Shown here: positions 1 through 64,000 of the stretch, piece by piece
Position numbering within the stretch: position 1 is the first letter of the stretch
Layout: the number at the start of each line of letters is the position of its first letter
Assembly: GCA_963665115.1 (NCBI GenBank)
Contig: OY762007.1
Location: 4,640,001 to 4,704,000 of the forward strand
Length of the DNA stretch: 64,000 nucleotides
Source of the DNA: an uncultured Rivularia sp.
Lineage (GTDB): Bacteria > Cyanobacteriota > Cyanobacteriia > Cyanobacteriales > Nostocaceae
Direction: 5' to 3'
Notes under the pieces: generated by a model
Database searches by the model: none
What the model saw: the letters and a program-made list of their open reading frames with translations, nothing else
Told to the model about the DNA's origin: nothing
Program-made: the position numbers and the translations under genes

Positions 1-1246
1 GTTCAAAAATACGCGATTGTACATCTTCGGGAATTCCGGAACCGGAGTCGGTAATTTCGACTTTTAATGAGTTTTCAAAGTGAGAAGTTGTAATTTTTAA
101 AATGCCTTTTTCGTTCATTCCATCAATGGCATTATCGATTAAATTTGTCCAAACTTGGTTCAGTTCGCTACCGTAAGCAAGAATTTGAGGAAGGTTTTCT
201 CCATAGCAACGCTGAATTTCAATTCCATGTTTTAGCTTGAAAGAAAATAGTTTTATCGTATCTTCTAAACCTTGATGAATGTCTACCCACTGTTGAGCGC
301 CACGATCTAAATGAGAGTATGATTTCATCGAATGTACTAAATCCGAAATCCGTTCGGCACCGCGCAAACCGTTTTTAATCGTAGACATGACATCAAAGGA
401 AATCGCCAGCCAGCGTATTCCCATGTCTCTAAGTTCGGTGGTATCATCTCGCCAGCGCTCCATCATTGTATCCAGCAGTTTTACGTCTACTCCACCTGCG
501 GCTAAAGGCTCGGCAATATTCCAAGCCTTTTCTACTCCATAATCTTCTAGCCAATCAAGTAGCTCATCTTCCCTGTCAGCTATTGTCATCGGATCTAATT
601 TGTCATTATTAATGATGTCGTAGCCGTCATCCCTAATTTTTGTCCATTTCTCGGTATGTTCGTCTTCTACCCGATGCTGCCCGTAAACTAAGTTCATGCG
701 CTGCAATTCCAGCAATGCCGGGGTGACGTCTTTCAAAGCCCGAACTAAAGCAGCAGCAGGGTTATTAAGTTCGTGTGCTAAACCCGCAGCCATCGTACCT
801 AAAGCCGCCATTTTTTCGCGGTTGCGGATAAAAGATTCTAGTCCCCGCAATCTTGTTTGAACTGCACGAAATATTGTTGTTTCAAATTCACGACATTGGT
901 GAAGCAATTCTAAAAAGTCTTCTGCGGGAAGTTCGTAAACGCGACAGTCATTTAAAGCCCTTAACTGAACCATAATTGGTTCGTCGGTAAGGATAGGAAT
1001 CTCCCCCACAAATTCCGGTGCTGTATGCTGTCCCAAAGGCATTTCCACACCATCGGAATGACGAGTGATACCAAGTTTACCCGCCATCAAAATAAATAAA
1101 CCTCGCGGTGGATCGTTTTCATAAACCAGGATTTTACCTTGCGAGAGCTTGATTTCCTCAGCGCGATCGCAAACCCATTCCAACCGACTCTGAGGAAGTA
1201 TTTTAAATAATTCCAGAGTTTGCAATTCTTCAGAACATAATGTCAT
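1..1246 (-). CDS. Sensor histidine kinase with N-terminal cyclic-nucleotide-binding-like domain (3' end runs off the window)
   Basis: Manual translation from ATG at 1246 (MTLCSEELQTLELF...). H-box MAALGTMAAGLAHELNNP, N-box ELNQVWTNLIDNAID, G1 ITDSGSGIP. Absent from the ORF track because it is truncated. Confidence 0.85.
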   Translation of the reverse strand, partial: MTLCSEELQTLELFKILPQSRLEWVCDRAEEIKLSQGKILVYENDPPRGLFILMAGKLGITRHSDGVEMPLGQHTAPEFVGEIPILTDEPIMVQLRALNDCRVYELPAEDFLELLHQCREFETTIFRAVQTRLRGLESFIRNREKMAALGTMAAGLAHELNNPAAALVRALKDVTPALLELQRMNLVYGQHRVEDEHTEKWTKIRDDGYDIINNDKLDPMTIADREDELLDWLEDYGVEKAWNIAEPLAAGGVDVKLLDTMMERWRDDTTELRDMGIRWLAISFDVMSTIKNGLRGAERISDLVHSMKSYSHLDRGAQQWVDIHQGLEDTIKLFSFKLKHGIEIQRCYGENLPQILAYGSELNQVWTNLIDNAIDGMNEKGILKITTSHFENSLKVEITDSGSGIPEDVQSRIFE

Positions 1247-1395
1247 TGTTAGTTGTTAGTTGTTAGTGGTTAGTTGTTAGTTGATAGGGGTAAGTGGCGG
1301 GTTAGTTCTTCTTCCCCCTCTTCCCCCTCTTCCCCCTCTTCCCCCTCTTCTTCTTCCCATCCCCTATGCCCTATGCCCAATCCCCAATTCCCAAA

Positions 1396-3062
1396 TTACA
1401 AAACTTTACTCAAGTAGTTATGAACAAACTGCACGCAAATTGAACCTTCACCGACTCCGGAAGCTACTCGTTTTACCGAACCGTGACGCACGTCTCCTAC
1501 CGCAAATATACCGGGGACGTTTGTTTCTAATAAAAAGGGGGTCGCGGTCTAAAATCCATCCTTTGGGACGATTGTTACCGTTGTGTTTTAAATCTGGGCC
1601 AGTACGAACAAAACCGCGATCATCTTTTTCTAAAACTCCATCCAGCCATTCGGTACTGGGTTTTGCTCCGATAAATATAAACAGCGAATTTGCGGGTACT
1701 GTTTCTTGTTCGTCGGTCAAATTATTAACTAAAGTCAGTTCTGATAAGCTGGTTTCGCCTTTTGCTTCAACGACACTTGTATTTATCTTGACTTCAATAT
1801 TCGGCGTGGCTTCAATTTGCTCGATTAAATATTGAGACATACTTTTAGTCAAGGAATCGCCGCGCACCAAAATAATTACTTTGCTGGCGTATTTAGAAAA
1901 ATACATTGCTCCCTGTCCGGCAGAATTCGCCGCACCGATGATATATACTTCCTCGCCTTCGCAGGAACGGGCTTCTGTCTGGGCTGCACCGTAGTAAACA
2001 CCTGCACCAGTCAAACGCTCGATTCCCGGTACGTTTAACCTTCGCCAAGCTACACCTAAAGCTAAAATCAATGCATGACAGCTAATTTCGCCACCGTCTT
2101 TTAGCTGAATGATTCGATACTGGTCTTGTACGCGAATTCCCTCTACTTCTTGGGGCGTAAGAATCTCTACACCAAACCTTCTAGCTTGAGTTACAGCCCG
2201 TCGCGCTAAATCTCCACCGCTTAAACCGACGGGGAATCCCAAGTAATTTTCAATACGCGAACTCGTCCCAGCTTGTCCTCCCGGCGCTTCTTTTTCGATC
2301 ATTATCGTTCGCAATCCTTCGGAAGCACCATACACCGCAGCAGCTAAACCCGCAGGACCTCCACCAACAATAATTAAATCGTAAAAGGGTTTATCAGCTT
2401 GGGTTTGTAAACCGATTTTTTCTGCAAGTTGAACGTTGCTTGGTTGCAACATAGAAGCACCATCGGAGAAAAGCACCAAAGGTAAATTTAAACGATCGCA
2501 ATCTGCATATTCAACCAATTTTTGAGCTTCTTCCGAAGATTCAATATCCAACCATTCATAAGGAACTTGATTTCGTGCCAAAAAATCTTTAACCTGGTGA
2601 GAATCCGGCGACCAACGATTACCGATAACGCGAATACCTTCAAATGGTGGACGAAAATGCGCCATCCAATCGTCAATTAGATCGTCGATTACCGGAAATA
2701 GTTTTTCTTGAGGTGGGGTCCCAAGGTTTCATTAAATAGTAGTCAACTTGAGTTTTATTAATCGCATTAATAGCCGCATCGGTATCCGCATAAGCAGTAA
2801 GTAAAGCGCGTTTGGCATTGGGATACATTTCTAATCCCTTCTCCAAAAATTCCACCCCAGACATTTGCGGCATTCTTTGATCCGCTAAAAACAAAGCTAC
2901 CGTTTCATTGCGAAGCTTGAGCTTTTCCAGAGTTTCTAAAGCAGTCTTACCAGAATCCGCACGCATAATCCGAAAGCGATCGCCGTATTGCTGCCGTAAA
3001 TCTCGCGCTACCGCTTGCAACACTTGCGGATCGTCATCAACCGTTAAAATTACAGGCTTCAT
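1396..3062 (-). CDS. Response-regulator receiver / glutaredoxin-like / thioredoxin-reductase-like (FAD) fusion, read through two apparent +1 frameshifts
   Basis: ORF 2673..3068 (receiver: VDDD, DQRMP, LTA, KPW) and ORF 1448..2665 (GGGPAG, GAANSAG) join if one G is removed from 2715-2718 (WDPPQEKLFPVIDDLIDDWMA). Removing one G at 1537-1541 gives a TrxB-type C-terminus ETNVPGIFAVGDVRHGSVKRVASGVGEG ending at the stop at 1396-1398. Confidence 0.85.
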
Positions 3063-3176
3063 AATCAATTATCAGTGAACAGTTATCAGTGAACAGTGCA
3101 GAGTTGGGGATTGGGGATTGGGGATGGGGGATTGGGGATTGGGGATTGGGTATTTTTTTGATATGGAAAACAACAA

Positions 3177-3198
3177 GGGAGCAAGATGCTCCCACTAC
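3177..3198 (-). repeat. REP variant GTAGT-GGGAGCA-TCT-TGCTCCC
   Basis: Same architecture as the RAYT-flanking REP, with compensatory stem changes. Confidence 0.7.
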
Positions 3199-3284
3199 AA
3201 ATAAATTTCTAATTTTATAATTATTAACTCATCTTTTCCCCATCTCCCCTTGTCTCCTTGTCCCCTTGTCTCCCCATCTTCTCG

Positions 3285-3680
3285 TTAAACGAGCATCTGA
3301 TAAAGACCAATCAAATTCTCATCTGGATCGCGTAGGTAAGCTGTTTTAATCCCGTACATAGGATTGTTCATTGGTTCTGTGGTTAATTTGATTCCTTTTT
3401 GTTTAAGTTTTATACATTCATCTTCTAAATCATTAACTGTAAAAATTAAGGCTACGGTGTCTTGACATTCTGCTGTTGGGGGCTTTTCATGGTTGTGAAT
3501 CATCTGCGCCATTTCCGAACGTCGGAAGATACTAAGTCTCATATCTGCAACATTAAATTCCGCGTATCCGCCTCGTTCGTCTTCTTGCGTTACTTTAAAT
3601 TCCATGATGTCTTTGTAGAAACTTACGCAGGCTTTCCAATCGTTAACAAGCAATCTGGTAAAGGATTTATAGACTTTCAT
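3285..3680 (-). CDS. VOC/glyoxalase family protein
   Basis: 131 aa; FY-x-x-x-x-F N-terminal motif and YG-x-x-x-A-Y-L-R-D-P-D-x-N C-terminal motif. Confidence 0.85.
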   Translation of the reverse strand: MKVYKSFTRLLVNDWKACVSFYKDIMEFKVTQEDERGGYAEFNVADMRLSIFRRSEMAQMIHNHEKPPTAECQDTVALIFTVNDLEDECIKLKQKGIKLTTEPMNNPMYGIKTAYLRDPDENLIGLYQMLV

Positions 3681-3727
3681 TTTTTTTGGATTCCCCTGTA
3701 TAAATCAAATAAAGTTGATAGTTGTTT

Positions 3728-3814
3728 CCTATTCCCTACTCCCTACTCCCTACTCCCTACTCCCTACTCCCTACTCCCTACTCCCTACTCCCTATTCCCT
3801 ACTCCCTACTCCCT
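3728..3814. repeat. STRR-type heptamer tandem repeat (CCCTACT)n, about 12 copies
   Basis: Directly visible; typical of heterocyst-forming cyanobacteria. Confidence 0.95.
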
Positions 3815-3822
3815 TTAAAAAA

Positions 3823-4446
3823 TCAAGACATACCTTGCATTTCTAAAGCTTTTTTAACGCCTGCATCGGCGGACATTTCTTCTCGGAAGCGCTTCAGGTT
3901 TGGGTAATCATTAATATCGATTGGTGTTTGGTCGATCCAGCGCGTGATAACGTAAAGATAAGGATCGGCTACGGTACGTCCATGAGCAATTGGATGTTTA
4001 TCTAAACGCTCGTTTAAGGTTTTATAATGTTCGCGGAGGCGCTTGTAAGTTGCCTGACGCAAGGCATCATACTGACTTTCATCATCAATAAACTTCTGTG
4101 GTGCAAAGTGCGGTGCAAAGTCGGCGTGTACTTCGCTAGTCATATAGGAAAGCCATTCTTCAAGTAGGTAACGCTCGTAAGCATCATTGCCCCTACCGAG
4201 ATTGGCTTGAGGATATCGATCTATTAAATACATTAAAATAGCGGCGGCTTCTGTAAGTACCTTGCCATCTTCGATAACTAAAGCAGGTACCTTACCCTTT
4301 GGGTTTACCTTTAAATACTCTGGTTTGAGGTGTTCGCCGTGCTTCATCACTTCAAGTTCGTAAGGTTCGCCAATCCACTCAAGCGCTATATGAGGGGCTA
4401 AAGCGCAAGTGCCTGACATGGTGTAAAGTTTTGGTGATGTTGACAT
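3823..4446 (-). CDS. Glutathione S-transferase (beta-class-like)
   Basis: GTCALAPHIALE, NPKGKVPAL, TEAAAIL, TVADPYL. Confidence 0.9.
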   Translation of the reverse strand: MSTSPKLYTMSGTCALAPHIALEWIGEPYELEVMKHGEHLKPEYLKVNPKGKVPALVIEDGKVLTEAAAILMYLIDRYPQANLGRGNDAYERYLLEEWLSYMTSEVHADFAPHFAPQKFIDDESQYDALRQATYKRLREHYKTLNERLDKHPIAHGRTVADPYLYVITRWIDQTPIDINDYPNLKRFREEMSADAGVKKALEMQGMS

Positions 4447-4488
4447 GATAGGTAGATTTCCTGTTTTGTGTTTATGTTGCTCAAAAAA

Positions 4489-6699
4489 TCAAATTAATTT
4501 ATCTGGCGTAATTGGTAGATCGCGAATGCGTTTACCTGTGGCATGATAAATCGCATTGGCTACCGCCGCTCCAGCACCAACAATACCAATTTCACCGACT
4601 CCTTTCACTCCTAAAGGATTGATATATGGGTCATTTTCTTCGATAAAAACGACTTCGATATCGGGAATATCAGCATTGACGGGAATCAGATATTCGGCAA
4701 GGTTGTGATTAACAAAGTTTCCATAGCGCTCGTCAAGAATGCTTTTTTCATGCAACGCTTGAGATATACCCCAAACTATACCGCCAATCATTTGCGATCG
4801 CGCTGTCTTTTGGTTAAGTATTTTTCCTGCACCAAATGCACCTAAAAACCGAGAAACTTTTACCATCCCGTTGATTGGATCTACCTTAACTTCGGCAAAG
4901 TGTGCGCCAAACGAATGCATGGAATATTTTTTTCTGGCTTCGTCGGGTTTAGATTCTACTTGCACGGATACTTCTTTAAGCTTGTTTCTACTCAAAATTT
5001 CTGCAAAAGTTTCTCCCTTCGATGCATCTTTAACAAAAACGCCACCATCTCTAACTTCTAATTCTGCTGCTTTCAAATTCTTCAGTGCCGAAAGATTATC
5101 TTCTCGCACTAAGGACACCATTTTATCGCGGAGTGCCATACAGGCTTCATATACCGCGCTACCGTAAGAAGCCGCACCCCAAGAGCCACCGGAACCGGGA
5201 GAAGGTGGTAATTCGGAATCGCCAATTTCTACCGCTACTTTATCTGGCGATACTTGTAATACTTCTGCTGCTACTTGCGCCAATATTGTATACGTGCCTG
5301 TACCGATGTCAGTTGCTGCAATTTGCACCAGTAAATTACCATTTGGCATAATTTGAGCGCGGGCTGTAGCGGCTTGTCTATTGGTGGGATAAGTGGCTGT
5401 AGCTACACCATAACCAACTAAGTAACGACCGTCGCGCATTGAGCCTGGATTGGGATTGCGCTTTTCCCAGCCGAAGCGTTTTGCACCTTCTCGCAAACTT
5501 TCCACAAGGGAACGACTCGACCAAGGTAAGTTTTTATAAGGGTCTTGGGGCGGGTCATTAATTATACGCAACTCAATCGGATCGATGTTGAGTTTATAAG
5601 CTAATTCATCCATCGCCGATTCCAAAGCGTACATTCCCGGTGTTTCGCCAGGGGCACGCATGATGGTTGGTACTACCATATTTAAAGGTACGGCGCGATG
5701 GGTAACAAGCACGTTGGGGGCATTGTATATCATGTTAGTAGCTCCACCAACGTGTTCGACAAATTCTTTGTCGATATTGGTTTGTGTGGTAATTTCGTGC
5801 GCTATAGCCGTTAGTTTACCGTCTTTCGTCGCACCCAAACGAATCTTTTGCAAAGAATAGGGACGACAGCCCACCGAATTAAACATTTGCTGACGCGATA
5901 ATGCAAGTTTAACCGGGCGTTTGACTTGCTGCGCCGCCATCGCAGCCAAAATAACGTGTTCCCGCACCGGGAATTTGCAGCCAAATCCACCACCAATAAA
6001 CCGCGAAATTACCTGTACGTTTTCAATCGGAATTCCAAAAGTATTAGCTACGGCTTTTTGTGCCCCCATCACGTGTTGCGATGCATCATAAAGCGTCAGT
6101 TTATTACCTTGCCAAACGGCGGTAGTTGCCGAAGGTTCCATCGGATTATGATGTTCGATCGGTGTTGAGTAATTTTCGTCTAACTTTACTTCTGCTGCTT
6201 GCAAACCTTTGTTAACGTCACCGCGCCCAGAATCGGGTTCCAAAGGAACCAACAATCTTTCCGGCTTGTAGGCAAGACTAAGATTTTTTTCTAAACTTAG
6301 CGTAGGGGTTTCGGGGAGATAAGTTACTTTAACTAACTTAGCCGCATATTCAGCTTGTTCTAATGTTTGTGCAATTACGACACCTATATGCTGTCCGTAA
6401 AAATTAATTTTATTATCTTGCAATACCGGAAGCGGTTTAACTAAAGGGTTGCCGCCAGATTCATTATTTGTTTGTCCGACTTTAGGTGCATTTTGGTGAG
6501 TAATAACCGCAATCACGCCTGGTAGCTTTTCCGCCGCACTGCTATCAATATTGCGGATACTTCCCTTAGCAATTTTGCTTTCAATGACAACAGCATGAGC
6601 CATATTTTGTAAGGGATATTCAGCAGCATAAAGCGCCTTACCAGTTACCTTCAGTCTGCCATCTATTCTACTTAGCGGTTTACCAATTGGATTAGTCAT
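4489..6699 (-). CDS. Xanthine dehydrogenase family molybdopterin-binding subunit (PaoC/YagR-like)
   Basis: KVTGKALYAAE, HHNPMEP, GGGFGCK, MRAPG, DIGTGT, KGVGEIG; operon with FAD and 2Fe-2S subunits. Confidence 0.93.
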   Translation of the reverse strand: MTNPIGKPLSRIDGRLKVTGKALYAAEYPLQNMAHAVVIESKIAKGSIRNIDSSAAEKLPGVIAVITHQNAPKVGQTNNESGGNPLVKPLPVLQDNKINFYGQHIGVVIAQTLEQAEYAAKLVKVTYLPETPTLSLEKNLSLAYKPERLLVPLEPDSGRGDVNKGLQAAEVKLDENYSTPIEHHNPMEPSATTAVWQGNKLTLYDASQHVMGAQKAVANTFGIPIENVQVISRFIGGGFGCKFPVREHVILAAMAAQQVKRPVKLALSRQQMFNSVGCRPYSLQKIRLGATKDGKLTAIAHEITTQTNIDKEFVEHVGGATNMIYNAPNVLVTHRAVPLNMVVPTIMRAPGETPGMYALESAMDELAYKLNIDPIELRIINDPPQDPYKNLPWSSRSLVESLREGAKRFGWEKRNPNPGSMRDGRYLVGYGVATATYPTNRQAATARAQIMPNGNLLVQIAATDIGTGTYTILAQVAAEVLQVSPDKVAVEIGDSELPPSPGSGGSWGAASYGSAVYEACMALRDKMVSLVREDNLSALKNLKAAELEVRDGGVFVKDASKGETFAEILSRNKLKEVSVQVESKPDEARKKYSMHSFGAHFAEVKVDPINGMVKVSRFLGAFGAGKILNQKTARSQMIGGIVWGISQALHEKSILDERYGNFVNHNLAEYLIPVNADIPDIEVVFIEENDPYINPLGVKGVGEIGIVGAGAAVANAIYHATGKRIRDLPITPDKLI

Positions 6700-6942
6700 T
6701 ATTGTGATTTTAGATTTTAGATTGAAAGTTAGGAGTGAGTAGCGAGTAGAAAGTAGCGAGTAGAGGTAGTGAGAAATAAATTAACTATTAAGGCAACTAG
6801 CTAGAAAGGAGTAGTTAAATATTGCGATTGAAAGCCGTCTTTACAAAATCTGTTATTCAATCTTCTTCAAACCTCATATTTCTTATTACTTGCCACTCGC
6901 TACTTTAAGAATTTCTCTGCCCCATGCCCTATGCCCTATGCC

Positions 6943-7935
6943 CTATTCCCAGTTTCCTTGCGCTGCTGCACTCAAAGCTTGCACGATCGCCCTCTTCGTC
7001 ATTTCCACTTTAAAAGCATTATGTTCGTAGGTTTTCGCGCCTTTTACCGCTGCCTCTGCTGCTGCTTGAAATGTCTTTTCGTCAGCTTTGGCATTATCAA
7101 GAATTTTCTCTGCTTCGGTTGCACGCCAAGGTTTGTGTGCTACACCACCTAACGCCAATCTTCCCATGCGAATAGTACCGTTATTATCCATTTCTAAAGC
7201 AGCAGCTACAGAAATTAAAGCAAAAGCATAGGATTGTCTATCTCTAACTTTCAAATAATGCGAGTTTTCTGCAAATGGCGATTCTGGTAAAAGTACTGCC
7301 ACTATTAATTCATCTGGCTGCAACTCAGTTTCAATTTGCGGGGTATTTCCAGGTAATCGATGAAAATCAGCAGCTTCGATCAACCGCTCTCCTTTTGAAC
7401 CTTTAACTTTAACTACAGCATCCAAAGCTGCCAGCGCGACGCACATATCGGAAGGATGAGTCGCGATACACTCTTCAGAAGCACCTAAAATAGCGTGAAT
7501 GCGGTTAAAACCTTCAAGCGCCGCACAACCAGAGCCAGGTAAACGTTTATTACAAGGCATCGCCGTATTATAAAAGTAATAACAGCGAGTCCTTTGCATC
7601 AAATTTCCCCCTGTAGTTGCCATATTTCGTAATTGCGGCGAAGCACCAGCAAGCACAGCTTCCGACAACAGCGGATAACGTTTTCTAATCGTGGGATGGT
7701 TTGCCATATCGCTGTTTTTTACCAAAGCCCCGACACTCAAACCATTATTTATCCCTTCAATTTTCTCCAACTCCAACCGATTAATATCTACGAGTTGATT
7801 AGGCTGCTCCACACCTTCCTTCATCAAATCCAGAAGATTAGTTCCACCCGCGATAAACTTTGTTTTTTTGGCTGCGGCAACACTTTTAACAGCCGCATCT
7901 TGATTGTCTGCACGAATATAAGTAAATGGATTCAT
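6943..7935 (-). CDS. Xanthine dehydrogenase family FAD-binding subunit (PaoB/YagS-like)
   Basis: AGGTNLLDLMK, GASPQLRNMATTGGN, RCYYF...CNKR...GC 4Fe-4S insert, KVRDRQSYAFA. Confidence 0.93.
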   Translation of the reverse strand: MNPFTYIRADNQDAAVKSVAAAKKTKFIAGGTNLLDLMKEGVEQPNQLVDINRLELEKIEGINNGLSVGALVKNSDMANHPTIRKRYPLLSEAVLAGASPQLRNMATTGGNLMQRTRCYYFYNTAMPCNKRLPGSGCAALEGFNRIHAILGASEECIATHPSDMCVALAALDAVVKVKGSKGERLIEAADFHRLPGNTPQIETELQPDELIVAVLLPESPFAENSHYLKVRDRQSYAFALISVAAALEMDNNGTIRMGRLALGGVAHKPWRATEAEKILDNAKADEKTFQAAAEAAVKGAKTYEHNAFKVEMTKRAIVQALSAAAQGNWE

Positions 7936-8044
7936 AAAATAGTTAGTTGTTAGTTGTTAGTGGTTAGTTGTTAGTAGTTAGGAATTAACAATTTTCTACC
8001 CCCTCTTCCCCCTCTTCCCCCTCTCTTCTTATCTCCCTATCTCC

Positions 8045-8683
8045 CTACACTTCACCGCTCGCTTCCTTAACAGCTGCAACAATACCGGGATAAGCTCCGC
8101 AACGGCAAAGATTTCCGCTCATTCTTTCGCTGATTTCAGCATTGGTAAATTCTATTTGCCCTTCTTTTCTTACATCGGTTGTTACCGCGCTGGCTCTACC
8201 TTGTTTAGCTTCTGCAATTGCCGCAACCGCAGAACAAATTTGACCGGGGGTACAGTATCCGCACTGAAAACCGTCGTGTTTAATAAAGGCTGCCTGTACC
8301 GGATGTAGTTCGTCTCCTTGCGCTAATCCTTCGATGGTGGTGATTTCTGCACCTTCGTTCATAATTGCTAGCGTCAGACAAGAATTAATTCGCCTTCCGT
8401 TAACTAACACCGTACAAGCGCCACATTGCCCGTGTCCGCAACCTTTTTTAGTACCAGTTAAACCAATATATTCACGCAAAGCATCGAGTAAAGTCACTCG
8501 CGGTTCAACTTGTAAATTTTGCTCTTTACCGTTGATTTTCAGCTTGATGTTAACCGTATCGCTTTGTGAAGGCTGCGGTGTTGTTTGCGCTAAAGTCTTT
8601 TTTGTAAATTTACCAATTACAGTTGCTAATGCGCCGACGAAGGTTAACTGTCCGAATCTTCGCCTTCTTAATTTGACTTTCAT
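8045..8683 (-). CDS. 2Fe-2S subunit with twin-arginine leader (PaoA/YagT-like)
   Basis: GTKKGCGHGQCGACT, NSCL, QCGYCTPG, NLCRC; N-terminal RRRRF followed by a hydrophobic stretch. Confidence 0.92.
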   Translation of the reverse strand: MKVKLRRRRFGQLTFVGALATVIGKFTKKTLAQTTPQPSQSDTVNIKLKINGKEQNLQVEPRVTLLDALREYIGLTGTKKGCGHGQCGACTVLVNGRRINSCLTLAIMNEGAEITTIEGLAQGDELHPVQAAFIKHDGFQCGYCTPGQICSAVAAIAEAKQGRASAVTTDVRKEGQIEFTNAEISERMSGNLCRCGAYPGIVAAVKEASGEV

Positions 8684-8827
8684 TACTTAAGTAACTAATA
8701 GGATTCTTATAGAAAACCAGCAGCTATCTAACTACAGTTTCCCGATAAATATAAGTTATAGAATATCAGCCTTAAGATTGATTAGTCTTCTAACTAAAGG
8801 AATATGCAATTTTGTGGCGAAAAGTTC

Positions 8828-9121
8828 GTAGGTTGGGTTAGACGCACGCAGAATAATAGTTGGCAACTCAAAATTCTTGTCTTGCGTCGTAACCCAACAT
8901 CTTTATTATTAGTCGTTTAAGCTCGTAGGTTGGGTTAGACGCACCAAAAATAATAGTTGCCTTCCTAAAATTTATCGAAGCGTCGTAACTCAACATCATT
9001 ATTCGTCGTTTAAGCAAATATATTGTTATTTATAAGGCATAGAAGTAATGTTGGGTTACGACACGATTAAATAGATTGAAGTGACTTGCACAAATTTTCC
9101 TTCGTGTCTAACCCAACCTAC
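8828..9121. repeat. Cluster of GTAG-GTTGGGTT...AACCCAAC REP-like palindromes (two direct, one inverted)
   Basis: GTAGGTTGGGTTAGACGCA at 8828 and about 8926; inverted copy ending AACCCAACCTAC at 9121; same family at 33719-34039 and about 48196. Confidence 0.8.
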
Positions 9122-9150
9122 ATACTCTCAATTACCAAATACCAATCCCC

Positions 9151-10296
9151 TCATGTCGTAACAATATCATTCGCAGCCGCCCATTGAGCAATATCCTGCT
9201 TCTGAATCGCTGCTGCCATTAAGTCGGGGAATTTATCCGGGCTACAGGCAAAAGCTGGACTGCCCATTTTGGCGAATTCTTCTGCTATTCTATGGTCGTA
9301 CATTGGTGCGCCTTCGTCATTTAATGCCAGTAAAGTTACTAACTGCACGCCAGAATTAACGATTGCTGCAACACGCTTTAACATTTGGCGGCGATCGCCA
9401 CCTTCGTACAAGTCGCTAATTAATACAAGAATGGTATCTTGGGGTTTTTGAATAAAGCTTTGACAATAAGCCAGCGCTTGATTAATGTCGGTACCGCCAC
9501 CCAGTTGAGTGCCAAACAGTAAATCTACTGGATCTTGGGCTTCATCGGTTAAATCTGCAACCGCCGTATCGAAGACAATTATCCGTGTTTGAATTGCGGC
9601 TAAAGATGCTAAAACTGCTCCAAAAATTCCTGCATAAACTACAGAAGTTGCCATCGAACCGCTTTGGTCAATGCAAAGTATAATATTCCGTAAATTGCTG
9701 CGTTTGCGTCCGTAACCAATGCGAGTTTCAGGAATAATTGTGCGGTATTCTGGTTGATAGTGTTTTAAATTAGCGCGGATGGTGCGGTTCCAGTCGATTT
9801 CGTTATGGCGGGGGCGACGGTTGCGGATAGCGCGGTTGAGGCTTCCCATCACGGCTTGCTGGGTGGGGTTTGTCAGTTTGCGCTGCAATTCTTCGACGAC
9901 GCGACGCACCACTTGACGGGCAGTATCTTTGGTTTTTTCTGGCATGATATTGCTCAAAGACAGCAAATCTGCAACCAAATGTACGTCTGGTTCCACTGCC
10001 GATAGCATTTCTGGTTGGAGTAACATTTGACGCAGGTTGAGACGTTCGAGTGCGTCTTGCTGCATGACTTTTACCACCGATGAAGGGAAATAACTGCGAA
10101 TATCTCCCAGCCAACGCGCAACCTTTGGTGAGGAACTACCCAAGCCCCCAGAGCGTTCGGAATCATACAGTGCATCTAAGGATTTATCAATTTTGGCATC
10201 AGTACCAGTTAATTTGCAGCCAGTACCATCAGCTTTTTGGCTGCCAAGGATGAGTCGCCAGCGGCGCAGACGTTCGTTGTTTGATTTTTCAGTCAT
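9151..10296 (-). CDS. VWA-domain protein (YehP/CoxE-like)
   Basis: RWRLILG N-terminus; MIDAS residues DQSGS, GGTDI, ISDLYEGG. Confidence 0.88.
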   Translation of the reverse strand: MTEKSNNERLRRWRLILGSQKADGTGCKLTGTDAKIDKSLDALYDSERSGGLGSSSPKVARWLGDIRSYFPSSVVKVMQQDALERLNLRQMLLQPEMLSAVEPDVHLVADLLSLSNIMPEKTKDTARQVVRRVVEELQRKLTNPTQQAVMGSLNRAIRNRRPRHNEIDWNRTIRANLKHYQPEYRTIIPETRIGYGRKRSNLRNIILCIDQSGSMATSVVYAGIFGAVLASLAAIQTRIIVFDTAVADLTDEAQDPVDLLFGTQLGGGTDINQALAYCQSFIQKPQDTILVLISDLYEGGDRRQMLKRVAAIVNSGVQLVTLLALNDEGAPMYDHRIAEEFAKMGSPAFACSPDKFPDLMAAAIQKQDIAQWAAANDIVTT

Positions 10297-10866
10297 ATCG
10301 ATTTGACATTTTACAAAATTTTTATATTAGAACTTATGCGTAAATCGTAATCAATACAAAATAATATCGTAAGTTATATAATTTTTTTGACTTAATCTAT
10401 CTGAGGCTAGATTAATTATTTTGAAGCACATTATATAAACGAGATTGCAAACTATATATATCAAGTCTAAAAATATTGACGTAAATGCGATAAATAATTA
10501 TTTAGGGTTCAATCTGCCACGAAACATAGATATCGTATTGCATAGTAGAAAATAGCCGAACTTTTTTAATTGTCAGGTGTTAGGGATTTATAAGATTTGA
10601 TATTTTTAAAGTTTATTCCGGTATGAAGTTTAGAATAAGTCACGATTAAAACTTGAATTTGATTAGCTAATAAATTATTACTTCTATCTTTTGATTAACT
10701 CATTCACTGTTCTTTCGGTAGAAGCAAAATTTAGAAAAGCTTGAGATGATTTAGATGTACGCTAACAAAACGTTGAAGAAAGTTTTGCAGCAGATGCCAG
10801 ACGTGTAAATCTTGATTTAGAGATACACCTATAGCGTAAATACTATTGTTAATTAGGAGGTCAAGA

Positions 10867-11868
10867 ATGACATATACAAATACAAATAATGTCGATTATA
10901 AAAGAGCCGCTGGTTTATTTTACAGCCGCGACGAAGCAGAAGCAGCCGTTCGTGGATTGAAAGATGCAGGTTTTAACCAAGATAGAATCTCCGTGATAGC
11001 GCGTGATGCCGACAAAGTAGAAGGCGTTCAATCAACACAAGATGTTGGTAATAAAGCTGATGAAGGTGCTACTGCTGGAGCTTTAACTGGTGGAGCATTG
11101 GGCGGAATTACTGGTTTGCTCGTAGGCTTAGGAGCATTGGCAATTCCCGGTATTGGGCCAATCATATTTGCTGGTGTTGAAGGAACTGCGATCGCAACTA
11201 CTTTAGCTGGTGGTGCAATCGGTGCGGCAACTGGTGGATTGGTAGGTGCTTTGGTTGGATTGGGAATTCCTGAAGAAAAAGCAAAAATCTACAATGACAG
11301 AGTTTCTGGCGGTAGCTTCTTAGTAATGGTAACTGGTACCGAAGCTGAAGTAGAACGTGTCGAAACAATCATGCAGCGTTGCGGTGTTGAAGAATTTGGT
11401 ATTTACGACGCACCAAATGCACCAGCACCGGCTCCACAACCAGTAGCAACACCTCCCAATCCTCGTGCAGAAGTTGCAGATAGTAACAACGTCAAGCTTT
11501 ACGAAGAACGTTTGGTAGCAGATAAAGAACGTCATAAAGCTGGTGAAGTTGCTATTGGCAAGCACGTAGAAACAGAAACAGCTAAAGTAGCCGTTCCCGT
11601 TGAGAAAGAAAGAATAGTAATTGAGCGTACCACTCCTACAAATGAAAGAGCAGTAGCTCCAGGAACTGCTGATTTCTCTGGTGGAGAAGTTGCTAATGTG
11701 GATATTTACGAAGAAACTGCTGAAATTGGTAAGGAAGCATTCGTTCGTGAAGAAGTAAAAGTTCGTAAAGAAGTTGAACACGAAACTGTAGAAGCGCAAG
11801 AAACACTTCGCCGCGAAGAATTAGATGTCGATGTTGATGGTAAGCCAGGAATTCGTAAAGACAGATAA
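10867..11868 (+). CDS. General stress protein with glycine-zipper and C-terminal YsnF/AvaK (DUF2382) domain
   Basis: AGGAGG at 10855-10860 before ATG 10867; GALTGGALGG zipper; LYEERLVADKER...GEVAIGKHVETE. Confidence 0.85.
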   Translation: MTYTNTNNVDYKRAAGLFYSRDEAEAAVRGLKDAGFNQDRISVIARDADKVEGVQSTQDVGNKADEGATAGALTGGALGGITGLLVGLGALAIPGIGPIIFAGVEGTAIATTLAGGAIGAATGGLVGALVGLGIPEEKAKIYNDRVSGGSFLVMVTGTEAEVERVETIMQRCGVEEFGIYDAPNAPAPAPQPVATPPNPRAEVADSNNVKLYEERLVADKERHKAGEVAIGKHVETETAKVAVPVEKERIVIERTTPTNERAVAPGTADFSGGEVANVDIYEETAEIGKEAFVREEVKVRKEVEHETVEAQETLRREELDVDVDGKPGIRKDR

Positions 11869-11893
11869 AAATTAAATGGAAGAAATTAAAATT

Positions 11894-11934
11894 GCAGAGA
11901 GAGTATTAAATAATTAGCGTAAATACTCTGTCTG
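11894..11934 (+). terminator. Inverted repeat after the stress gene (terminator or stabilising hairpin)
   Basis: GCAGAGAGAGTATT ... AATACTCTGTCTGC. Confidence 0.5.
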
Positions 11935-12004
11935 CGATCTTCCATCTGTAATTAACCAATCAAATTATTAAATTTAGTTAAAAGAACATAGTGAGGAGAG
12001 AAAA

Positions 12005-12463
12005 ATGAAAAAATTAGCAACATTATTATTAGGTAGTATTTTACTTTTTAGTGCAGCTGCTTGTGATAATAACACCGCAAAGACTAGTGCTGATGCTCCC
12101 GATTCTGTTAGCGGTAGTGTAGAACAACCTGGAACAGTAGAAGAAACAAAAGAAGATGCGGCCAGCGAAATTCGTCAAGATCAGTTGAATGCCGATATCA
12201 GAGCCAGAGAACAACGTAACGATATAGCTGGCGATCAAACTGAAAGAGCAGATGCTGATTTAGCAAGTGAAGTACGTTCTAAATTAGAAGCTAATATTCC
12301 TCGTGCAAAATTAGTTATTGAAGCTGAAGAAGGTGTAGTATCAATTGGAGGTACAGTTCCCGATCAAAAGGAATACGACACAATTGAACCTTTGGCTAAA
12401 CAGATTTTAGGGGTAAAAGGTGTGAAGATGGAAGAAGTTAAGGTTGTACCACCTGCTAACTAA
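12005..12463 (+). CDS. BON-domain lipoprotein
   Basis: Lipobox AAAC; LNADIRAREQRN; D-x-D-L-A-S-E-V-R-S-K-L BON start. Confidence 0.85.
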   Translation: MKKLATLLLGSILLFSAAACDNNTAKTSADAPDSVSGSVEQPGTVEETKEDAASEIRQDQLNADIRAREQRNDIAGDQTERADADLASEVRSKLEANIPRAKLVIEAEEGVVSIGGTVPDQKEYDTIEPLAKQILGVKGVKMEEVKVVPPAN

Positions 12464-12527
12464 TTATGGTTTTACAAGACTTCTGGTAATCTGAATATTA
12501 CGGATTATCTAAAAATAAACTTTTTAA

Positions 12528-12568
12528 GGCAGAAATTATCAGTATAATAATTCTGCCCAAATTTTTTT
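12528..12568 (+). terminator. Putative intrinsic terminator
   Basis: GGCAGAAATTAT...ATAATTCTGCC followed by a T-run. Confidence 0.5.
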
Positions 12569-12593
12569 AAATTTATAATTAGGAGAAAAAATT

Positions 12594-13124
12594 TTGTTTA
12601 ATAGTTGGGACTCTTTACAACACACGCTGACAATCGGAACATTGGGCTATATAGCTATAATTTTTCTGATGCGTATTTCGGGAAAGCGGACTTTATCTAA
12701 ATGGAATTCTTTTGATTTCATTGTTACTATCGCATTCGGTTCTATATTAGCAAGTTTAATGCTATCAAAAGATACTTCCTTAACACAGGGAGTATTAGCA
12801 ATTGGATTATTGGTGCTTTTCCAATTTATTATTACTTGGATTTCAGTACGTTCTGACATATTTCAGGGATGGATTAAAGCAGAACCAACCTTACTGCTTT
12901 TCCAAGGTGAATTACAGAGTAATGCTATGCGACATCAAAGAGTATGCAAAGGTGAAGTTTTAGCCGCGTTACGTACAAATGGAATGGCGGCATTAGAAGA
13001 CGCAGAAGCAGTAATTTTAGAAACAGATGGTAGCTTTAGCGTCATAAAGAAACTTAAAGAATCTTCAGCTTCTGCACTAGTTGATGTTAAAGGTTATCCC
13101 AAACAAAAAACTGCACAAATTTAA
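12594..13124 (+). CDS. DUF421/YetF membrane protein
   Basis: RISGKRTLSKWNSFDF, EPTLL, ILETDGSFSVI. Confidence 0.88.
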   Translation: MFNSWDSLQHTLTIGTLGYIAIIFLMRISGKRTLSKWNSFDFIVTIAFGSILASLMLSKDTSLTQGVLAIGLLVLFQFIITWISVRSDIFQGWIKAEPTLLLFQGELQSNAMRHQRVCKGEVLAALRTNGMAALEDAEAVILETDGSFSVIKKLKESSASALVDVKGYPKQKTAQI

Positions 13125-13201
13125 AGTATCATCATAATAATCTGTTGTAAAATAAAAATTAATCGATAATAACAAAATTTTTATTTAACTAGGAAGTTAG
13201 T

Positions 13202-13987
13202 TTGCAACCAAATTTATTTTCGATTTCAAACAAGCTTTGCTTAGACTGGCTTGCTTTTTTCGGTATTATTATTAGTAGATATTTTGTCATCTGTGGGGGA
13301 GCGCATTTATTTTTTTATTCCATTTTTGCCAACTTTTTTGACAAACCTATTTTAAGTCGTAAGCCTCCGTCGTGGAAAACAATAAAAAAAGATATGGAAT
13401 TATCGCTTTGTAGCGCGGTAATTTTTGCATTTGGTGCGGCGTTGGTTATAACAGCATACGACTTAGGATTTACACGTTTATATATTTCCGTAGATAAATA
13501 TGGATTCTGGTATTTAGGGTTTAGTTTTGTTGTATTACTTATCCTTCAGGATGCATATTTTTACTTTATGCATCGATTATTTCACCATCCCTTACTGTTT
13601 AAAAAATTACATTACGGGCATCATCGCTCTGGAGATCCCACACCTTGGACATCGTTTGCATTTGACTCTAGCGAAGCAATTATACAAGCTCTTTTCTTTA
13701 TCTGTATAGTTTTTGTGTTACCACTTCATTACATCCCCTTGCTTACAGCTTTAATGGTGATGACAATATGGGCAGTCTTTAATCACATTGGATTCGAGTT
13801 ATTTCCATCGTCTTTTTATTCAAACTGGTTGGGAAAATGGTTTATTGGCTCAAAACACCATTTAATACACCATCGTAAATACAGGCTACATTACGGTTTG
13901 TATTTTACATTTTGGGATAAACTTTTAGGTACTCAGGATGCCAATTATGAAAAAGAAAAATTAGTTTCAATTCAAAAGCAAATCTAA
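13202..13987 (+). CDS. Sterol desaturase / fatty acid hydroxylase family protein
   Basis: His boxes HRLFH, HYGHH, NH, HHLIHH and YGLYFTFWDKL. Confidence 0.9.
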   Translation: MQPNLFSISNKLCLDWLAFFGIIISRYFVICGGAHLFFYSIFANFFDKPILSRKPPSWKTIKKDMELSLCSAVIFAFGAALVITAYDLGFTRLYISVDKYGFWYLGFSFVVLLILQDAYFYFMHRLFHHPLLFKKLHYGHHRSGDPTPWTSFAFDSSEAIIQALFFICIVFVLPLHYIPLLTALMVMTIWAVFNHIGFELFPSSFYSNWLGKWFIGSKHHLIHHRKYRLHYGLYFTFWDKLLGTQDANYEKEKLVSIQKQI

Positions 13988-14415
13988 CGTAATTTTTCCC
14001 GTACCTCCATTAATATTTGTCCTAACATATTCATTCCGCTACCATCTTTACCACAACCCCAGTAATAATCTCCGGGAGCATTTTCGATTATTTCTTCATC
14101 ATTAGTTGAAAGCAGAATTTCGCGAATTTCGGCGTGAGTTTCAAACTTTTTTAAAACAGCCTTTCGCATTACATCATCTTTAACTTCCTCCCAATCAGCA
14201 CGTAAAGGGCGTTTTCGATCTCTTCCCATCGTGGCAGCTTGTTTGGCAGTTTTAGCTTGCTGAATTTCTTCTAAATGATGAGTTTTGATAAACTTTTGGG
14301 CTTGAAAATAATGTTCTGTAGTTTTCCACCAAAAGCCCTCTAATTCAACACCGTGGGGGGAGAAATTCGAGAAGCAACCGTATTTGTCGTTGGTGGTGTA
14401 GAAGTAAATTGTCAT
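13984..14415 (-). CDS. NADAR/YbiA-family N-glycosidase
   Basis: FSNF, TEHYFQAQKF, WEEVK, D-x-YWG, G-x-NMLGQILM. Confidence 0.92.
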   Translation of the reverse strand: MTIYFYTTNDKYGCFSNFSPHGVELEGFWWKTTEHYFQAQKFIKTHHLEEIQQAKTAKQAATMGRDRKRPLRADWEEVKDDVMRKAVLKKFETHAEIREILLSTNDEEIIENAPGDYYWGCGKDGSGMNMLGQILMEVREKLR

Positions 14416-14450
14416 ATTGATTTTGGATTTTGGATTTTATATTTTATATT

Positions 14451-14823
14451 TAGCGAGCAATATGGTAATTAGTTAGTGAGCAATATGGTAATTGATTAGC
14501 GAGCAAGATAGTGGTTAATTAGCGAGCAAGATGCTCGCACTACAGGGTAAACAAATGGTAATTAGTTAGCGAGCAATATGGTAATTAATTAGCGAGCAAG
14601 ATAGTGGTTAATTAGCGAGCAATATGGTAATTGATTAGCGAGCAATATGGTAATTGATTAGCGAGCAAGATAGTGGTTAATTAGCGAGCAAGATGCTCGC
14701 ACTACAGGGTAAACGAATGGTAATTAGTTAGTGAGCAATATGGTAACTAGTTAATGAGCAAGATGGTAATTAATTAGCGAGCAAGATGCTTGTCCTCGCG
14801 GACACGCTGCGCTAACGTACTAC
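14451..14823 (-). repeat. REP-derived tandem array on the 3' side of the RAYT (22-23-bp TAGCGAGCAA[G/T]AT units plus full REPs at 14522, 14684, 14777)
   Basis: Visible repeats; full REP is GTAGT-GCGAGCA-TCT-TGCTCGC on the minus strand. Confidence 0.9.
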
Positions 14824-14827
14824 GGGG

Positions 14828-15277
14828 CTAATGTATTTTCCATAGGAAAGGATATTCTTCTGGTGTAGCTGATAAACCGGCTTTTACTGGATTTTGTCTA
14901 ATATATTCCCATTGATTACAAAACTCTTTTTCGGTTTGAATCATTTCGTCAAATCTGCCATCCTGCCAAACTTTTCCTATATGCAACATCACTTTAGTAA
15001 TTTGCTTGGAACTATAACTTTTAATGCTGTGTAAAATACTTCCTATTGACCAGTATTCATTTTCTGATTTAATAAAAGGTTGAATAATAAAATGTACATG
15101 ATCTGGCATTATGACAACAATAAAAAGGTTATACCTTTTTTGATGAAAAAATTTACAAGCATTTAATACAACTTGTCGGGCTTCTGAATTTAACTCCAAT
15201 CTTTCATAAGTTACAAAAGTAATAAAATATTTGCCTTCTGGTTTCTCTAACTTTGGTATTTGTTTTTTAAAGCTCAT
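14828..15277 (-). mobile_element. REP-associated tyrosine (HUH/Y1) transposase, RAYT
   Basis: YFIT, MPDHVH (HUH), WQ...FD...I, YIRQNPVKAGL; flanked on both sides by GTAG-footed palindromes in inverted orientation. Confidence 0.85.
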
Positions 15278-15338
15278 TATTATCTATCTCAATCATTCGT
15301 CTACATATTCTTGATTTTTTATAACATTGCCTCCAATA

Positions 15339-15900
15339 GTAGTGCGTTAGCGCAGCGTGTCCGCGAGGGACAAGCATCTTGCTCGCTAATTTACCGAATC
15401 TTGCTCGCTAATTTACCGAATCTTGCTCGTTAATTTATCGAATCTAAAATAAATCAAACCGTAGTGCGTTAGCGCAGCGTGTCCGCGAGGACAAGCATCT
15501 TGCTCGCTAGTAAATTAAATCTTGTTTGCTAATTTATCTAATTTACCGAATCTAAAATAAATCAAACCGTAGTGCGTTAGCGCAGCGTGTCCGCGAGGAC
15601 AAGCATCTTGCTCGCTAATTTACCCAATCTTGCTCGCTAATTTACCGAATATTGCTCGTTAATTTACCGAATATTGCTCGTTAATTTACCGAATCTTGCT
15701 CGCTAATTTACCGAATCTTGCTCGCTAATTTACCGAATCTTGCTCGCTAATTTACCGAATCTTGCTCGCTAATTTACCGAATATTGCTCGTTAATTTATC
15801 GAATCTAAAATAAATCAAGCCGTAGTGCGTTAGCGCAGCGTGTCCGCGAGGACAAGCATCTTGCTCGCTAATTTACCCAATCTTGCTCGCTAGTAAATTA
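15339..15900 (+). repeat. REP-derived tandem array on the 5' side of the RAYT (22-bp AATCTTGCTCGCTAATTTACCG units; interrupted REPs at 15339, 15461, 15569, 15822)
   Basis: Visible repeats with higher-order duplication including AATCTAAAATAAATCAAACC. Confidence 0.92.
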
Positions 15901-15922
15901 CATCTTGCAAAAAAGCAATCCT

Positions 15923-18328
15923 TCAAACCCCCAAAAACTGCTTCAAAATAGGCAATACCAAAACAGCATTCGCTTCATCAATATGATTGGCATCATTTGA
16001 CACATTTCCATCCACACCATTCTTCACTCTCTCACCCATTTGTCGCCGCTCTGGCTCAGAAAAAGTTGCAAATGTACGCCGTAATAAAGGTAACGAAGCA
16101 ACAAAAAAATCTTCACTTAAGGTACTTACCCAGTTATCTAAAACTTGCCAAAGCTTATCGTCATGTAAAAGTAATAAACCGCTACCTTTTAAAAATCCTT
16201 CCACCCATGCACCTGCTTGAGATGGCTCCGTAGCTGTAGATAAAGCCAACCCCATCCGACGTGCTGCTTCTGCTGCATCCAACACCTCAGCATCCAATAA
16301 TAAACGACAGCAACGCCCGGAAATTAAACCATGTACGTTGGAATTATCTGCAATTTGCGATAAAACTAGTCGCCAAGAGGTAATATATTCTTCGTTTTGT
16401 AATAAAGCAATGGCATTATTTACCTTGACTACATTCTCATACATCGCCGATGCTGCATCGTCATCCAAAGAAGCGCAGGCACCCGGCAAACTAATACAGA
16501 TTCGCGCTACCAAACCATCAACAACATGAGATATCATCTGTGTATCTGTTTGACGCACGTTACCGTAACGCATCACATTAGCGAGCGGTGGTAATGCATT
16601 CATTAAATGACTGACATCGCTAGTTAAAGCCGCAGCATTTTGCAATCGCGACATCAAATAAATTACTGCATCAGGTAAGTCAGACAAAATAACTTTATCC
16701 AGCAAACCTGTCAGCATTGGTAACTCATCAGTTGTATCCGCAGCACTACAAGCTTTCACATTAGCAGCATCACCAATAGTATTACCCCAAACTCCGGCTT
16801 CAATTAAATTGACGGCAAATTCGGGATGCCATTGCACCAGCCAAAATTCGTGAAAAGTACCCTTCTTACCGCGAGTTTGTTGAAATTGTCCCCAAGGAAT
16901 ATCTAAAAGATTAAGACGATGCAGCAAGTGAGAGCGAGCTAAATCGTTTTCTTTTCGCAAATCCAAATCGTACATCTTTTCTGTAACATCCGCAGGCATC
17001 CGCAAGCGCTTTTGCTGTCGCTGTAAATCTTGCTGCAACGGCACCATCGGCGTTTCGTCGGGAACTTTGCCCAAACTTTCACCAACAATCAATTTATCGA
17101 AAATTAGCTGCATCGGTAAATCGCTACCAAAACACATCACCGTTTGAGTAGCTTCATTTAACTCCGGTAAACCTGGCAAAGAACGATTTCGCAAAGCCGC
17201 CAAAGATTCCGCCAACCGCACTGCTTCAATAACGTGTGCTGAAGAAGCATCTAAATCTTGCTCTCGAAGTAAACGTGCTACTCGTGTCATCCAGGTGATA
17301 GAGATGGGGGGAGGGGGAGAGGGGGTGGAGGAGCCACTTGCGTGCGGGGGTTCCCCCCGTTGAGCAAAGTGGCATGGGGTGGAGGGGGTAGAAATTTCTT
17401 GTTTGTCTTCTCCCCTTGTCTCCCCAATCCCCAATGCCCAATTCCCCATGCCCGAATTCCAAAGATGATGATACCAACCTGGTGATTCTATACCCGCGCC
17501 ATAACCGCTGCTGTATGACAAACGTCCGTAAGTCCAAGGTATCCAGGTTGCCTGTACTTTTATTTTAGGTAAACCTTTGAGTAATGCAGTATCTTCTTTT
17601 GCTGGTGGCATCTGGGAAAGTGCGGGAGCGTGCCAAGCTCCACAGACAACGGCGATGCGTTGAAATCCTTCTTTTTGTGCTGCGCGGATGGTTTTCCGCA
17701 TATGTGCTTCGCGTTTGGCTTCGATGGGATTTTCCGGTGCTGGCATTTCTTCACGCACGGCAGTCATTGCTTCGAGGATAGCGGTAAATAAATCAACACT
17801 ATCTCCCCGTGTTTCTACCATATGTTCCCACCAACGTTCGCCGTCGCTGTAACCTGCTGCTTCGGCAAGTAAGCCTAGAGGATCTTGTGGGGTAGAGGGG
17901 GTAGAGGGGGTAGAGGGGGTGGAATTTTCTAGTTGTACTGTCTCCTTGTCTCCTTGTCCCCCCATCTCTTCATCTCGTTCTTCGGCGTTAAGCGAAGCTC
18001 TACCGAAGGTAATCGCCATCCGATGAGTCAGGGGTAAATCCATGAACCGCACGGGGATATTATTACTTAGTCCATATTGTATTGCTTGCCACTCTGGTGA
18101 GAAGATGGCGAAGGGATAATAAACGCTTTCTTTGGGGTTGTCTGGGAGGTAAATTAGTAGTGCTACGGGGGGCTGCATTTGCGATGAAGCGACTAGTGGT
18201 AGCAAGGATTCGGCATCGGGTGGCCCTTCGATTAAGATGGTGTCGGGTTGTAGTTTTTCTAATGCTCGGCGTAGGCTGCGTGCTGAACCGGGGCCGTGAT
18301 GTCGGATACCAAAGATGTGGGTTGTCAT
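15923..18328 (-). CDS. DUF5682 / YehM-like protein
   Basis: FGIRHHGPGSA, IEGPPDA, FSPEWQA, REAHM, VCGAWH, GYGAG; carries in-frame repeat insertions. Confidence 0.85.
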   Translation of the reverse strand: MTTHIFGIRHHGPGSARSLRRALEKLQPDTILIEGPPDAESLLPLVASSQMQPPVALLIYLPDNPKESVYYPFAIFSPEWQAIQYGLSNNIPVRFMDLPLTHRMAITFGRASLNAEERDEEMGGQGDKETVQLENSTPSTPSTPSTPQDPLGLLAEAAGYSDGERWWEHMVETRGDSVDLFTAILEAMTAVREEMPAPENPIEAKREAHMRKTIRAAQKEGFQRIAVVCGAWHAPALSQMPPAKEDTALLKGLPKIKVQATWIPWTYGRLSYSSGYGAGIESPGWYHHLWNSGMGNWALGIGETRGEDKQEISTPSTPCHFAQRGEPPHASGSSTPSPPPPISITWMTRVARLLREQDLDASSAHVIEAVRLAESLAALRNRSLPGLPELNEATQTVMCFGSDLPMQLIFDKLIVGESLGKVPDETPMVPLQQDLQRQQKRLRMPADVTEKMYDLDLRKENDLARSHLLHRLNLLDIPWGQFQQTRGKKGTFHEFWLVQWHPEFAVNLIEAGVWGNTIGDAANVKACSAADTTDELPMLTGLLDKVILSDLPDAVIYLMSRLQNAAALTSDVSHLMNALPPLANVMRYGNVRQTDTQMISHVVDGLVARICISLPGACASLDDDAASAMYENVVKVNNAIALLQNEEYITSWRLVLSQIADNSNVHGLISGRCCRLLLDAEVLDAAEAARRMGLALSTATEPSQAGAWVEGFLKGSGLLLLHDDKLWQVLDNWVSTLSEDFFVASLPLLRRTFATFSEPERRQMGERVKNGVDGNVSNDANHIDEANAVLVLPILKQFLGV
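17988..18011. mobile_element. 24-bp small dispersed repeat (SDR5-like) inserted into a HIP1 site, in frame
   Basis: GCG|TTAAGCGAAGCTCTACCGAAGGTA|ATCGC; removal restores GCGATCGC. Confidence 0.85.
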
Positions 18329-18507
18329 GATTATTTAAACCGCAGAGACGCGCTCGGGCGCAGAGGAAGAAAAAGAGAGTAAGAAGTTAATTAAACTATA
18401 TTTTTATAACTTATTAGCTTTTCAAAGAGTAATGAGCGTTCGTAAAGTGATATTACAGGATTTTGATTTTTTAACCCTGAAATATCATAAATGTACAAAA
18501 ATTTGAT

Positions 18508-19923
18508 TCAAATTTCCTCAGTTACAACTCTACGAATAATTTCAGTTATATCGGCAGCCATACGTGCATCAAGCTCTGCCCATTTACCGTTAGTGGGATT
18601 TGTAACTCCTCGAAGTGTCATGGCTAATGTTCTTAATTTTCCTAATTGAGTATTAGATTTGAAACGCTCGTCAATAAACTGCACGAAAGCGGTGTAAGTA
18701 ATTTCAAATGTATTTCTACTATTACTATATCCATAACCTAACTTGGAAATAATTACTGGTGCGCCGATAGTTTTTTCTAATCCTAAAGTTTCTAAAGCTA
18801 CTTCTGCATAGCGTGCTTTATCGTAAGCCATTGCATAAATTATATCTTTAAGACTGTGCCATTGCGCTGCCGGTAAACGTGCTGATTGATTAAGATGTAA
18901 ATGCCATCCTAACATTGACATCAACCGGGTTAAATCGTAAGCGGAAAGATAATTTTTATCTATTTCCAAACCTGTAGCAGCAGCATTTAATATTTGCTTT
19001 CCGGTAATCCTATCAAATAAAGATGGTTGAGAAATAAAAGGTGTTTCACCGTATCCGCTACGAAATTCTAAATTTTGATTTCCAGTGATGCTTTTAAGCC
19101 AGTTTTCTAAACCAAAAGGTGTTTGAAATCTTTTTAACATCGCAGCCGCTGAATTTGAACTTGCTATTTTATTTCTATAACTAATGATATCTAGGACTAT
19201 ATCTAAAAAGTTATATTTTTTATCGTTAATATAGCAGCTTTCAATATCAAGGTTAGCCAATTTTGAATTTGCTTCACAAGCTGTATTCAGAATCGGAATA
19301 ATCTTTGTCGCACTCCAAAATTGATTTTTAGTTAAATAATTTTTTCCCAACCACCGGGTTTTAATTTCTCCACTATCAAATTTACCGAGACAGACACAAG
19401 CTTCTGTAATTACTGAATCTAGAAAGTTTAAACTTGTATTTTCAATAGTTGGTATTGTTCCTCGTTGGGGATAATTATTGTATGTTGAATTAATAGATTG
19501 ATTTTCGTATTTTGCAGCTAAACGGTTAGAATATTCGTTGATTTGAGCAATATAAGTCGAATTTTTAATATCTCGGTGTAAGAATGCTGCAACATCATCA
19601 CCGGAAAGTCTGGTTTTTTTTGCTATAGCAAGTAATTTATGAAAAATTGATTCTTGATTTGCTGTTTGTAAGATAAATGGTAATTGCTTTGTAATTAACA
19701 GCTTCCAAGCAAAGTTTTCATCAAAGCGAAGTATTGGTAAATCTACAGCCTGACAAAACTGTTTAATTGCACCTTCAGTCATTGGGCCATAATCACCATC
19801 TACTAATTTTCCACCAGGATATAAACCCAAGCTTTTAAGATTAATTTGGATTTCGGTAACTAATTGTTCGTCTGCTTTTACTTGTTCTTTGCTTAATAAA
19901 CCACTAATATTTTCAAGCTTCAT
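18508..19923 (-). CDS. Peptidoglycan-binding protein with putative serine beta-lactamase/PBP-like domain
   Basis: VDGDYGPMTEGAIKQF (PG_binding_1); SATK, SSN and KLG in SxxK/SxN/KTG order. Confidence 0.65.
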   Translation of the reverse strand: MKLENISGLLSKEQVKADEQLVTEIQINLKSLGLYPGGKLVDGDYGPMTEGAIKQFCQAVDLPILRFDENFAWKLLITKQLPFILQTANQESIFHKLLAIAKKTRLSGDDVAAFLHRDIKNSTYIAQINEYSNRLAAKYENQSINSTYNNYPQRGTIPTIENTSLNFLDSVITEACVCLGKFDSGEIKTRWLGKNYLTKNQFWSATKIIPILNTACEANSKLANLDIESCYINDKKYNFLDIVLDIISYRNKIASSNSAAAMLKRFQTPFGLENWLKSITGNQNLEFRSGYGETPFISQPSLFDRITGKQILNAAATGLEIDKNYLSAYDLTRLMSMLGWHLHLNQSARLPAAQWHSLKDIIYAMAYDKARYAEVALETLGLEKTIGAPVIISKLGYGYSNSRNTFEITYTAFVQFIDERFKSNTQLGKLRTLAMTLRGVTNPTNGKWAELDARMAADITEIIRRVVTEEI

Positions 19924-20167
19924 ATTCTGTTAAAATTTCTGACTATAAAATTCTACTATCACTACAAGCGTTTATGTCGTGAATACAGAAAATGAGGAAA
20001 TAATAAATTTTAACTTCTTACCAATAGGGAATAGACAACAGTCTCAAGTTGAAGTTAATTATAAAATTAAAGATATTTTCCGAAATCTTTCAAAGGATAT
20101 TTGTAGTGATAAACATAAAGAGATTTTACAAATAACCTACACATAATTATTATTTCGGAGCAAAACG

Positions 20168-21307
20168 ATGCCTGTTTTATCAAATAGTGTGAAAATTTTA
20201 GTCAAAAATGCTCGATTTACAGCGGCTGAATTAGTTAACTTAGATAAGAAAATTCAGCGCAGACAAACAAACTTAAAAGAAGCAGAAATTATCGCTACAA
20301 ATTATGCCGATACTTTAGAAGCTGGTGTCGGAAACTGGTTAAATAAACTATTACGTAAATTTGGCAGTCGAGTGAAAGTCGCAGAAGCTATAGTTAATCT
20401 CGCTGAGGATACGGCATTACTCAACGGACAAATAACCATACCCGATTCCGGACGCACACACCCATCGGTTCGTAATATTCAACGCTGTTTAATTGCTTTG
20501 GCAAGTCGTACCCAAGTATTAGATTATATGCTTCCCGAATATGGAGCAGATGGAATCTATGGTGGAGAAACAGCCAAAGCTATAAAAGCATTTCAGCAAA
20601 AGAATTCACTTTCTATCACCGGGAAAGTTGACGCTCATACAGCTAAATTATTAGATAAAGCTCTCAAAACGACTAATGTACCGGGAAGTTTATTTGCAAC
20701 TCCCAAGGATATAGTTAATGCAGCGATAGAACTTTGTAGTGGAGAAATCGCACAATATTATGGTGTTCCTCAACCTTGGATAAATAACGATCCTAAGCAT
20801 AACGTTCCTGTAGATATCCACTTTAACTATCTTGTAAATCGCTGGAAGTGCAATCTATTTGGCGGTAATGTATTGCGTAAAGCTGGTTACGAACCTCCTT
20901 ATTACAAAGATAATACGAATGATGGAAAAGGCGAATATCCTAACGCCAATCAATGGTATAAATGGACTGAGAAATATGCTCTTAGACAGGCAAATCCCGT
21001 GCGTTTCGAGTTAATTGCTGAAGTTGCTGCAAGTTCTTTACCTCAAAGCGAAGCAAGAAATCGAATTCATCAATTATTTGCTTTGATTCAACCCGGTGAT
21101 TTCTTGATGGTAGACCATCAAGGAGGACACACTCAAGATGGAGGACATACTCGGGTTGCTGTTAAAAGTGATTTTCAAGCTTCGGGTAAAGTATCTTTCG
21201 CGCAAGCTAGATTTGAGAAAGCAATGATTTTGGATGAAAGCGTTGATGATTTAGTTCATAAAGATGAGGAAAATATTTGGTTAATGCGTCCGAATGTGAG
21301 AATGTAA
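20168..21307 (+). CDS. Peptidoglycan-binding protein with putative Cys-His (NlpC/P60-like) hydrolase domain
   Basis: ADGIYGGETAKAIKAFQ...ITGKVD; KCNLF ... PGDFL ... GHT. Confidence 0.65.
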   Translation: MPVLSNSVKILVKNARFTAAELVNLDKKIQRRQTNLKEAEIIATNYADTLEAGVGNWLNKLLRKFGSRVKVAEAIVNLAEDTALLNGQITIPDSGRTHPSVRNIQRCLIALASRTQVLDYMLPEYGADGIYGGETAKAIKAFQQKNSLSITGKVDAHTAKLLDKALKTTNVPGSLFATPKDIVNAAIELCSGEIAQYYGVPQPWINNDPKHNVPVDIHFNYLVNRWKCNLFGGNVLRKAGYEPPYYKDNTNDGKGEYPNANQWYKWTEKYALRQANPVRFELIAEVAASSLPQSEARNRIHQLFALIQPGDFLMVDHQGGHTQDGGHTRVAVKSDFQASGKVSFAQARFEKAMILDESVDDLVHKDEENIWLMRPNVRM

Positions 21308-21361
21308 TTAATAATTTCACATTGCCCGAGATGTGGCAATGCTACGTCTCGACAAGAATTT

Positions 21362-21856
21362 ATGATTGAATTTAAAATTGTTAATAATACTGAAGCGATT
21401 TCTAAAGTTGCCAAGTTAGCAAAGGATATTTGGAACGAGCATTATTTACCAATGATTGGCAGCCATCAGGTTTCATATATGCTCGATAAGTTTCAAAGTG
21501 AAGATGCTATCGAGCAGCAAATAAAAGAAGGATATAAATATTATATAATTCTTGAGAACCAAGTAGAAGCCGGGTATTTTTCTGTTAAGGATAAATCAGA
21601 AAAGTTATTTTTGAGTAAATTATATGTTCAAAAATATTTTCGAGGAAAAGGTATTGGGAAACAGGCAATCAAGTTTATTAAAAGCAATTTTGACAATCCC
21701 GTTATTCAACTAACTGTAAACAAAAATAATTCTCACAGCATCACTTTTTATCAAAATGTTGGTTTTAAGGTTGTTGATGATGTTGTTACAGATATTGGAG
21801 GTGGGTTTGTGATGGATGATTATGTGATGGAAATGCAGACTGTGGGTAATTGGTAA
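21362..21856 (+). CDS. GNAT N-acetyltransferase
   Basis: LSKLYV, RGKGIG, LTVNKNN, FY-x-x-x-GF. Confidence 0.9.
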   Translation: MIEFKIVNNTEAISKVAKLAKDIWNEHYLPMIGSHQVSYMLDKFQSEDAIEQQIKEGYKYYIILENQVEAGYFSVKDKSEKLFLSKLYVQKYFRGKGIGKQAIKFIKSNFDNPVIQLTVNKNNSHSITFYQNVGFKVVDDVVTDIGGGFVMDDYVMEMQTVGNW

Positions 21857-21905
21857 TTGGTAATTGGTAATTGGTAATTGGTAATTGGTAATTGGTAATT
21901 GGTAA
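21845..21905. repeat. STRR heptamer (GGTAATT)8; supplies the last codons and stop of the GNAT gene
   Basis: Directly visible. Confidence 0.95.
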
Positions 21906-22016
21906 AAAATCCTTCACAGTTGCTTTTAATACATTATATATTGCTTCTATCAGTTAAACAGAAAAAACCCGATTCATAAAAAAATCGAGTAAATAATAAT
22001 AAAAAATTATAAATAT

Positions 22017-23612
22017 CTAAGCTATTTTCAGCACTTTACGTAAAACTAATTGGTCTTCTATTTTAACTTTTAGACGACCGTTTTCTATGTCCCGAATCCA
22101 GCTTTGGCTTTTTCCCATCAGTCTTGCTAATTCCCTTTGAGAAATGCTCAGGTTTTTTCTCGCTAAACGTATTTGTTCGCCAAGTAAACCACCTGCTGTT
22201 TTAATATTTCTTCTCTTTTTAGAGTTGCCAACCCTCTGCTGTTTTTTCCTTGCTGTAAGATTTGGCTGATCCCATTTTGGTGACATTTCAAAAGCTAAAA
22301 TTCTGGCATTCATTAGCATTTTCCACTTACCACGGGGACTCACATCGGTTAACCTTCTTCCTTCATCACCATCATTAGTCCAAAATTCCAAGGCTTCATC
22401 TGGATCTTCGGGAATATCTGCTAACTTTGCCCACAGCGGCTGAATCGGTTCTGGATAACTAACTGGATCGAAAATGGGTTTCATCCCATGATGCGATAAA
22501 GTTTCTAAATCGCTTTCATAAGTTCGCAGCAGTCGTTTTCTTTCTTCCCTTTGTCTGCAAGCAATTGCGACTTTGCGATCGCCATATGCAACACGCATTA
22601 ATGTAGGTACTGTAATGCGCTGTTGTTTGCCCATTTTTGCTTTGAACATTAACCACATCATAAGTCTTGCCGCACCTTCATGCTGCTGCCAAATACTCAT
22701 CACTGTAGTCAGCAAAGATTTAGGCAAATTACCATACTGATAAAAGGCTGTTCGCTCTTTGCAAGCATCTTTATTTAAAAAATACTTTGCCCAATCACCA
22801 GCTTTGACTCTAAATGTTAAACCTACCAAATATTTACATCCTAGATCGTCATGTTGGAAATGATGCTGAATTCCTGTTAAATCCCAAAGCTTACTTTTTT
22901 CTAAGAAAATTGGTTTGATACGCCCCTGTTGCGGCAAATCAATCGAAAGCATTAAGGAGCAAGCTTGGAGAACTAAATTTTTCATCAAAGCCAATTTTGT
23001 GGTTTTGTTCAAGTCTTTGCGTTTTTCTAACCCTAAATACTTCTCTATTTGCTTATCGTCTACAACAAACTCTTCCTCCCAAGATTTTTCCGAAAAAGTC
23101 GCATAAGCTGCAAAAATTAAATGCACGCAAGCAGATCGAATATCCAGAGCTTCTACTGCTTCTAAATCTGTGGCAAGTTCGCTTGCTTCAGAATAAGAAT
23201 TAAGATGAAAAGCAATTTTCCCCTTTCCTTGATTGATCTTTTTGCTGTAACGTACTTGGTTGTTTTCATCTATTTCCCAAGGCAAAGATGCTCTTTGAGA
23301 TAACACATTACAAGCTTCCCAAATCGGAATACCCGATGCAAATGGATTACTTTTACCATTAAAAAATAAATCGGAACTAGTTAATTCTCTATCGTCAATT
23401 TTGCACCTCCCTTTTTTTACTTGTAATGGTATTGGAGACTTACTCGGACAGGCAGATACGCACTGGGGTTCTGAATAATAACCCTCGCAATTGTTACATA
23501 AATGAGGGTCAATCCAATATTCACCATTATCGATTTTGATAGCACCTGTTGGACACTGAAAACGACATTTGTCGCATCCAGCACAACTATTGTTAGATAT
23601 TGTATAAGGCAT
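22017..23612 (-). CDS. patB: PatB/CnfR transcriptional activator of nif genes (N-terminal 2x[4Fe-4S], C-terminal HTH)
   Basis: CAGCDKC...CP and CNNC...C...CP ferredoxin motifs; XRE HTH ISQRELARLMGKSQSWIRDIENG; divergent from coxBAC as recalled for Nostoc PCC 7120. Confidence 0.9.
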   Translation of the reverse strand: MPYTISNNSCAGCDKCRFQCPTGAIKIDNGEYWIDPHLCNNCEGYYSEPQCVSACPSKSPIPLQVKKGRCKIDDRELTSSDLFFNGKSNPFASGIPIWEACNVLSQRASLPWEIDENNQVRYSKKINQGKGKIAFHLNSYSEASELATDLEAVEALDIRSACVHLIFAAYATFSEKSWEEEFVVDDKQIEKYLGLEKRKDLNKTTKLALMKNLVLQACSLMLSIDLPQQGRIKPIFLEKSKLWDLTGIQHHFQHDDLGCKYLVGLTFRVKAGDWAKYFLNKDACKERTAFYQYGNLPKSLLTTVMSIWQQHEGAARLMMWLMFKAKMGKQQRITVPTLMRVAYGDRKVAIACRQREERKRLLRTYESDLETLSHHGMKPIFDPVSYPEPIQPLWAKLADIPEDPDEALEFWTNDGDEGRRLTDVSPRGKWKMLMNARILAFEMSPKWDQPNLTARKKQQRVGNSKKRRNIKTAGGLLGEQIRLARKNLSISQRELARLMGKSQSWIRDIENGRLKVKIEDQLVLRKVLKIA

Positions 23613-24883
23613 AAGGCTTATTGCCACTTCACTTCTTGCGACTTTGGCTCAAGTCCTACCTAGATGTGTCTTCATCGTAAATTTTATTTACCACACTTTA
23701 CGACAAGAAAAAGGTTTACTTCTCGTAATTACTGACTCACATCTATAAATTTACTCTACGATTAATTACAGGAAGTTAATTAGTAGTATTAACCCGATCC
23801 TGTATTTCACACTTCGTTATTTATAGTTTTCATAAAGTTGTTAAAAAGTTTTGTTCGTAATGAGCTAAGGACTATTTTTTATGCTATTTCTACAGGTTTA
23901 GTGATAAATCATCACTTAATGACCTGCAAAAATATTTTAATTGTTCTCAAAGAACAACTCAATTGCTAATATCTTTTTGCAGAAAATTTATTTGATTTTA
24001 CTTGCGTCTATTTCTTATCTTAACATATTCTTCACGTAACCTTTATATTTATTTAGTTTTTGTTTACAATAGATTTTTAAGTATTTAATCCTATAGTGAT
24101 TTTAAAGTTTGGATACTAAGTTAAAAATCTGCTAAGTATTGCTAGATTTATTTTTTGATTGATTGCATAAAATAGGTTATTCATGAACAAATCACTAAAA
24201 TCAAAATAGTCATAAATTAACAAATGTAAATTTGAAAATACTATAGTATGATGAATAATATTTTTTACACAAAACTATTAATCAAAGATAAATTATATTT
24301 TGTAAACTTTATTTTTAATTCATAATCAAGTTAGCTGAATTAAGCTATCTTGGAATCAATGCTGGAATAAGGTTTAGTCAAGTAGACAGATATAGGTAAA
24401 TCTAAAATAAACGTGTCCTCCACTTATTAGATAACTTCGTGTAGCTGAATTATGTAATAAGCATTATTAACCGTCTAAATTAGACAGTATTTATATCTTG
24501 CGAACTTATCCCTCATAGAGAAAAATTATGTTCAATTGCTGCGTTTTATGAATCTTAAAATTAGTAGCTGCTTCTCTTTCAAGATTTACTCATCAAGACA
24601 TTATCCTAAAATCTGAAAGTCGTGTAATAAGTACATAAGTTTTAAAGTTATAAAAAAGAATTAAAAGCGTAGCGAAACAAACTTAAAACTTATGCATTTT
24701 CTTGCCAAATAGATGTAGCAAAGAAATTTTTACGGAATTACATAAGTATATGAAGGAAATCGCACCGCGTACCCTCATACCGTATAGATTCAATCGGCGG
24801 ATGAATGTAATAAACTAAAAGCGAAATCTGAAAATAAGCACATTCATCACCAAATTACACGAAACTTTATATCATAAGTCGCC
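23613..24883. promoter_or_regulatory. Long AT-rich divergent promoter region between patB and coxB
   Basis: About 1.27 kb with no ORF between divergent genes; individual sites not resolved. Confidence 0.6.
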
Positions 24884-25865
24884 ATGCAACAAATTCCTGC
24901 TTCATTACTAACCTTGGTTGCTGGAGCTTTAGTCACAATCATAGGTTTATGGGTTAGTCAAACTCATAATTTATTACCAGTACAAGCATCCGAACAAGCA
25001 CCATTGGTAGACGGATTCTTCAACGTCATGTTCGCGATCGCCATTGCTTTATTCTTAATCGTAGAAGGAACAATCCTATTTTTCGCGATTCATTTTCGTC
25101 AGCGTAAAGGCGACGAGACAGATGGGCCCACCAATTGAAGGAAACGTTCCTTTAGAAATATTTTGGACTGCAATTCCGACTCTAATAGTTTTTGCTTTAG
25201 GTATCTACAGCGTAGATGTCTACAAGCAAATGGGAGGATTTCCGTCATCTACTCCAGTAATAGAGGCTCAAAATCATCACGGTAGTGGAAGTGCCATTGC
25301 AGCCACGATCGGCGAAGCTCCGATAATTTCATCAGAAGCAGCACCTTTAGCCAGTCAAAAGGTTGGTATTAAAGGCTCACCCGAACAGCAAGGTAAAGCA
25401 GCAGATGTAACTGTAGACGTTACCGGAATGCAGTTCGCTTGGATTTTCAGTTATCCACAAGATAATGTCACATCCGGTGAATTACACGTACCAGTAGGTG
25501 CTGACATACAGTTGAACATTGCAGCAACAGACGTAATCCACTCATTTTGGGTACCGCAATTTCGTTTAAAGCAAGATGCGATTCCTGGAATGAATACCGA
25601 ATTGCGATTTGTCGCCACCAAACCGGGAACTTATCCCGTGGTTTGTACAGAATTATGTGGTGCTTATCACGGTGCAATGAGAAGTAAAGTAATCGTTCAC
25701 ACTCCCGAAGAATATCAAGGCTGGTTGCAAGAAAACCGCGTTGCACAGCAAGAATCGCAAACAGTTGCAATTAACCCCGCACAATTATCATCATCCGAAT
25801 ATCTAGCTGCATACAATTCGGAAATTGATATTAACTCAGCAACTCTTGCTCAAATTAATAAATAG
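24884..25865 (+). CDS. coxB: Cytochrome c oxidase subunit II (CuA-containing, cox2-type); one apparent +1 frameshift at 25124-25129
   Basis: The two ORFs join as DETDGPPIEGNVPLEIFWT; CuA ligands DVIHSFW...CTELCGAYHGAM. Confidence 0.92.
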
Positions 25866-26053
25866 GGAATTGGGGATAGGGCATTGGGCATTGGGCATTG
25901 AGAATAAATATTTAAGAGTGGGTTAGCGTAGCGTGTCCGTAAGGACATACGTCTCGCTCGCTATTTAACTACCTTATCTCCCCATCTCCTTTTCCCTTAT
26001 CCCCCATCTTCTCAAAAAAATCTAAAATCCTGTTAGCGAAAATCCAAAATCGA

Positions 26054-26985
26054 ATGACTCAATTAGAACATCCACAAAGTACAACTGAAGTGGCTGCTCA
26101 TGCTCATCCCGAAGCATGGAAGTGGTATCAATATTTCACATTTAATGTAGACCACAAGGTAATTGGAATCCAATACCTAGTGACATCGTTTATTTTTTAT
26201 CTGATCGGTGGATTGATGGCTGTAGCCATGCGTGCCGAATTGGCGACACCGGATGCAGATTTACTCGATCCTAATCTGTATAATGCTTTTCTGACCAACC
26301 ACGGAACAATCATGATTTTTCTGTGGATTGTTCCCAGCGCAATTGGTGGCTTCGGTAACTATTTAATACCGCTGATGGTTGGCGCTAGGGATATGGCTTT
26401 CCCGAAGCTGAATGCTGTAGCCTTTTGGTTAAACCCGCCAGCCGGAGCTTTAGTTATAGGTAGTTTCTACTTCGGTGGTTCTCAATCTGGCTGGACAGCC
26501 TATCCACCCTTAAGTTTGGTAACGGCGAATACCGCTCAAAGTATGTGGATTCTCGCCATTGTTTTGGTCGGAAGTTCCTCTATTTTGGGTTCATTGAACT
26601 TTGTTGTTACCATCTGGAAGATGAAAGTTCCTTCTATGAAGTGGGATGAATTACCCTTATTTTGTTGGGCAATTTTGGCTACTTCATTATTGGCACTTGT
26701 TTCTACACCAGTACTAGCTGCTGGTTTGGTATTGCTGCTATTTGATATTAACTTCGGTACTTCCTTCTTTAAACCAGATGAAGGCGGTAACGTGGTTATT
26801 TACCAGCATCTATTCTGGTTTTATTCTCATCCAGCAGTTTATTTAATGATTCTGCCTATCTTCGGGATTCTTTCTGAAGTAATTCCGGTTCATGCACGTA
26901 AACCAATTTTTGGATATAAGGCGATCGCCTATTCCAGTTTGGCGATTTGCGTTGTAGGTTTATTTGTGTGGGTTCATCATATGTT
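26054..26985 (+). CDS. coxA: Cytochrome c oxidase subunit I, 5' part (interrupted)
   Basis: DHKVIG, HGTIMIF, GWTAYPPL, FWFYSHPAVY, ends at VWVHHMF. Confidence 0.95.
26971..26985 (+). repeat. Left recombination core GGTTCATCATATGTT
   Basis: Identical to 28749-28763. Confidence 0.95.
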
Positions 26986-27019
26986 TCTTATTGATTAATA
27001 TTCCCTAAAAGCTGTAAAT

Positions 27020-27066
27020 TGTATCTAACAAACACTGTAGCCAATAAACATTGTTTGTTATGAACA
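27020..27066. promoter_or_regulatory. Three adjacent TGT-N9-ACA sites (putative NtcA sites)
   Basis: 27020-27034, 27036-27050, 27052-27066; exact 16-bp period. Confidence 0.55.
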
Positions 27067-27097
27067 GTTTTTAAGGAATATATAGGGAATAAACACA

Positions 27098-28492
27098 ATG
27101 GAAGCAGACATCTACCAAGAAGCATTTAAAGACTTTGAATCATCAGCTACAACAGACGGCAGCTACTTGGGTATAAATAAAGCACGATTAGAGTTAGAAG
27201 CACATATGGAAATGAAGATAGAAGAAAAATTAAAAGAAGCTAATTTACGACTTAAAGAAATTAATGCGAAAGTTTCCTTGACTCGGAAAGGTAATGCAGT
27301 ACAGCTACGAGCTACGTTACCGCTTAAACCAGGTGACATTAGTACAAAAGGTAGACATACAAAGCAGTATCAAATATCGTTGAATATTCCAGCTAACTTA
27401 GATGGATTAAAAACAGCAGAAGAAGAAGCCTATGAATTAAGTAAGTTAATATCCAGAAAGTGTTTCGAGTGGAATGACAAATATTTAGGGCATAAAACCT
27501 CTGATAATGTTGATATAACCTTTGGTGAAATATACGAAAAATTTGAAGATATTTTTTTTCAATCAAGAAAAAGAGATATCAAAAGCGAACATACTTTAAC
27601 TGAATACAAAAAAGTTTTTAAAAGAGAATTTTTACCAAATTTAATTGTAAATAAAAGCAATATCGAAATTTCTCTAAAAAAAGTTGATTCAAGCAGCAAA
27701 AGATTTCAAGCGCTAAAAGTTGCCAGCATCATTTGCAAATACCTAGAAATAGACTGTGACTTTAAAACACTCAAGCTTCCTATCAAAGTACAAAAAAGAG
27801 ATATCCCTCAAGATAATTTGATTATTCAAGGTTTTTATGCATTCGATAAATACAGTGAATTAAACAAACATAAAAAAAATCCTTATTGGAATACTTACTT
27901 AATATATAGATTGGCTTATGGTTTAATAGCGACTTATGGATTGCGCCCTAGAGAAGTATTTAATCAACCCGATATTGATTGGTTTATGAGTGAAGATAAT
28001 ATCGATAATACTTGGAAAGTTCACAATGATAATAAAACAGGAGCGAGGGAAGTATTACCCTTTATGCCGGAGTGGATTGAACTATTTGATTTAAAAAATA
28101 AAAAGTCGTTTAATTTACTTAAACAAAGAACTGAAAAAATTAAATGTTCTTCACAATTAACTATTATAGTAGATAAAAATTCTCAATGGTTTAAAAGAGT
28201 TGGATTAGAATTTAAACCTTATGATTTACGTCATGCTTGTGCTATTAGAGCGCATTTACAAGGCATACCAATTAAAGCAGCAGCAGACAACTTAGGGCAT
28301 TCCATAGAAATGCATACGAAAGTTTATCAAAAATGGTTCTCATTAGAAAATCGTAAGAGAGCAATTAATACAGCTTTAAGTGAAAAAGAAGAATTAGAAA
28401 TAATTAAAGAGAAAAATATTTATCTACAAAATAGGGTGGATTTTTTAACCGCAGAATTAGAAAAGTATAAATTACAAGCAGTTAGTACATAG
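27098..28492 (+). CDS. XisA/XisC-like tyrosine site-specific recombinase (excisase)
   Basis: LRATLPLKPG...QY-x-ISL N-terminal arm; GLRPRE, KTGAR, YDLRHACAIR, LGHS...HTKVYQKW catalytic motifs. Confidence 0.92.
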   Translation: MEADIYQEAFKDFESSATTDGSYLGINKARLELEAHMEMKIEEKLKEANLRLKEINAKVSLTRKGNAVQLRATLPLKPGDISTKGRHTKQYQISLNIPANLDGLKTAEEEAYELSKLISRKCFEWNDKYLGHKTSDNVDITFGEIYEKFEDIFFQSRKRDIKSEHTLTEYKKVFKREFLPNLIVNKSNIEISLKKVDSSSKRFQALKVASIICKYLEIDCDFKTLKLPIKVQKRDIPQDNLIIQGFYAFDKYSELNKHKKNPYWNTYLIYRLAYGLIATYGLRPREVFNQPDIDWFMSEDNIDNTWKVHNDNKTGAREVLPFMPEWIELFDLKNKKSFNLLKQRTEKIKCSSQLTIIVDKNSQWFKRVGLEFKPYDLRHACAIRAHLQGIPIKAAADNLGHSIEMHTKVYQKWFSLENRKRAINTALSEKEELEIIKEKNIYLQNRVDFLTAELEKYKLQAVST

Positions 28493-28748
28493 TTCAAAGC
28501 AAATTTTACTCAGAAGAGGCATAATTTAGCAAACTTGGAAGTAAATTATAATTGTTTCCAAGTTATTTATTGTCTATATAGATACTCAAATTATGAATAT
28601 ATTTTTTTAAGGAATAAATAGCGAATATAAACATGAGAAATAACTTGATTTATGTAATTGTGGGCAGTAATTGAATATGTATTTAAGGAATATTTAGAGA
28701 ATAATAATTAAAATAAACATTTAGCTTTTGCTATCTAAAGATTTTAAT

Positions 28749-28763
28749 GGTTCATCATATGTT
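28749..28763 (+). repeat. Right recombination core GGTTCATCATATGTT
   Basis: Identical to 26971-26985. Confidence 0.95.
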
Positions 28764-29500
28764 CACCAGCGGTACACCGGGCTGGATGCGGATGTTTTTT
28801 ACCATCTCCACCCTGATAGTTGCAGTTCCTACCGGAATCAAAATCTTTAGTTGGGTGGCGACTCTTTGGCAAGGAAAAATTCGCTATACTAGCGCGATGC
28901 TGTTCGCTATCGGCTTATTGATGATGTTCGTTTTAGGTGGAATCGGTGGCGTTACCTTGGGTACAGCACCATTCGACGGACACGTTCACGATACATATTA
29001 TGTAGTTGCTCACTTCCACTACGTCTTATTTGGCGGTTCCGTATTTGGTATTTACGCTGCGATATACCATTGGTTCCCTAAAATGACCGGAAGAATGATG
29101 AATGAAAGATTAGGTCAAATTCACTTTGTCCTTACCTTCATCGGCACCAACTTAACCTTTTTACCCATGCACGAACTGGGTTTACAAGGAATGCCTCGTC
29201 GAGTTGCCATGTACGATCCACAATTTGAAGCTATCAATCAGCTTTGTACTTATGGTGCTTATCTGTTAGCAGTATCCGTAATTCCTTTCACCATCAATGT
29301 TATTTGGAGTTGGATGGCTGGAGCAAAAGCTGGCGATAATCCTTGGAATGCTTTGACATTAGAATGGACAACCGCTTCACCACCAGCCATTGAAAACTGG
29401 GAAGAATTACCCGTCGTAACTCACGGCCCCTTACGATTACGGCGTGGTAACTGAGGGTGAACCTTTAGAACCCACAGCAGAAGCAGAAGCCACTGCTTAA
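28764..29500 (+). CDS. coxA: Cytochrome c oxidase subunit I, 3' part; apparent +1 frameshift at C-run 29427-29430
   Basis: TSG...AVPTGIK, HDTYYVVAHFHYVL, GMPRR; removing one C gives HGPYDYG... with stop at 29498-29500. Confidence 0.93.
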
Positions 29501-29540
29501 GTAGGTCAAAGGTTATAGGTTAAAGGTCAAAGGTGGAATT

Positions 29541-29651
29541 GTAGTGCGAGCATCTTGCTCGCTGATGTTTAAAACGAGCATCTTGCTCGCTGATGTTTAA
29601 AACAAGCATCTTGCTCGCTGATGTTTAAAACGAGCATCTTGCTCGCACTAC
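29541..29651. repeat. Tandem REP array, four hairpins, 28-bp period, GTAGT...ACTAC termini
   Basis: CGAGCATCTTGCTCGC separated by TGATGTTTAAAA. Confidence 0.9.
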
Positions 29652-29652
29652 A

Positions 29653-29758
29653 TACAGCATATTTCATCTTTGTAAGGTACATTCGGACGGGCAGGGATGC
29701 CCATCCCACAAGAGTTTTGTAATATGAGGCTGTACCTCACTTATTTGCAAAGTGTGTA
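29653..29758. mobile_element. MITE-like element with about 29-bp imperfect inverted ends (TACAGC...GGTACA family)
   Basis: Ends match those at 43967-44078 and resemble 41387-41502. Confidence 0.6.
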
Positions 29759-29837
29759 GTTCAAGCACAATCCAAAATCCAAAACAAAAACATCTGTTGT
29801 TAAGATCTAAAATCCAAAATTTAATAGGGGATACAAT

Positions 29838-30428
29838 ATGGCGATCGCCACAGAAAACTCACCAGCGCAACATGAAGAACACGCCGATTTACGAGTTATA
29901 GGATTAATAACTTTCCTAATCTCGGAATCCTTAATGTTTGGTGGATTCTTTGCTACCTATTTGTTCTATCGAGGAACCACTGCAACTTGGCCCCCCGAAG
30001 GAACAGAAGTAGAGTTATTGTTGCCAACCATCAACACCATCATTCTAGTGTCAAGCAGTTTCGTCATTCACTTCGGCGATTCAGCGATTAAAAAGAATGA
30101 TGTCAAAGGAATGCGAAAATGGTACAAAATTACCGCATTCATGGGAATTATTTTCTTGCTAGGTCAAGTTTACGAGTATCTGACATTAGGATACGGAATG
30201 ACTAGCAACTTATTCTCCAACTGTTTTTACCTGATGACAGGATTCCACGGCTTACACGTATTCATCGGAGTCTTGTTAATTTTAGGTGTATTGTGGCGTT
30301 CCCGTCGCACCGGACATTACAGCGAACACAAACATACCGGAATCGAGATGGCAGAAATCTACTGGCACTTTGTAGATATCATCTGGATTGTACTCTTCAC
30401 GCTGCTTTATATTCTTACTAAATTTTGA
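29838..30428 (+). CDS. coxC: Cytochrome c oxidase subunit III
   Basis: FLISESLMF, NTIILVSSS, TGFHGLHV, YWHFVD. Confidence 0.95.
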   Translation: MAIATENSPAQHEEHADLRVIGLITFLISESLMFGGFFATYLFYRGTTATWPPEGTEVELLLPTINTIILVSSSFVIHFGDSAIKKNDVKGMRKWYKITAFMGIIFLLGQVYEYLTLGYGMTSNLFSNCFYLMTGFHGLHVFIGVLLILGVLWRSRRTGHYSEHKHTGIEMAEIYWHFVDIIWIVLFTLLYILTKF

Positions 30429-30562
30429 AGAATTGGGAATTGGGGATTGCGAATTGGGCATTGGGCATAGCTCACGGAGTTAGGAGTGAGGAATTGACAT
30501 TTCCCCTTGTCCCTTTGTCCCCCCCCTCTACCCCCTCTACCCCCTCTCCTTAAATCAAAACT

Positions 30563-31045
30563 ATGCAAAACACAGACGAATTCTCCTGGTACGAGGTACC
30601 CGAAGATGTCAAGCAGTTATTAGTATTAGCGGCAGATAATTGGGAAAATACCTCAGAGTCCGAAAAATACATTAATCAAGCTTTAGCTAAAACGGGAAAT
30701 AATTTAGACGTTTTAATCTCAGCTTATAGATATTTTTATTACAAACAGAATTATCAAATGGCGCTGGAAACAGCAGAAAAAGTTCAAAATGAAGTTAAAC
30801 AAACAGAAAAATTACCCGATGATTGGGAAAAACTAAAACCAGTATTAATTAAACGTAAAGAAGAACAAATTATCCGACTATATTTGAATTCTTATGCTGC
30901 AACGGGTCTAATTTTCGCTATATTAGGAAAAGAACAAGAAGCCAAAGAAATATGTCATAAAGTCAAAGAGATAGACGACAAAAATGACTTTGGCGCAGGA
31001 ATATTGTTTGATGTTTTAACACGTCCTCCAGAAGAAGATGACTAA
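30563..31045 (+). CDS. Conserved helical hypothetical protein of the cox2/nif-associated cluster
   Basis: 160 aa, AYRYFYYK motif; directly after coxC. Confidence 0.75.
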   Translation: MQNTDEFSWYEVPEDVKQLLVLAADNWENTSESEKYINQALAKTGNNLDVLISAYRYFYYKQNYQMALETAEKVQNEVKQTEKLPDDWEKLKPVLIKRKEEQIIRLYLNSYAATGLIFAILGKEQEAKEICHKVKEIDDKNDFGAGILFDVLTRPPEEDD

Positions 31046-31141
31046 TATCCTCATTGGATTTTATCTTTAATCCAAAATCTTCTTATTCCCTTGTTCACTT
31101 CATTTACTCACTTCATCACTTCATCAAAGAAAGTCAAAACT

Positions 31142-31621
31142 ATGTCACAGATAGAACAATTCACTTGGTACGACGTACCCGAAGATATCAAGCAGCTATT
31201 AATAAAAGCAGCGGACAATTCGGACAATACTTCAGAGTGCGAAAAATACATCAGTCAAGCTTTAGCTAAAACGGACAATGAACTAGATGTTTTAATAGCA
31301 GCCTATAGATATTTTTATTACAAGCAAAAATACCAAATGGCGCTAGAAACAGCACAGAAAGTTCAAGAGAAAGCTAAAGAAATCGCAAAATTGCCCGATG
31401 GCTGGGAAGATCAAAAGCCAATATTATTTCAGCGTGAAGAAGAACAAATTATCCAAGTATATGTAAATGCTTATTCTGCCACAGGAATAATTTTCGCTGC
31501 ACTAGGAGAAGCAGAAAAAGCCCAAGAAATATCCGATAAAGTCAAAGACGTAGATAGAGCAAATGTCTTTACCGCAGGTATATTGGCTGATATTTCAGAA
31601 CTAGGTACTTTCAAGCAATAA
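31142..31621 (+). CDS. Tandem paralogue of 30563..31045
   Basis: Collinear similarity (WYDVPEDIKQLL, EKYISQALAKT, AYRYFYYKQKYQMALETA); likely start ATG 31142. Confidence 0.8.
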   Translation: MSQIEQFTWYDVPEDIKQLLIKAADNSDNTSECEKYISQALAKTDNELDVLIAAYRYFYYKQKYQMALETAQKVQEKAKEIAKLPDGWEDQKPILFQREEEQIIQVYVNAYSATGIIFAALGEAEKAQEISDKVKDVDRANVFTAGILADISELGTFKQ

Positions 31622-31861
31622 AATATCTAGAGGAAGGGTTCCGCTCCGAAGGCGGAACTCCCACCACTCACTTGTTTCTCCGAAATGTATCTGATAAAAC
31701 CCGATATTTTATTTTTTGGATCTCTCTAACGTCAGAAAAGGACAATGAAGAGTTAGGAGTTAGGAGTTAGGAGTTAGGAGTTAAGAGTTAATAATTAATA
31801 ATAAAGATGAATTTATACATTTAATTTTATTCACTGTTCACTGATAACTGTTAACCGATCT

Positions 31862-32473
31862 ATGGAAGGTAAAGACTGGCTTGTAACAGCAGATGGTAAA
31901 TATCAAGTTTGTAAATCTGTAAGAGCATGGGATTTGATTACTGAAAATTATCGGCTTTATCGCTTTCTTACGGAATTAGAAGATATTCTTAAAAAACAAT
32001 TAGATGAAAGCGATTGTCTAGCAGAAATTAGGCAATTAATAAGACGATTGCTGGTTAATTCTTATTGGATAAAAACTCAACATCCGGAACCCGATACTAA
32101 AACCGGAACTTCTGTTAAACTTTTATATGATGAGTTGGGTTTTCCTTTTACAGTACAAACCGTTACCTTTACAAAAGGAACGCAATCCAATATTCATAAT
32201 CACGGAATTTGGGGAATCGTCGCAGTATTAAAAGGACAAGAAAAGAATATTATTTGGAAGCGAAATCCTACCGCAGAACATCCAGAAAAAATTGAACCCG
32301 TAGCAGAAATTATCTTAAATCCTGGGGATATTGTTAGTTTCGTACCGGGTGCAATTCATAGTGTCGAAGCAATGAGTGACGAACCAACCGTAACTTTTAA
32401 CTTGTACGGCGAAACTAGATCGAAAGAACGTTTTGCATTTGACACGGTTCGTCATACTGCGAAGAATTTCTAA
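31862..32473 (+). CDS. Cupin (cysteine-dioxygenase-like) protein
   Basis: SNIHNHGIWG...G-x-E...AIHSV...NLYG. Confidence 0.85.
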   Translation: MEGKDWLVTADGKYQVCKSVRAWDLITENYRLYRFLTELEDILKKQLDESDCLAEIRQLIRRLLVNSYWIKTQHPEPDTKTGTSVKLLYDELGFPFTVQTVTFTKGTQSNIHNHGIWGIVAVLKGQEKNIIWKRNPTAEHPEKIEPVAEIILNPGDIVSFVPGAIHSVEAMSDEPTVTFNLYGETRSKERFAFDTVRHTAKNF

Positions 32474-32525
32474 ACAATGAACAATTATCAATTATCAATG
32501 AACAGTTGCTATTTCTTGTTTACTA

Positions 32526-32572
32526 GCGAGCAAGATGCTTGTCCTGACGGACACGCTGCGCTAACGCACTAC
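32526..32572 (-). repeat. REP interrupted by the 25-bp micro-element
   Basis: GCGAGCAAGATGCT|TGTCCTGACGGACACGCTGCGCTAA|CGCACTAC. Confidence 0.85.
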
Positions 32573-32671
32573 GAAAATTAGTTTAAACGACTATAAATAA
32601 TAACTAGTAACTAATAACTGATGATTGATAATTGGTCATTGATAATTGATAACTGATTAGGAGCTTTTATC

Positions 32672-33112
32672 GTGGCAAAGGTAATATTTTACGAAAAAAC
32701 TGGCTGTCGAAATAATACTAAACAGAAAACATTATTAACAGCAGCCGGACATCAAGTAGAAGCGCATAATATCTTAGAAGAAAAATGGACTAAAGAGCGT
32801 TTGCGCTGGTTTTTCAACAATCGTCCCGTAGCAGATTGGTTTAACCGTTCATCACCTAGAATCAAATCTGGTGAAATAAACCCCGAACAAGTAGATGCGG
32901 AAACTGCTTTAGATTTAATGTTAGAGGAACCGTTATTAATTCGTCGTCCTTTAATTCAAGTCGGTTATCGCGGTGAAGTCGGTTTCGATACCCAAGTTAT
33001 TGAAAGTTGGATTGGCTTAACTCCTAAAGATGAGACTTTACAGGAAGTTAGTCAAAAATTGATGAGTACGGATTTACAAGGTTGCGCTCATAAGCACGAG
33101 CATCATCATTGA
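32672..33112 (+). CDS. Nitrogenase-associated ArsC/Spx-family protein
   Basis: FYEKTGCRNN-x-KQK, WFNRSSPRIK, PLLIRRPL, GFD. Confidence 0.85.
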   Translation: MAKVIFYEKTGCRNNTKQKTLLTAAGHQVEAHNILEEKWTKERLRWFFNNRPVADWFNRSSPRIKSGEINPEQVDAETALDLMLEEPLLIRRPLIQVGYRGEVGFDTQVIESWIGLTPKDETLQEVSQKLMSTDLQGCAHKHEHHH

Positions 33113-33275
33113 TTTTGGGGAATTGGTAATTGGTAAATAAAATTTAGTTTGGAACCGGATGTCGTGAAGATGTCCGGTTTTTTTTGGGTTTATATTGCTC
33201 ACCCGACGGGGAATGCAATTCCCCGTCTAATAGTGAAAGTCCATTAAAATGGACTAAGAGTTTTTGTAAATAGTT

Positions 33276-33722
33276 ATGGAGATTACTGCTGAAGAATTGC
33301 GTATAAGAACTGCTGCTAGGGAGAAGTATTTTGCTGGGATTAGGGTTAAAGAAGGCGAGGTTCTTGATGGCATCAATTTGAGAAAAGTCATTTTGAGAGG
33401 AGCTTATCTGTGCTACGTTTCCTTGATTGGTGCTAACTTGAGTAACGCTCGTTTGAGGGGAGCTTCTCTCGATGGAGCTATTTTGGATGGTGCTAATTTG
33501 CACGGAGTTCAACTCCAAGGAGCCTGTTTGTTCGGAGCTAGCCTCCGCAATTGCACTTTGGTTGGAGCCGATTTGCATGGAGCCGACTTGAGAGGTGTTG
33601 ATTTGCAAGGATCTGATTTGAGCCATGCTGACTTCAGAGGAGCCGACATGGATAACGTTATTTTCTACGAGGTTATTCTGAAAAACACTATTATGGAAGA
33701 TGGAAGCGTTGAGAGTTCGTAG
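33276..33722 (+). CDS. Pentapeptide repeat protein
   Basis: A(D/N)LxG repeats. Confidence 0.9.
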   Translation: MEITAEELRIRTAAREKYFAGIRVKEGEVLDGINLRKVILRGAYLCYVSLIGANLSNARLRGASLDGAILDGANLHGVQLQGACLFGASLRNCTLVGADLHGADLRGVDLQGSDLSHADFRGADMDNVIFYEVILKNTIMEDGSVESS

Positions 33723-34039
33723 GTTGGGTTGAGGAACGTTAACGGAGTGTGTCCCGGAGGACATAACCCAACATAATCTCGAAAACTAAACAAAATAATT
33801 CAAACAACTTCAATATTCAACACCCAACTAAATAATACTTTTCAACCAAAGCTCGTAGGTTGGGTTGAACGAAGAGAAACCCAACATTATTTAGAAAGCA
33901 AAACAAAACCATTAGAACAAATTTAATATTTAACACTTAACCAAATAATACGTTTCAACCAAAACCCGGATGTTGGGTTACGACGCTTCTATACTCTTCG
34001 TCAACAACAAATATAATTCGTGCGTCTAACCCAACCTAC
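33719..34039. repeat. GTAGGTTGGGTT...AACCCAAC REP-like cluster, first copy carrying a micro-element
   Basis: Same family as 8828-9121. Confidence 0.8.
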
Positions 34040-34627
34040 AAGAGGGCTACAATTTAAAAGTTATTTTTCGCAGAAAATTTCATTCCCCAGCGGATTGATG
34101 AGCTTTTTATAAATAAATATTTGCCAATCTGGCAGTTAATTTAGTGTAAATAATGATAGCATTTGCGCTTTAGTACTTATTGTTATCGTCAATCCTAACT
34201 AAACCTATAATGTCAAATTTATTTTACTTATCTATATATTCGGTTATGTATAAAAATATGTTGCGGGGTACGGTAATCGATAAATCTTGGAGCAATAACC
34301 ATTAAACTGCTTTTTTCACCAATTCTTAAAGAAATTTCCGCAAGGTTAATCCAAAATCCAAAATTGATGAATTTATATTGTTAAAATCAAACAAAAACTT
34401 ATTGCTGATGATTTGAGTACCAAATAATGGTAATAATTTATTTGAAACGTTAATTTTATTTTTAAAGTCTAAAATCGCTGTAATTATTGCGGTATTTAAC
34501 GCCAAAATTCATGGTTTAGGGTCAAAATTTTGCATTTTAGCTAAGTAATTTACCGGCATCACATTATCATTGCCATCTACCAATAATTTAAGTGGAAAAA
34601 TAATCTCTGCGTGAATGGGGAGCAAGT

Positions 34628-37189
34628 ATGAAAAGTGATATAGCAGTAGAGAAATTACGCCGATATAAGGAGTATGCGGAATCGGTGCTTCAAAGTCTGG
34701 AGTTGGTTTCGGAGAATCCACCACCTCAAGAGGATTGGGTGCCGACAAGTATCCATGAAAACATTCAGCGTCTGGTACAGTCTGCCCGCTCTACGGTAGA
34801 GTTGGCTTCTTCTCCTGTCAAAATTGGCGTAATGGGGGAGTTTAGTAGCGGTAAAACTTTACTAATTGGTAGCTTAATTGGTTTCGCGGATGCTTTACCT
34901 GTTAGCGAAACTCCTTCTACTGGGAACGTAACCGCGATTCATTTGGTGCAGCAACCTCAGTTACAGACGACGAAGGTTAATAAGTTTAAGGTACAGTATC
35001 TTTCCCATGAAGGGGTAAAAGAATGTTTGGGTTTTATGCTCAAGGTGGTGGAAGGTAGGGCAAAGCTGGCGGAAGTACCCGCAGCTCCTTTAGCCACTTT
35101 AAAAAGTTTGTACCCCACAACTTTTGTCGATACCAATGGAATTTTAACTTGGTGCGAACAAGCTTGGAATCAAACCCAAAGTTTGGAATTACGGGCTTTG
35201 TTACGGGAAGTGGTGGTATTTGTTCGTACTTATAGCGCTTACGGGAAAGATATCTGCGGTAGAAGTTACGAAATTGACCATTTTACGGCGAATAAGGGGT
35301 TGAGATTGGCCGATCCCCCAATGAATATTTTGGAGTTAAAATTTCGGGAATTACCCGCATCTCCGAAGCGTTGGGAGACTTTCGCGCAGCCTTCAGCGAG
35401 GGATTTAAATAATAGTTTCTCGTTGATTCGACGGATCGATATTACGGTTGAAGTAGCAAAACAAATCTGGGATTTATCAGGGTTACAGGGGACGAATGAG
35501 TTTGTATTATTAGATTTTCCCGGTTTGGGTGCGGCTGATTCGGGTATCAGAGATACTTTTTTATCGCTGCGGGAATTGACTGAGGTACAAACTATTTTAC
35601 TGTTACTCAACGGTAGATATCCGGGGGGAGTGACTGCTGCAAAAATTCGCAGTATGTTGGAACGGGATAAGGGACAAGATTTAAGAGATCGGATTATTGT
35701 TGCTATGGGAAGGTTTAATCAGCTTCCTTTAACAAGTCGCGATATTTTGACGATGGATGAGGTTTTGGAGGAACCTTTATTATCGGAAGAAGCTGTTTTA
35801 GAAAAGCTGAGAATTCTGCATTTAACTCTTGCTAGTGCAAGTAATTTGACGACTGAGAAGAAAAATATTGTTTTGCTATCGCAGCTTTACGGATTAACAA
35901 AGCAAGCACAGTATTCTTCGTTAATACAAGTTTGTTCCCCAGAGTTTTTACCAGATTTAGAAAAGCCAAATCAAGCTGATGAAGTTCAGTTACGGGAAAA
36001 ATGGCGCAAGTTGGGGGAGATGTTACCGCAGTCAAGTACTTTGCACAAACAGTTGAGCGATTATGCAGAAGATGGTGGCATAAGTCGATTGCGATCGCTA
36101 CTTAAAGATCATGTGGGGCAGCATGGAATGAAGCAGCTTTTGGAAGATACCCAAAGGGCTGCGGAAACGGTGATGAAGGAGCAAAATAATTTAAAAGCTG
36201 TATTGGAAGAGATTCCGGCTTATATTCCGGTGGTGGAAAATCCGGCTTTTATGGAGTTACGGGAAAAAATTGAGAATTTAGTAACGACATATCGGCATTT
36301 TCAGGAAGATTTAGAAAAACAGCCGATGTTAAAAAATCGCACTGGATCTACTTTGAGCGATGTTGTCAAAGATGAATTAACCAACAAAATATTTTTTGAG
36401 TGGAGCGAGTGGACTTTATTATTCGATCGGACTAAAAACGGGACAATTACGTTTACTAAAAATGCCAGCATCTTTGAGGAAGACGAAGAGGAAGACGCAA
36501 TTCCCACTCAAAGCGACGATTTTTATAATTCCTTCGTTAAAACCGTTAACGAAATGCAATCTTTTGCTCATGAAAGAACTGCTGAAACGGTAAAAGATTT
36601 ATTCAACAAATTAGCCGTAGAAGTACAGTTAGAAAGAAACAAAATTAAAGAAATTATCCAACCGCAATTAGAGCAGCGAATTCAGGAGAAGTTTGGCAAG
36701 AGAGAAACTCGTTTATATAGATATCTTTTACGAGCGATCGATCCAACTAATAAATGGCAAAACTTAATTATTCAACACAGCGGATTGGCGAGTAGTGCAG
36801 TACCGATAAATGCCGATAGTTTATTTCCTTTAGCAAGAAAAGATGCACAACATCAAAAAGGACAGATATTCGATTGGAGTCCTGACAAACAATTTTCAGT
36901 ACCACCAAGACCATTTAATCATCAAATTGCCGTGTTGAGATTGCGGGATGAAATTACTGCTAGTGCTGGGTTACATTTGATTCAATACGTCAGCGAAATC
37001 ACCAAACAAGTTAAAGGTTCCTTTTCAATGGCATTGAAGGAGATAGTTGATAGTTTACAAGAACTTTTAAAATCCAAACACGAGCCTTTATTGAGATATA
37101 TAGCTTCTGCTGAGGAAACAACTTCTGCTTCTACACCAGAGTGGCTGGATACTATGAAGCGGATTACTGTTATTTCTTATCCGGAGTGA
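34628..37189 (+). CDS. Dynamin-like P-loop GTPase (SrfC-like)
   Basis: G1 GEFSSGKT, G2 PSTG, G3 DFPGLG, long helical C-terminus. Confidence 0.75.
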   Translation: MKSDIAVEKLRRYKEYAESVLQSLELVSENPPPQEDWVPTSIHENIQRLVQSARSTVELASSPVKIGVMGEFSSGKTLLIGSLIGFADALPVSETPSTGNVTAIHLVQQPQLQTTKVNKFKVQYLSHEGVKECLGFMLKVVEGRAKLAEVPAAPLATLKSLYPTTFVDTNGILTWCEQAWNQTQSLELRALLREVVVFVRTYSAYGKDICGRSYEIDHFTANKGLRLADPPMNILELKFRELPASPKRWETFAQPSARDLNNSFSLIRRIDITVEVAKQIWDLSGLQGTNEFVLLDFPGLGAADSGIRDTFLSLRELTEVQTILLLLNGRYPGGVTAAKIRSMLERDKGQDLRDRIIVAMGRFNQLPLTSRDILTMDEVLEEPLLSEEAVLEKLRILHLTLASASNLTTEKKNIVLLSQLYGLTKQAQYSSLIQVCSPEFLPDLEKPNQADEVQLREKWRKLGEMLPQSSTLHKQLSDYAEDGGISRLRSLLKDHVGQHGMKQLLEDTQRAAETVMKEQNNLKAVLEEIPAYIPVVENPAFMELREKIENLVTTYRHFQEDLEKQPMLKNRTGSTLSDVVKDELTNKIFFEWSEWTLLFDRTKNGTITFTKNASIFEEDEEEDAIPTQSDDFYNSFVKTVNEMQSFAHERTAETVKDLFNKLAVEVQLERNKIKEIIQPQLEQRIQEKFGKRETRLYRYLLRAIDPTNKWQNLIIQHSGLASSAVPINADSLFPLARKDAQHQKGQIFDWSPDKQFSVPPRPFNHQIAVLRLRDEITASAGLHLIQYVSEITKQVKGSFSMALKEIVDSLQELLKSKHEPLLRYIASAEETTSASTPEWLDTMKRITVISYPE

Positions 37190-37410
37190 AAAATTATCAA
37201 TTATCAATTATCAATTATCAATTAACAGGTTGGAATTCATAACTATAAGAAGACGTAGCACTGCTACGTCTCTACATTAAAACTATTAATTCCTAACTCT
37301 TTTACCGGAAGATTACTGATTAATAAAACCGCAGAGACGCAGAGGAAACAGAGATAAGAAGTTACAGAGATATAGCCACTAACAACTAACAACTAACTCC
37401 CAGATAAAAA

Positions 37411-40400
37411 ATGCCTGTCAAAATAGAACTTTTCAGTCGTTATCAATTACGTACTAAAGAAACCGATCCGCTGCTTTTATTATTGCCGGTAGTTGAAATA
37501 AAACCAGTTGATAGTCCTAATTCTCCGTTTATTTCTTCGATTGAAATTAAGGTTTTAGGACAGCGTTCTGAGTTAGCAAAACAAATCGAATCGGCTTATA
37601 GAAGCGTTAGTTTTAGTACCGATAGATTACTTCGACTTACTTCTCCCCAGCGGTTGAGACAAAATGATTGTATTTGGACTCCACCTTTACCCAAGGGAAT
37701 TGATTTGACTTTGCGGGTGACTGCTGAGTATTTCGATTCCGATGATACGGGTACGGCAATTTTAGCGGTGAAAAAAACTGCTGCTGCTGATTGCAATATT
37801 TGGACTTTTGCTGAGGAAAATGCTCGCTGGAGAAATCCTGAACTTACAGAAGAAATTACCAATCAAAATATGATTAGCGAAACCCCTATTCTTAATCACT
37901 CTTCGTCGGTTATTTCGCAAAAGGAAAAATCTGAGATAACTTATCCCGGTTGGTTTGCGATTGATTTTGGTACTTCTAATTCTACGGTGACGCTTTACGA
38001 TCCAAAGGTGATTGTCACTCCCCATACTTTACCCAGCGAACAAGAGGAAAAGTTAAGCGAAAAATTAGCCTTTTGGTTGACGCAGCGCCCTGTTGATGAG
38101 GTACCAGGGATCGGTCGCGATGTTTGGGATGCTGAGTGGCAAAAGTTATTCTCACACCTCAGTAAAAACTTGGATAATTTTAATCCGGCGAATTTACAGC
38201 TTTTGCGCGGAGAACAGCTTTTAGAAGCAATTCGCGAAATAGAAATCTGTCTGAGCAAGCGTTTGGGCTGGTTCCGTCGTGCTGCTAGTAAAAGATTAAA
38301 TAAAATTTATCATCAGGTTTTTCGGGTTCCAGCTTTGGAGTGGCAAAGTTTGTTACCCGTTGAGTTGGATAAGGATAGACGGTTAAATGAAATTCCTTCG
38401 GAGTTGGAGGTGATTAATTTAGAGCCTTCTTTACCATCTCAAGATCCAGGAAAGGTAAAAGTGATGTTGGGAGAGCAAGCTTATCAGCATAGATTGGATG
38501 CGATTAAGCAAGGTGAAGGAATTGACGGACGATTTTTGCATTCCCCCAAACGTTATTTTGGTCAAGAGCGCAGTTTTGATATAAGTTTGGATGGTAAGGA
38601 AGATACTATTCAAGTAAATCAACTTTTGCAGGCTGCTTACGCTGAGTTGATTGAATTAACCCAGAAATATCGTCAGCGCTATCCCGGAAAATGCAGCGAT
38701 GGTAACTTTTATCGCGCAGTTTTGACATATCCGACAATTGCTTCACCATTTATCCGTCGAGAAATCGAAAGTTTAGTTAAGAAATTGGGTATCGAAGACG
38801 TACAAATGGCTTACGATGAAGCCGTTTCCGCAGCTATCTTCTTTTTATGGCAAGAATTTGGTGGCGATTTAAATTTAGGAATAGAATCTTTTAAAAGCCG
38901 TTGTCGTCACGATGGCAATAAATGGTGGCAAAATGTTTTAGTCTTAGATATTGGTGGGGGAACCACCGATTTAGCCTTAATTCGACTGACTTTAGAAGAA
39001 ATCGATCCTTTTGAACCTACCGAAGATAGAGGTGATGGAGGTCGATATTATAAACTTACACCAAAACTGTTGGGATCTTCGGGTCATTTACAGTTGGGTG
39101 GGGAATTGATTTCGCTGCGATTATTCTTGTTGTTAAAAGTGGCGATCGCCGATTCTCTATTAAGTGCTGTTGCGGATGATATTTTAGCTAAAGAAGTATT
39201 GAAAGTACAGCCAGAAGAATTAAACGAACGCTTTTTAGATAACGGTAAATATCGTAAAGGTTCGCTGTTAGCTTGTGTTGATAAAGAAATTCGCGAAGGT
39301 GATACCTACAAAGAAGCATTAAACGACGCTGAAAAAGTTTTACCTACCCGTTGGAAAAATAGTTCATCCCGTTCTCAAACATTTTACGATCTTTGGGAAC
39401 ACGCTGAAAATGCCAAGTTAGCCTTGGGACAAAAACGTTTTCTGGTAAACGATATCCCAGAAGCAATATTTGTTTTAAACGGACAGCAAATATCAGAATT
39501 ACTTTCCCAAAACGATATTCAACTACCCACAGACGTACTTGATAAAATTAGCGTCACCTTAACAGGAGAGCAATTCGAGAAAGCAGCTTCCCCGGTAATT
39601 CAAGAAGCCATCGGTATAGCTTCTGGCTTAATTGAAAATGCTTTTAAGTCAAAGTTCGTCAGCGAAATTAGTTTTATTGAACAAATACAACAAGACGAAG
39701 CGCAAACTAAAAAAGAACAAGTAGACTGGTTAATTTTATCCGGCAAAACCTGTAATTTAGAATTGGTAGAGCGGGAACTTTACCGAGTATTTAGTAAATC
39801 CGATTACTTTGTCTGGAACGAAGAAAGAGTTACCTTTGAACCAGAATATACCAAATTAGCCACATCAGCCGGAGCTTGCTTTGCTGAAAAGCTGCGTCAA
39901 TTAAGCTTCTCTCCCCAAGAGTCAAAAGATTTACTTCGGAAAGGCGCAAATCAACTTTATATAGATGTAAAAAACTTATTTTACTTTTTACCTTGCTCCT
40001 TCGTTAGAGAAGTTATTGGTGGAAGTCCAGTTCCAATTTTCCACGCGGGACAAGAACTTTACCAACTCAAAGCCGAAGAAGGAATGGCGAAATTACGCAG
40101 CAATTGGTTGGGAATGCAGTTAACCAATAATATCAGAAGACAAGACTTTGAAAAAATGAAGTTACAGCTATGGGGAAGTTTTAACGGTGACGCTTTAATG
40201 AAAAAATTAGGAATCACCGAAGACGACTTTAAAAATAATATCAAAGTTCAATTTGAAATCAATCAAAAGTTGGACATTGACTTATTACTTTGTCGCGGAA
40301 TTCCTCATTATTTAATACCTGCAAATATTCCCAACATCGACGCAGCAAAAGCAATTGGGAATCAAGAATTAATTACCGATGAATCACAAGTAATTTGCGA

Positions 40401-40857
40401 CATAGCCGTTAACGTCGTCGAAGCAGCAAACGCATTAAAAACAGACGCACATACAGTATTATATAAAGCCGGTAAAGACTATAGCAAAGAATTAAGAGTA
40501 TTCCGCTATGATAACGACACAAACCAACCGCAAACCATCGGATTAATAGCCGAACTTCCACCATTTCCAGCCAGCGGAAAACATACATTTTACTTCCAAT
40601 TCCGCAACCCCCAATCTAATACATGGGAATTAATTGGAGAATTACCACAACCACCAGTTAACAGTGAATATCCATGTCGTTATTACGTTACTTTAGACTT
40701 TAAAGGAACATTGCGCGTACATCCCTTTGAAGTACCATATTGGACATCTACAAATCCAGAATTTCTCAAACAAGAAGGATGTATATTTCGGGATACTTTA
40801 CAACCACAGTCTACTAATGTTGAAGCCGAAAGAGATCCGTTTTGTGGAATGCATTAG
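37411..40857 (+). CDS. Large Hsp70/actin-fold ATPase (SrfB-like)
   Basis: AIDFGTSNS, DEAVSAA, LDIGGGTTD, LGGELI, LILSGKT motifs. Confidence 0.78.
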   Translation: MPVKIELFSRYQLRTKETDPLLLLLPVVEIKPVDSPNSPFISSIEIKVLGQRSELAKQIESAYRSVSFSTDRLLRLTSPQRLRQNDCIWTPPLPKGIDLTLRVTAEYFDSDDTGTAILAVKKTAAADCNIWTFAEENARWRNPELTEEITNQNMISETPILNHSSSVISQKEKSEITYPGWFAIDFGTSNSTVTLYDPKVIVTPHTLPSEQEEKLSEKLAFWLTQRPVDEVPGIGRDVWDAEWQKLFSHLSKNLDNFNPANLQLLRGEQLLEAIREIEICLSKRLGWFRRAASKRLNKIYHQVFRVPALEWQSLLPVELDKDRRLNEIPSELEVINLEPSLPSQDPGKVKVMLGEQAYQHRLDAIKQGEGIDGRFLHSPKRYFGQERSFDISLDGKEDTIQVNQLLQAAYAELIELTQKYRQRYPGKCSDGNFYRAVLTYPTIASPFIRREIESLVKKLGIEDVQMAYDEAVSAAIFFLWQEFGGDLNLGIESFKSRCRHDGNKWWQNVLVLDIGGGTTDLALIRLTLEEIDPFEPTEDRGDGGRYYKLTPKLLGSSGHLQLGGELISLRLFLLLKVAIADSLLSAVADDILAKEVLKVQPEELNERFLDNGKYRKGSLLACVDKEIREGDTYKEALNDAEKVLPTRWKNSSSRSQTFYDLWEHAENAKLALGQKRFLVNDIPEAIFVLNGQQISELLSQNDIQLPTDVLDKISVTLTGEQFEKAASPVIQEAIGIASGLIENAFKSKFVSEISFIEQIQQDEAQTKKEQVDWLILSGKTCNLELVERELYRVFSKSDYFVWNEERVTFEPEYTKLATSAGACFAEKLRQLSFSPQESKDLLRKGANQLYIDVKNLFYFLPCSFVREVIGGSPVPIFHAGQELYQLKAEEGMAKLRSNWLGMQLTNNIRRQDFEKMKLQLWGSFNGDALMKKLGITEDDFKNNIKVQFEINQKLDIDLLLCRGIPHYLIPANIPNIDAAKAIGNQELITDESQVICDIAVNVVEAANALKTDAHTVLYKAGKDYSKELRVFRYDNDTNQPQTIGLIAELPPFPASGKHTFYFQFRNPQSNTWELIGELPQPPVNSEYPCRYYVTLDFKGTLRVHPFEVPYWTSTNPEFLKQEGCIFRDTLQPQSTNVEAERDPFCGMH

Positions 40858-40884
40858 TCAGTTAACAGTTAACAGTTATAATTT

Positions 40885-41034
40885 GTAGGGTGTGTTACGG
40901 CTCGGGGTAATTCGATTCAAAAATTACTATTGTAATAATGCCGTAACGCACCATTGTTTTTCAAAAACCTTTTTTTTCGATATTGTAATTTAAATTAAAT
41001 ATTTATCATATTTGTGCCGTGACAGCACCCTACA
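40885..41034. repeat. Inverted pair of GTAGGGTG REP-like elements (related copy at about 60486-60554)
   Basis: GTAGGGTGTGTTACGG...CCGTAACGCACC and GTGACAGCACCCTAC. Confidence 0.65.
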
Positions 41035-41043
41035 AAATTACCG

Positions 41044-41574
41044 TTATTGCTCTTCCCAGAAACCTCTTTTAAATGGCTCGAAATCTAATGCTTCATCTTT
41101 TGAAACACCAAACTTTTCCATAAAAGAGATGTAAGCATTTTCTAGCTTGTTTTTATCGGATTCGATTATAGAAGCGATTTGCCTTTTTGGTTTTTTGATG
41201 TATCCGAATAAATCGTCGATTTCACCAGCCCAACATTTGTAAATAATAAACATCCATTCATGCTCTTGTTTTATTCCAATTTTCTTTGCAATATTATTTA
41301 CTTCTCCGATAGATGGATTTTTACTTACGTATTGTGGAATTGATATTGCAGAGCCGATAAATGGAGAATTTACCTTTTTAACTGTATATAGCGCTTCCCG
41401 GTCTATCGAGGTACATCTTAAAACCTCACCCCCAACCCCTCTCCTTATTAAGGAGAGGGGAGATAAAGAAAGCTGTACTTCACCAGATTGAGAAACGCTA
41501 TAAGGAATATCAAGAGGTACTTCTTCGGAAATCTGAAATTCTTTGACAAATATTCCAGCAAATTGATAGGTCAT
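41044..41574 (-). CDS. Hypothetical protein containing an in-frame 114-bp MITE insertion
   Basis: Likely start ATG 41574 (MTYQFAGIF); C-terminal FEPFKRGFW. Confidence 0.6.
   Translation of the reverse strand: MTYQFAGIFVKEFQISEEVPLDIPYSVSQSGEVQLSLSPLSLIRRGVGGEVLRCTSIDREALYTVKKVNSPFIGSAISIPQYVSKNPSIGEVNNIAKKIGIKQEHEWMFIIYKCWAGEIDDLFGYIKKPKRQIASIIESDKNKLENAYISFMEKFGVSKDEALDFEPFKRGFWEEQ
41387..41502. mobile_element. MITE-like element with about 29-bp inverted ends and a CCCCTCTCCTTATTAAGGAGAGGGG hairpin core
   Basis: TATAGCGCTTCCCGGTCTATCGAGGTACA ... TGTACTTCACCAGATTGAGAAACGCTATA. Confidence 0.8.
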
Positions 41575-41869
41575 TTCCACAAATGGTAAAATTGCAGTAG
41601 AAAAAGCGAACAAGAAGAAATCCTGTCCGCATATTATCAGAAGCACCTCTGTGATTACCAAGAACATCTTACATGATTCTTACAGTACCTATGTACTAAA
41701 AAACAAATGTATAAGTTAATTTTGCGCGATCGCCCGAATCGTCATAAATTAAACTTATGCGTTTCTCGTTCTCAGAGGTAGATTAACGTATCTAAGAATA
41801 TTTTTTTCTTAATTGCCCAAAATAGAAGTAAAAGAAGAATTGAGAAAAAGCGAATAAATACAATCTAAA

Positions 41870-42779
41870 ATGCACAACCGAAAGCAGGATAGCACCTCAG
41901 ATCAATTTGTAAATCCATTAGATATTTTAGAAAAGAAACCTACAATATCTCAAAGCTCGGTTTGTGTAAATGAAGATTTAATAGTTAATTATCGCCACGA
42001 TTTGCCAGGGAAATTAGAATTACCATTGGGATTAAGCCATCACTTACTAACTTTTTTTATAACTGATAATAAAAGACAAATAACACATATTAATGGTACT
42101 GGAGAGTATGACGGACAGATGAATCAAGGAGAATTTTATCTCTGTCCCCGCAGAAGTTTCTGGTTTTACTAGTTGGGAAGTAGTTGACGAAACTTTGCAT
42201 ATAGTTATTAAACCATCGTTAATACGTCAAGTAGCGATAGAAACTGAATCTCTTAATCCAGATAGAATCGAACTGCTACCAGTTTTAAAAAATTACGATT
42301 TGCAAATAGAGCAACTAGCTAAGTTATTATTTTCAGAAATGCAAAACGATGGCTTGGGAGGAAAGCTGTATTTAGAATCTCTTACTAATGTTTTAGTAAT
42401 TCATTTGTTGCGTAATTATTGTGTATTTGAACCGATATTCCGCAAGCAGAGTAAAGGATTAGCATCTTCTAAGCTGCGTCAAATACTTGATTATATTAAT
42501 GAATACTTAGACCAAGATTTGAGCTTAAAAATAATGGCTAAAGAAGTTGGGATGAGTTATGCCTATTTTGCCGATCAATTTAAACAAGCTATGGGAATTC
42601 CCCCACATCAATATGTTAACCAGCAGCGAATAGAAAAAGCCAAACAGTTACTCAAAGAGCATAAATATACAATAGCAGAAATAGCATTAGAATCTGGCTT
42701 ATCCAGTCAAAGTCATTTAAATAAACTATTTCGTAAATATGTAGGAACTACCCCGAAGAATTATCAAAAGCAACTATAA
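41870..42779 (+). CDS. AraC-family transcriptional regulator; apparent +1 frameshift at C-run 42146-42149
   Basis: Removing one C joins the ORFs (YLCPAEVSGFTSWEVVDETLH); C-terminal AraC HTH. Confidence 0.85.
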
Positions 42780-43029
42780 CTCGATTAGTAAAAATATTTA
42801 CCGTCATTGCAAAGTAATAGCATTATGTAATTACTTTTATCCTGCTTCAAAACCAAAAATCTCTTTTTTATTTCTTTTCTCTGCGTCTCTGCGGTTATTT
42901 ATAAATAATTTTCGCGCTTAAACAAATAAATCTAAAGAATAGACAAAATTTCTAAATTCTGTAAAAGATTAGAGCGCGAGCAAAGCCATACAATTGTTTT
43001 GTCAATCTAAAAATCAATTAAGCGGAGTC

Positions 43030-43425
43030 ATGGAATTTATTAATCCCCCCGAACTCGGAGACTCATCAAAGTATGGATTTACGCAAATCGTTGTTGTACC
43101 ATCAGGATCGAGTTTAGCTTATATCGCAGGACAGAGTGGAGCCGATGAAAACGGCAACTATGGTACTTTTAGCGAGCAATTGCAACAAGCATTTGTAAAT
43201 TTGCAAAAAGCGCTTACCGCAGTCGGAGCAACCCCAGAAAATGTGGTTAAAATCACGATTCTTTCAGTAGAACATAACGAAGAAAAATTAGGTTTAATTT
43301 CTGCTCAAAGAAAGTCTTTTTGGTCAAATCACAAACCAACCAGTACTATAATTCCCGTACCGAGATTGGCAAGTGATGGAATGTTATTTGAAATTGATGC
43401 TGTTGCGGTAGTTGCCAATTCTTAA
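43030..43425 (+). CDS. RidA/YjgF family protein
   Basis: YIAGQ, ENVVKIT, PTST...V-x-RL...FEIDAVA. Confidence 0.85.
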   Translation: MEFINPPELGDSSKYGFTQIVVVPSGSSLAYIAGQSGADENGNYGTFSEQLQQAFVNLQKALTAVGATPENVVKITILSVEHNEEKLGLISAQRKSFWSNHKPTSTIIPVPRLASDGMLFEIDAVAVVANS

Positions 43426-43443
43426 TTTTTTGGAGGTTATTAA

Positions 43444-43896
43444 ATGACATTACCCATGATTCTTCATGCAGGAGAAGGACAATCTGTCAAAATTGGTACG
43501 AGTAATTGTACTTTTAAGTTAACAGGAAAAGATACTCACGGTCACTTTGGACTATTTGAATATACCTTAGAACCGGAAACCGAAGGTCCAAGCCCTCACA
43601 TACATAAACGAATGACCGAGATATTTTATGTTATTGAAGGGGAATTAGAATTGGTACTTAGGAAAGAGAAAATAACTGCTTTCCCTGGAACTTTGATGAG
43701 CGTACCGGAGAACACACCACACGGTTTTTCTAATCGTAGTACAAAGCAATCAAAATTCTTGATTATGTTTTGTCCCGCAGATTCGCGGGAGCAATATTTT
43801 ATCGGATTATCTGAATTAAGGAAAAATGGACGAAAACCCAGTCGCGAAGAGTTATTAGAATTAGCAGCAAAATTTGACCAGTATCCAGCCACTTAA
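43444..43896 (+). CDS. Cupin domain protein
   Basis: PHIH...EIFYVIEGEL...VPENTPHGF. Confidence 0.88.
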   Translation: MTLPMILHAGEGQSVKIGTSNCTFKLTGKDTHGHFGLFEYTLEPETEGPSPHIHKRMTEIFYVIEGELELVLRKEKITAFPGTLMSVPENTPHGFSNRSTKQSKFLIMFCPADSREQYFIGLSELRKNGRKPSREELLELAAKFDQYPAT

Positions 43897-43966
43897 TTAA
43901 CTTGTGTGTAACGTTTTGATAATTTGTGTACCTACTTACAAAATTTCTAGCATTACGCACCACCTA

Positions 43967-44078
43967 TACAGCAGATTTCATTTAAGTGAGGTACACATCG
44001 TTTCTAGAGGAAGTAGGGAGTAGGGAGTAGGGAGTAGGGAGTAGGGAAATGTACCTCATATACCTGCAAAGTGCTGTA
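43967..44078. mobile_element. MITE-like element (TACAGC...GAGGTACA ends) carrying an (AGTAGGG)n STRR
   Basis: TACAGCAGATTTCATTTAAGTGAGGTACA ... TGTACCTCATATACCTGCAAAGTGCTGTA. Confidence 0.7.
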
Positions 44079-44119
44079 AGTTGTGAAAATAGTGTCGATT
44101 TTATACCGGAATGGTGTAA

Positions 44120-44276
44120 TAGACATCTCCGGAAAACATTATATGGTTTCAAATTTACGCAAATACCTAACCCCCCTACCCCCTTCCCTGCGAGGGAAGG
44201 GGGTAAATTAAGCCTCTCTACGAGAAAACGCTTCGCGTTCATGGAGAGGGATCTTTTTCTTTTCGGGAGATGTCTA
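44120..44276. mobile_element. MITE-like element with TAGACATCTCC(G/C)GAAAA inverted ends and GC hairpin cargo
   Basis: 17-bp inverted repeat with one mismatch; internal CCCCTTCCCTGCGAGGGAAGGGG. Confidence 0.7.
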
Positions 44277-44375
44277 ATGTATAAAAGCGCAATTGGTTAG
44301 TTTATAAACACATCTTCCCACAGATGATAAACTAAGCTAAACAAGGCAAGCGTTATCGGAGAGAATAGTAAATTA

Positions 44376-44999
44376 GTGGACGGAAGAAAACGCGCCCTAG
44401 CAACCGAGCGCAATCGCGAACCGATTTTACAAGTACTTTTAGAAGTTTTGCCACCCACTGGCACGATTTTAGAAATAGCCAGCGGTACGGGAGAACATGC
44501 TGCATATTTTGCGCCACGTTTGAAACCGAGAAAATGGATTCCTTCTGACACCGATGCTTCGCTGCGTGAAAGTATCGTGGCATGGATTGAACATTCACAA
44601 AGCGAAAATCTTTATCAACCCCTCGATATTGATGCTTCTCAGCCGGTTTGGAAAGTCGAAAAGGAAATATTATCTGAAATATCTGATATTACCGCGATCG
44701 TGAATATTAATATGATTCACATTTCAAAGTGGTCTGCTTGTTTGGGATTAATAGCAGCCGCAGGTCGTATACTTTCATCCGAAGGTGTCCTGTATTTATA
44801 CGGTCCATACAAACAAGGTGGGAAACATACAGCGCCTTCCAATGCAGCCTTTAGCGAGTATTTACAAGAACAAAACCCAGAATGGGGAGTACGTAACTTA
44901 GAAGACGTAGTAGAACTAGCCAAAACCCATAATTTGATTCTACAAAAAACCGAACCTATGCCAGCAAATAATCTTTCGGTAGTTTTCAAACATTCTTGA
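44376..44999 (+). CDS. DUF938 family SAM-dependent methyltransferase
   Basis: ATERNREPIL, LEIASGTGEH, INMIHI, YGPY, MPANN. Confidence 0.9.
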   Translation: MDGRKRALATERNREPILQVLLEVLPPTGTILEIASGTGEHAAYFAPRLKPRKWIPSDTDASLRESIVAWIEHSQSENLYQPLDIDASQPVWKVEKEILSEISDITAIVNINMIHISKWSACLGLIAAAGRILSSEGVLYLYGPYKQGGKHTAPSNAAFSEYLQEQNPEWGVRNLEDVVELAKTHNLILQKTEPMPANNLSVVFKHS

Positions 45000-45160
45000 A
45001 ATTGGAATTGGCGATTTTGGGCATGGGAAAGAAGAGAGGGGGTAGAGGGGGAAGAAAAAACCTCAAATGCTTAACCACTTATTACTTACTACTCTCTACT
45101 CTCTACTCCTAACTGCTCACTGATAACTGATAACTGATAACTGTTCACTGTTCACTGATT

Positions 45161-45532
45161 ATGGCTGATGTAAACGGTACTTGGTTGGGAACTTACTGGC
45201 AATATGGAAATCCGACTCGCTTTGAAATTGTACTTTTGCAAAGCGGTAATAGTTTGACTGGCAGCGTTTTGGATGATTGCTATTTAGGAGAAGCTAAGTT
45301 AAGTGGTGAAGTTGTAGGTCGTCGTATTAGCTTTATTAAAAGTTATTTTACTAGTTCGCCGGATGCTGTGGAATACGTTGGCACAATTTCCGAAGATGAA
45401 GATTATATCCAAGGGCAATGGACGATCGGTAGTTGGGATTCTGGCCCTTGGGAAGCTAGACGCAGCGGTGAGTCTTTAAGTTTGGAAGCTAAAAATAAGG
45501 CTGAGAAAAAGGTGCCTATTAGTGTCGGGTAA
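45161..45532 (+). CDS. Hypothetical protein (small beta-rich)
   Basis: 123-aa ORF, GTWLGTYWQ. Confidence 0.75.
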   Translation: MADVNGTWLGTYWQYGNPTRFEIVLLQSGNSLTGSVLDDCYLGEAKLSGEVVGRRISFIKSYFTSSPDAVEYVGTISEDEDYIQGQWTIGSWDSGPWEARRSGESLSLEAKNKAEKKVPISVG

Positions 45533-45812
45533 ATGACAACAAGGTTCGTAGTGAGGACTTAAGTCCTTTAAGTGAGGAGGGCTAAAGCCCTTACTACGAA
45601 CCTATAACAGTTGCCTGACATGGGTAAAATTATACTTCTTTCTATCTCTTTTTTATGTATATCCCGCAAAATTATAAAGATTTGCCCTGGAATAGTTATA
45701 TATTCCGGTTTACGTATGTTTACATTAACTTTTAAGGAATAACGGTGACAAGAACTGAATCTATTTAGTATCAATCGAACAAAGATAACTTTTTAGATTT
45801 AGATAAAATTTT

Positions 45813-47825
45813 ATGTCACTCCAAGCTGGGTTTGATGCTGCGAAAGAAGGGCGCTATCAAGAAGCGATTCCATTATTAGAACAATATTGTCGTAATAGTG
45901 CCGAACAAAGTTCCGCTGAATACTGTACGGCGCAAATGTGGTTGGTAAGGGGTTATAAAGCTACTGGAGAAACTGAAAAAGCTTTGATTCTATGCCAAAG
46001 GTTGAAGCAAAGCGAGCATACGAAAGTAAGTGACTGGGCTGGCAAAATGTACCAGAAGCTGAATGAATCGGCATCACCAGCAACTGAAACTGCACAAAAT
46101 CCTGTTGCTAATAAAAAAGCTGTTGGTGCTGCTGGGGTGAAGCTAGCAATGGCAGGGGTTGGTGGAAATCTGGCTTTAGCGTCTGTCGTAACCATGTCTT
46201 TAATGTCTGGCATGGTGCTGGTATTGGCTCTGGGTATAGTATTGATTGCCGATAGCCAGAATCCAATTTTAGGTTTGGGTATTGCGATCGCGATTACTAT
46301 ACTTTTCAACGTTGCGGCTTTCTTCTTATCTCCGTTTTTAATGGATTTAACCCAAAATTGGCTGTATAAAACTCGTTGGGTTGAATTGGCAGAAATTGAA
46401 AATCTGAGTCCGGAAACGATTAACGTTATTCGTCGGGTTTGTCAACAGAAAAAAATCAAAACACCGCGTTTGGGAATCATTGAAGACCAAAACCCTACGG
46501 CATTTACTTACGGTTCATTACCTAACAGCGCTCGATTGGTGGTAAGTAGGGGTCTTTTTACTTATCTCGATGATGATGAAGTTGCGACAGTTTACGCTCA
46601 CGAACTCGGACATATTGTCCATTGGGACTTTGCGGTGATGACTGTGGCTTCAACTTTGGTACAAATCTGCTATTTGATTTACACCACAGCTAGAACAATA
46701 ATGCGTAGCATGGGTGATAACAAACTTGCAGACGCAGCGAAAACGGCTTCATTAGTCGCATACATTTTTTACTTTATTGGTACTTACTTGTTGCTGTATC
46801 TTTCTCGCACTAGAGAATACTTTGCAGATCATTTTGCAGCAGAAGTTACGGGAAATCCTAACGGTTTATCTCGCGCTTTAGTAAAGATAGCTTACGGAAT
46901 TGTTGAAGAAGGTTCGAGAGCAAAAGAACCCAGTCGCTTAATAGAAGGAACTCGTGCTTTGGGTATTTACGATGCTAAAGCCGCAGCAACTACAGGAAAT
47001 GCTTACCGCATCGCTTCCCAACCAGAAAAAGTTGGTAGAGTGTTTCTCTGGGATATGTTTAATCCTTGGGGTTGGTGGATGGAATTGAGTTCAACTCATC
47101 CTCTTACGGGTAAAAGAGTCCGCGCTTTGAGTACTTATTCCGAGCAATTGGGTTTAGAAACCGAATTCGATATGGGGAAAGTTGTTGGGGAAGGCAAGCA
47201 TTTAAATAAAAAGAAGCTTTACGGTAATTTTGTCCAAGATATTTTCCTTTATGGTGCGGAAACTATTGGTTTATTTGTTGGTATTGCCATTAGCGTTATC
47301 CTTGTAAGTTCTGGTGTACAAAATCCCGGTTTATTTATTGCTTGTCCGTTAATTGGTTTGGGAATCGGAGTATTAATAAAAGCCCTTGTAATGTATCCCA
47401 ATTACAGCAAAGCAGTTGAAACAGACGTTCTCACTTTAATGTCAGATCCTTATGCTAGTCCTTTACGCGGTCAACCTGCAAAACTTGAAGGTAAATTAAT
47501 CGGGCGTGGTGACGCTGGCTATAAATTTGGTTCCGATTTGAAAATACAAGATCCTAGCGGAATGCTTTATTTGCGTTATGCTTCTCGATTTGGTTCCCTT
47601 GGTAATTTCTTATTCGGAATGAAGCGAGTAGAAAGTTTAATTGATATGAATGTTGCTTCCGTAGGTTGGTTCCGTCGTGGTATTGCACCGTGGATGGATT
47701 TAATTGAATTAAAAAGTGAAAATGGTACGGTTGTTAATAGCTATCATCGTTTTTGGTCTTTCGTTGTCGGTGGTTTTTTGATTATTTTGGGAATAGCTTT
47801 GACGGTATTGTTAGCAGGGGTTTAG
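45813..47825 (+). CDS. M48/HtpX-family membrane zinc metalloprotease with N-terminal TPR-like segment
   Basis: PTAFTYG, HELGH, SRTREYFAD, STHPL. Confidence 0.9.
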   Translation: MSLQAGFDAAKEGRYQEAIPLLEQYCRNSAEQSSAEYCTAQMWLVRGYKATGETEKALILCQRLKQSEHTKVSDWAGKMYQKLNESASPATETAQNPVANKKAVGAAGVKLAMAGVGGNLALASVVTMSLMSGMVLVLALGIVLIADSQNPILGLGIAIAITILFNVAAFFLSPFLMDLTQNWLYKTRWVELAEIENLSPETINVIRRVCQQKKIKTPRLGIIEDQNPTAFTYGSLPNSARLVVSRGLFTYLDDDEVATVYAHELGHIVHWDFAVMTVASTLVQICYLIYTTARTIMRSMGDNKLADAAKTASLVAYIFYFIGTYLLLYLSRTREYFADHFAAEVTGNPNGLSRALVKIAYGIVEEGSRAKEPSRLIEGTRALGIYDAKAAATTGNAYRIASQPEKVGRVFLWDMFNPWGWWMELSSTHPLTGKRVRALSTYSEQLGLETEFDMGKVVGEGKHLNKKKLYGNFVQDIFLYGAETIGLFVGIAISVILVSSGVQNPGLFIACPLIGLGIGVLIKALVMYPNYSKAVETDVLTLMSDPYASPLRGQPAKLEGKLIGRGDAGYKFGSDLKIQDPSGMLYLRYASRFGSLGNFLFGMKRVESLIDMNVASVGWFRRGIAPWMDLIELKSENGTVVNSYHRFWSFVVGGFLIILGIALTVLLAGV

Positions 47826-48056
47826 TTAATTAAATACAATACCTACAAGTTGAAAAAGTGAGTACGATTGTAGGCATTGCTATTGGAATTGCTGCTGCTG
47901 CTGAAAGTCATAGAGCAGTAACATTAGCTAGCCAACGACAATCGGAAAATAGCTTTTAGCGTCTTCAAGTATTTTAAAATTAATCTGAGTTTACAAGTCT
48001 ACTTTAGTAGGCTTTTTTCTTGTATTAACTTTTTCCTAATATTTTTAGTATTCCAC

Positions 48057-48239
48057 CACATTAATTCTGTGGGGTAGTAGCAAACATTTTTATTTCTTCA
48101 GTCCTTTTAAGAGGACTTTCGCTATTAGACCGGGAATTGCATTTCCGGTCGGTTTGTGTAATGCGTTAGCGATGCATTTCAGACACGCTTCGCTTAACCC
48201 AACCTACGAATTAATGCGTTACCCCACAAAACTGATGTG
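48057..48239. mobile_element. MITE-like composite with 20-bp inverted ends and nested repeat cargo
   Basis: CACATTAATTCTGTGGGGTA ... TACCCCACAAAACTGATGTG. Confidence 0.65.
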
Positions 48240-48471
48240 CTTGAATACTAATAGTTGATTGCATAAATTCTGAATGATTCGTTTTCCCAGAACCGTCGGG
48301 AGACGTAGCACTGCTACGTCTCTACAAGCAGTCATAATTAATGAAACAGACCTTATTTATGCTCTAAAAATTGGCTCTTGTTTAACAAAAGCACTATTCG
48401 ACGCAGCTTTAGATAAAATTGTTATTTTAGCCACTATTCTTATTTCAAATAATCCAAAATCCAAAATCGTC

Positions 48472-49344
48472 ATGTCTGTAATAGTTGCCACATTATATAA
48501 ATTTGTCAAATTGCCAGATTTCGCTGAAAAACAACAACCTTTATTATCTATTTGCGAAGCACAAGGAATAAAGGGAACTATTTTACTGGCACAAGAAGGT
48601 ATTAACGGTACGATTGCAGGTTGTCGTCAAGGGATTGATACGGTTATTGATTTTTTACTTTCCGATTCCCGGTTTACAGATTTGGAATACAAGGAATCTA
48701 CCGCCGAATCTCCGCCATTTCAACGAATGAAGGTTAGGTTAAAAAAGGAAATCGTAACTTTGGGTTTATCAGAAGTTAATCCCAGCGAAAATGTTGGAAC
48801 TTATGTTAACCCTAAAGACTGGAATGAAATAATTTCTAATCCAGAAGTAACTGTAATAGACACTCGCAACGATTATGAAATAAGTATTGGTACTTTCCAA
48901 CGAGCAGAAAACCCGCAAACTGAATCATTTCGCGAATTTCCCGAATATGCTAGTAAAAACTTAAATCCCGATCAAAATAAAAAAGTAGCAATGTTTTGTA
49001 CTGGCGGAATTCGCTGCGAAAAAGCCACTTCCTACCTGCTTTCTCAAGGATTTGCAGAAGTTTATCATCTCAAAGGCGGCATTCTCAAATATTTAGAAGA
49101 AGTACCATCAGAAGAAAGTTTATGGGAAGGTGAATGTTTTGTTTTTGACGAGCGTGTAGCTGTGCGTCATGGCTTAGAATCCGGTAGCTACGATATGTGC
49201 CCTAGTTGCGGACATCCGATTTCCGAAGATGACAAAGTTTCACCCAAATACGAATCAGGAATTTCCTGTCCCCACTGTTTTGACGAACTTACTGAAGAGA
49301 AGAAAGCCAAGATGCAGGAGAAGAAGCGGCAGCGTCAGGAGTGA
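48472..49344 (+). CDS. trhO: tRNA uridine(34) hydroxylase TrhO (UPF0176 rhodanese-domain)
   Basis: LYKF, GTILLA-x-[42 protein letters not shown]; true start probably ATG 48472. Confidence 0.88.
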
Positions 49345-49517
49345 TGGGGAGATGGGGAGAATAAGTTAGGAGTAACAAGTAGTGAGTAGTGAATAAATGA
49401 CCAACTATTGCTTCTTATTCTCAACCGGGCTGCTCAACCATCCATTCCTTACTTGCTACTCGTTACTCACTACTTAAAGAATCCCTCTTCCCCCCATGCC
49501 CAATTACCAATTACCAA

Positions 49518-50180
49518 TTACCTTTTTCTAACCAATGTCAAACCATCTGCAATCGGTACCATGCTGAGGGTAACTCGCTCGTCTTTGTGAAGTTTTTCGT
49601 TTAAGGCGCGAATTTTCTTAGTTCTATTATCTTGAATTTTTGAATCTGCTACTTGTCCTGACCATAATACGTTATCAATGGCAATCAATCCACCGGGACG
49701 AATTAATTTTAATGCTCTTTCGTAATAATCATCGTAGCTGCTTTTATCTGCGTCGATGAAGGCAAAATCAAAGGTATCCGTTTCACCTGCTGCGATTAAT
49801 TTATCGAGAGTGGCGATCGCCGGAGCTATACGTAAATCGATTTTATGGGCGACTCCTGCTTGTTCCCAGTAACGACGGGCTATGGATGTGTATTCTTCAC
49901 TCACATCGCAAGCAACCATTTTACCTTCTGGCGGTAGTGCTAAGGCAACCACCAAAGAACTATAGCCTGTAAAGACACCAATTTCTAAAGCTTTCTTGGC
50001 TCCCATTAATTGCACCAGCAAAGCCATAAACTGTCCTTGCTCTGGGGAAATTTGCATGATATGTCTGGGATGGTTTGCGGTTTCTTGACGTAGTTTTGTT
50101 AAAACGTCCGGTTCCCGTATAGATACTGATAGTAAATAATGATATATGTGATTTTCTAATCCCAGTGTTTGCTTAGACAT
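49518..50180 (-). CDS. Class I SAM-dependent O-methyltransferase (caffeoyl-CoA OMT family)
   Basis: MQISPEQGQF, LEIGVFTGYS, FIDADK, DNVLW. Confidence 0.92.
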   Translation of the reverse strand: MSKQTLGLENHIYHYLLSVSIREPDVLTKLRQETANHPRHIMQISPEQGQFMALLVQLMGAKKALEIGVFTGYSSLVVALALPPEGKMVACDVSEEYTSIARRYWEQAGVAHKIDLRIAPAIATLDKLIAAGETDTFDFAFIDADKSSYDDYYERALKLIRPGGLIAIDNVLWSGQVADSKIQDNRTKKIRALNEKLHKDERVTLSMVPIADGLTLVRKR

Positions 50181-50350
50181 CTTTCGTATTGTGGTGGTTT
50201 TAATCGTTTCTTCACTGAGAGAATATTTTAAGTTAATTATGTCTTGTTGTTATATTCCTGAAGAGATAGAGGGATTTAAGTAAAACAAACTATCTGGGTA
50301 GGTGAATGATAATTAAAGTTTGAGATTGGGAATGATAAGTATGGTTCTAT

Positions 50351-52069
50351 TTGTTACATAGTATGCAATATTTGTTTTACCCTGTTGTAATTTATGCGCT
50401 GTTAGTTGCTGTCTCATATCTCGTTACCTTTTTACAGCTTTGCAAGGTGACGGTGCAATATCCCAGCTATAGCGTGCAAGCAGTTGAGAATATGCCGTCT
50501 TATCTACAAAAGTTGTTTTTGATCCCGATTCAAGAACTTCAAGAGTTTGGTTTTGTGCCAAGCTGCTATTTACAGGTAAAGCCGATGTTAAAGGTTTATC
50601 CTAATACTGCTTGCGAGATTTTACTATATAACGAAGCTTTTAACTGTTATGCAAAAGTTGGCATACGTCATCCGATAGAACCCCTAGATTTATTCGATAT
50701 TGAATTTTATACTTTTTTTAAGGATAAAACTTGTTTAGTAACAACAAATGGTAAAGGGAATACGGTTATAGGTAAAATTCCTTTCTTTATTATGCAAGAT
50801 TATTATACTGCTGAAACATCCTCACAATGGCAGTATCATCAAGGTAGATTGAGGCAATTAAAATCGCATAAAATTCCCAAACTTTTATCACCGGAAGCTT
50901 TTACAGAAAGGCTCCAAGTATATTTCCAAAATTATATTAATTCTTTAGTCAAATTAAAATATATATTGCCAATTTCCAAAAAAGTATTATTCCGTTTAAA
51001 TGGAAAATTGGCATTAAAACTAACACAAAAAATAATTCAGGGAAATAATCAAAGCGCGAATATTATTAAACAGCGTCGAGAACAAGCAAAAAGCAAGTCT
51101 AAATTATCGGTGGAAATTCCGATCGAATTGGAAGTAGAGGGATTTCAACGGATGGAAATATTGCAGCGAGGGCTTATTGATAAAAAATTACGTCCTTGGA
51201 TATTCTTAGGTAGTTTTGTTTTATTCGTAATTACTTCCACAAAATATTTTGGCACTCAAACTTTAATTATTTTCATTGCTGCATTAATACTTCACGAAGG
51301 AGGACATTTGTTAGCAATGAAACTTTGCGGCTATCGAGATGCTTCTTTACTTTTCCTACCTTTTCTTGGTGCTGTTGCTACTGCCCGTAAAGATGATGCT
51401 ACAATAACTCAAAGGTTTTTTGTTTCTTTAGCTGGACCTTTACCGGGATTAATTTTAGGTTTAGTTTTAGCAATTATATTTAAAGATGCCAGCTATTCAA
51501 CTTGGATAAAGCAAGCAAGTTGGATATTGATTTGCTTAAATTTATTTAATTTATTACCGATTTACCCCCTCGATGGCGGACAAATAATCGATATTCTGCT
51601 ATTTTCGCGTTTTCCCTATAGTGATGTCGTCTTTAAGGCATTTGGGGCAATTATTATTAGTTTATTAGGAATTGCTCATCCGGCATTGTTTTTGCTTATC
51701 ATTCCCTTATTTTTGAATATTGTATATAGCTATCGCGCTGCTAAAGTAAATTCTAAATTACAAAAGTCTTTCAGAACAAATCCACCATCAAACCAAGAAA
51801 ATATCTTATATTCTATATTTCAATCTTTACAGCAGTTTGATTATCATTATTTGCCATTCAACAGCAGATACCTAGTAGTAAAAAACTTGATTGAACGATA
51901 CCACTGTTCTTACAGCAAGCGGATAACCAAAGTAATTTTAGCAAGCGTGTATTGTGTAAGTTTGTTAGTAGGAATTTTAAGTAGCTGGCAAGCAGTTGTA
52001 CCGAATTCGGTTGATTTTCTTCCCAAGTTTGCTAAATCATCTATTCAACAAGAAATACAAAATAAATAA
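50351..52069 (+). CDS. Site-2 protease (M50) family protein
   Basis: HEGGH, LAGP, NLLPIYPLDGG; start uncertain. Confidence 0.85.
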   Translation: MLHSMQYLFYPVVIYALLVAVSYLVTFLQLCKVTVQYPSYSVQAVENMPSYLQKLFLIPIQELQEFGFVPSCYLQVKPMLKVYPNTACEILLYNEAFNCYAKVGIRHPIEPLDLFDIEFYTFFKDKTCLVTTNGKGNTVIGKIPFFIMQDYYTAETSSQWQYHQGRLRQLKSHKIPKLLSPEAFTERLQVYFQNYINSLVKLKYILPISKKVLFRLNGKLALKLTQKIIQGNNQSANIIKQRREQAKSKSKLSVEIPIELEVEGFQRMEILQRGLIDKKLRPWIFLGSFVLFVITSTKYFGTQTLIIFIAALILHEGGHLLAMKLCGYRDASLLFLPFLGAVATARKDDATITQRFFVSLAGPLPGLILGLVLAIIFKDASYSTWIKQASWILICLNLFNLLPIYPLDGGQIIDILLFSRFPYSDVVFKAFGAIIISLLGIAHPALFLLIIPLFLNIVYSYRAAKVNSKLQKSFRTNPPSNQENILYSIFQSLQQFDYHYLPFNSRYLVVKNLIERYHCSYSKRITKVILASVYCVSLLVGILSSWQAVVPNSVDFLPKFAKSSIQQEIQNK

Positions 52070-52208
52070 AGATACTTATGTAGAGACGTAGCATTGCTAC
52101 GTCTCCATGAATTTTGGTTAAACCGAAAATGAATGTGATATCATTTGAGGCTACATAAAAATGGAAAAAACCGCAGAGAGCGCCGAGGAAGAGGAAGAGA
52201 GAATAATT

Positions 52209-53271
52209 TTAATCTCGTTTGTGATGTTTCCTCATAGATTTAGTGATTGTCTTCCATCGCTTTTTAGTATCTAAATAAACTTTTTGTTCTTGTTTTTGAC
52301 TGAGATAATCAAGTTCTTTGTTTAACTTTTGATAACTGTGAAACCTCGAATAATCTAGTTTTCCTTCTTGTAATGCTTGCTGTACTGCACAACCGGGTTC
52401 TTGAGCGTGTTGACAGTTACGAAAACGACATTCTTCGGCTAAAGTTTCAATATCTTCAAAAGTTGAGTTTAAACTACCTTCACTTGCCCAAATTTGAATT
52501 TCTCGCATTCCTGGAGTATCTATAATTAAGCTACCGTTTGGTAGTAAAATCAATTCGCGATGGGTTGTAGTATGTCTGCCTCTATCATCTCCTTGACGTA
52601 CAGCTTTCACTGCTTGTATTGCTTCACCTTTAAGTTGATTGGTAATTGTTGATTTTCCCACACCCGATGAACCCAACAAAGCAACGGTTTTTCCTGGTTG
52701 TAAAAAGGGTTGAAGTGCTTCTAATCCTTGAGAATTTGCAGCACTAATAGTTACGATTGGTACACCCAAGGCAATATTTTCAACTTGGTTTAAGCAGTCT
52801 TTTAAGTTTTTACACAAGTCTGCTTTATTCAATAAAATAACTGGATTTGCACCACTTTCCCAAGCCAATATTAAATAGCGTTCGATTCTTCTGGGATTGA
52901 AATCACCATCCAATCCCGAAACTAAGAATACCGTATCAACATTAGCTGCAACTATTTGTTCTTTTGTGATTCCACCTGCACTCTGACGAGAAAATTTACT
53001 TTTTCTAGGTAAAATGCTGTGGATTGTGGCGCTTTTTTCTGATTCTCTAAGGCTAATTACAACCCAATCTCCCACTGCTGGAAATTCTGCTTGGGTTGCT
53101 TGATGACGAAATTTACCCGTTACTTCACCTGAAAGTTCACCGAATTCGCTGTGAAGAATGTAGGTATTACGATGTTTCTATCGCAACTCTAGCTACCGTC
53201 AATCCTTGCTGATGCAACGGTTCAAAGTTAGAAGCAAAAAAATCATTCCAACCTAAATATTCTAAATTCAT
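52209..53271 (-). CDS. rsgA: Ribosome small subunit-dependent GTPase RsgA; apparent +1 frameshift at T-run 53175-53177
   Basis: [24 protein letters not shown]-x-x-C-x-H-x-x-EPGC; corrected N-terminus [12 protein letters not shown]...ARVAIEHRNTY...PAVGDWV. Confidence 0.92.
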
Positions 53272-53302
53272 TGTTTTCCTTGATTGGTGCTTTTTGTGTT
53301 GT

Positions 53303-53425
53303 ACAAAGCGCAGCAACGCCGGAATTCGGTTTGATTGAGTACGATTTAGTTTTAAATTTGTTTCTTAGATTATCTATTAAAGAGAAATCGTAGGGAAACC
53401 GAATATGAAAGTCTTTGCGCTTTGT
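53303..53425 (-). promoter_or_regulatory. Long nested hairpin in the rsgA leader
   Basis: Perfect stems 53303-53312/53416-53425, 53324-53332/53396-53404, 53340-53347/53385-53392. Confidence 0.6.
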
Positions 53426-53471
53426 GTCGGTTGTGTTGCGTGACAATCTCTTGGGCTGCAAGTTCATTCAT
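53370..53471 (-). CDS. Putative 33-aa leader peptide upstream of rsgA
   Basis: AAAGGAGG 7 nt before ATG; MNELAAQEIVTQHNRHKAQRLSYSVSLRFLFNR*. Confidence 0.55.
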   Translation of the reverse strand: MNELAAQEIVTQHNRHKAQRLSYSVSLRFLFNR

Positions 53472-53638
53472 ATTCAATCCTCCTTTAAACTTTTTATTTT
53501 GATACTACAATTGTAGTCGATATAGTTTCAAAATTTTGTAAAATTGGAAGTTTTTTTTAATTGCAGCGATAATCCCTACCTCTGGGAAGCACTGCGAAGT
53601 CCGTTTCACTAGTAACAACGAACATTAATATAGAAAAT

Positions 53639-54592
53639 CTACTTAATAGAGAAGGAAGATTCAAGGTTCAGATTTCTATAAATAGGAAGTTGGAAACCTT
53701 GGTTTTTTTTTATATATAAAAATTTTACCAACGTTTGCCAATTTTTAGGAAATAAACAAGACGGATACAGAAGTTTTATTCCGTCTATTTTTTTATTTTT
53801 CAATTCAATTATTCCCCAATATAAGCTCAAAAAGCTAGAAAGTTCTGAAATACTAGGTATAGAATTATGATATTTTTCATGCACTAGCTGTAAAATATTT
53901 TGCTTTAACAAAATATGATTTTCTAATTTATTTTGAATAGAGAATTTTCTTGAATAGCCTCCATTCCATATAGTTCGGTATGCTAAACATTTATTCACGA
54001 AAATAGCATCACCGTATTGAGCAATTCTAATCCAAAATTCAATATCATTACCGTAGCCATTTAAAAGTGAATGCCAACCACCTGTTTGAAGAAATGCCTT
54101 TTTTTGAAAAGCCACTTGTACGGGAGTTCCAAATGGTAGTTGATCGATTAACATTCCATAATGAATGTCTTCTTGTTGAACATAAGTTGCCGCACTTGAA
54201 CCAATAGTAGAAGTTTGATTCAATATTTTGCCATCTGCTGTTACATTTGTAGCTTGACAAGAGCAAATTACTGCTTGGGGATGTGCATTCACGGCTTTAA
54301 TAAATGTTTCAATACAGTTTGGGGCTAAATAATCATCATCATCTAATAGCTTAATCCACCTTCCATTAGCTATTTTTACTCCGGCATTTATTGCCTCGGA
54401 TTGACCCATTTTGCTAGAATTACGATGATAAATGATGCGATCGCCTAAACTTCTCAGATATTCTTCTGTACCATCACTCGAATAATCATCAGCAATCACG
54501 ACTTCGCAAGGTACAGTCTGATTCAACGCTGATTCAACGGATTGTTTTAAAAGGGACAAACGATTTTGAGTAGTAATAACAATGCTAAACAT
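53639..54592 (-). CDS. Glycosyltransferase family 2
   Basis: FSIVITT-x-NR, DDYSSDGT, LDDDD. Confidence 0.9.
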   Translation of the reverse strand: MFSIVITTQNRLSLLKQSVESALNQTVPCEVVIADDYSSDGTEEYLRSLGDRIIYHRNSSKMGQSEAINAGVKIANGRWIKLLDDDDYLAPNCIETFIKAVNAHPQAVICSCQATNVTADGKILNQTSTIGSSAATYVQQEDIHYGMLIDQLPFGTPVQVAFQKKAFLQTGGWHSLLNGYGNDIEFWIRIAQYGDAIFVNKCLAYRTIWNGGYSRKFSIQNKLENHILLKQNILQLVHEKYHNSIPSISELSSFLSLYWGIIELKNKKIDGIKLLYPSCLFPKNWQTLVKFLYIKKNQGFQLPIYRNLNLESSFSIK

Positions 54593-54763
54593 TTAAAAGT
54601 GTTTATTTAATAACTAATTTTTTTCAATCTACTTTTAATAAGAATTAGGTGTTGAAACCGTTTAGATCGCGTTGATAATTACTAAATCGCAACTTAGCCT
54701 AATCAAAACCGTTATAGGATAAGAAGCGTTTTTAATTTATCGTACTGCGTAATTCCGCTTTCA

Positions 54764-54866
54764 TAAGCTGATGTGCAGCTAAATTGTATAAAACAAAATT
54801 TGGTAATTATTGTAGTGCGGGCATCTTGCCCGCTAATACTATACAAATTAAGTGCGTAACAACTTA
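54764..54866. mobile_element. MITE-like element (TAAG[C/T]TG...AATTGTATA ends) enclosing a REP at 54812-54833
   Basis: TAAGCTGATGTGCAGCTAAATTGTATA ... TATACAAATTAAGTGCGTAACAACTTA. Confidence 0.65.
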
Positions 54867-55092
54867 ATAGATGCGATTACCTACGCATATGTTAAGTGCG
54901 ATAAATTTTATACACAATGTTATTACTACTGAAATATTTTACTCTGCCTTTAGGTCAACTATATAAAATATTGATGTATTGGCAATAAATAATCATATTC
55001 ACGAAAATCTATCTCATCAAAATAAATATAAAACTTAATAAATAAATGCTCGCAATAAGGGTTAGAGCTGCTTACTACGAACTAAATAATTT

Positions 55093-57360
55093 TCAAATTT
55101 TGGAAACTGCTACTGCATTAACATCAACTTTGCGATCGAATAAGATTCGTGGTTTGAGTAATATTTTGAAGAGTAGTATAAATGATTGTAGTTCTCCGGG
55201 GGTACATTTACGCTTCCATTGTCCGGGACGACAAAATAACATTTGTACTAAACGGCGATGCTGAGGTACGGCAACAAGAGGAAATTTGACTCGAATTGTG
55301 GGAAATTCATCTTTGATGCCGGTGTTTACAATCTCTGCGTTTAGCTGCAAGTTTTCTTCAGCTATTTCTAGTTTTACCGATTGATTGGGAGTTAATTCCA
55401 TTGGTATTTGTTGAGTTAATGCAATTTCTGCACCAACTTCGGAAATCATTGTGGTGACTCCCCAAGCTGTTTTTTCGCCAACTTCTAAACGTACTACCCG
55501 TCTCAAGTCAAACCATTCGTAAACATCGGCTTTGGGTGCATCAAGTAATATTAATAGAGCGATACCAATTAATATTAAGTTATAAATACTCCATATCCAT
55601 CCTAAATCTAAACCTTGAAAATGCTCTACTACTTGAGGAGTGCTTGATTGCTGCCATAATAGCGCCAAACACATTCCTAAGTTGCGCCACAGACTAATTG
55701 CATTGGCGATAAATAAAATAATTAAAGGTAAAGCTAAATTCCAGTTGAAATAAAATTTATTACTGGCGTTTCCTTTGGGTGTAACTTTAAATCCTTTGGA
55801 AAACGGATTTAACATTACTTTTATTACCGTTAATGCCAGGGGGAAAGCTAAGGCTATACTGTATATTTCTGATAGGATGGCAGAACGAGAACGTGAATTT
55901 AACCAGGAAAATACTGTTAATTGAGTTAGATAAAAAGGTAAAAGGAAATAAAGTGCTTCTTCTACGGTTGCCTGTACGGGAATAATGCCTAAAAATGAGT
56001 AAGCTAAAGGCATTAATAGAAATCCGACGCGGGAAATGCTAGCAAACCAGTTGAGCAATCCTTCTAGATGAGCTAATCTTTGTAATGGTCGCAATCCTTT
56101 AATTGTAAGGGGATTTGATTTAATAAAAAATGCTTGTAAAGTACCTTGCGCCCAGCGGATGCGTTGAGTTGCGTGTGCGCCGATATTTTCAGCAGCTAAA
56201 CCCGCACTAAGTTTTTCATCTAAATAAATAAGTTTGTACCCTTTAGCTGATAAATTGATTCCTGTAAAGTAATCTTCGCTGAGAGATTCAGTGACAAAAC
56301 CACCAGTTATTTCTAAAGCGCTGCGTCGAACAACAAAGGAAGTCCCCGCACAAACTACACTTCCGGCGCTATCTTTTATCGGTTGAATTTGTCTGTAAAA
56401 AACTTCTTCTTCGGGAGTGACGACGTTTTCTAAACCTAAATTATGAGCGATGGGATCTGCATTATAAAAGCTTTGAGGTGTTTGTACTAAAGCAACTTGC
56501 TCGTCTTGGAAAAAGCCGACTGTACGAGTAAGAAAGTTTGAGGTAGGAATAAAATCGGCATCAAAGACAACGATTAATTCTCCGTTGATTTGAGTAAATG
56601 CATGATTTATATTACCTGCTTTGGCATGATTATTTTGCATCCTAGAAATGTATTCACATCCCAACTCTTCAGCTAAAGCCTTCATTTCCGGACGGCGAGT
56701 ATCATCTAATAAATAAATAGTTTTATTCTTATATTCCAAAGCTTGACAACCAACGATCGTCCTTCGCAAAATAAAAGCTGGTTCGTTATAAGTTGGAATT
56801 AAAACATCGACGCTGGGATTAAATTCTCCTTCAATAACCGCAATTGATTTTCGATCTGCGTCGTGACGGCGTTCTTTAACATTCAGCATTAAAAACAACT
56901 GAATTGTGGCACTAAATAACACCATCATTTCCAAACCAAATAAACCCAAACTAAACGCTCCATTCAAAGGAGTGTCTAAATTTAGAGTTGATAAAGAGCG
57001 CCACAATATATATCTTCCAGTTAACAATAATAATATTCCAACTACCAATCTTCGCGACCAAATACGCGGTTGGGGAGAAACTTTCATCACCGCTAAGACA
57101 GTTAATAATAATGCCACAGTCGGCGCTAATAAATATTTTCCCGTCACCATTGGTGCTTCCAACCACATTGGTGGATTTCGCTGTAAAAAGTTAATTTGAG
57201 CAAAAATTGCATTGATTTGATTTTCTCCAGCAAACCAAGCTGCAACAATAACTGCCGATAATATGACAATGCTTAATAAAAATAGAGTTGCTGTTCTAAT
57301 TTTGAGTTTACTTTTACGAAGATTACGGCGATATTTAATTTCAGATGGTGTAATAGTCAT
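55093..57360 (-). CDS. Cellulose-synthase-like processive GT2 (BcsA-like)
   Basis: PTYNE, LDD, HAKAGN, FDAD, QTPQ, SED, QRIRW, FKVTPK; C-terminal PilZ-like region. Confidence 0.88.
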   Translation of the reverse strand: MTITPSEIKYRRNLRKSKLKIRTATLFLLSIVILSAVIVAAWFAGENQINAIFAQINFLQRNPPMWLEAPMVTGKYLLAPTVALLLTVLAVMKVSPQPRIWSRRLVVGILLLLTGRYILWRSLSTLNLDTPLNGAFSLGLFGLEMMVLFSATIQLFLMLNVKERRHDADRKSIAVIEGEFNPSVDVLIPTYNEPAFILRRTIVGCQALEYKNKTIYLLDDTRRPEMKALAEELGCEYISRMQNNHAKAGNINHAFTQINGELIVVFDADFIPTSNFLTRTVGFFQDEQVALVQTPQSFYNADPIAHNLGLENVVTPEEEVFYRQIQPIKDSAGSVVCAGTSFVVRRSALEITGGFVTESLSEDYFTGINLSAKGYKLIYLDEKLSAGLAAENIGAHATQRIRWAQGTLQAFFIKSNPLTIKGLRPLQRLAHLEGLLNWFASISRVGFLLMPLAYSFLGIIPVQATVEEALYFLLPFYLTQLTVFSWLNSRSRSAILSEIYSIALAFPLALTVIKVMLNPFSKGFKVTPKGNASNKFYFNWNLALPLIILFIANAISLWRNLGMCLALLWQQSSTPQVVEHFQGLDLGWIWSIYNLILIGIALLILLDAPKADVYEWFDLRRVVRLEVGEKTAWGVTTMISEVGAEIALTQQIPMELTPNQSVKLEIAEENLQLNAEIVNTGIKDEFPTIRVKFPLVAVPQHRRLVQMLFCRPGQWKRKCTPGELQSFILLFKILLKPRILFDRKVDVNAVAVSKI

Positions 57361-57625
57361 TTTACTGCTCCGATAGTTGGTAGACGTACTAATTTTTGAA
57401 TTTAGATTATCTCTTTATTCTCTTTCTCAGCGCTCTCAGCGCCTAGTAAGGTTTAATCAAATCCAAGATTAACTATAGATTTATTTCTAAACTCCTGGAT
57501 TAAAACAAGATTAGAAATAAAATCAAAAATTTAGTCTAATTTTCAACAACTTCTCAGCTTCTATTAATTTATCTACTAAGACAAAGCTCTAAAGTGTAGC
57601 TATAAACGAATTAGAGGAGACTGCA

Positions 57626-58090
57626 ATGAAATTCAAGTATGTAGCCGTTTTAGGTATTGTTGCTTTATTAAGCGTAGGTTGTACAAATGTAGAATCACAG
57701 CAATCAGAAACTCAACCCCAAGCAGAAACAGTTGCAGAAACTCCTGCTGCTGGCTCGGTACAATCATCGGGTGCTTTTATCGACGCAGAACACCCAACCA
57801 AGGGAACCGCTAGTATTATTACTGAAAATGGTAAGAAATACATACAATTTGATGACAAGTTTAAATCCGATAATGGCCCCGATTTATTCGTAATTTTGCA
57901 CAAAGACGATAAATTACCAATTACCGGAATTAAAGAAGCAGATTATACAAGTATCGCTCCTTTGAAAAGCACAAACGGCGCTCAAAAGTATGAAATCCCT
58001 GAAAATGTAGATGTAGCGAACTTCAAATCTGTAGCTATTTGGTGTCGTAAATTTAATGCAACTTTCGGTTATGCAGTTTTGAAAGCATAA
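57626..58090 (+). CDS. DM13-domain lipoprotein
   Basis: Lipobox SVGC; H-x-T-x-G, GPDL, WCRKFNATFG. Confidence 0.9.
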   Translation: MKFKYVAVLGIVALLSVGCTNVESQQSETQPQAETVAETPAAGSVQSSGAFIDAEHPTKGTASIITENGKKYIQFDDKFKSDNGPDLFVILHKDDKLPITGIKEADYTSIAPLKSTNGAQKYEIPENVDVANFKSVAIWCRKFNATFGYAVLKA

Positions 58091-58244
58091 TTAATTCTAA
58101 TAGATAAAAAGGTTCGTAGTCAGTGCTTTAGCGCTCAAATTTAGGACTAAAGTCCTTGCTACAAACCTCTTCAAATTGATGGAATTCTAATATTTCACAA
58201 TCGCTTCTCTTCAACAATTCATAATACAAGGCTTAGACAAGAAG

Positions 58245-58940
58245 ATGGAACTAACAGATTTTATTACACTCATACATCCGGCGATCGCAATTATTTTCGT
58301 GTTCCCCCTCATCGGTAATGTAGTTAACTTCGCATGGGCTGCACGTCAGCGTCGTTTGCAAACCAAAGCCAAAGTAAAAAGCAAAATTCCCGCAGTTTCA
58401 GGTGCAGAACATAAGCGTTTAGGAGATTGGTTAACTGGCTCGGTTGTCGGACTAACTTTACTTGGTGTAGGGCATCCAATTGCAGAAAATATTATTAAAC
58501 AAGAGTTGTGGAGTAAATCACCGTTTCAAGTAGTTTTTATTATTTTATTGTTTGCTGCCACAATTGCTTCTTTAGTATTTCTCTACAAAGCCAAAGAGAA
58601 GCAATGGAGAGCAATTTTTGCAACCTTGACGGGAATGGGAATAGTTATATTGGGTTGCCAAGATGGTGTTTTTCGGCGTACAAATGAATGGTACTGGTCA
58701 CACTATTATTATGGAATAGTAGCATCTTTACTGATGGTTTTCTCTTTAGCAATTGTACCGGAAATTTATCGCGACAAAACTAATAAATGGCGCATTATTC
58801 ACACAGTAGTTAATACTTTCGCTCTAATGCTATTTATCGGACAAGGTATGACAGGAGTTAGAGATTTATTAGAAATTCCTTTAAGTTGGCAGAAACCTTT
58901 TGTCTTTCAATGCGACTTTGTTAATAAAACGTGCTCTTAA
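58245..58940 (+). CDS. DUF4079-like membrane protein
   Basis: Multi-TM protein with conserved His (HP, EH, SHYYYG, IIH) and TGVRDLLEIP. Confidence 0.75.
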   Translation: MELTDFITLIHPAIAIIFVFPLIGNVVNFAWAARQRRLQTKAKVKSKIPAVSGAEHKRLGDWLTGSVVGLTLLGVGHPIAENIIKQELWSKSPFQVVFIILLFAATIASLVFLYKAKEKQWRAIFATLTGMGIVILGCQDGVFRRTNEWYWSHYYYGIVASLLMVFSLAIVPEIYRDKTNKWRIIHTVVNTFALMLFIGQGMTGVRDLLEIPLSWQKPFVFQCDFVNKTCS

Positions 58941-59058
58941 CAGTGAACAGTTATCAATTATCAGTTATCAGTGAACAGTGATAGCTGATAATTAACTACT
59001 TTTTAATTATTTAACTTCTATAAAAACTAACTACTATCAACTAACAACTATCTTTTAT

Positions 59059-60450
59059 ATGAAACTTGACTTTAATTCTTTAAGATTACGTTTAACGGCT
59101 GGTGTTGCTGCTTTTTCTATTCTTGGTTTAGGTAGCCTTGCTACTTGGACTGGTTGGAGAATGCAGCAAATATTAATTGAGAGTCATAAAAAAAATATTG
59201 AAGAAATCGCTACAACTATACCCCGCGATGCCGAACTTTATAGCAAAATGGCTTCGCGAGAAAAAGCACTTTCTCAAGCAATTAAAAATTTAGATACTAA
59301 TAATACGTTTTTATGGGTGGAAAGTTCGGAAAATACAATATTAGCGAAGTCTAATACTTTGATGAACTCGTCACAAACCCAAGAGAATCAATTAATTGCT
59401 TTAAAAAATATCCCAATTAAACCTAAAGTCGTTCAAATTAATAACCGCTATTTTGTATTTTGTAGCGATTCTTTAAAAATAAATGGCAAGCAAATCGGAT
59501 ATATTTCTGTAGCTCAAGACATCACCCGCGACCAAACTATGTTTGTGTCAATGATGCAAGGTGTAGGTGTTACTAGCGTTTTAGTAATTGTCGTAATGGC
59601 TGGAGCGATCGCCTTTTATATTCAACGCTCTTTAAAGCCTTTACGACAGCTAAGTCAAATGACAGAAGTTATTTCTGCTGACGATTTAGGAAAAGCACAA
59701 CTTTATTTAGAGAAAGCACCTACTGAAGTTAAACAGTTAGCTGAAACTTGTAATATGATGCTGGCTCGTCTTTCCGATTCATGGGAGAAAGAGCGACAAT
59801 TTGTTAGTAATGTCTCTCACGAATTACGCACGCCGCTGGCAATTGTTCACGGTTACTTACAAAGCGTATTAAGAAGACAGCAAAATTTAACAGAAGTTCA
59901 AAAAGAAGCTTTAGAAACTGCGGCATCGGAAGCAGAAAGCACTATTGCTTTATTACAAGATTTACTGGAGTTAGCCAGAGCAGACCACGGTAATTTACAT
60001 CTTAATATAGAAAACTGCATCTTAAATGATGTGGTGAGCGAAGTTGTGGAAATGGCAGATAAATACAGCGAAAGAGATATTAAAGTTGATGCTTCAAGAG
60101 AGGTAATTGAAGTTAAAGCAGACTATAAACGTCTCAAACAAGTACTGCTTAACTTAATTGACAATGCTGTTAAATATTCCGAAGCAGGTACGCCGATAAC
60201 TTTAAAGTTAACTCGCAAGGAAGATGAAGGATGCGTGCAAGTTTGCGATGTGGGTTATGGGATACCTTTACAACATCAATCGCGGATATTCGAGCGCTTT
60301 TACCGAGTAGATGAAGCGCGTAATCGTGCCGGTGGAACTGGCTTGGGTTTATCGATTGTTAAGACGCTGGTTGAAGGAATGGGTGGTAAGGTTTCGGTAC
60401 GTTCTAAGTTGAGTGAAGGAAGTATTTTTACCGTTTGTTTGCCGGTTTAG
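59059..60450 (+). CDS. Membrane HAMP sensor histidine kinase
   Basis: Two TMs, VSHELRTPL, NLIDNAVKY, DVGYGIP, GGTGLGL. Confidence 0.93.
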   Translation: MKLDFNSLRLRLTAGVAAFSILGLGSLATWTGWRMQQILIESHKKNIEEIATTIPRDAELYSKMASREKALSQAIKNLDTNNTFLWVESSENTILAKSNTLMNSSQTQENQLIALKNIPIKPKVVQINNRYFVFCSDSLKINGKQIGYISVAQDITRDQTMFVSMMQGVGVTSVLVIVVMAGAIAFYIQRSLKPLRQLSQMTEVISADDLGKAQLYLEKAPTEVKQLAETCNMMLARLSDSWEKERQFVSNVSHELRTPLAIVHGYLQSVLRRQQNLTEVQKEALETAASEAESTIALLQDLLELARADHGNLHLNIENCILNDVVSEVVEMADKYSERDIKVDASREVIEVKADYKRLKQVLLNLIDNAVKYSEAGTPITLKLTRKEDEGCVQVCDVGYGIPLQHQSRIFERFYRVDEARNRAGGTGLGLSIVKTLVEGMGGKVSVRSKLSEGSIFTVCLPV

Positions 60451-60634
60451 AAAATGGGTAATTGGTAATTGGTAATTAATTATTGTAGGGTGCTGTGACG
60501 GTTACGATGATTTTTCAACTTTAACGAAACAATTTGAAATTACCGTCACGCACCATCTGTTAATTTTTAAATTAATAAATGATAAACCGCAGAGAGCGCA
60601 GAGAGCGCGGAGGAAGAGAAGGAAGAGAGATTTG

Positions 60635-62296
60635 TTATTTACCGAAAAGTCTTTTCCACAAAGGGTTTTTCTTATTCTTTTTTTTCTGCATAATTTCTAG
60701 ACTTTTACGAGTTGTTTTAGTGTCGGGATGATTTTCACCTAAGATGCGTTTTCTCAATTCCAAAGCTTGGATATAGAGGGGTTCAGCCTCTTCGTACTTT
60801 CCTTGGGAATCGTAGAGTAATGCTAAATTATTCAAATTGCTTGCTGTTTCGGGATGATTTTCTCCGAGTAGCTGTTTTCTTAACTCCAAAGCTTGGATAT
60901 AAAGGGGTTCAGCTTCTTCGTGCTTTCTTTGGGATTTGTAGAGATTAGCTAAATTGTTCAAACTCCTTGCAGTGTGGGGATGATTAACTCCGAGTAGCTG
61001 TTTTCTTAACTCCAAAGCTTGGATATGAAGGGGTTCAGCTTCTTCGTACTTTCCTTGGTGATAGTAGAGAGAAGCTAAATTGTTCAAACTGGTTGCAGTG
61101 TCGGGATGATTTTCTCCGAGTAGCTGTTTTCTTAACTCCAAAACTTGAATATGAAGGAGTTCAGCTTCTTTACACTTTCCGATGCGTTCGTAGAGATTAG
61201 CTAAATTGTTCAAACTCCTTGCAGTGAGGGGATGATTTTCTCCGAGTAGCTGTTTTCTTAACTCCAAAGCTTGGATATGAAGGGGTTCAGCTTCTTCGTA
61301 CTTTCCTTGCTGATAGTAAAGAGAAGCTAAATTGTTCAAACTGGTTGCAGTGTCGGGATGATTTTCTCCGAGTAGTTGTTTTCTTAACTCCAAAGCTTGG
61401 ATATAAAGGGGTTCAAGTTTTTCGTACTTTCCTTGGGAATTGTAGAGATTAGCTAAATTGTTTAAGCTACGAGCTAATTCTTCTTCTAAACCTAATTCCG
61501 TCTGCAATTCAACCGCTTTAGAATAATACTCAACCGCTAAACCCTGCTCTTTCTGATAATCCCCAGCTTCACCTCTATCTAATCTTCTTTTATAAATATC
61601 CGCCAATTCAACATACAAAGTCGCTAATTTCTTATCTTCCTTCCCATTTTCCCTTTCTATCTGCTCAATCAACCTCTGCAAATCTTCAACGGATAAAGAA
61701 TAGGATTTATCATCATCAAATTCATCTAATTCCGTACCTTGAAAATTCAAACGTATCTGCTCTAATTCTCTAACGTCAACAAAATTTTTCGCTTTTGAAA
61801 CAAAGTGAAATACACCACTGCGCCAACTCCAAAAGTCTGGTGCTTTCTTTATTAAGTTAACTAAAAGTTGATTTGTCACCCATAGTACAATTGCAAACGG
61901 ATATTCTCGCAGTGCTTCTCTTGTCCACTGTAAGTAACCAAAAAATTTCTCTTGTTCCGATTGCTCTTCTCCGAATTTTAGAAAAAATAATTGCTGTACT
62001 CCAGTTACTGTAATTACTGCTGGTTGAGAATTACGTAAATATTCTTCTTGCTCTACTAACTGATTAATTGCAGCATTTAAACTTGGTTCGCCACGAGCTA
62101 AAGTAGTGCGATAATGACGAAAGTGTGGCTGAAGTTCGGCTTCGTATTTGGCAATAATTTCATCGCGAAAGGTTCCATTGTCGCAAACTGCAATCAACAA
62201 ACTTAATTTTCCTTCTCCTGCTTCAATGGAAACGATTAAATCGTCGTAAGCATCTTGATTTTGCTCGTCTGGATTAACTGATGATTTAGTTACCAT
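60635..62296 (-). CDS. TPR (42-aa, kinesin-light-chain-type) repeat protein with degenerate NTPase-like N-terminus
   Basis: Six near-identical 126-bp repeats SLNNLA...ALELRKQLLGENHP; APDFWSWR motif. Confidence 0.85.
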   Translation of the reverse strand: MVTKSSVNPDEQNQDAYDDLIVSIEAGEGKLSLLIAVCDNGTFRDEIIAKYEAELQPHFRHYRTTLARGEPSLNAAINQLVEQEEYLRNSQPAVITVTGVQQLFFLKFGEEQSEQEKFFGYLQWTREALREYPFAIVLWVTNQLLVNLIKKAPDFWSWRSGVFHFVSKAKNFVDVRELEQIRLNFQGTELDEFDDDKSYSLSVEDLQRLIEQIERENGKEDKKLATLYVELADIYKRRLDRGEAGDYQKEQGLAVEYYSKAVELQTELGLEEELARSLNNLANLYNSQGKYEKLEPLYIQALELRKQLLGENHPDTATSLNNLASLYYQQGKYEEAEPLHIQALELRKQLLGENHPLTARSLNNLANLYERIGKCKEAELLHIQVLELRKQLLGENHPDTATSLNNLASLYYHQGKYEEAEPLHIQALELRKQLLGVNHPHTARSLNNLANLYKSQRKHEEAEPLYIQALELRKQLLGENHPETASNLNNLALLYDSQGKYEEAEPLYIQALELRKRILGENHPDTKTTRKSLEIMQKKKNKKNPLWKRLFGK

Positions 62297-63579
62297 TAAA
62301 TTAAACCTTCTTCGCGCAACAATTCCACAACAATCGGATGCACGTCATACCAGTTTTGCCGGTTGCGATATTCTAAAACGTAAAGTCCGTGCAGCAAATC
62401 TAAGAATTCTTGTTGTTTAGGGTCTTCGGGTTTAAAGTTATCGTATGTGGTTTTTAATATTTCATAATCTGATTTACCTAAAGGCAAAGCAAAGTCATTG
62501 CGGATATTATTAATTGCAGTTTCTAAAATTGCATCGTCAATTACTACTTTATTTCCAGCTTTGCGTCTAATCAAGCGCAAGCAAATACGACAACATTCAT
62601 TAGCAACACGAATTAATTCACGTAAAACACCACCGCTATTTAAAACAATATTTTCTGCGGTTTTTTCTATAATTAATTCCGATGCAATTCGCTTTTTGAG
62701 GATTTCGCAGAGTATCCCCGAAGTTTCAGCGCGTGGTTGAGTATTCGCAATACGACTTTGACCTTTAGTAAACAATTTCAAAACAGGCATTACTACAATT
62801 AGATCGTTAGTTTCCGTCACAATAATTGTTCTTAATACCGTTTCGCGCATCGCGGCAATTGGGATAGTATAAATAATTCTAAATCCCGGCAAACAAAGAG
62901 CTTTAATATTATCCTTATAAATTGTATTGACGACAGCTAGATCTAGTTTATCTAAATCATCAATAATAACTAGAATCTCTTGATTTACCGAATATTGAAT
63001 TGCAGCAGCTATGATATTCAATTGAGCAACTAAATCTGAAATTTTCCGTTCAAACTCTTGCTTAATTTCATAACGAATCGTCGAATCAACTTTTAACTTA
63101 GTGGTAATTGATTTAAATATTGAGCCTTTTGCTTCTGTTTCCGTTTGAATTCCTGCTGCTTCCGTGCGTGTATGTTTAGCAAACCATCGATTTAAAGTAT
63201 CTTTTGTAGATTGGGGGATTTCAACTTGACGCGCTTCTGCTTCTAACATTAAATTGACACCAATCGAAAATAAGATATTGATGTGATTTACATCCGACAT
63301 CTCAATTGTTTCGGCAATGGAAAATAAAACTACAAAATATCTATCTCTTAACCGCTTGCTAAATTCAGCCAGCAAAGTAGATTTACCACATCCCCGATGT
63401 CCTGAAAAAACAATCTTACCGTCACTGTTAGGACTATCTTCGGTTAACTGTTCTAATTCTTCGATTGTTTCTTCACCATAATCAACCCGGAATTGCTGCA
63501 AATCTTTTTCTTCCACTAGGGGAAGTAATTCCAAATTACGGTAAGCTTCTTGAAACGATTTTAATAAATCTCCAGACAT
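62296..63579 (-). CDS. P-loop ATPase (AAA/STAND-like)
   Basis: Walker A GHRGCGKS, Walker B ILVIIDDLDK, SGG-x-x-R; stop overlaps the TPR gene start (TAATG). Confidence 0.85.
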   Translation of the reverse strand: MSGDLLKSFQEAYRNLELLPLVEEKDLQQFRVDYGEETIEELEQLTEDSPNSDGKIVFSGHRGCGKSTLLAEFSKRLRDRYFVVLFSIAETIEMSDVNHINILFSIGVNLMLEAEARQVEIPQSTKDTLNRWFAKHTRTEAAGIQTETEAKGSIFKSITTKLKVDSTIRYEIKQEFERKISDLVAQLNIIAAAIQYSVNQEILVIIDDLDKLDLAVVNTIYKDNIKALCLPGFRIIYTIPIAAMRETVLRTIIVTETNDLIVVMPVLKLFTKGQSRIANTQPRAETSGILCEILKKRIASELIIEKTAENIVLNSGGVLRELIRVANECCRICLRLIRRKAGNKVVIDDAILETAINNIRNDFALPLGKSDYEILKTTYDNFKPEDPKQQEFLDLLHGLYVLEYRNRQNWYDVHPIVVELLREEGLI

Positions 63580-63686
63580 TTAACAGCGCTCCCAAAAGTA
63601 CTATCATTATTATGAGCGCATTACCGTATAACTCAAGTATTCTCTGAGTTAAGCTTTTAGGTTAGCAGTTTGAGACATATTACTTA

Positions 63687-63801
63687 TAGAATACAGCGAG
63701 CAAGATGTAGAATACAGCGAGCAAGATGTAGAATACAGCGAGCAAGATGTAGAATACAGCGAGCAAGATGTAGAATACAGCGAGCAAGATGCTCGCACTA
63801 C
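63687..63801 (-). repeat. Five exact 21-bp units TAGAATACAGCGAGCAAGATG ending in a full REP
   Basis: Units start at 63687, 63708, 63729, 63750, 63771; followed by CTCGCACTAC. Confidence 0.95.
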
Positions 63802-63862
63802 TAGAAAATTAGATTTTAGAAAACAATTCAGTACGCTTTATGTTCCCTCTCCTCTATTTCCT

Positions 63863-64000
63863 TTAATCCTTATCAACCAAATTAATTCGATAACCCAAAG
63901 CATCCAAAAATTCAACTAACTTAATAATTTCTGCACCACCAGTTTCAGCCAGTATTTTATCGAGTTGTTCGTAATATTGTTGCGCTGTTTCGGATAAATT
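63863..64000 (-). CDS. 3' end of a small protein, possibly a DNA-binding or antidote-like regulator (partial)
   Basis: Open frame ...NLSETAQQYYEQLDKILAETGGAEIIKLVEFLDALGYRINLVDKD*. Confidence 0.5.
   Translation of the reverse strand, partial: NLSETAQQYYEQLDKILAETGGAEIIKLVEFLDALGYRINLVDKD

Follow-up and report, generated by a model that had tools for sequence, protein, structure and literature searches.

A gene for subunit I of a cytochrome oxidase is broken at the codons of its paired histidines in an uncultured Rivularia sp., which raises the question of how the complete protein could be made. The window that we analysed is a stretch of 64,000 nucleotides (positions 4,640,001 to 4,704,000 of the forward strand of contig OY762007.1, assembly GCA_963665115.1). 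Our answer, drawn from sequence comparison, is that in all probability an XisA/XisC-type recombinase cuts the intervening 1778-bp element out as a circle in differentiating heterocysts and thereby restores a 555-codon coxA2.

The split coxA and its operon

The locus consists of a patB/cnfR-like gene on the minus strand, coxB, the split coxA and coxC, in this order:

22017..23627, minus strand: patB/cnfR-type regulator, a context marker for cox2; Pfam Fer4 and HTH (4Fe-4S at the N-terminus, HTH at the C-terminus); oriented divergently from the cox genes, named from architecture and position
24884..25865, plus strand: coxB2 with the CuA motif; contains a surplus C near 25127, an assembly error
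26054..26985, plus strand: 5' part of coxA2, codons 1-311, with His259 and His308-His309
26971..26985, plus strand: left junction (attL); its core GTTCATCATATGTT at 26972-26985 is conserved, with an exact match in all 16 left ends
28749..28763, plus strand: right junction (attR); host bases ACC AGC after the core; both the exact core and ACC AGC are found in all 16 right ends
28749..29500, plus strand: 3' part of coxA2 with His394/His396; an extra C near 29427 is an assembly error
29838..30428, plus strand: coxC2 (Pfam COX3)

The 5' open reading frame of coxA (26054-26998) ends as WVHHMFLID followed by a stop, and the 3' part restarts as VHHMFTSG. His259 and His308-His309 belong to the established CuB histidines. 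The direct repeat GGTTCATCATATGTT is found at 26971 and 28749 with a spacing of 1778 bp and occurs nowhere else in the 8.69-Mb genome. Within coxA2 the site of the element is position 919-932. The two coxA halves match neighbouring parts of Pfam COX1 (2-264 and 259-435) and the insert matches Phage_integrase. A previous sequence-only reading of this DNA had described a 1778-bp element within coxA, bounded by a 15-bp direct repeat and carrying a single intact tyrosine recombinase gene, and the open reading frames and the repeat search bear this out. The exact 15-mer that it placed at both junctions is present in this genome but does not hold across relatives, where the core is 14 bp; the first G of the right-hand copy is particular to this genome (1 of 16 right ends). 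When the halves are rejoined, the frame is cut short at 540 amino acids by the extra C near 29427. The empty-site orthologue in the related genome G007, 97% identical in DNA, is full-length at 555 amino acids and scores 696.9 against the CtaD/CoxA cut-off of 670.75, in agreement with the contiguous frame of about 555 codons that had been proposed once the extra C is allowed for.

A second extra C, in coxB (about 25127), had been overlooked. Both extra Cs are absent in the contigs of runs X2, X3 and X4, while X1 retains the one at 29427 and is mixed at 25127; the four runs come from one study, which is possibly the source of the assembly. Compared with G007, about 100 kb of coding DNA in the assembly contains 29 isolated indels of one base. 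GGCC methylation was considered as the source of the extra Cs, and 5 of the 29 indels were flagged as GGCC-adjacent. Since they are missing from the X2-X4 contigs and stand against this background of isolated indels, both extra Cs are assembly errors. Gene decay as their explanation is ruled out by the same contigs, by the indel background and by equal dN/dS in genomes with and without the element. Between coxA and coxC (29549-29646) we also observed three and a half 28-bp units inside inverted ends, with one unit fewer in run X4.

The split operon has a CuA-bearing coxB, adjoins patB/cnfR and is followed downstream by a nitrogenase-associated gene. The genome holds two more coxA genes, one with a CuA-bearing coxB and the motif WAHHMF (cox1-like) and one without CuA (cox3-like), and both are unsplit at the His-His site. 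In Leptolyngbya boryana, coxB2A2C2 is described as adjoining cnfR (PMC5943405, available text). In Anabaena 7120, cox2 and cox3 are described as heterocyst-specific, and the double mutant as lacking diazotrophic growth (PMC5943405, PMC6616624, available text). The earlier assignment of a CuA-bearing cox operon divergent from patB to heterocyst-type cox2 is supported by its context and by the two paralogues that cover cox1 and cox3; it is made from gene context and not from a named reference sequence. The further proposal, that this oxidase is assembled only by programmed DNA rearrangement in heterocysts, is a likely reading. With unsplit coxA3-type and coxA1-type genes in the same genome, heterocyst respiration need not rely on this one event.

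The recombinase and the cis parts of the element

Between the two junctions the following features are found:

27020..27066, plus strand: three tandem TGT-N9-ACA boxes with a 16-bp period (27020, 27036, 27052), NtcA-type sites predicted by sequence match
27072..27090, plus strand: left paired direct repeat TAAGGAAT-N3-TAGGGAAT, a predicted arm-type site for the recombinase; all 13 complete elements have it, about +86 to +99 from the core
27098..28492, plus strand: xis, 464-aa tyrosine recombinase with R283, K313, Y375-x-x-R378, H401 and Y410; three-domain model similar to lambda integrase
28532..28564, plus strand: 9-bp inverted repeat past the xis stop, terminator-like, read from the sequence without folding; a similar hairpin is present in relatives
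28608-28626 and 28684-28702, plus strand: two right-arm paired repeats, predicted arm-type sites; all 13 complete elements have them, at -141 to -144 and -66 to -67

The xis frame is 464-469 amino acids long in all 13 complete elements, which span 1778-1994 bp; element GC is 0.27-0.29. It begins 112 bp from the element end, and a start 96-120 bp from the end is common in Table B of Hilton et al. 2016 (PMC4874684). The catalytic residues listed above are invariant in 43 relatives of xis. In a recombinase tree (rows with stops skipped; L103, with a stop codon, left out of the alignment), xis nests among the recombinases of nifD, nifK, nifH, nifN and hupL elements and forms its own clade. It is about 45-46% identical to the XisA-type and XisC-type copies of this genome; these references are the genome's own copies adjoining the published nifD and hupL cores, and the PCC 7120 proteins themselves were not aligned. 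The Phage_integrase match, the catalytic residues and the position in the tree confirm that the cargo is an intact tyrosine recombinase of XisA/XisC type, as had been proposed.

The structure model of xis (pLDDT 85) contains an N-terminal three-strand-plus-helix domain and a C-terminal coiled helix. Its best structural match is lambda integrase (1z1b, E 3.8e-6, 15% identity, TM 0.36-0.48), while a sequence search of the PDB gave one weak XerC-like match and no recombinase model was found in NCBIfam. The likeness to phage lambda integrase extends to the predicted N-terminal domain and to paired direct repeats on both arms. In contrast to the phage system, Tyr replaces the box II His, the element has no excisionase gene, and the C-terminal coiled helix is present.

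The 16 left ends score 13-18 of 18 letters for the triple box, and none of 600 random windows exceeds 14; the box of G004 is weak (13 of 18) and inside the background range. For most of the other xis genes in this genome the score is 10-14. A perfect identical triple box flanks the canonical nifD (xisA) element of this genome, next to GGAGTAATCC. The available part of PMC2661322 describes TGT-N9-ACA as a site for NtcA in the promoter of xisA, and the title of a further reference mentions three adjacent sites upstream of xisA. The three paired direct repeats are probably arm-type binding sites of the recombinase; the repeat pattern was derived from the same elements, and its background of 0.07 per 1.8 kb is a guide only. 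The left pair may double as a ribosome-binding site. At the empty site, a search for inverted core-type arms gave no clear case.

These parts suggest a mechanism. The N-terminal domain of the recombinase would bind the paired arm repeats, and recombination would take place inside the 14-bp core. NtcA, at the triple box between the core and the left arm site, may gate expression or direction. Vegetative cells would retain the element, which would thus be inherited at little cost. Over evolutionary time it would be lost from some lineages, and it likely re-enters or is swapped between strains.

Carriers, empty sites and use of the gene

A left-junction pattern matches 16 of 389 family genomes: the present one, 14 of 26 congeners, and G167; two genus genomes show the right end only. 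With G167 excluded from the genus count, the element is carried by 17 of 27 genus genomes, nine have a precisely empty site, and in one (68% complete) no cox2 is seen. The nearest relatives of the present genome, G007 and G003, are empty. We considered G167 as a transfer into another genus and rejected it, as it is likely a misbinned contig; its cox flanks nest inside the genus, and congener G168 is 77% alike. Four metagenome contigs supply further copies of the element. Orthologous recombinases (81-91% identical) occur in records titled Rivularia, Plectonema cf. radiosum and Richelia, and the named carrier strains are Rivularia sp. UHCC 0363 and Plectonema cf. radiosum LEGE 06105. Outside the genus, no break at the coxA2 His-His site was found among the matches listed (150 of 297, family draw).

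The dN/dS values of the coxA2 5' and 3' halves are 0.026 and 0.038 in carriers and 0.029 and 0.039 in empty genomes; the median for xis is 0.15 over 105 pairs. Purifying selection on both gene halves is undiminished in carriers. At the junction, the core and ACC AGC are fixed in carriers, whereas CAC codons are found in 5 of 9 empty genomes and ACT AGT in 6 of 9. The synonymous junction sites 936, 939, 924 and 927 rank 1, 2, 3 and 6 of 1172 variable cox sites for association with carriers, in a ranking that is uncorrected for relatedness, treats kin that are not independent and leaves out G167. A sliding window gave no signal of a long shared allele among the empty genomes. Equal dN/dS together with junction codons frozen in carriers indicates that the gene is used whole and that the junction sequence matters only where the element sits. 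Selection on both halves, the frozen codons and the NtcA-type boxes thus favour the functional rejoining proposed before. The opposite case, a coxA2 copy in decay, is contradicted by the three runs that lack the frameshifts and by the unchanged dN/dS of carriers. The element is real and very likely functional. As a separate observation, codons 312-313 read ACC AGC in three and ACT AGT in six of the nine empty genomes, and a single-change form in none.

Excision by the recombinase need not be confined to heterocysts: it could occur at a low constitutive rate or upon another trigger, and frequent germ-line excision would then give rise to empty genomes. In the flank tree the nine empty members of the genus are indeed scattered over as many as eight positions, not all of them on well-supported branches, and three empty genomes (G003, G009, G365) retain the carrier-type core with ACC AGC, as after a recent clean excision. 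We consider this improbable, as each of the four runs yields a single contig with the element, which has persisted in 17 genomes from all main clades, and the NtcA-type boxes are conserved. The excised junction is absent from the contigs of runs X1-X4; contigs drop rare forms and are therefore uninformative on excision.

It is less probable still that no excision occurs and CoxA2 is made as two polypeptides, the second from an in-frame ATG at 28747 or from the core's own ATG. Selection on both halves would be compatible with this, and the in-frame ATG before the right core gives a 235-aa frame here. However, just 1 of the 16 right ends has the ATG at 28747, xis is separated from the 3' half by a hairpin, and the frozen synonymous junction codons, the arm repeats and the conserved recombinase would be left unexplained. 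An inert insertion that knocked out coxA2, with cox3 covering the function and the locus decaying, could draw on the frameshifts of the assembly in coxB and coxA and on the unsplit coxA3-type gene, but it is largely refuted and barely conceivable given the absence of these frameshifts in three runs, the equal dN/dS in carriers and empty genomes and an intact xis in 13 of 13 elements.

Probable lateral movement, related elements and significance

Besides its probable excision in heterocysts, the element likely moves laterally between strains, as suggested by the conflict between xis and flank trees (AU p≤0.008). AU tests reject three flank clades on xis (p 9e-5, 0.002, 0.002) and two xis clades on the flanks (p 0.001, 0.008). 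Between G005 and G016, xis dS is 0.04 against a coxA dS of 0.43; in a clade of five genomes the values are 0.05-0.10 and 0.19-0.32. In the present genome, xis clusters with the G010 copy; in the flanks, right up to the core, 136 of 153 informative sites agree with G007, which fits a transfer of the element without long flanks. Strain chimeras, a risk in the metagenome assemblies that make up many of the relatives, could produce a similar conflict, and there may be recombination in the cox flanks themselves. The xis and coxA distances correlate (Spearman 0.72), so that inheritance is also partly vertical.

By pattern search, 7 of 389 family genomes, from three genera, were found to have a coxA3-type gene interrupted at the corresponding His-His codons (loci L107, L112, L121, L124, L129, L182; L199-L202, L204-L206). 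The interrupting element has an 8-bp repeat (CACCATAT), a length of 1825-2282 bp and a recombinase on the opposite strand, which is about 47% identical to that of the coxA2 element and intact in 6 of 7 cases. Four of 11 matches to the coxA3 pattern were set aside as chance. The split is also seen in records titled Nostoc linckia (including NIES-25), Nostoc calcicola and Nostoc sp. NIES-4103; named records and genome handles may overlap and are not to be summed. A single origin of the two elements is rejected, as one recombinase clade fails the AU test (p 0.002). The coxA1 gene is contiguous at the His-His site in all those genus genomes, 21 of 25, for which both halves were listed. The earlier view that the element targets invariant codons gains support from this separately derived element at the same codons. 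More tentatively, both may be still-mobile minimal integrative elements: circles released in heterocysts would re-enter empty His-His sites of other strains by site-specific integration, element-less hosts would escape by silent recoding of His, Thr and Ser, and two XisA-family lineages would have converged on the CuB His-His codons of both heterocyst-only oxidases, with the vegetative coxA1 spared. We regard this extended scenario as possible, with the odds against it.

Other elements were noticed in the course of the analysis. The cox2 operon of the genus has three further element sites, namely coxA at about nt 262-266 (serine type), coxA at about nt 1165-1185 at HDTYYVV (tyrosine) and coxB at MQFAWIFS (tyrosine, 1690 bp, G017); their loci are L033, L034, L015/L016, L023/L024, L030/L031, L018/L019, L032 and L130. 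The coxA of G015 has three breaks. In G004, the first 266 bases of coxA2 (C3:181603-181868) lie about 165 kb from the rest (16410-19611) on the opposite strand; either restoration would need an inversion or the contig is misassembled. In the present genome, nifN is split by a 1886-bp tyrosine element with the repeat CCACGGT (C1:4203842-4205728), and the rejoined gene encodes 436 amino acids. The available part of PMC11249958 gives no nifN insertion in 29 strains, and Table 1 of Hilton 2016 (PMC4874684) lists none. In the region C1:4129000-4229000, eight more tyrosine recombinases and at least two serine-type frames interrupt nifB, nifH, nifD, nifK, nifN and hupL. XisA-family recombinases at L094, L095 and L174 lie between a pstS-like phosphate-binding gene and pstC/pstA-like genes (named from translations), and their surroundings showed no interrupted nif or cox gene.

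The element resembles the nifD element with XisA and the hupL element with XisC of Anabaena (Nostoc) sp. PCC 7120 in having a tyrosine recombinase near one end, a short direct repeat and a heterocyst-type gene as its target. Those elements are 11.3 and 9.4 kb, whereas the present one is 1.8 kb without cargo beyond its recombinase and targets coxA2. In size, minimal content and low GC it is similar to the tyrosine elements of 1.67 and 1.75 kb (GC 0.32-0.34) in nifD of Calothrix PCC 7103 (Hilton 2016, PMC4874684, Table B), which differ in target gene and core. The accessible text of the same paper describes three cox elements, in coxA2 and coxA3 of Calothrix PCC 6303, 7102 and 7103, which likewise split heterocyst-type oxidase subunit I genes; all are of serine type, 12-984 kb in length and at positions 255, 274 and 732, unlike the 1.8-kb tyrosine element at position 919-932. 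Calothrix NIES-4101 has a three-part coxA with two serine recombinases, and its rejoined coxA is represented by 4 reads against 160 unrejoined for a serine element (PMC11249958, available text). From the repeats given there, we infer that both sites lie upstream of His-His, the second repeat reading as the DGGNPVLY region. Compared for the same site within 10 bp and a serine recombinase, our element does not match the published coxA variants. A tyrosine element in a cox gene, or any element at this site, was not found in the literature searched; subscription journals and bioRxiv supplements may hold one. The suspected novelty is accordingly partial: coxA2/coxA3 elements and tyrosine elements of 1.67-1.75 kb have been published, and it is the site that was not found.

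Heterocyst interruption elements gain a new member whose kind and size are already known. What appears to be new is the site, the recombinase class at a cox gene, the convergent element in coxA3 and the indications of lateral movement. XisA-type rearrangement is thereby extended from nif and hup genes to oxygen-removing oxidases. Its size of 1.8 kb lays bare the cis parts (core, triple box and three arm pairs), which makes the element a compact model for the control of direction and cell type. Whether such elements are retained, or lost and reintroduced, was left open in the accessible part of Hilton 2016 (PMC4874684). With carriers and precisely empty genomes among close kin, conflicting trees and named carrier strains, integration is testable, and the reading of re-entry and escape, if true, would answer whether heterocyst elements are lost and reintroduced.
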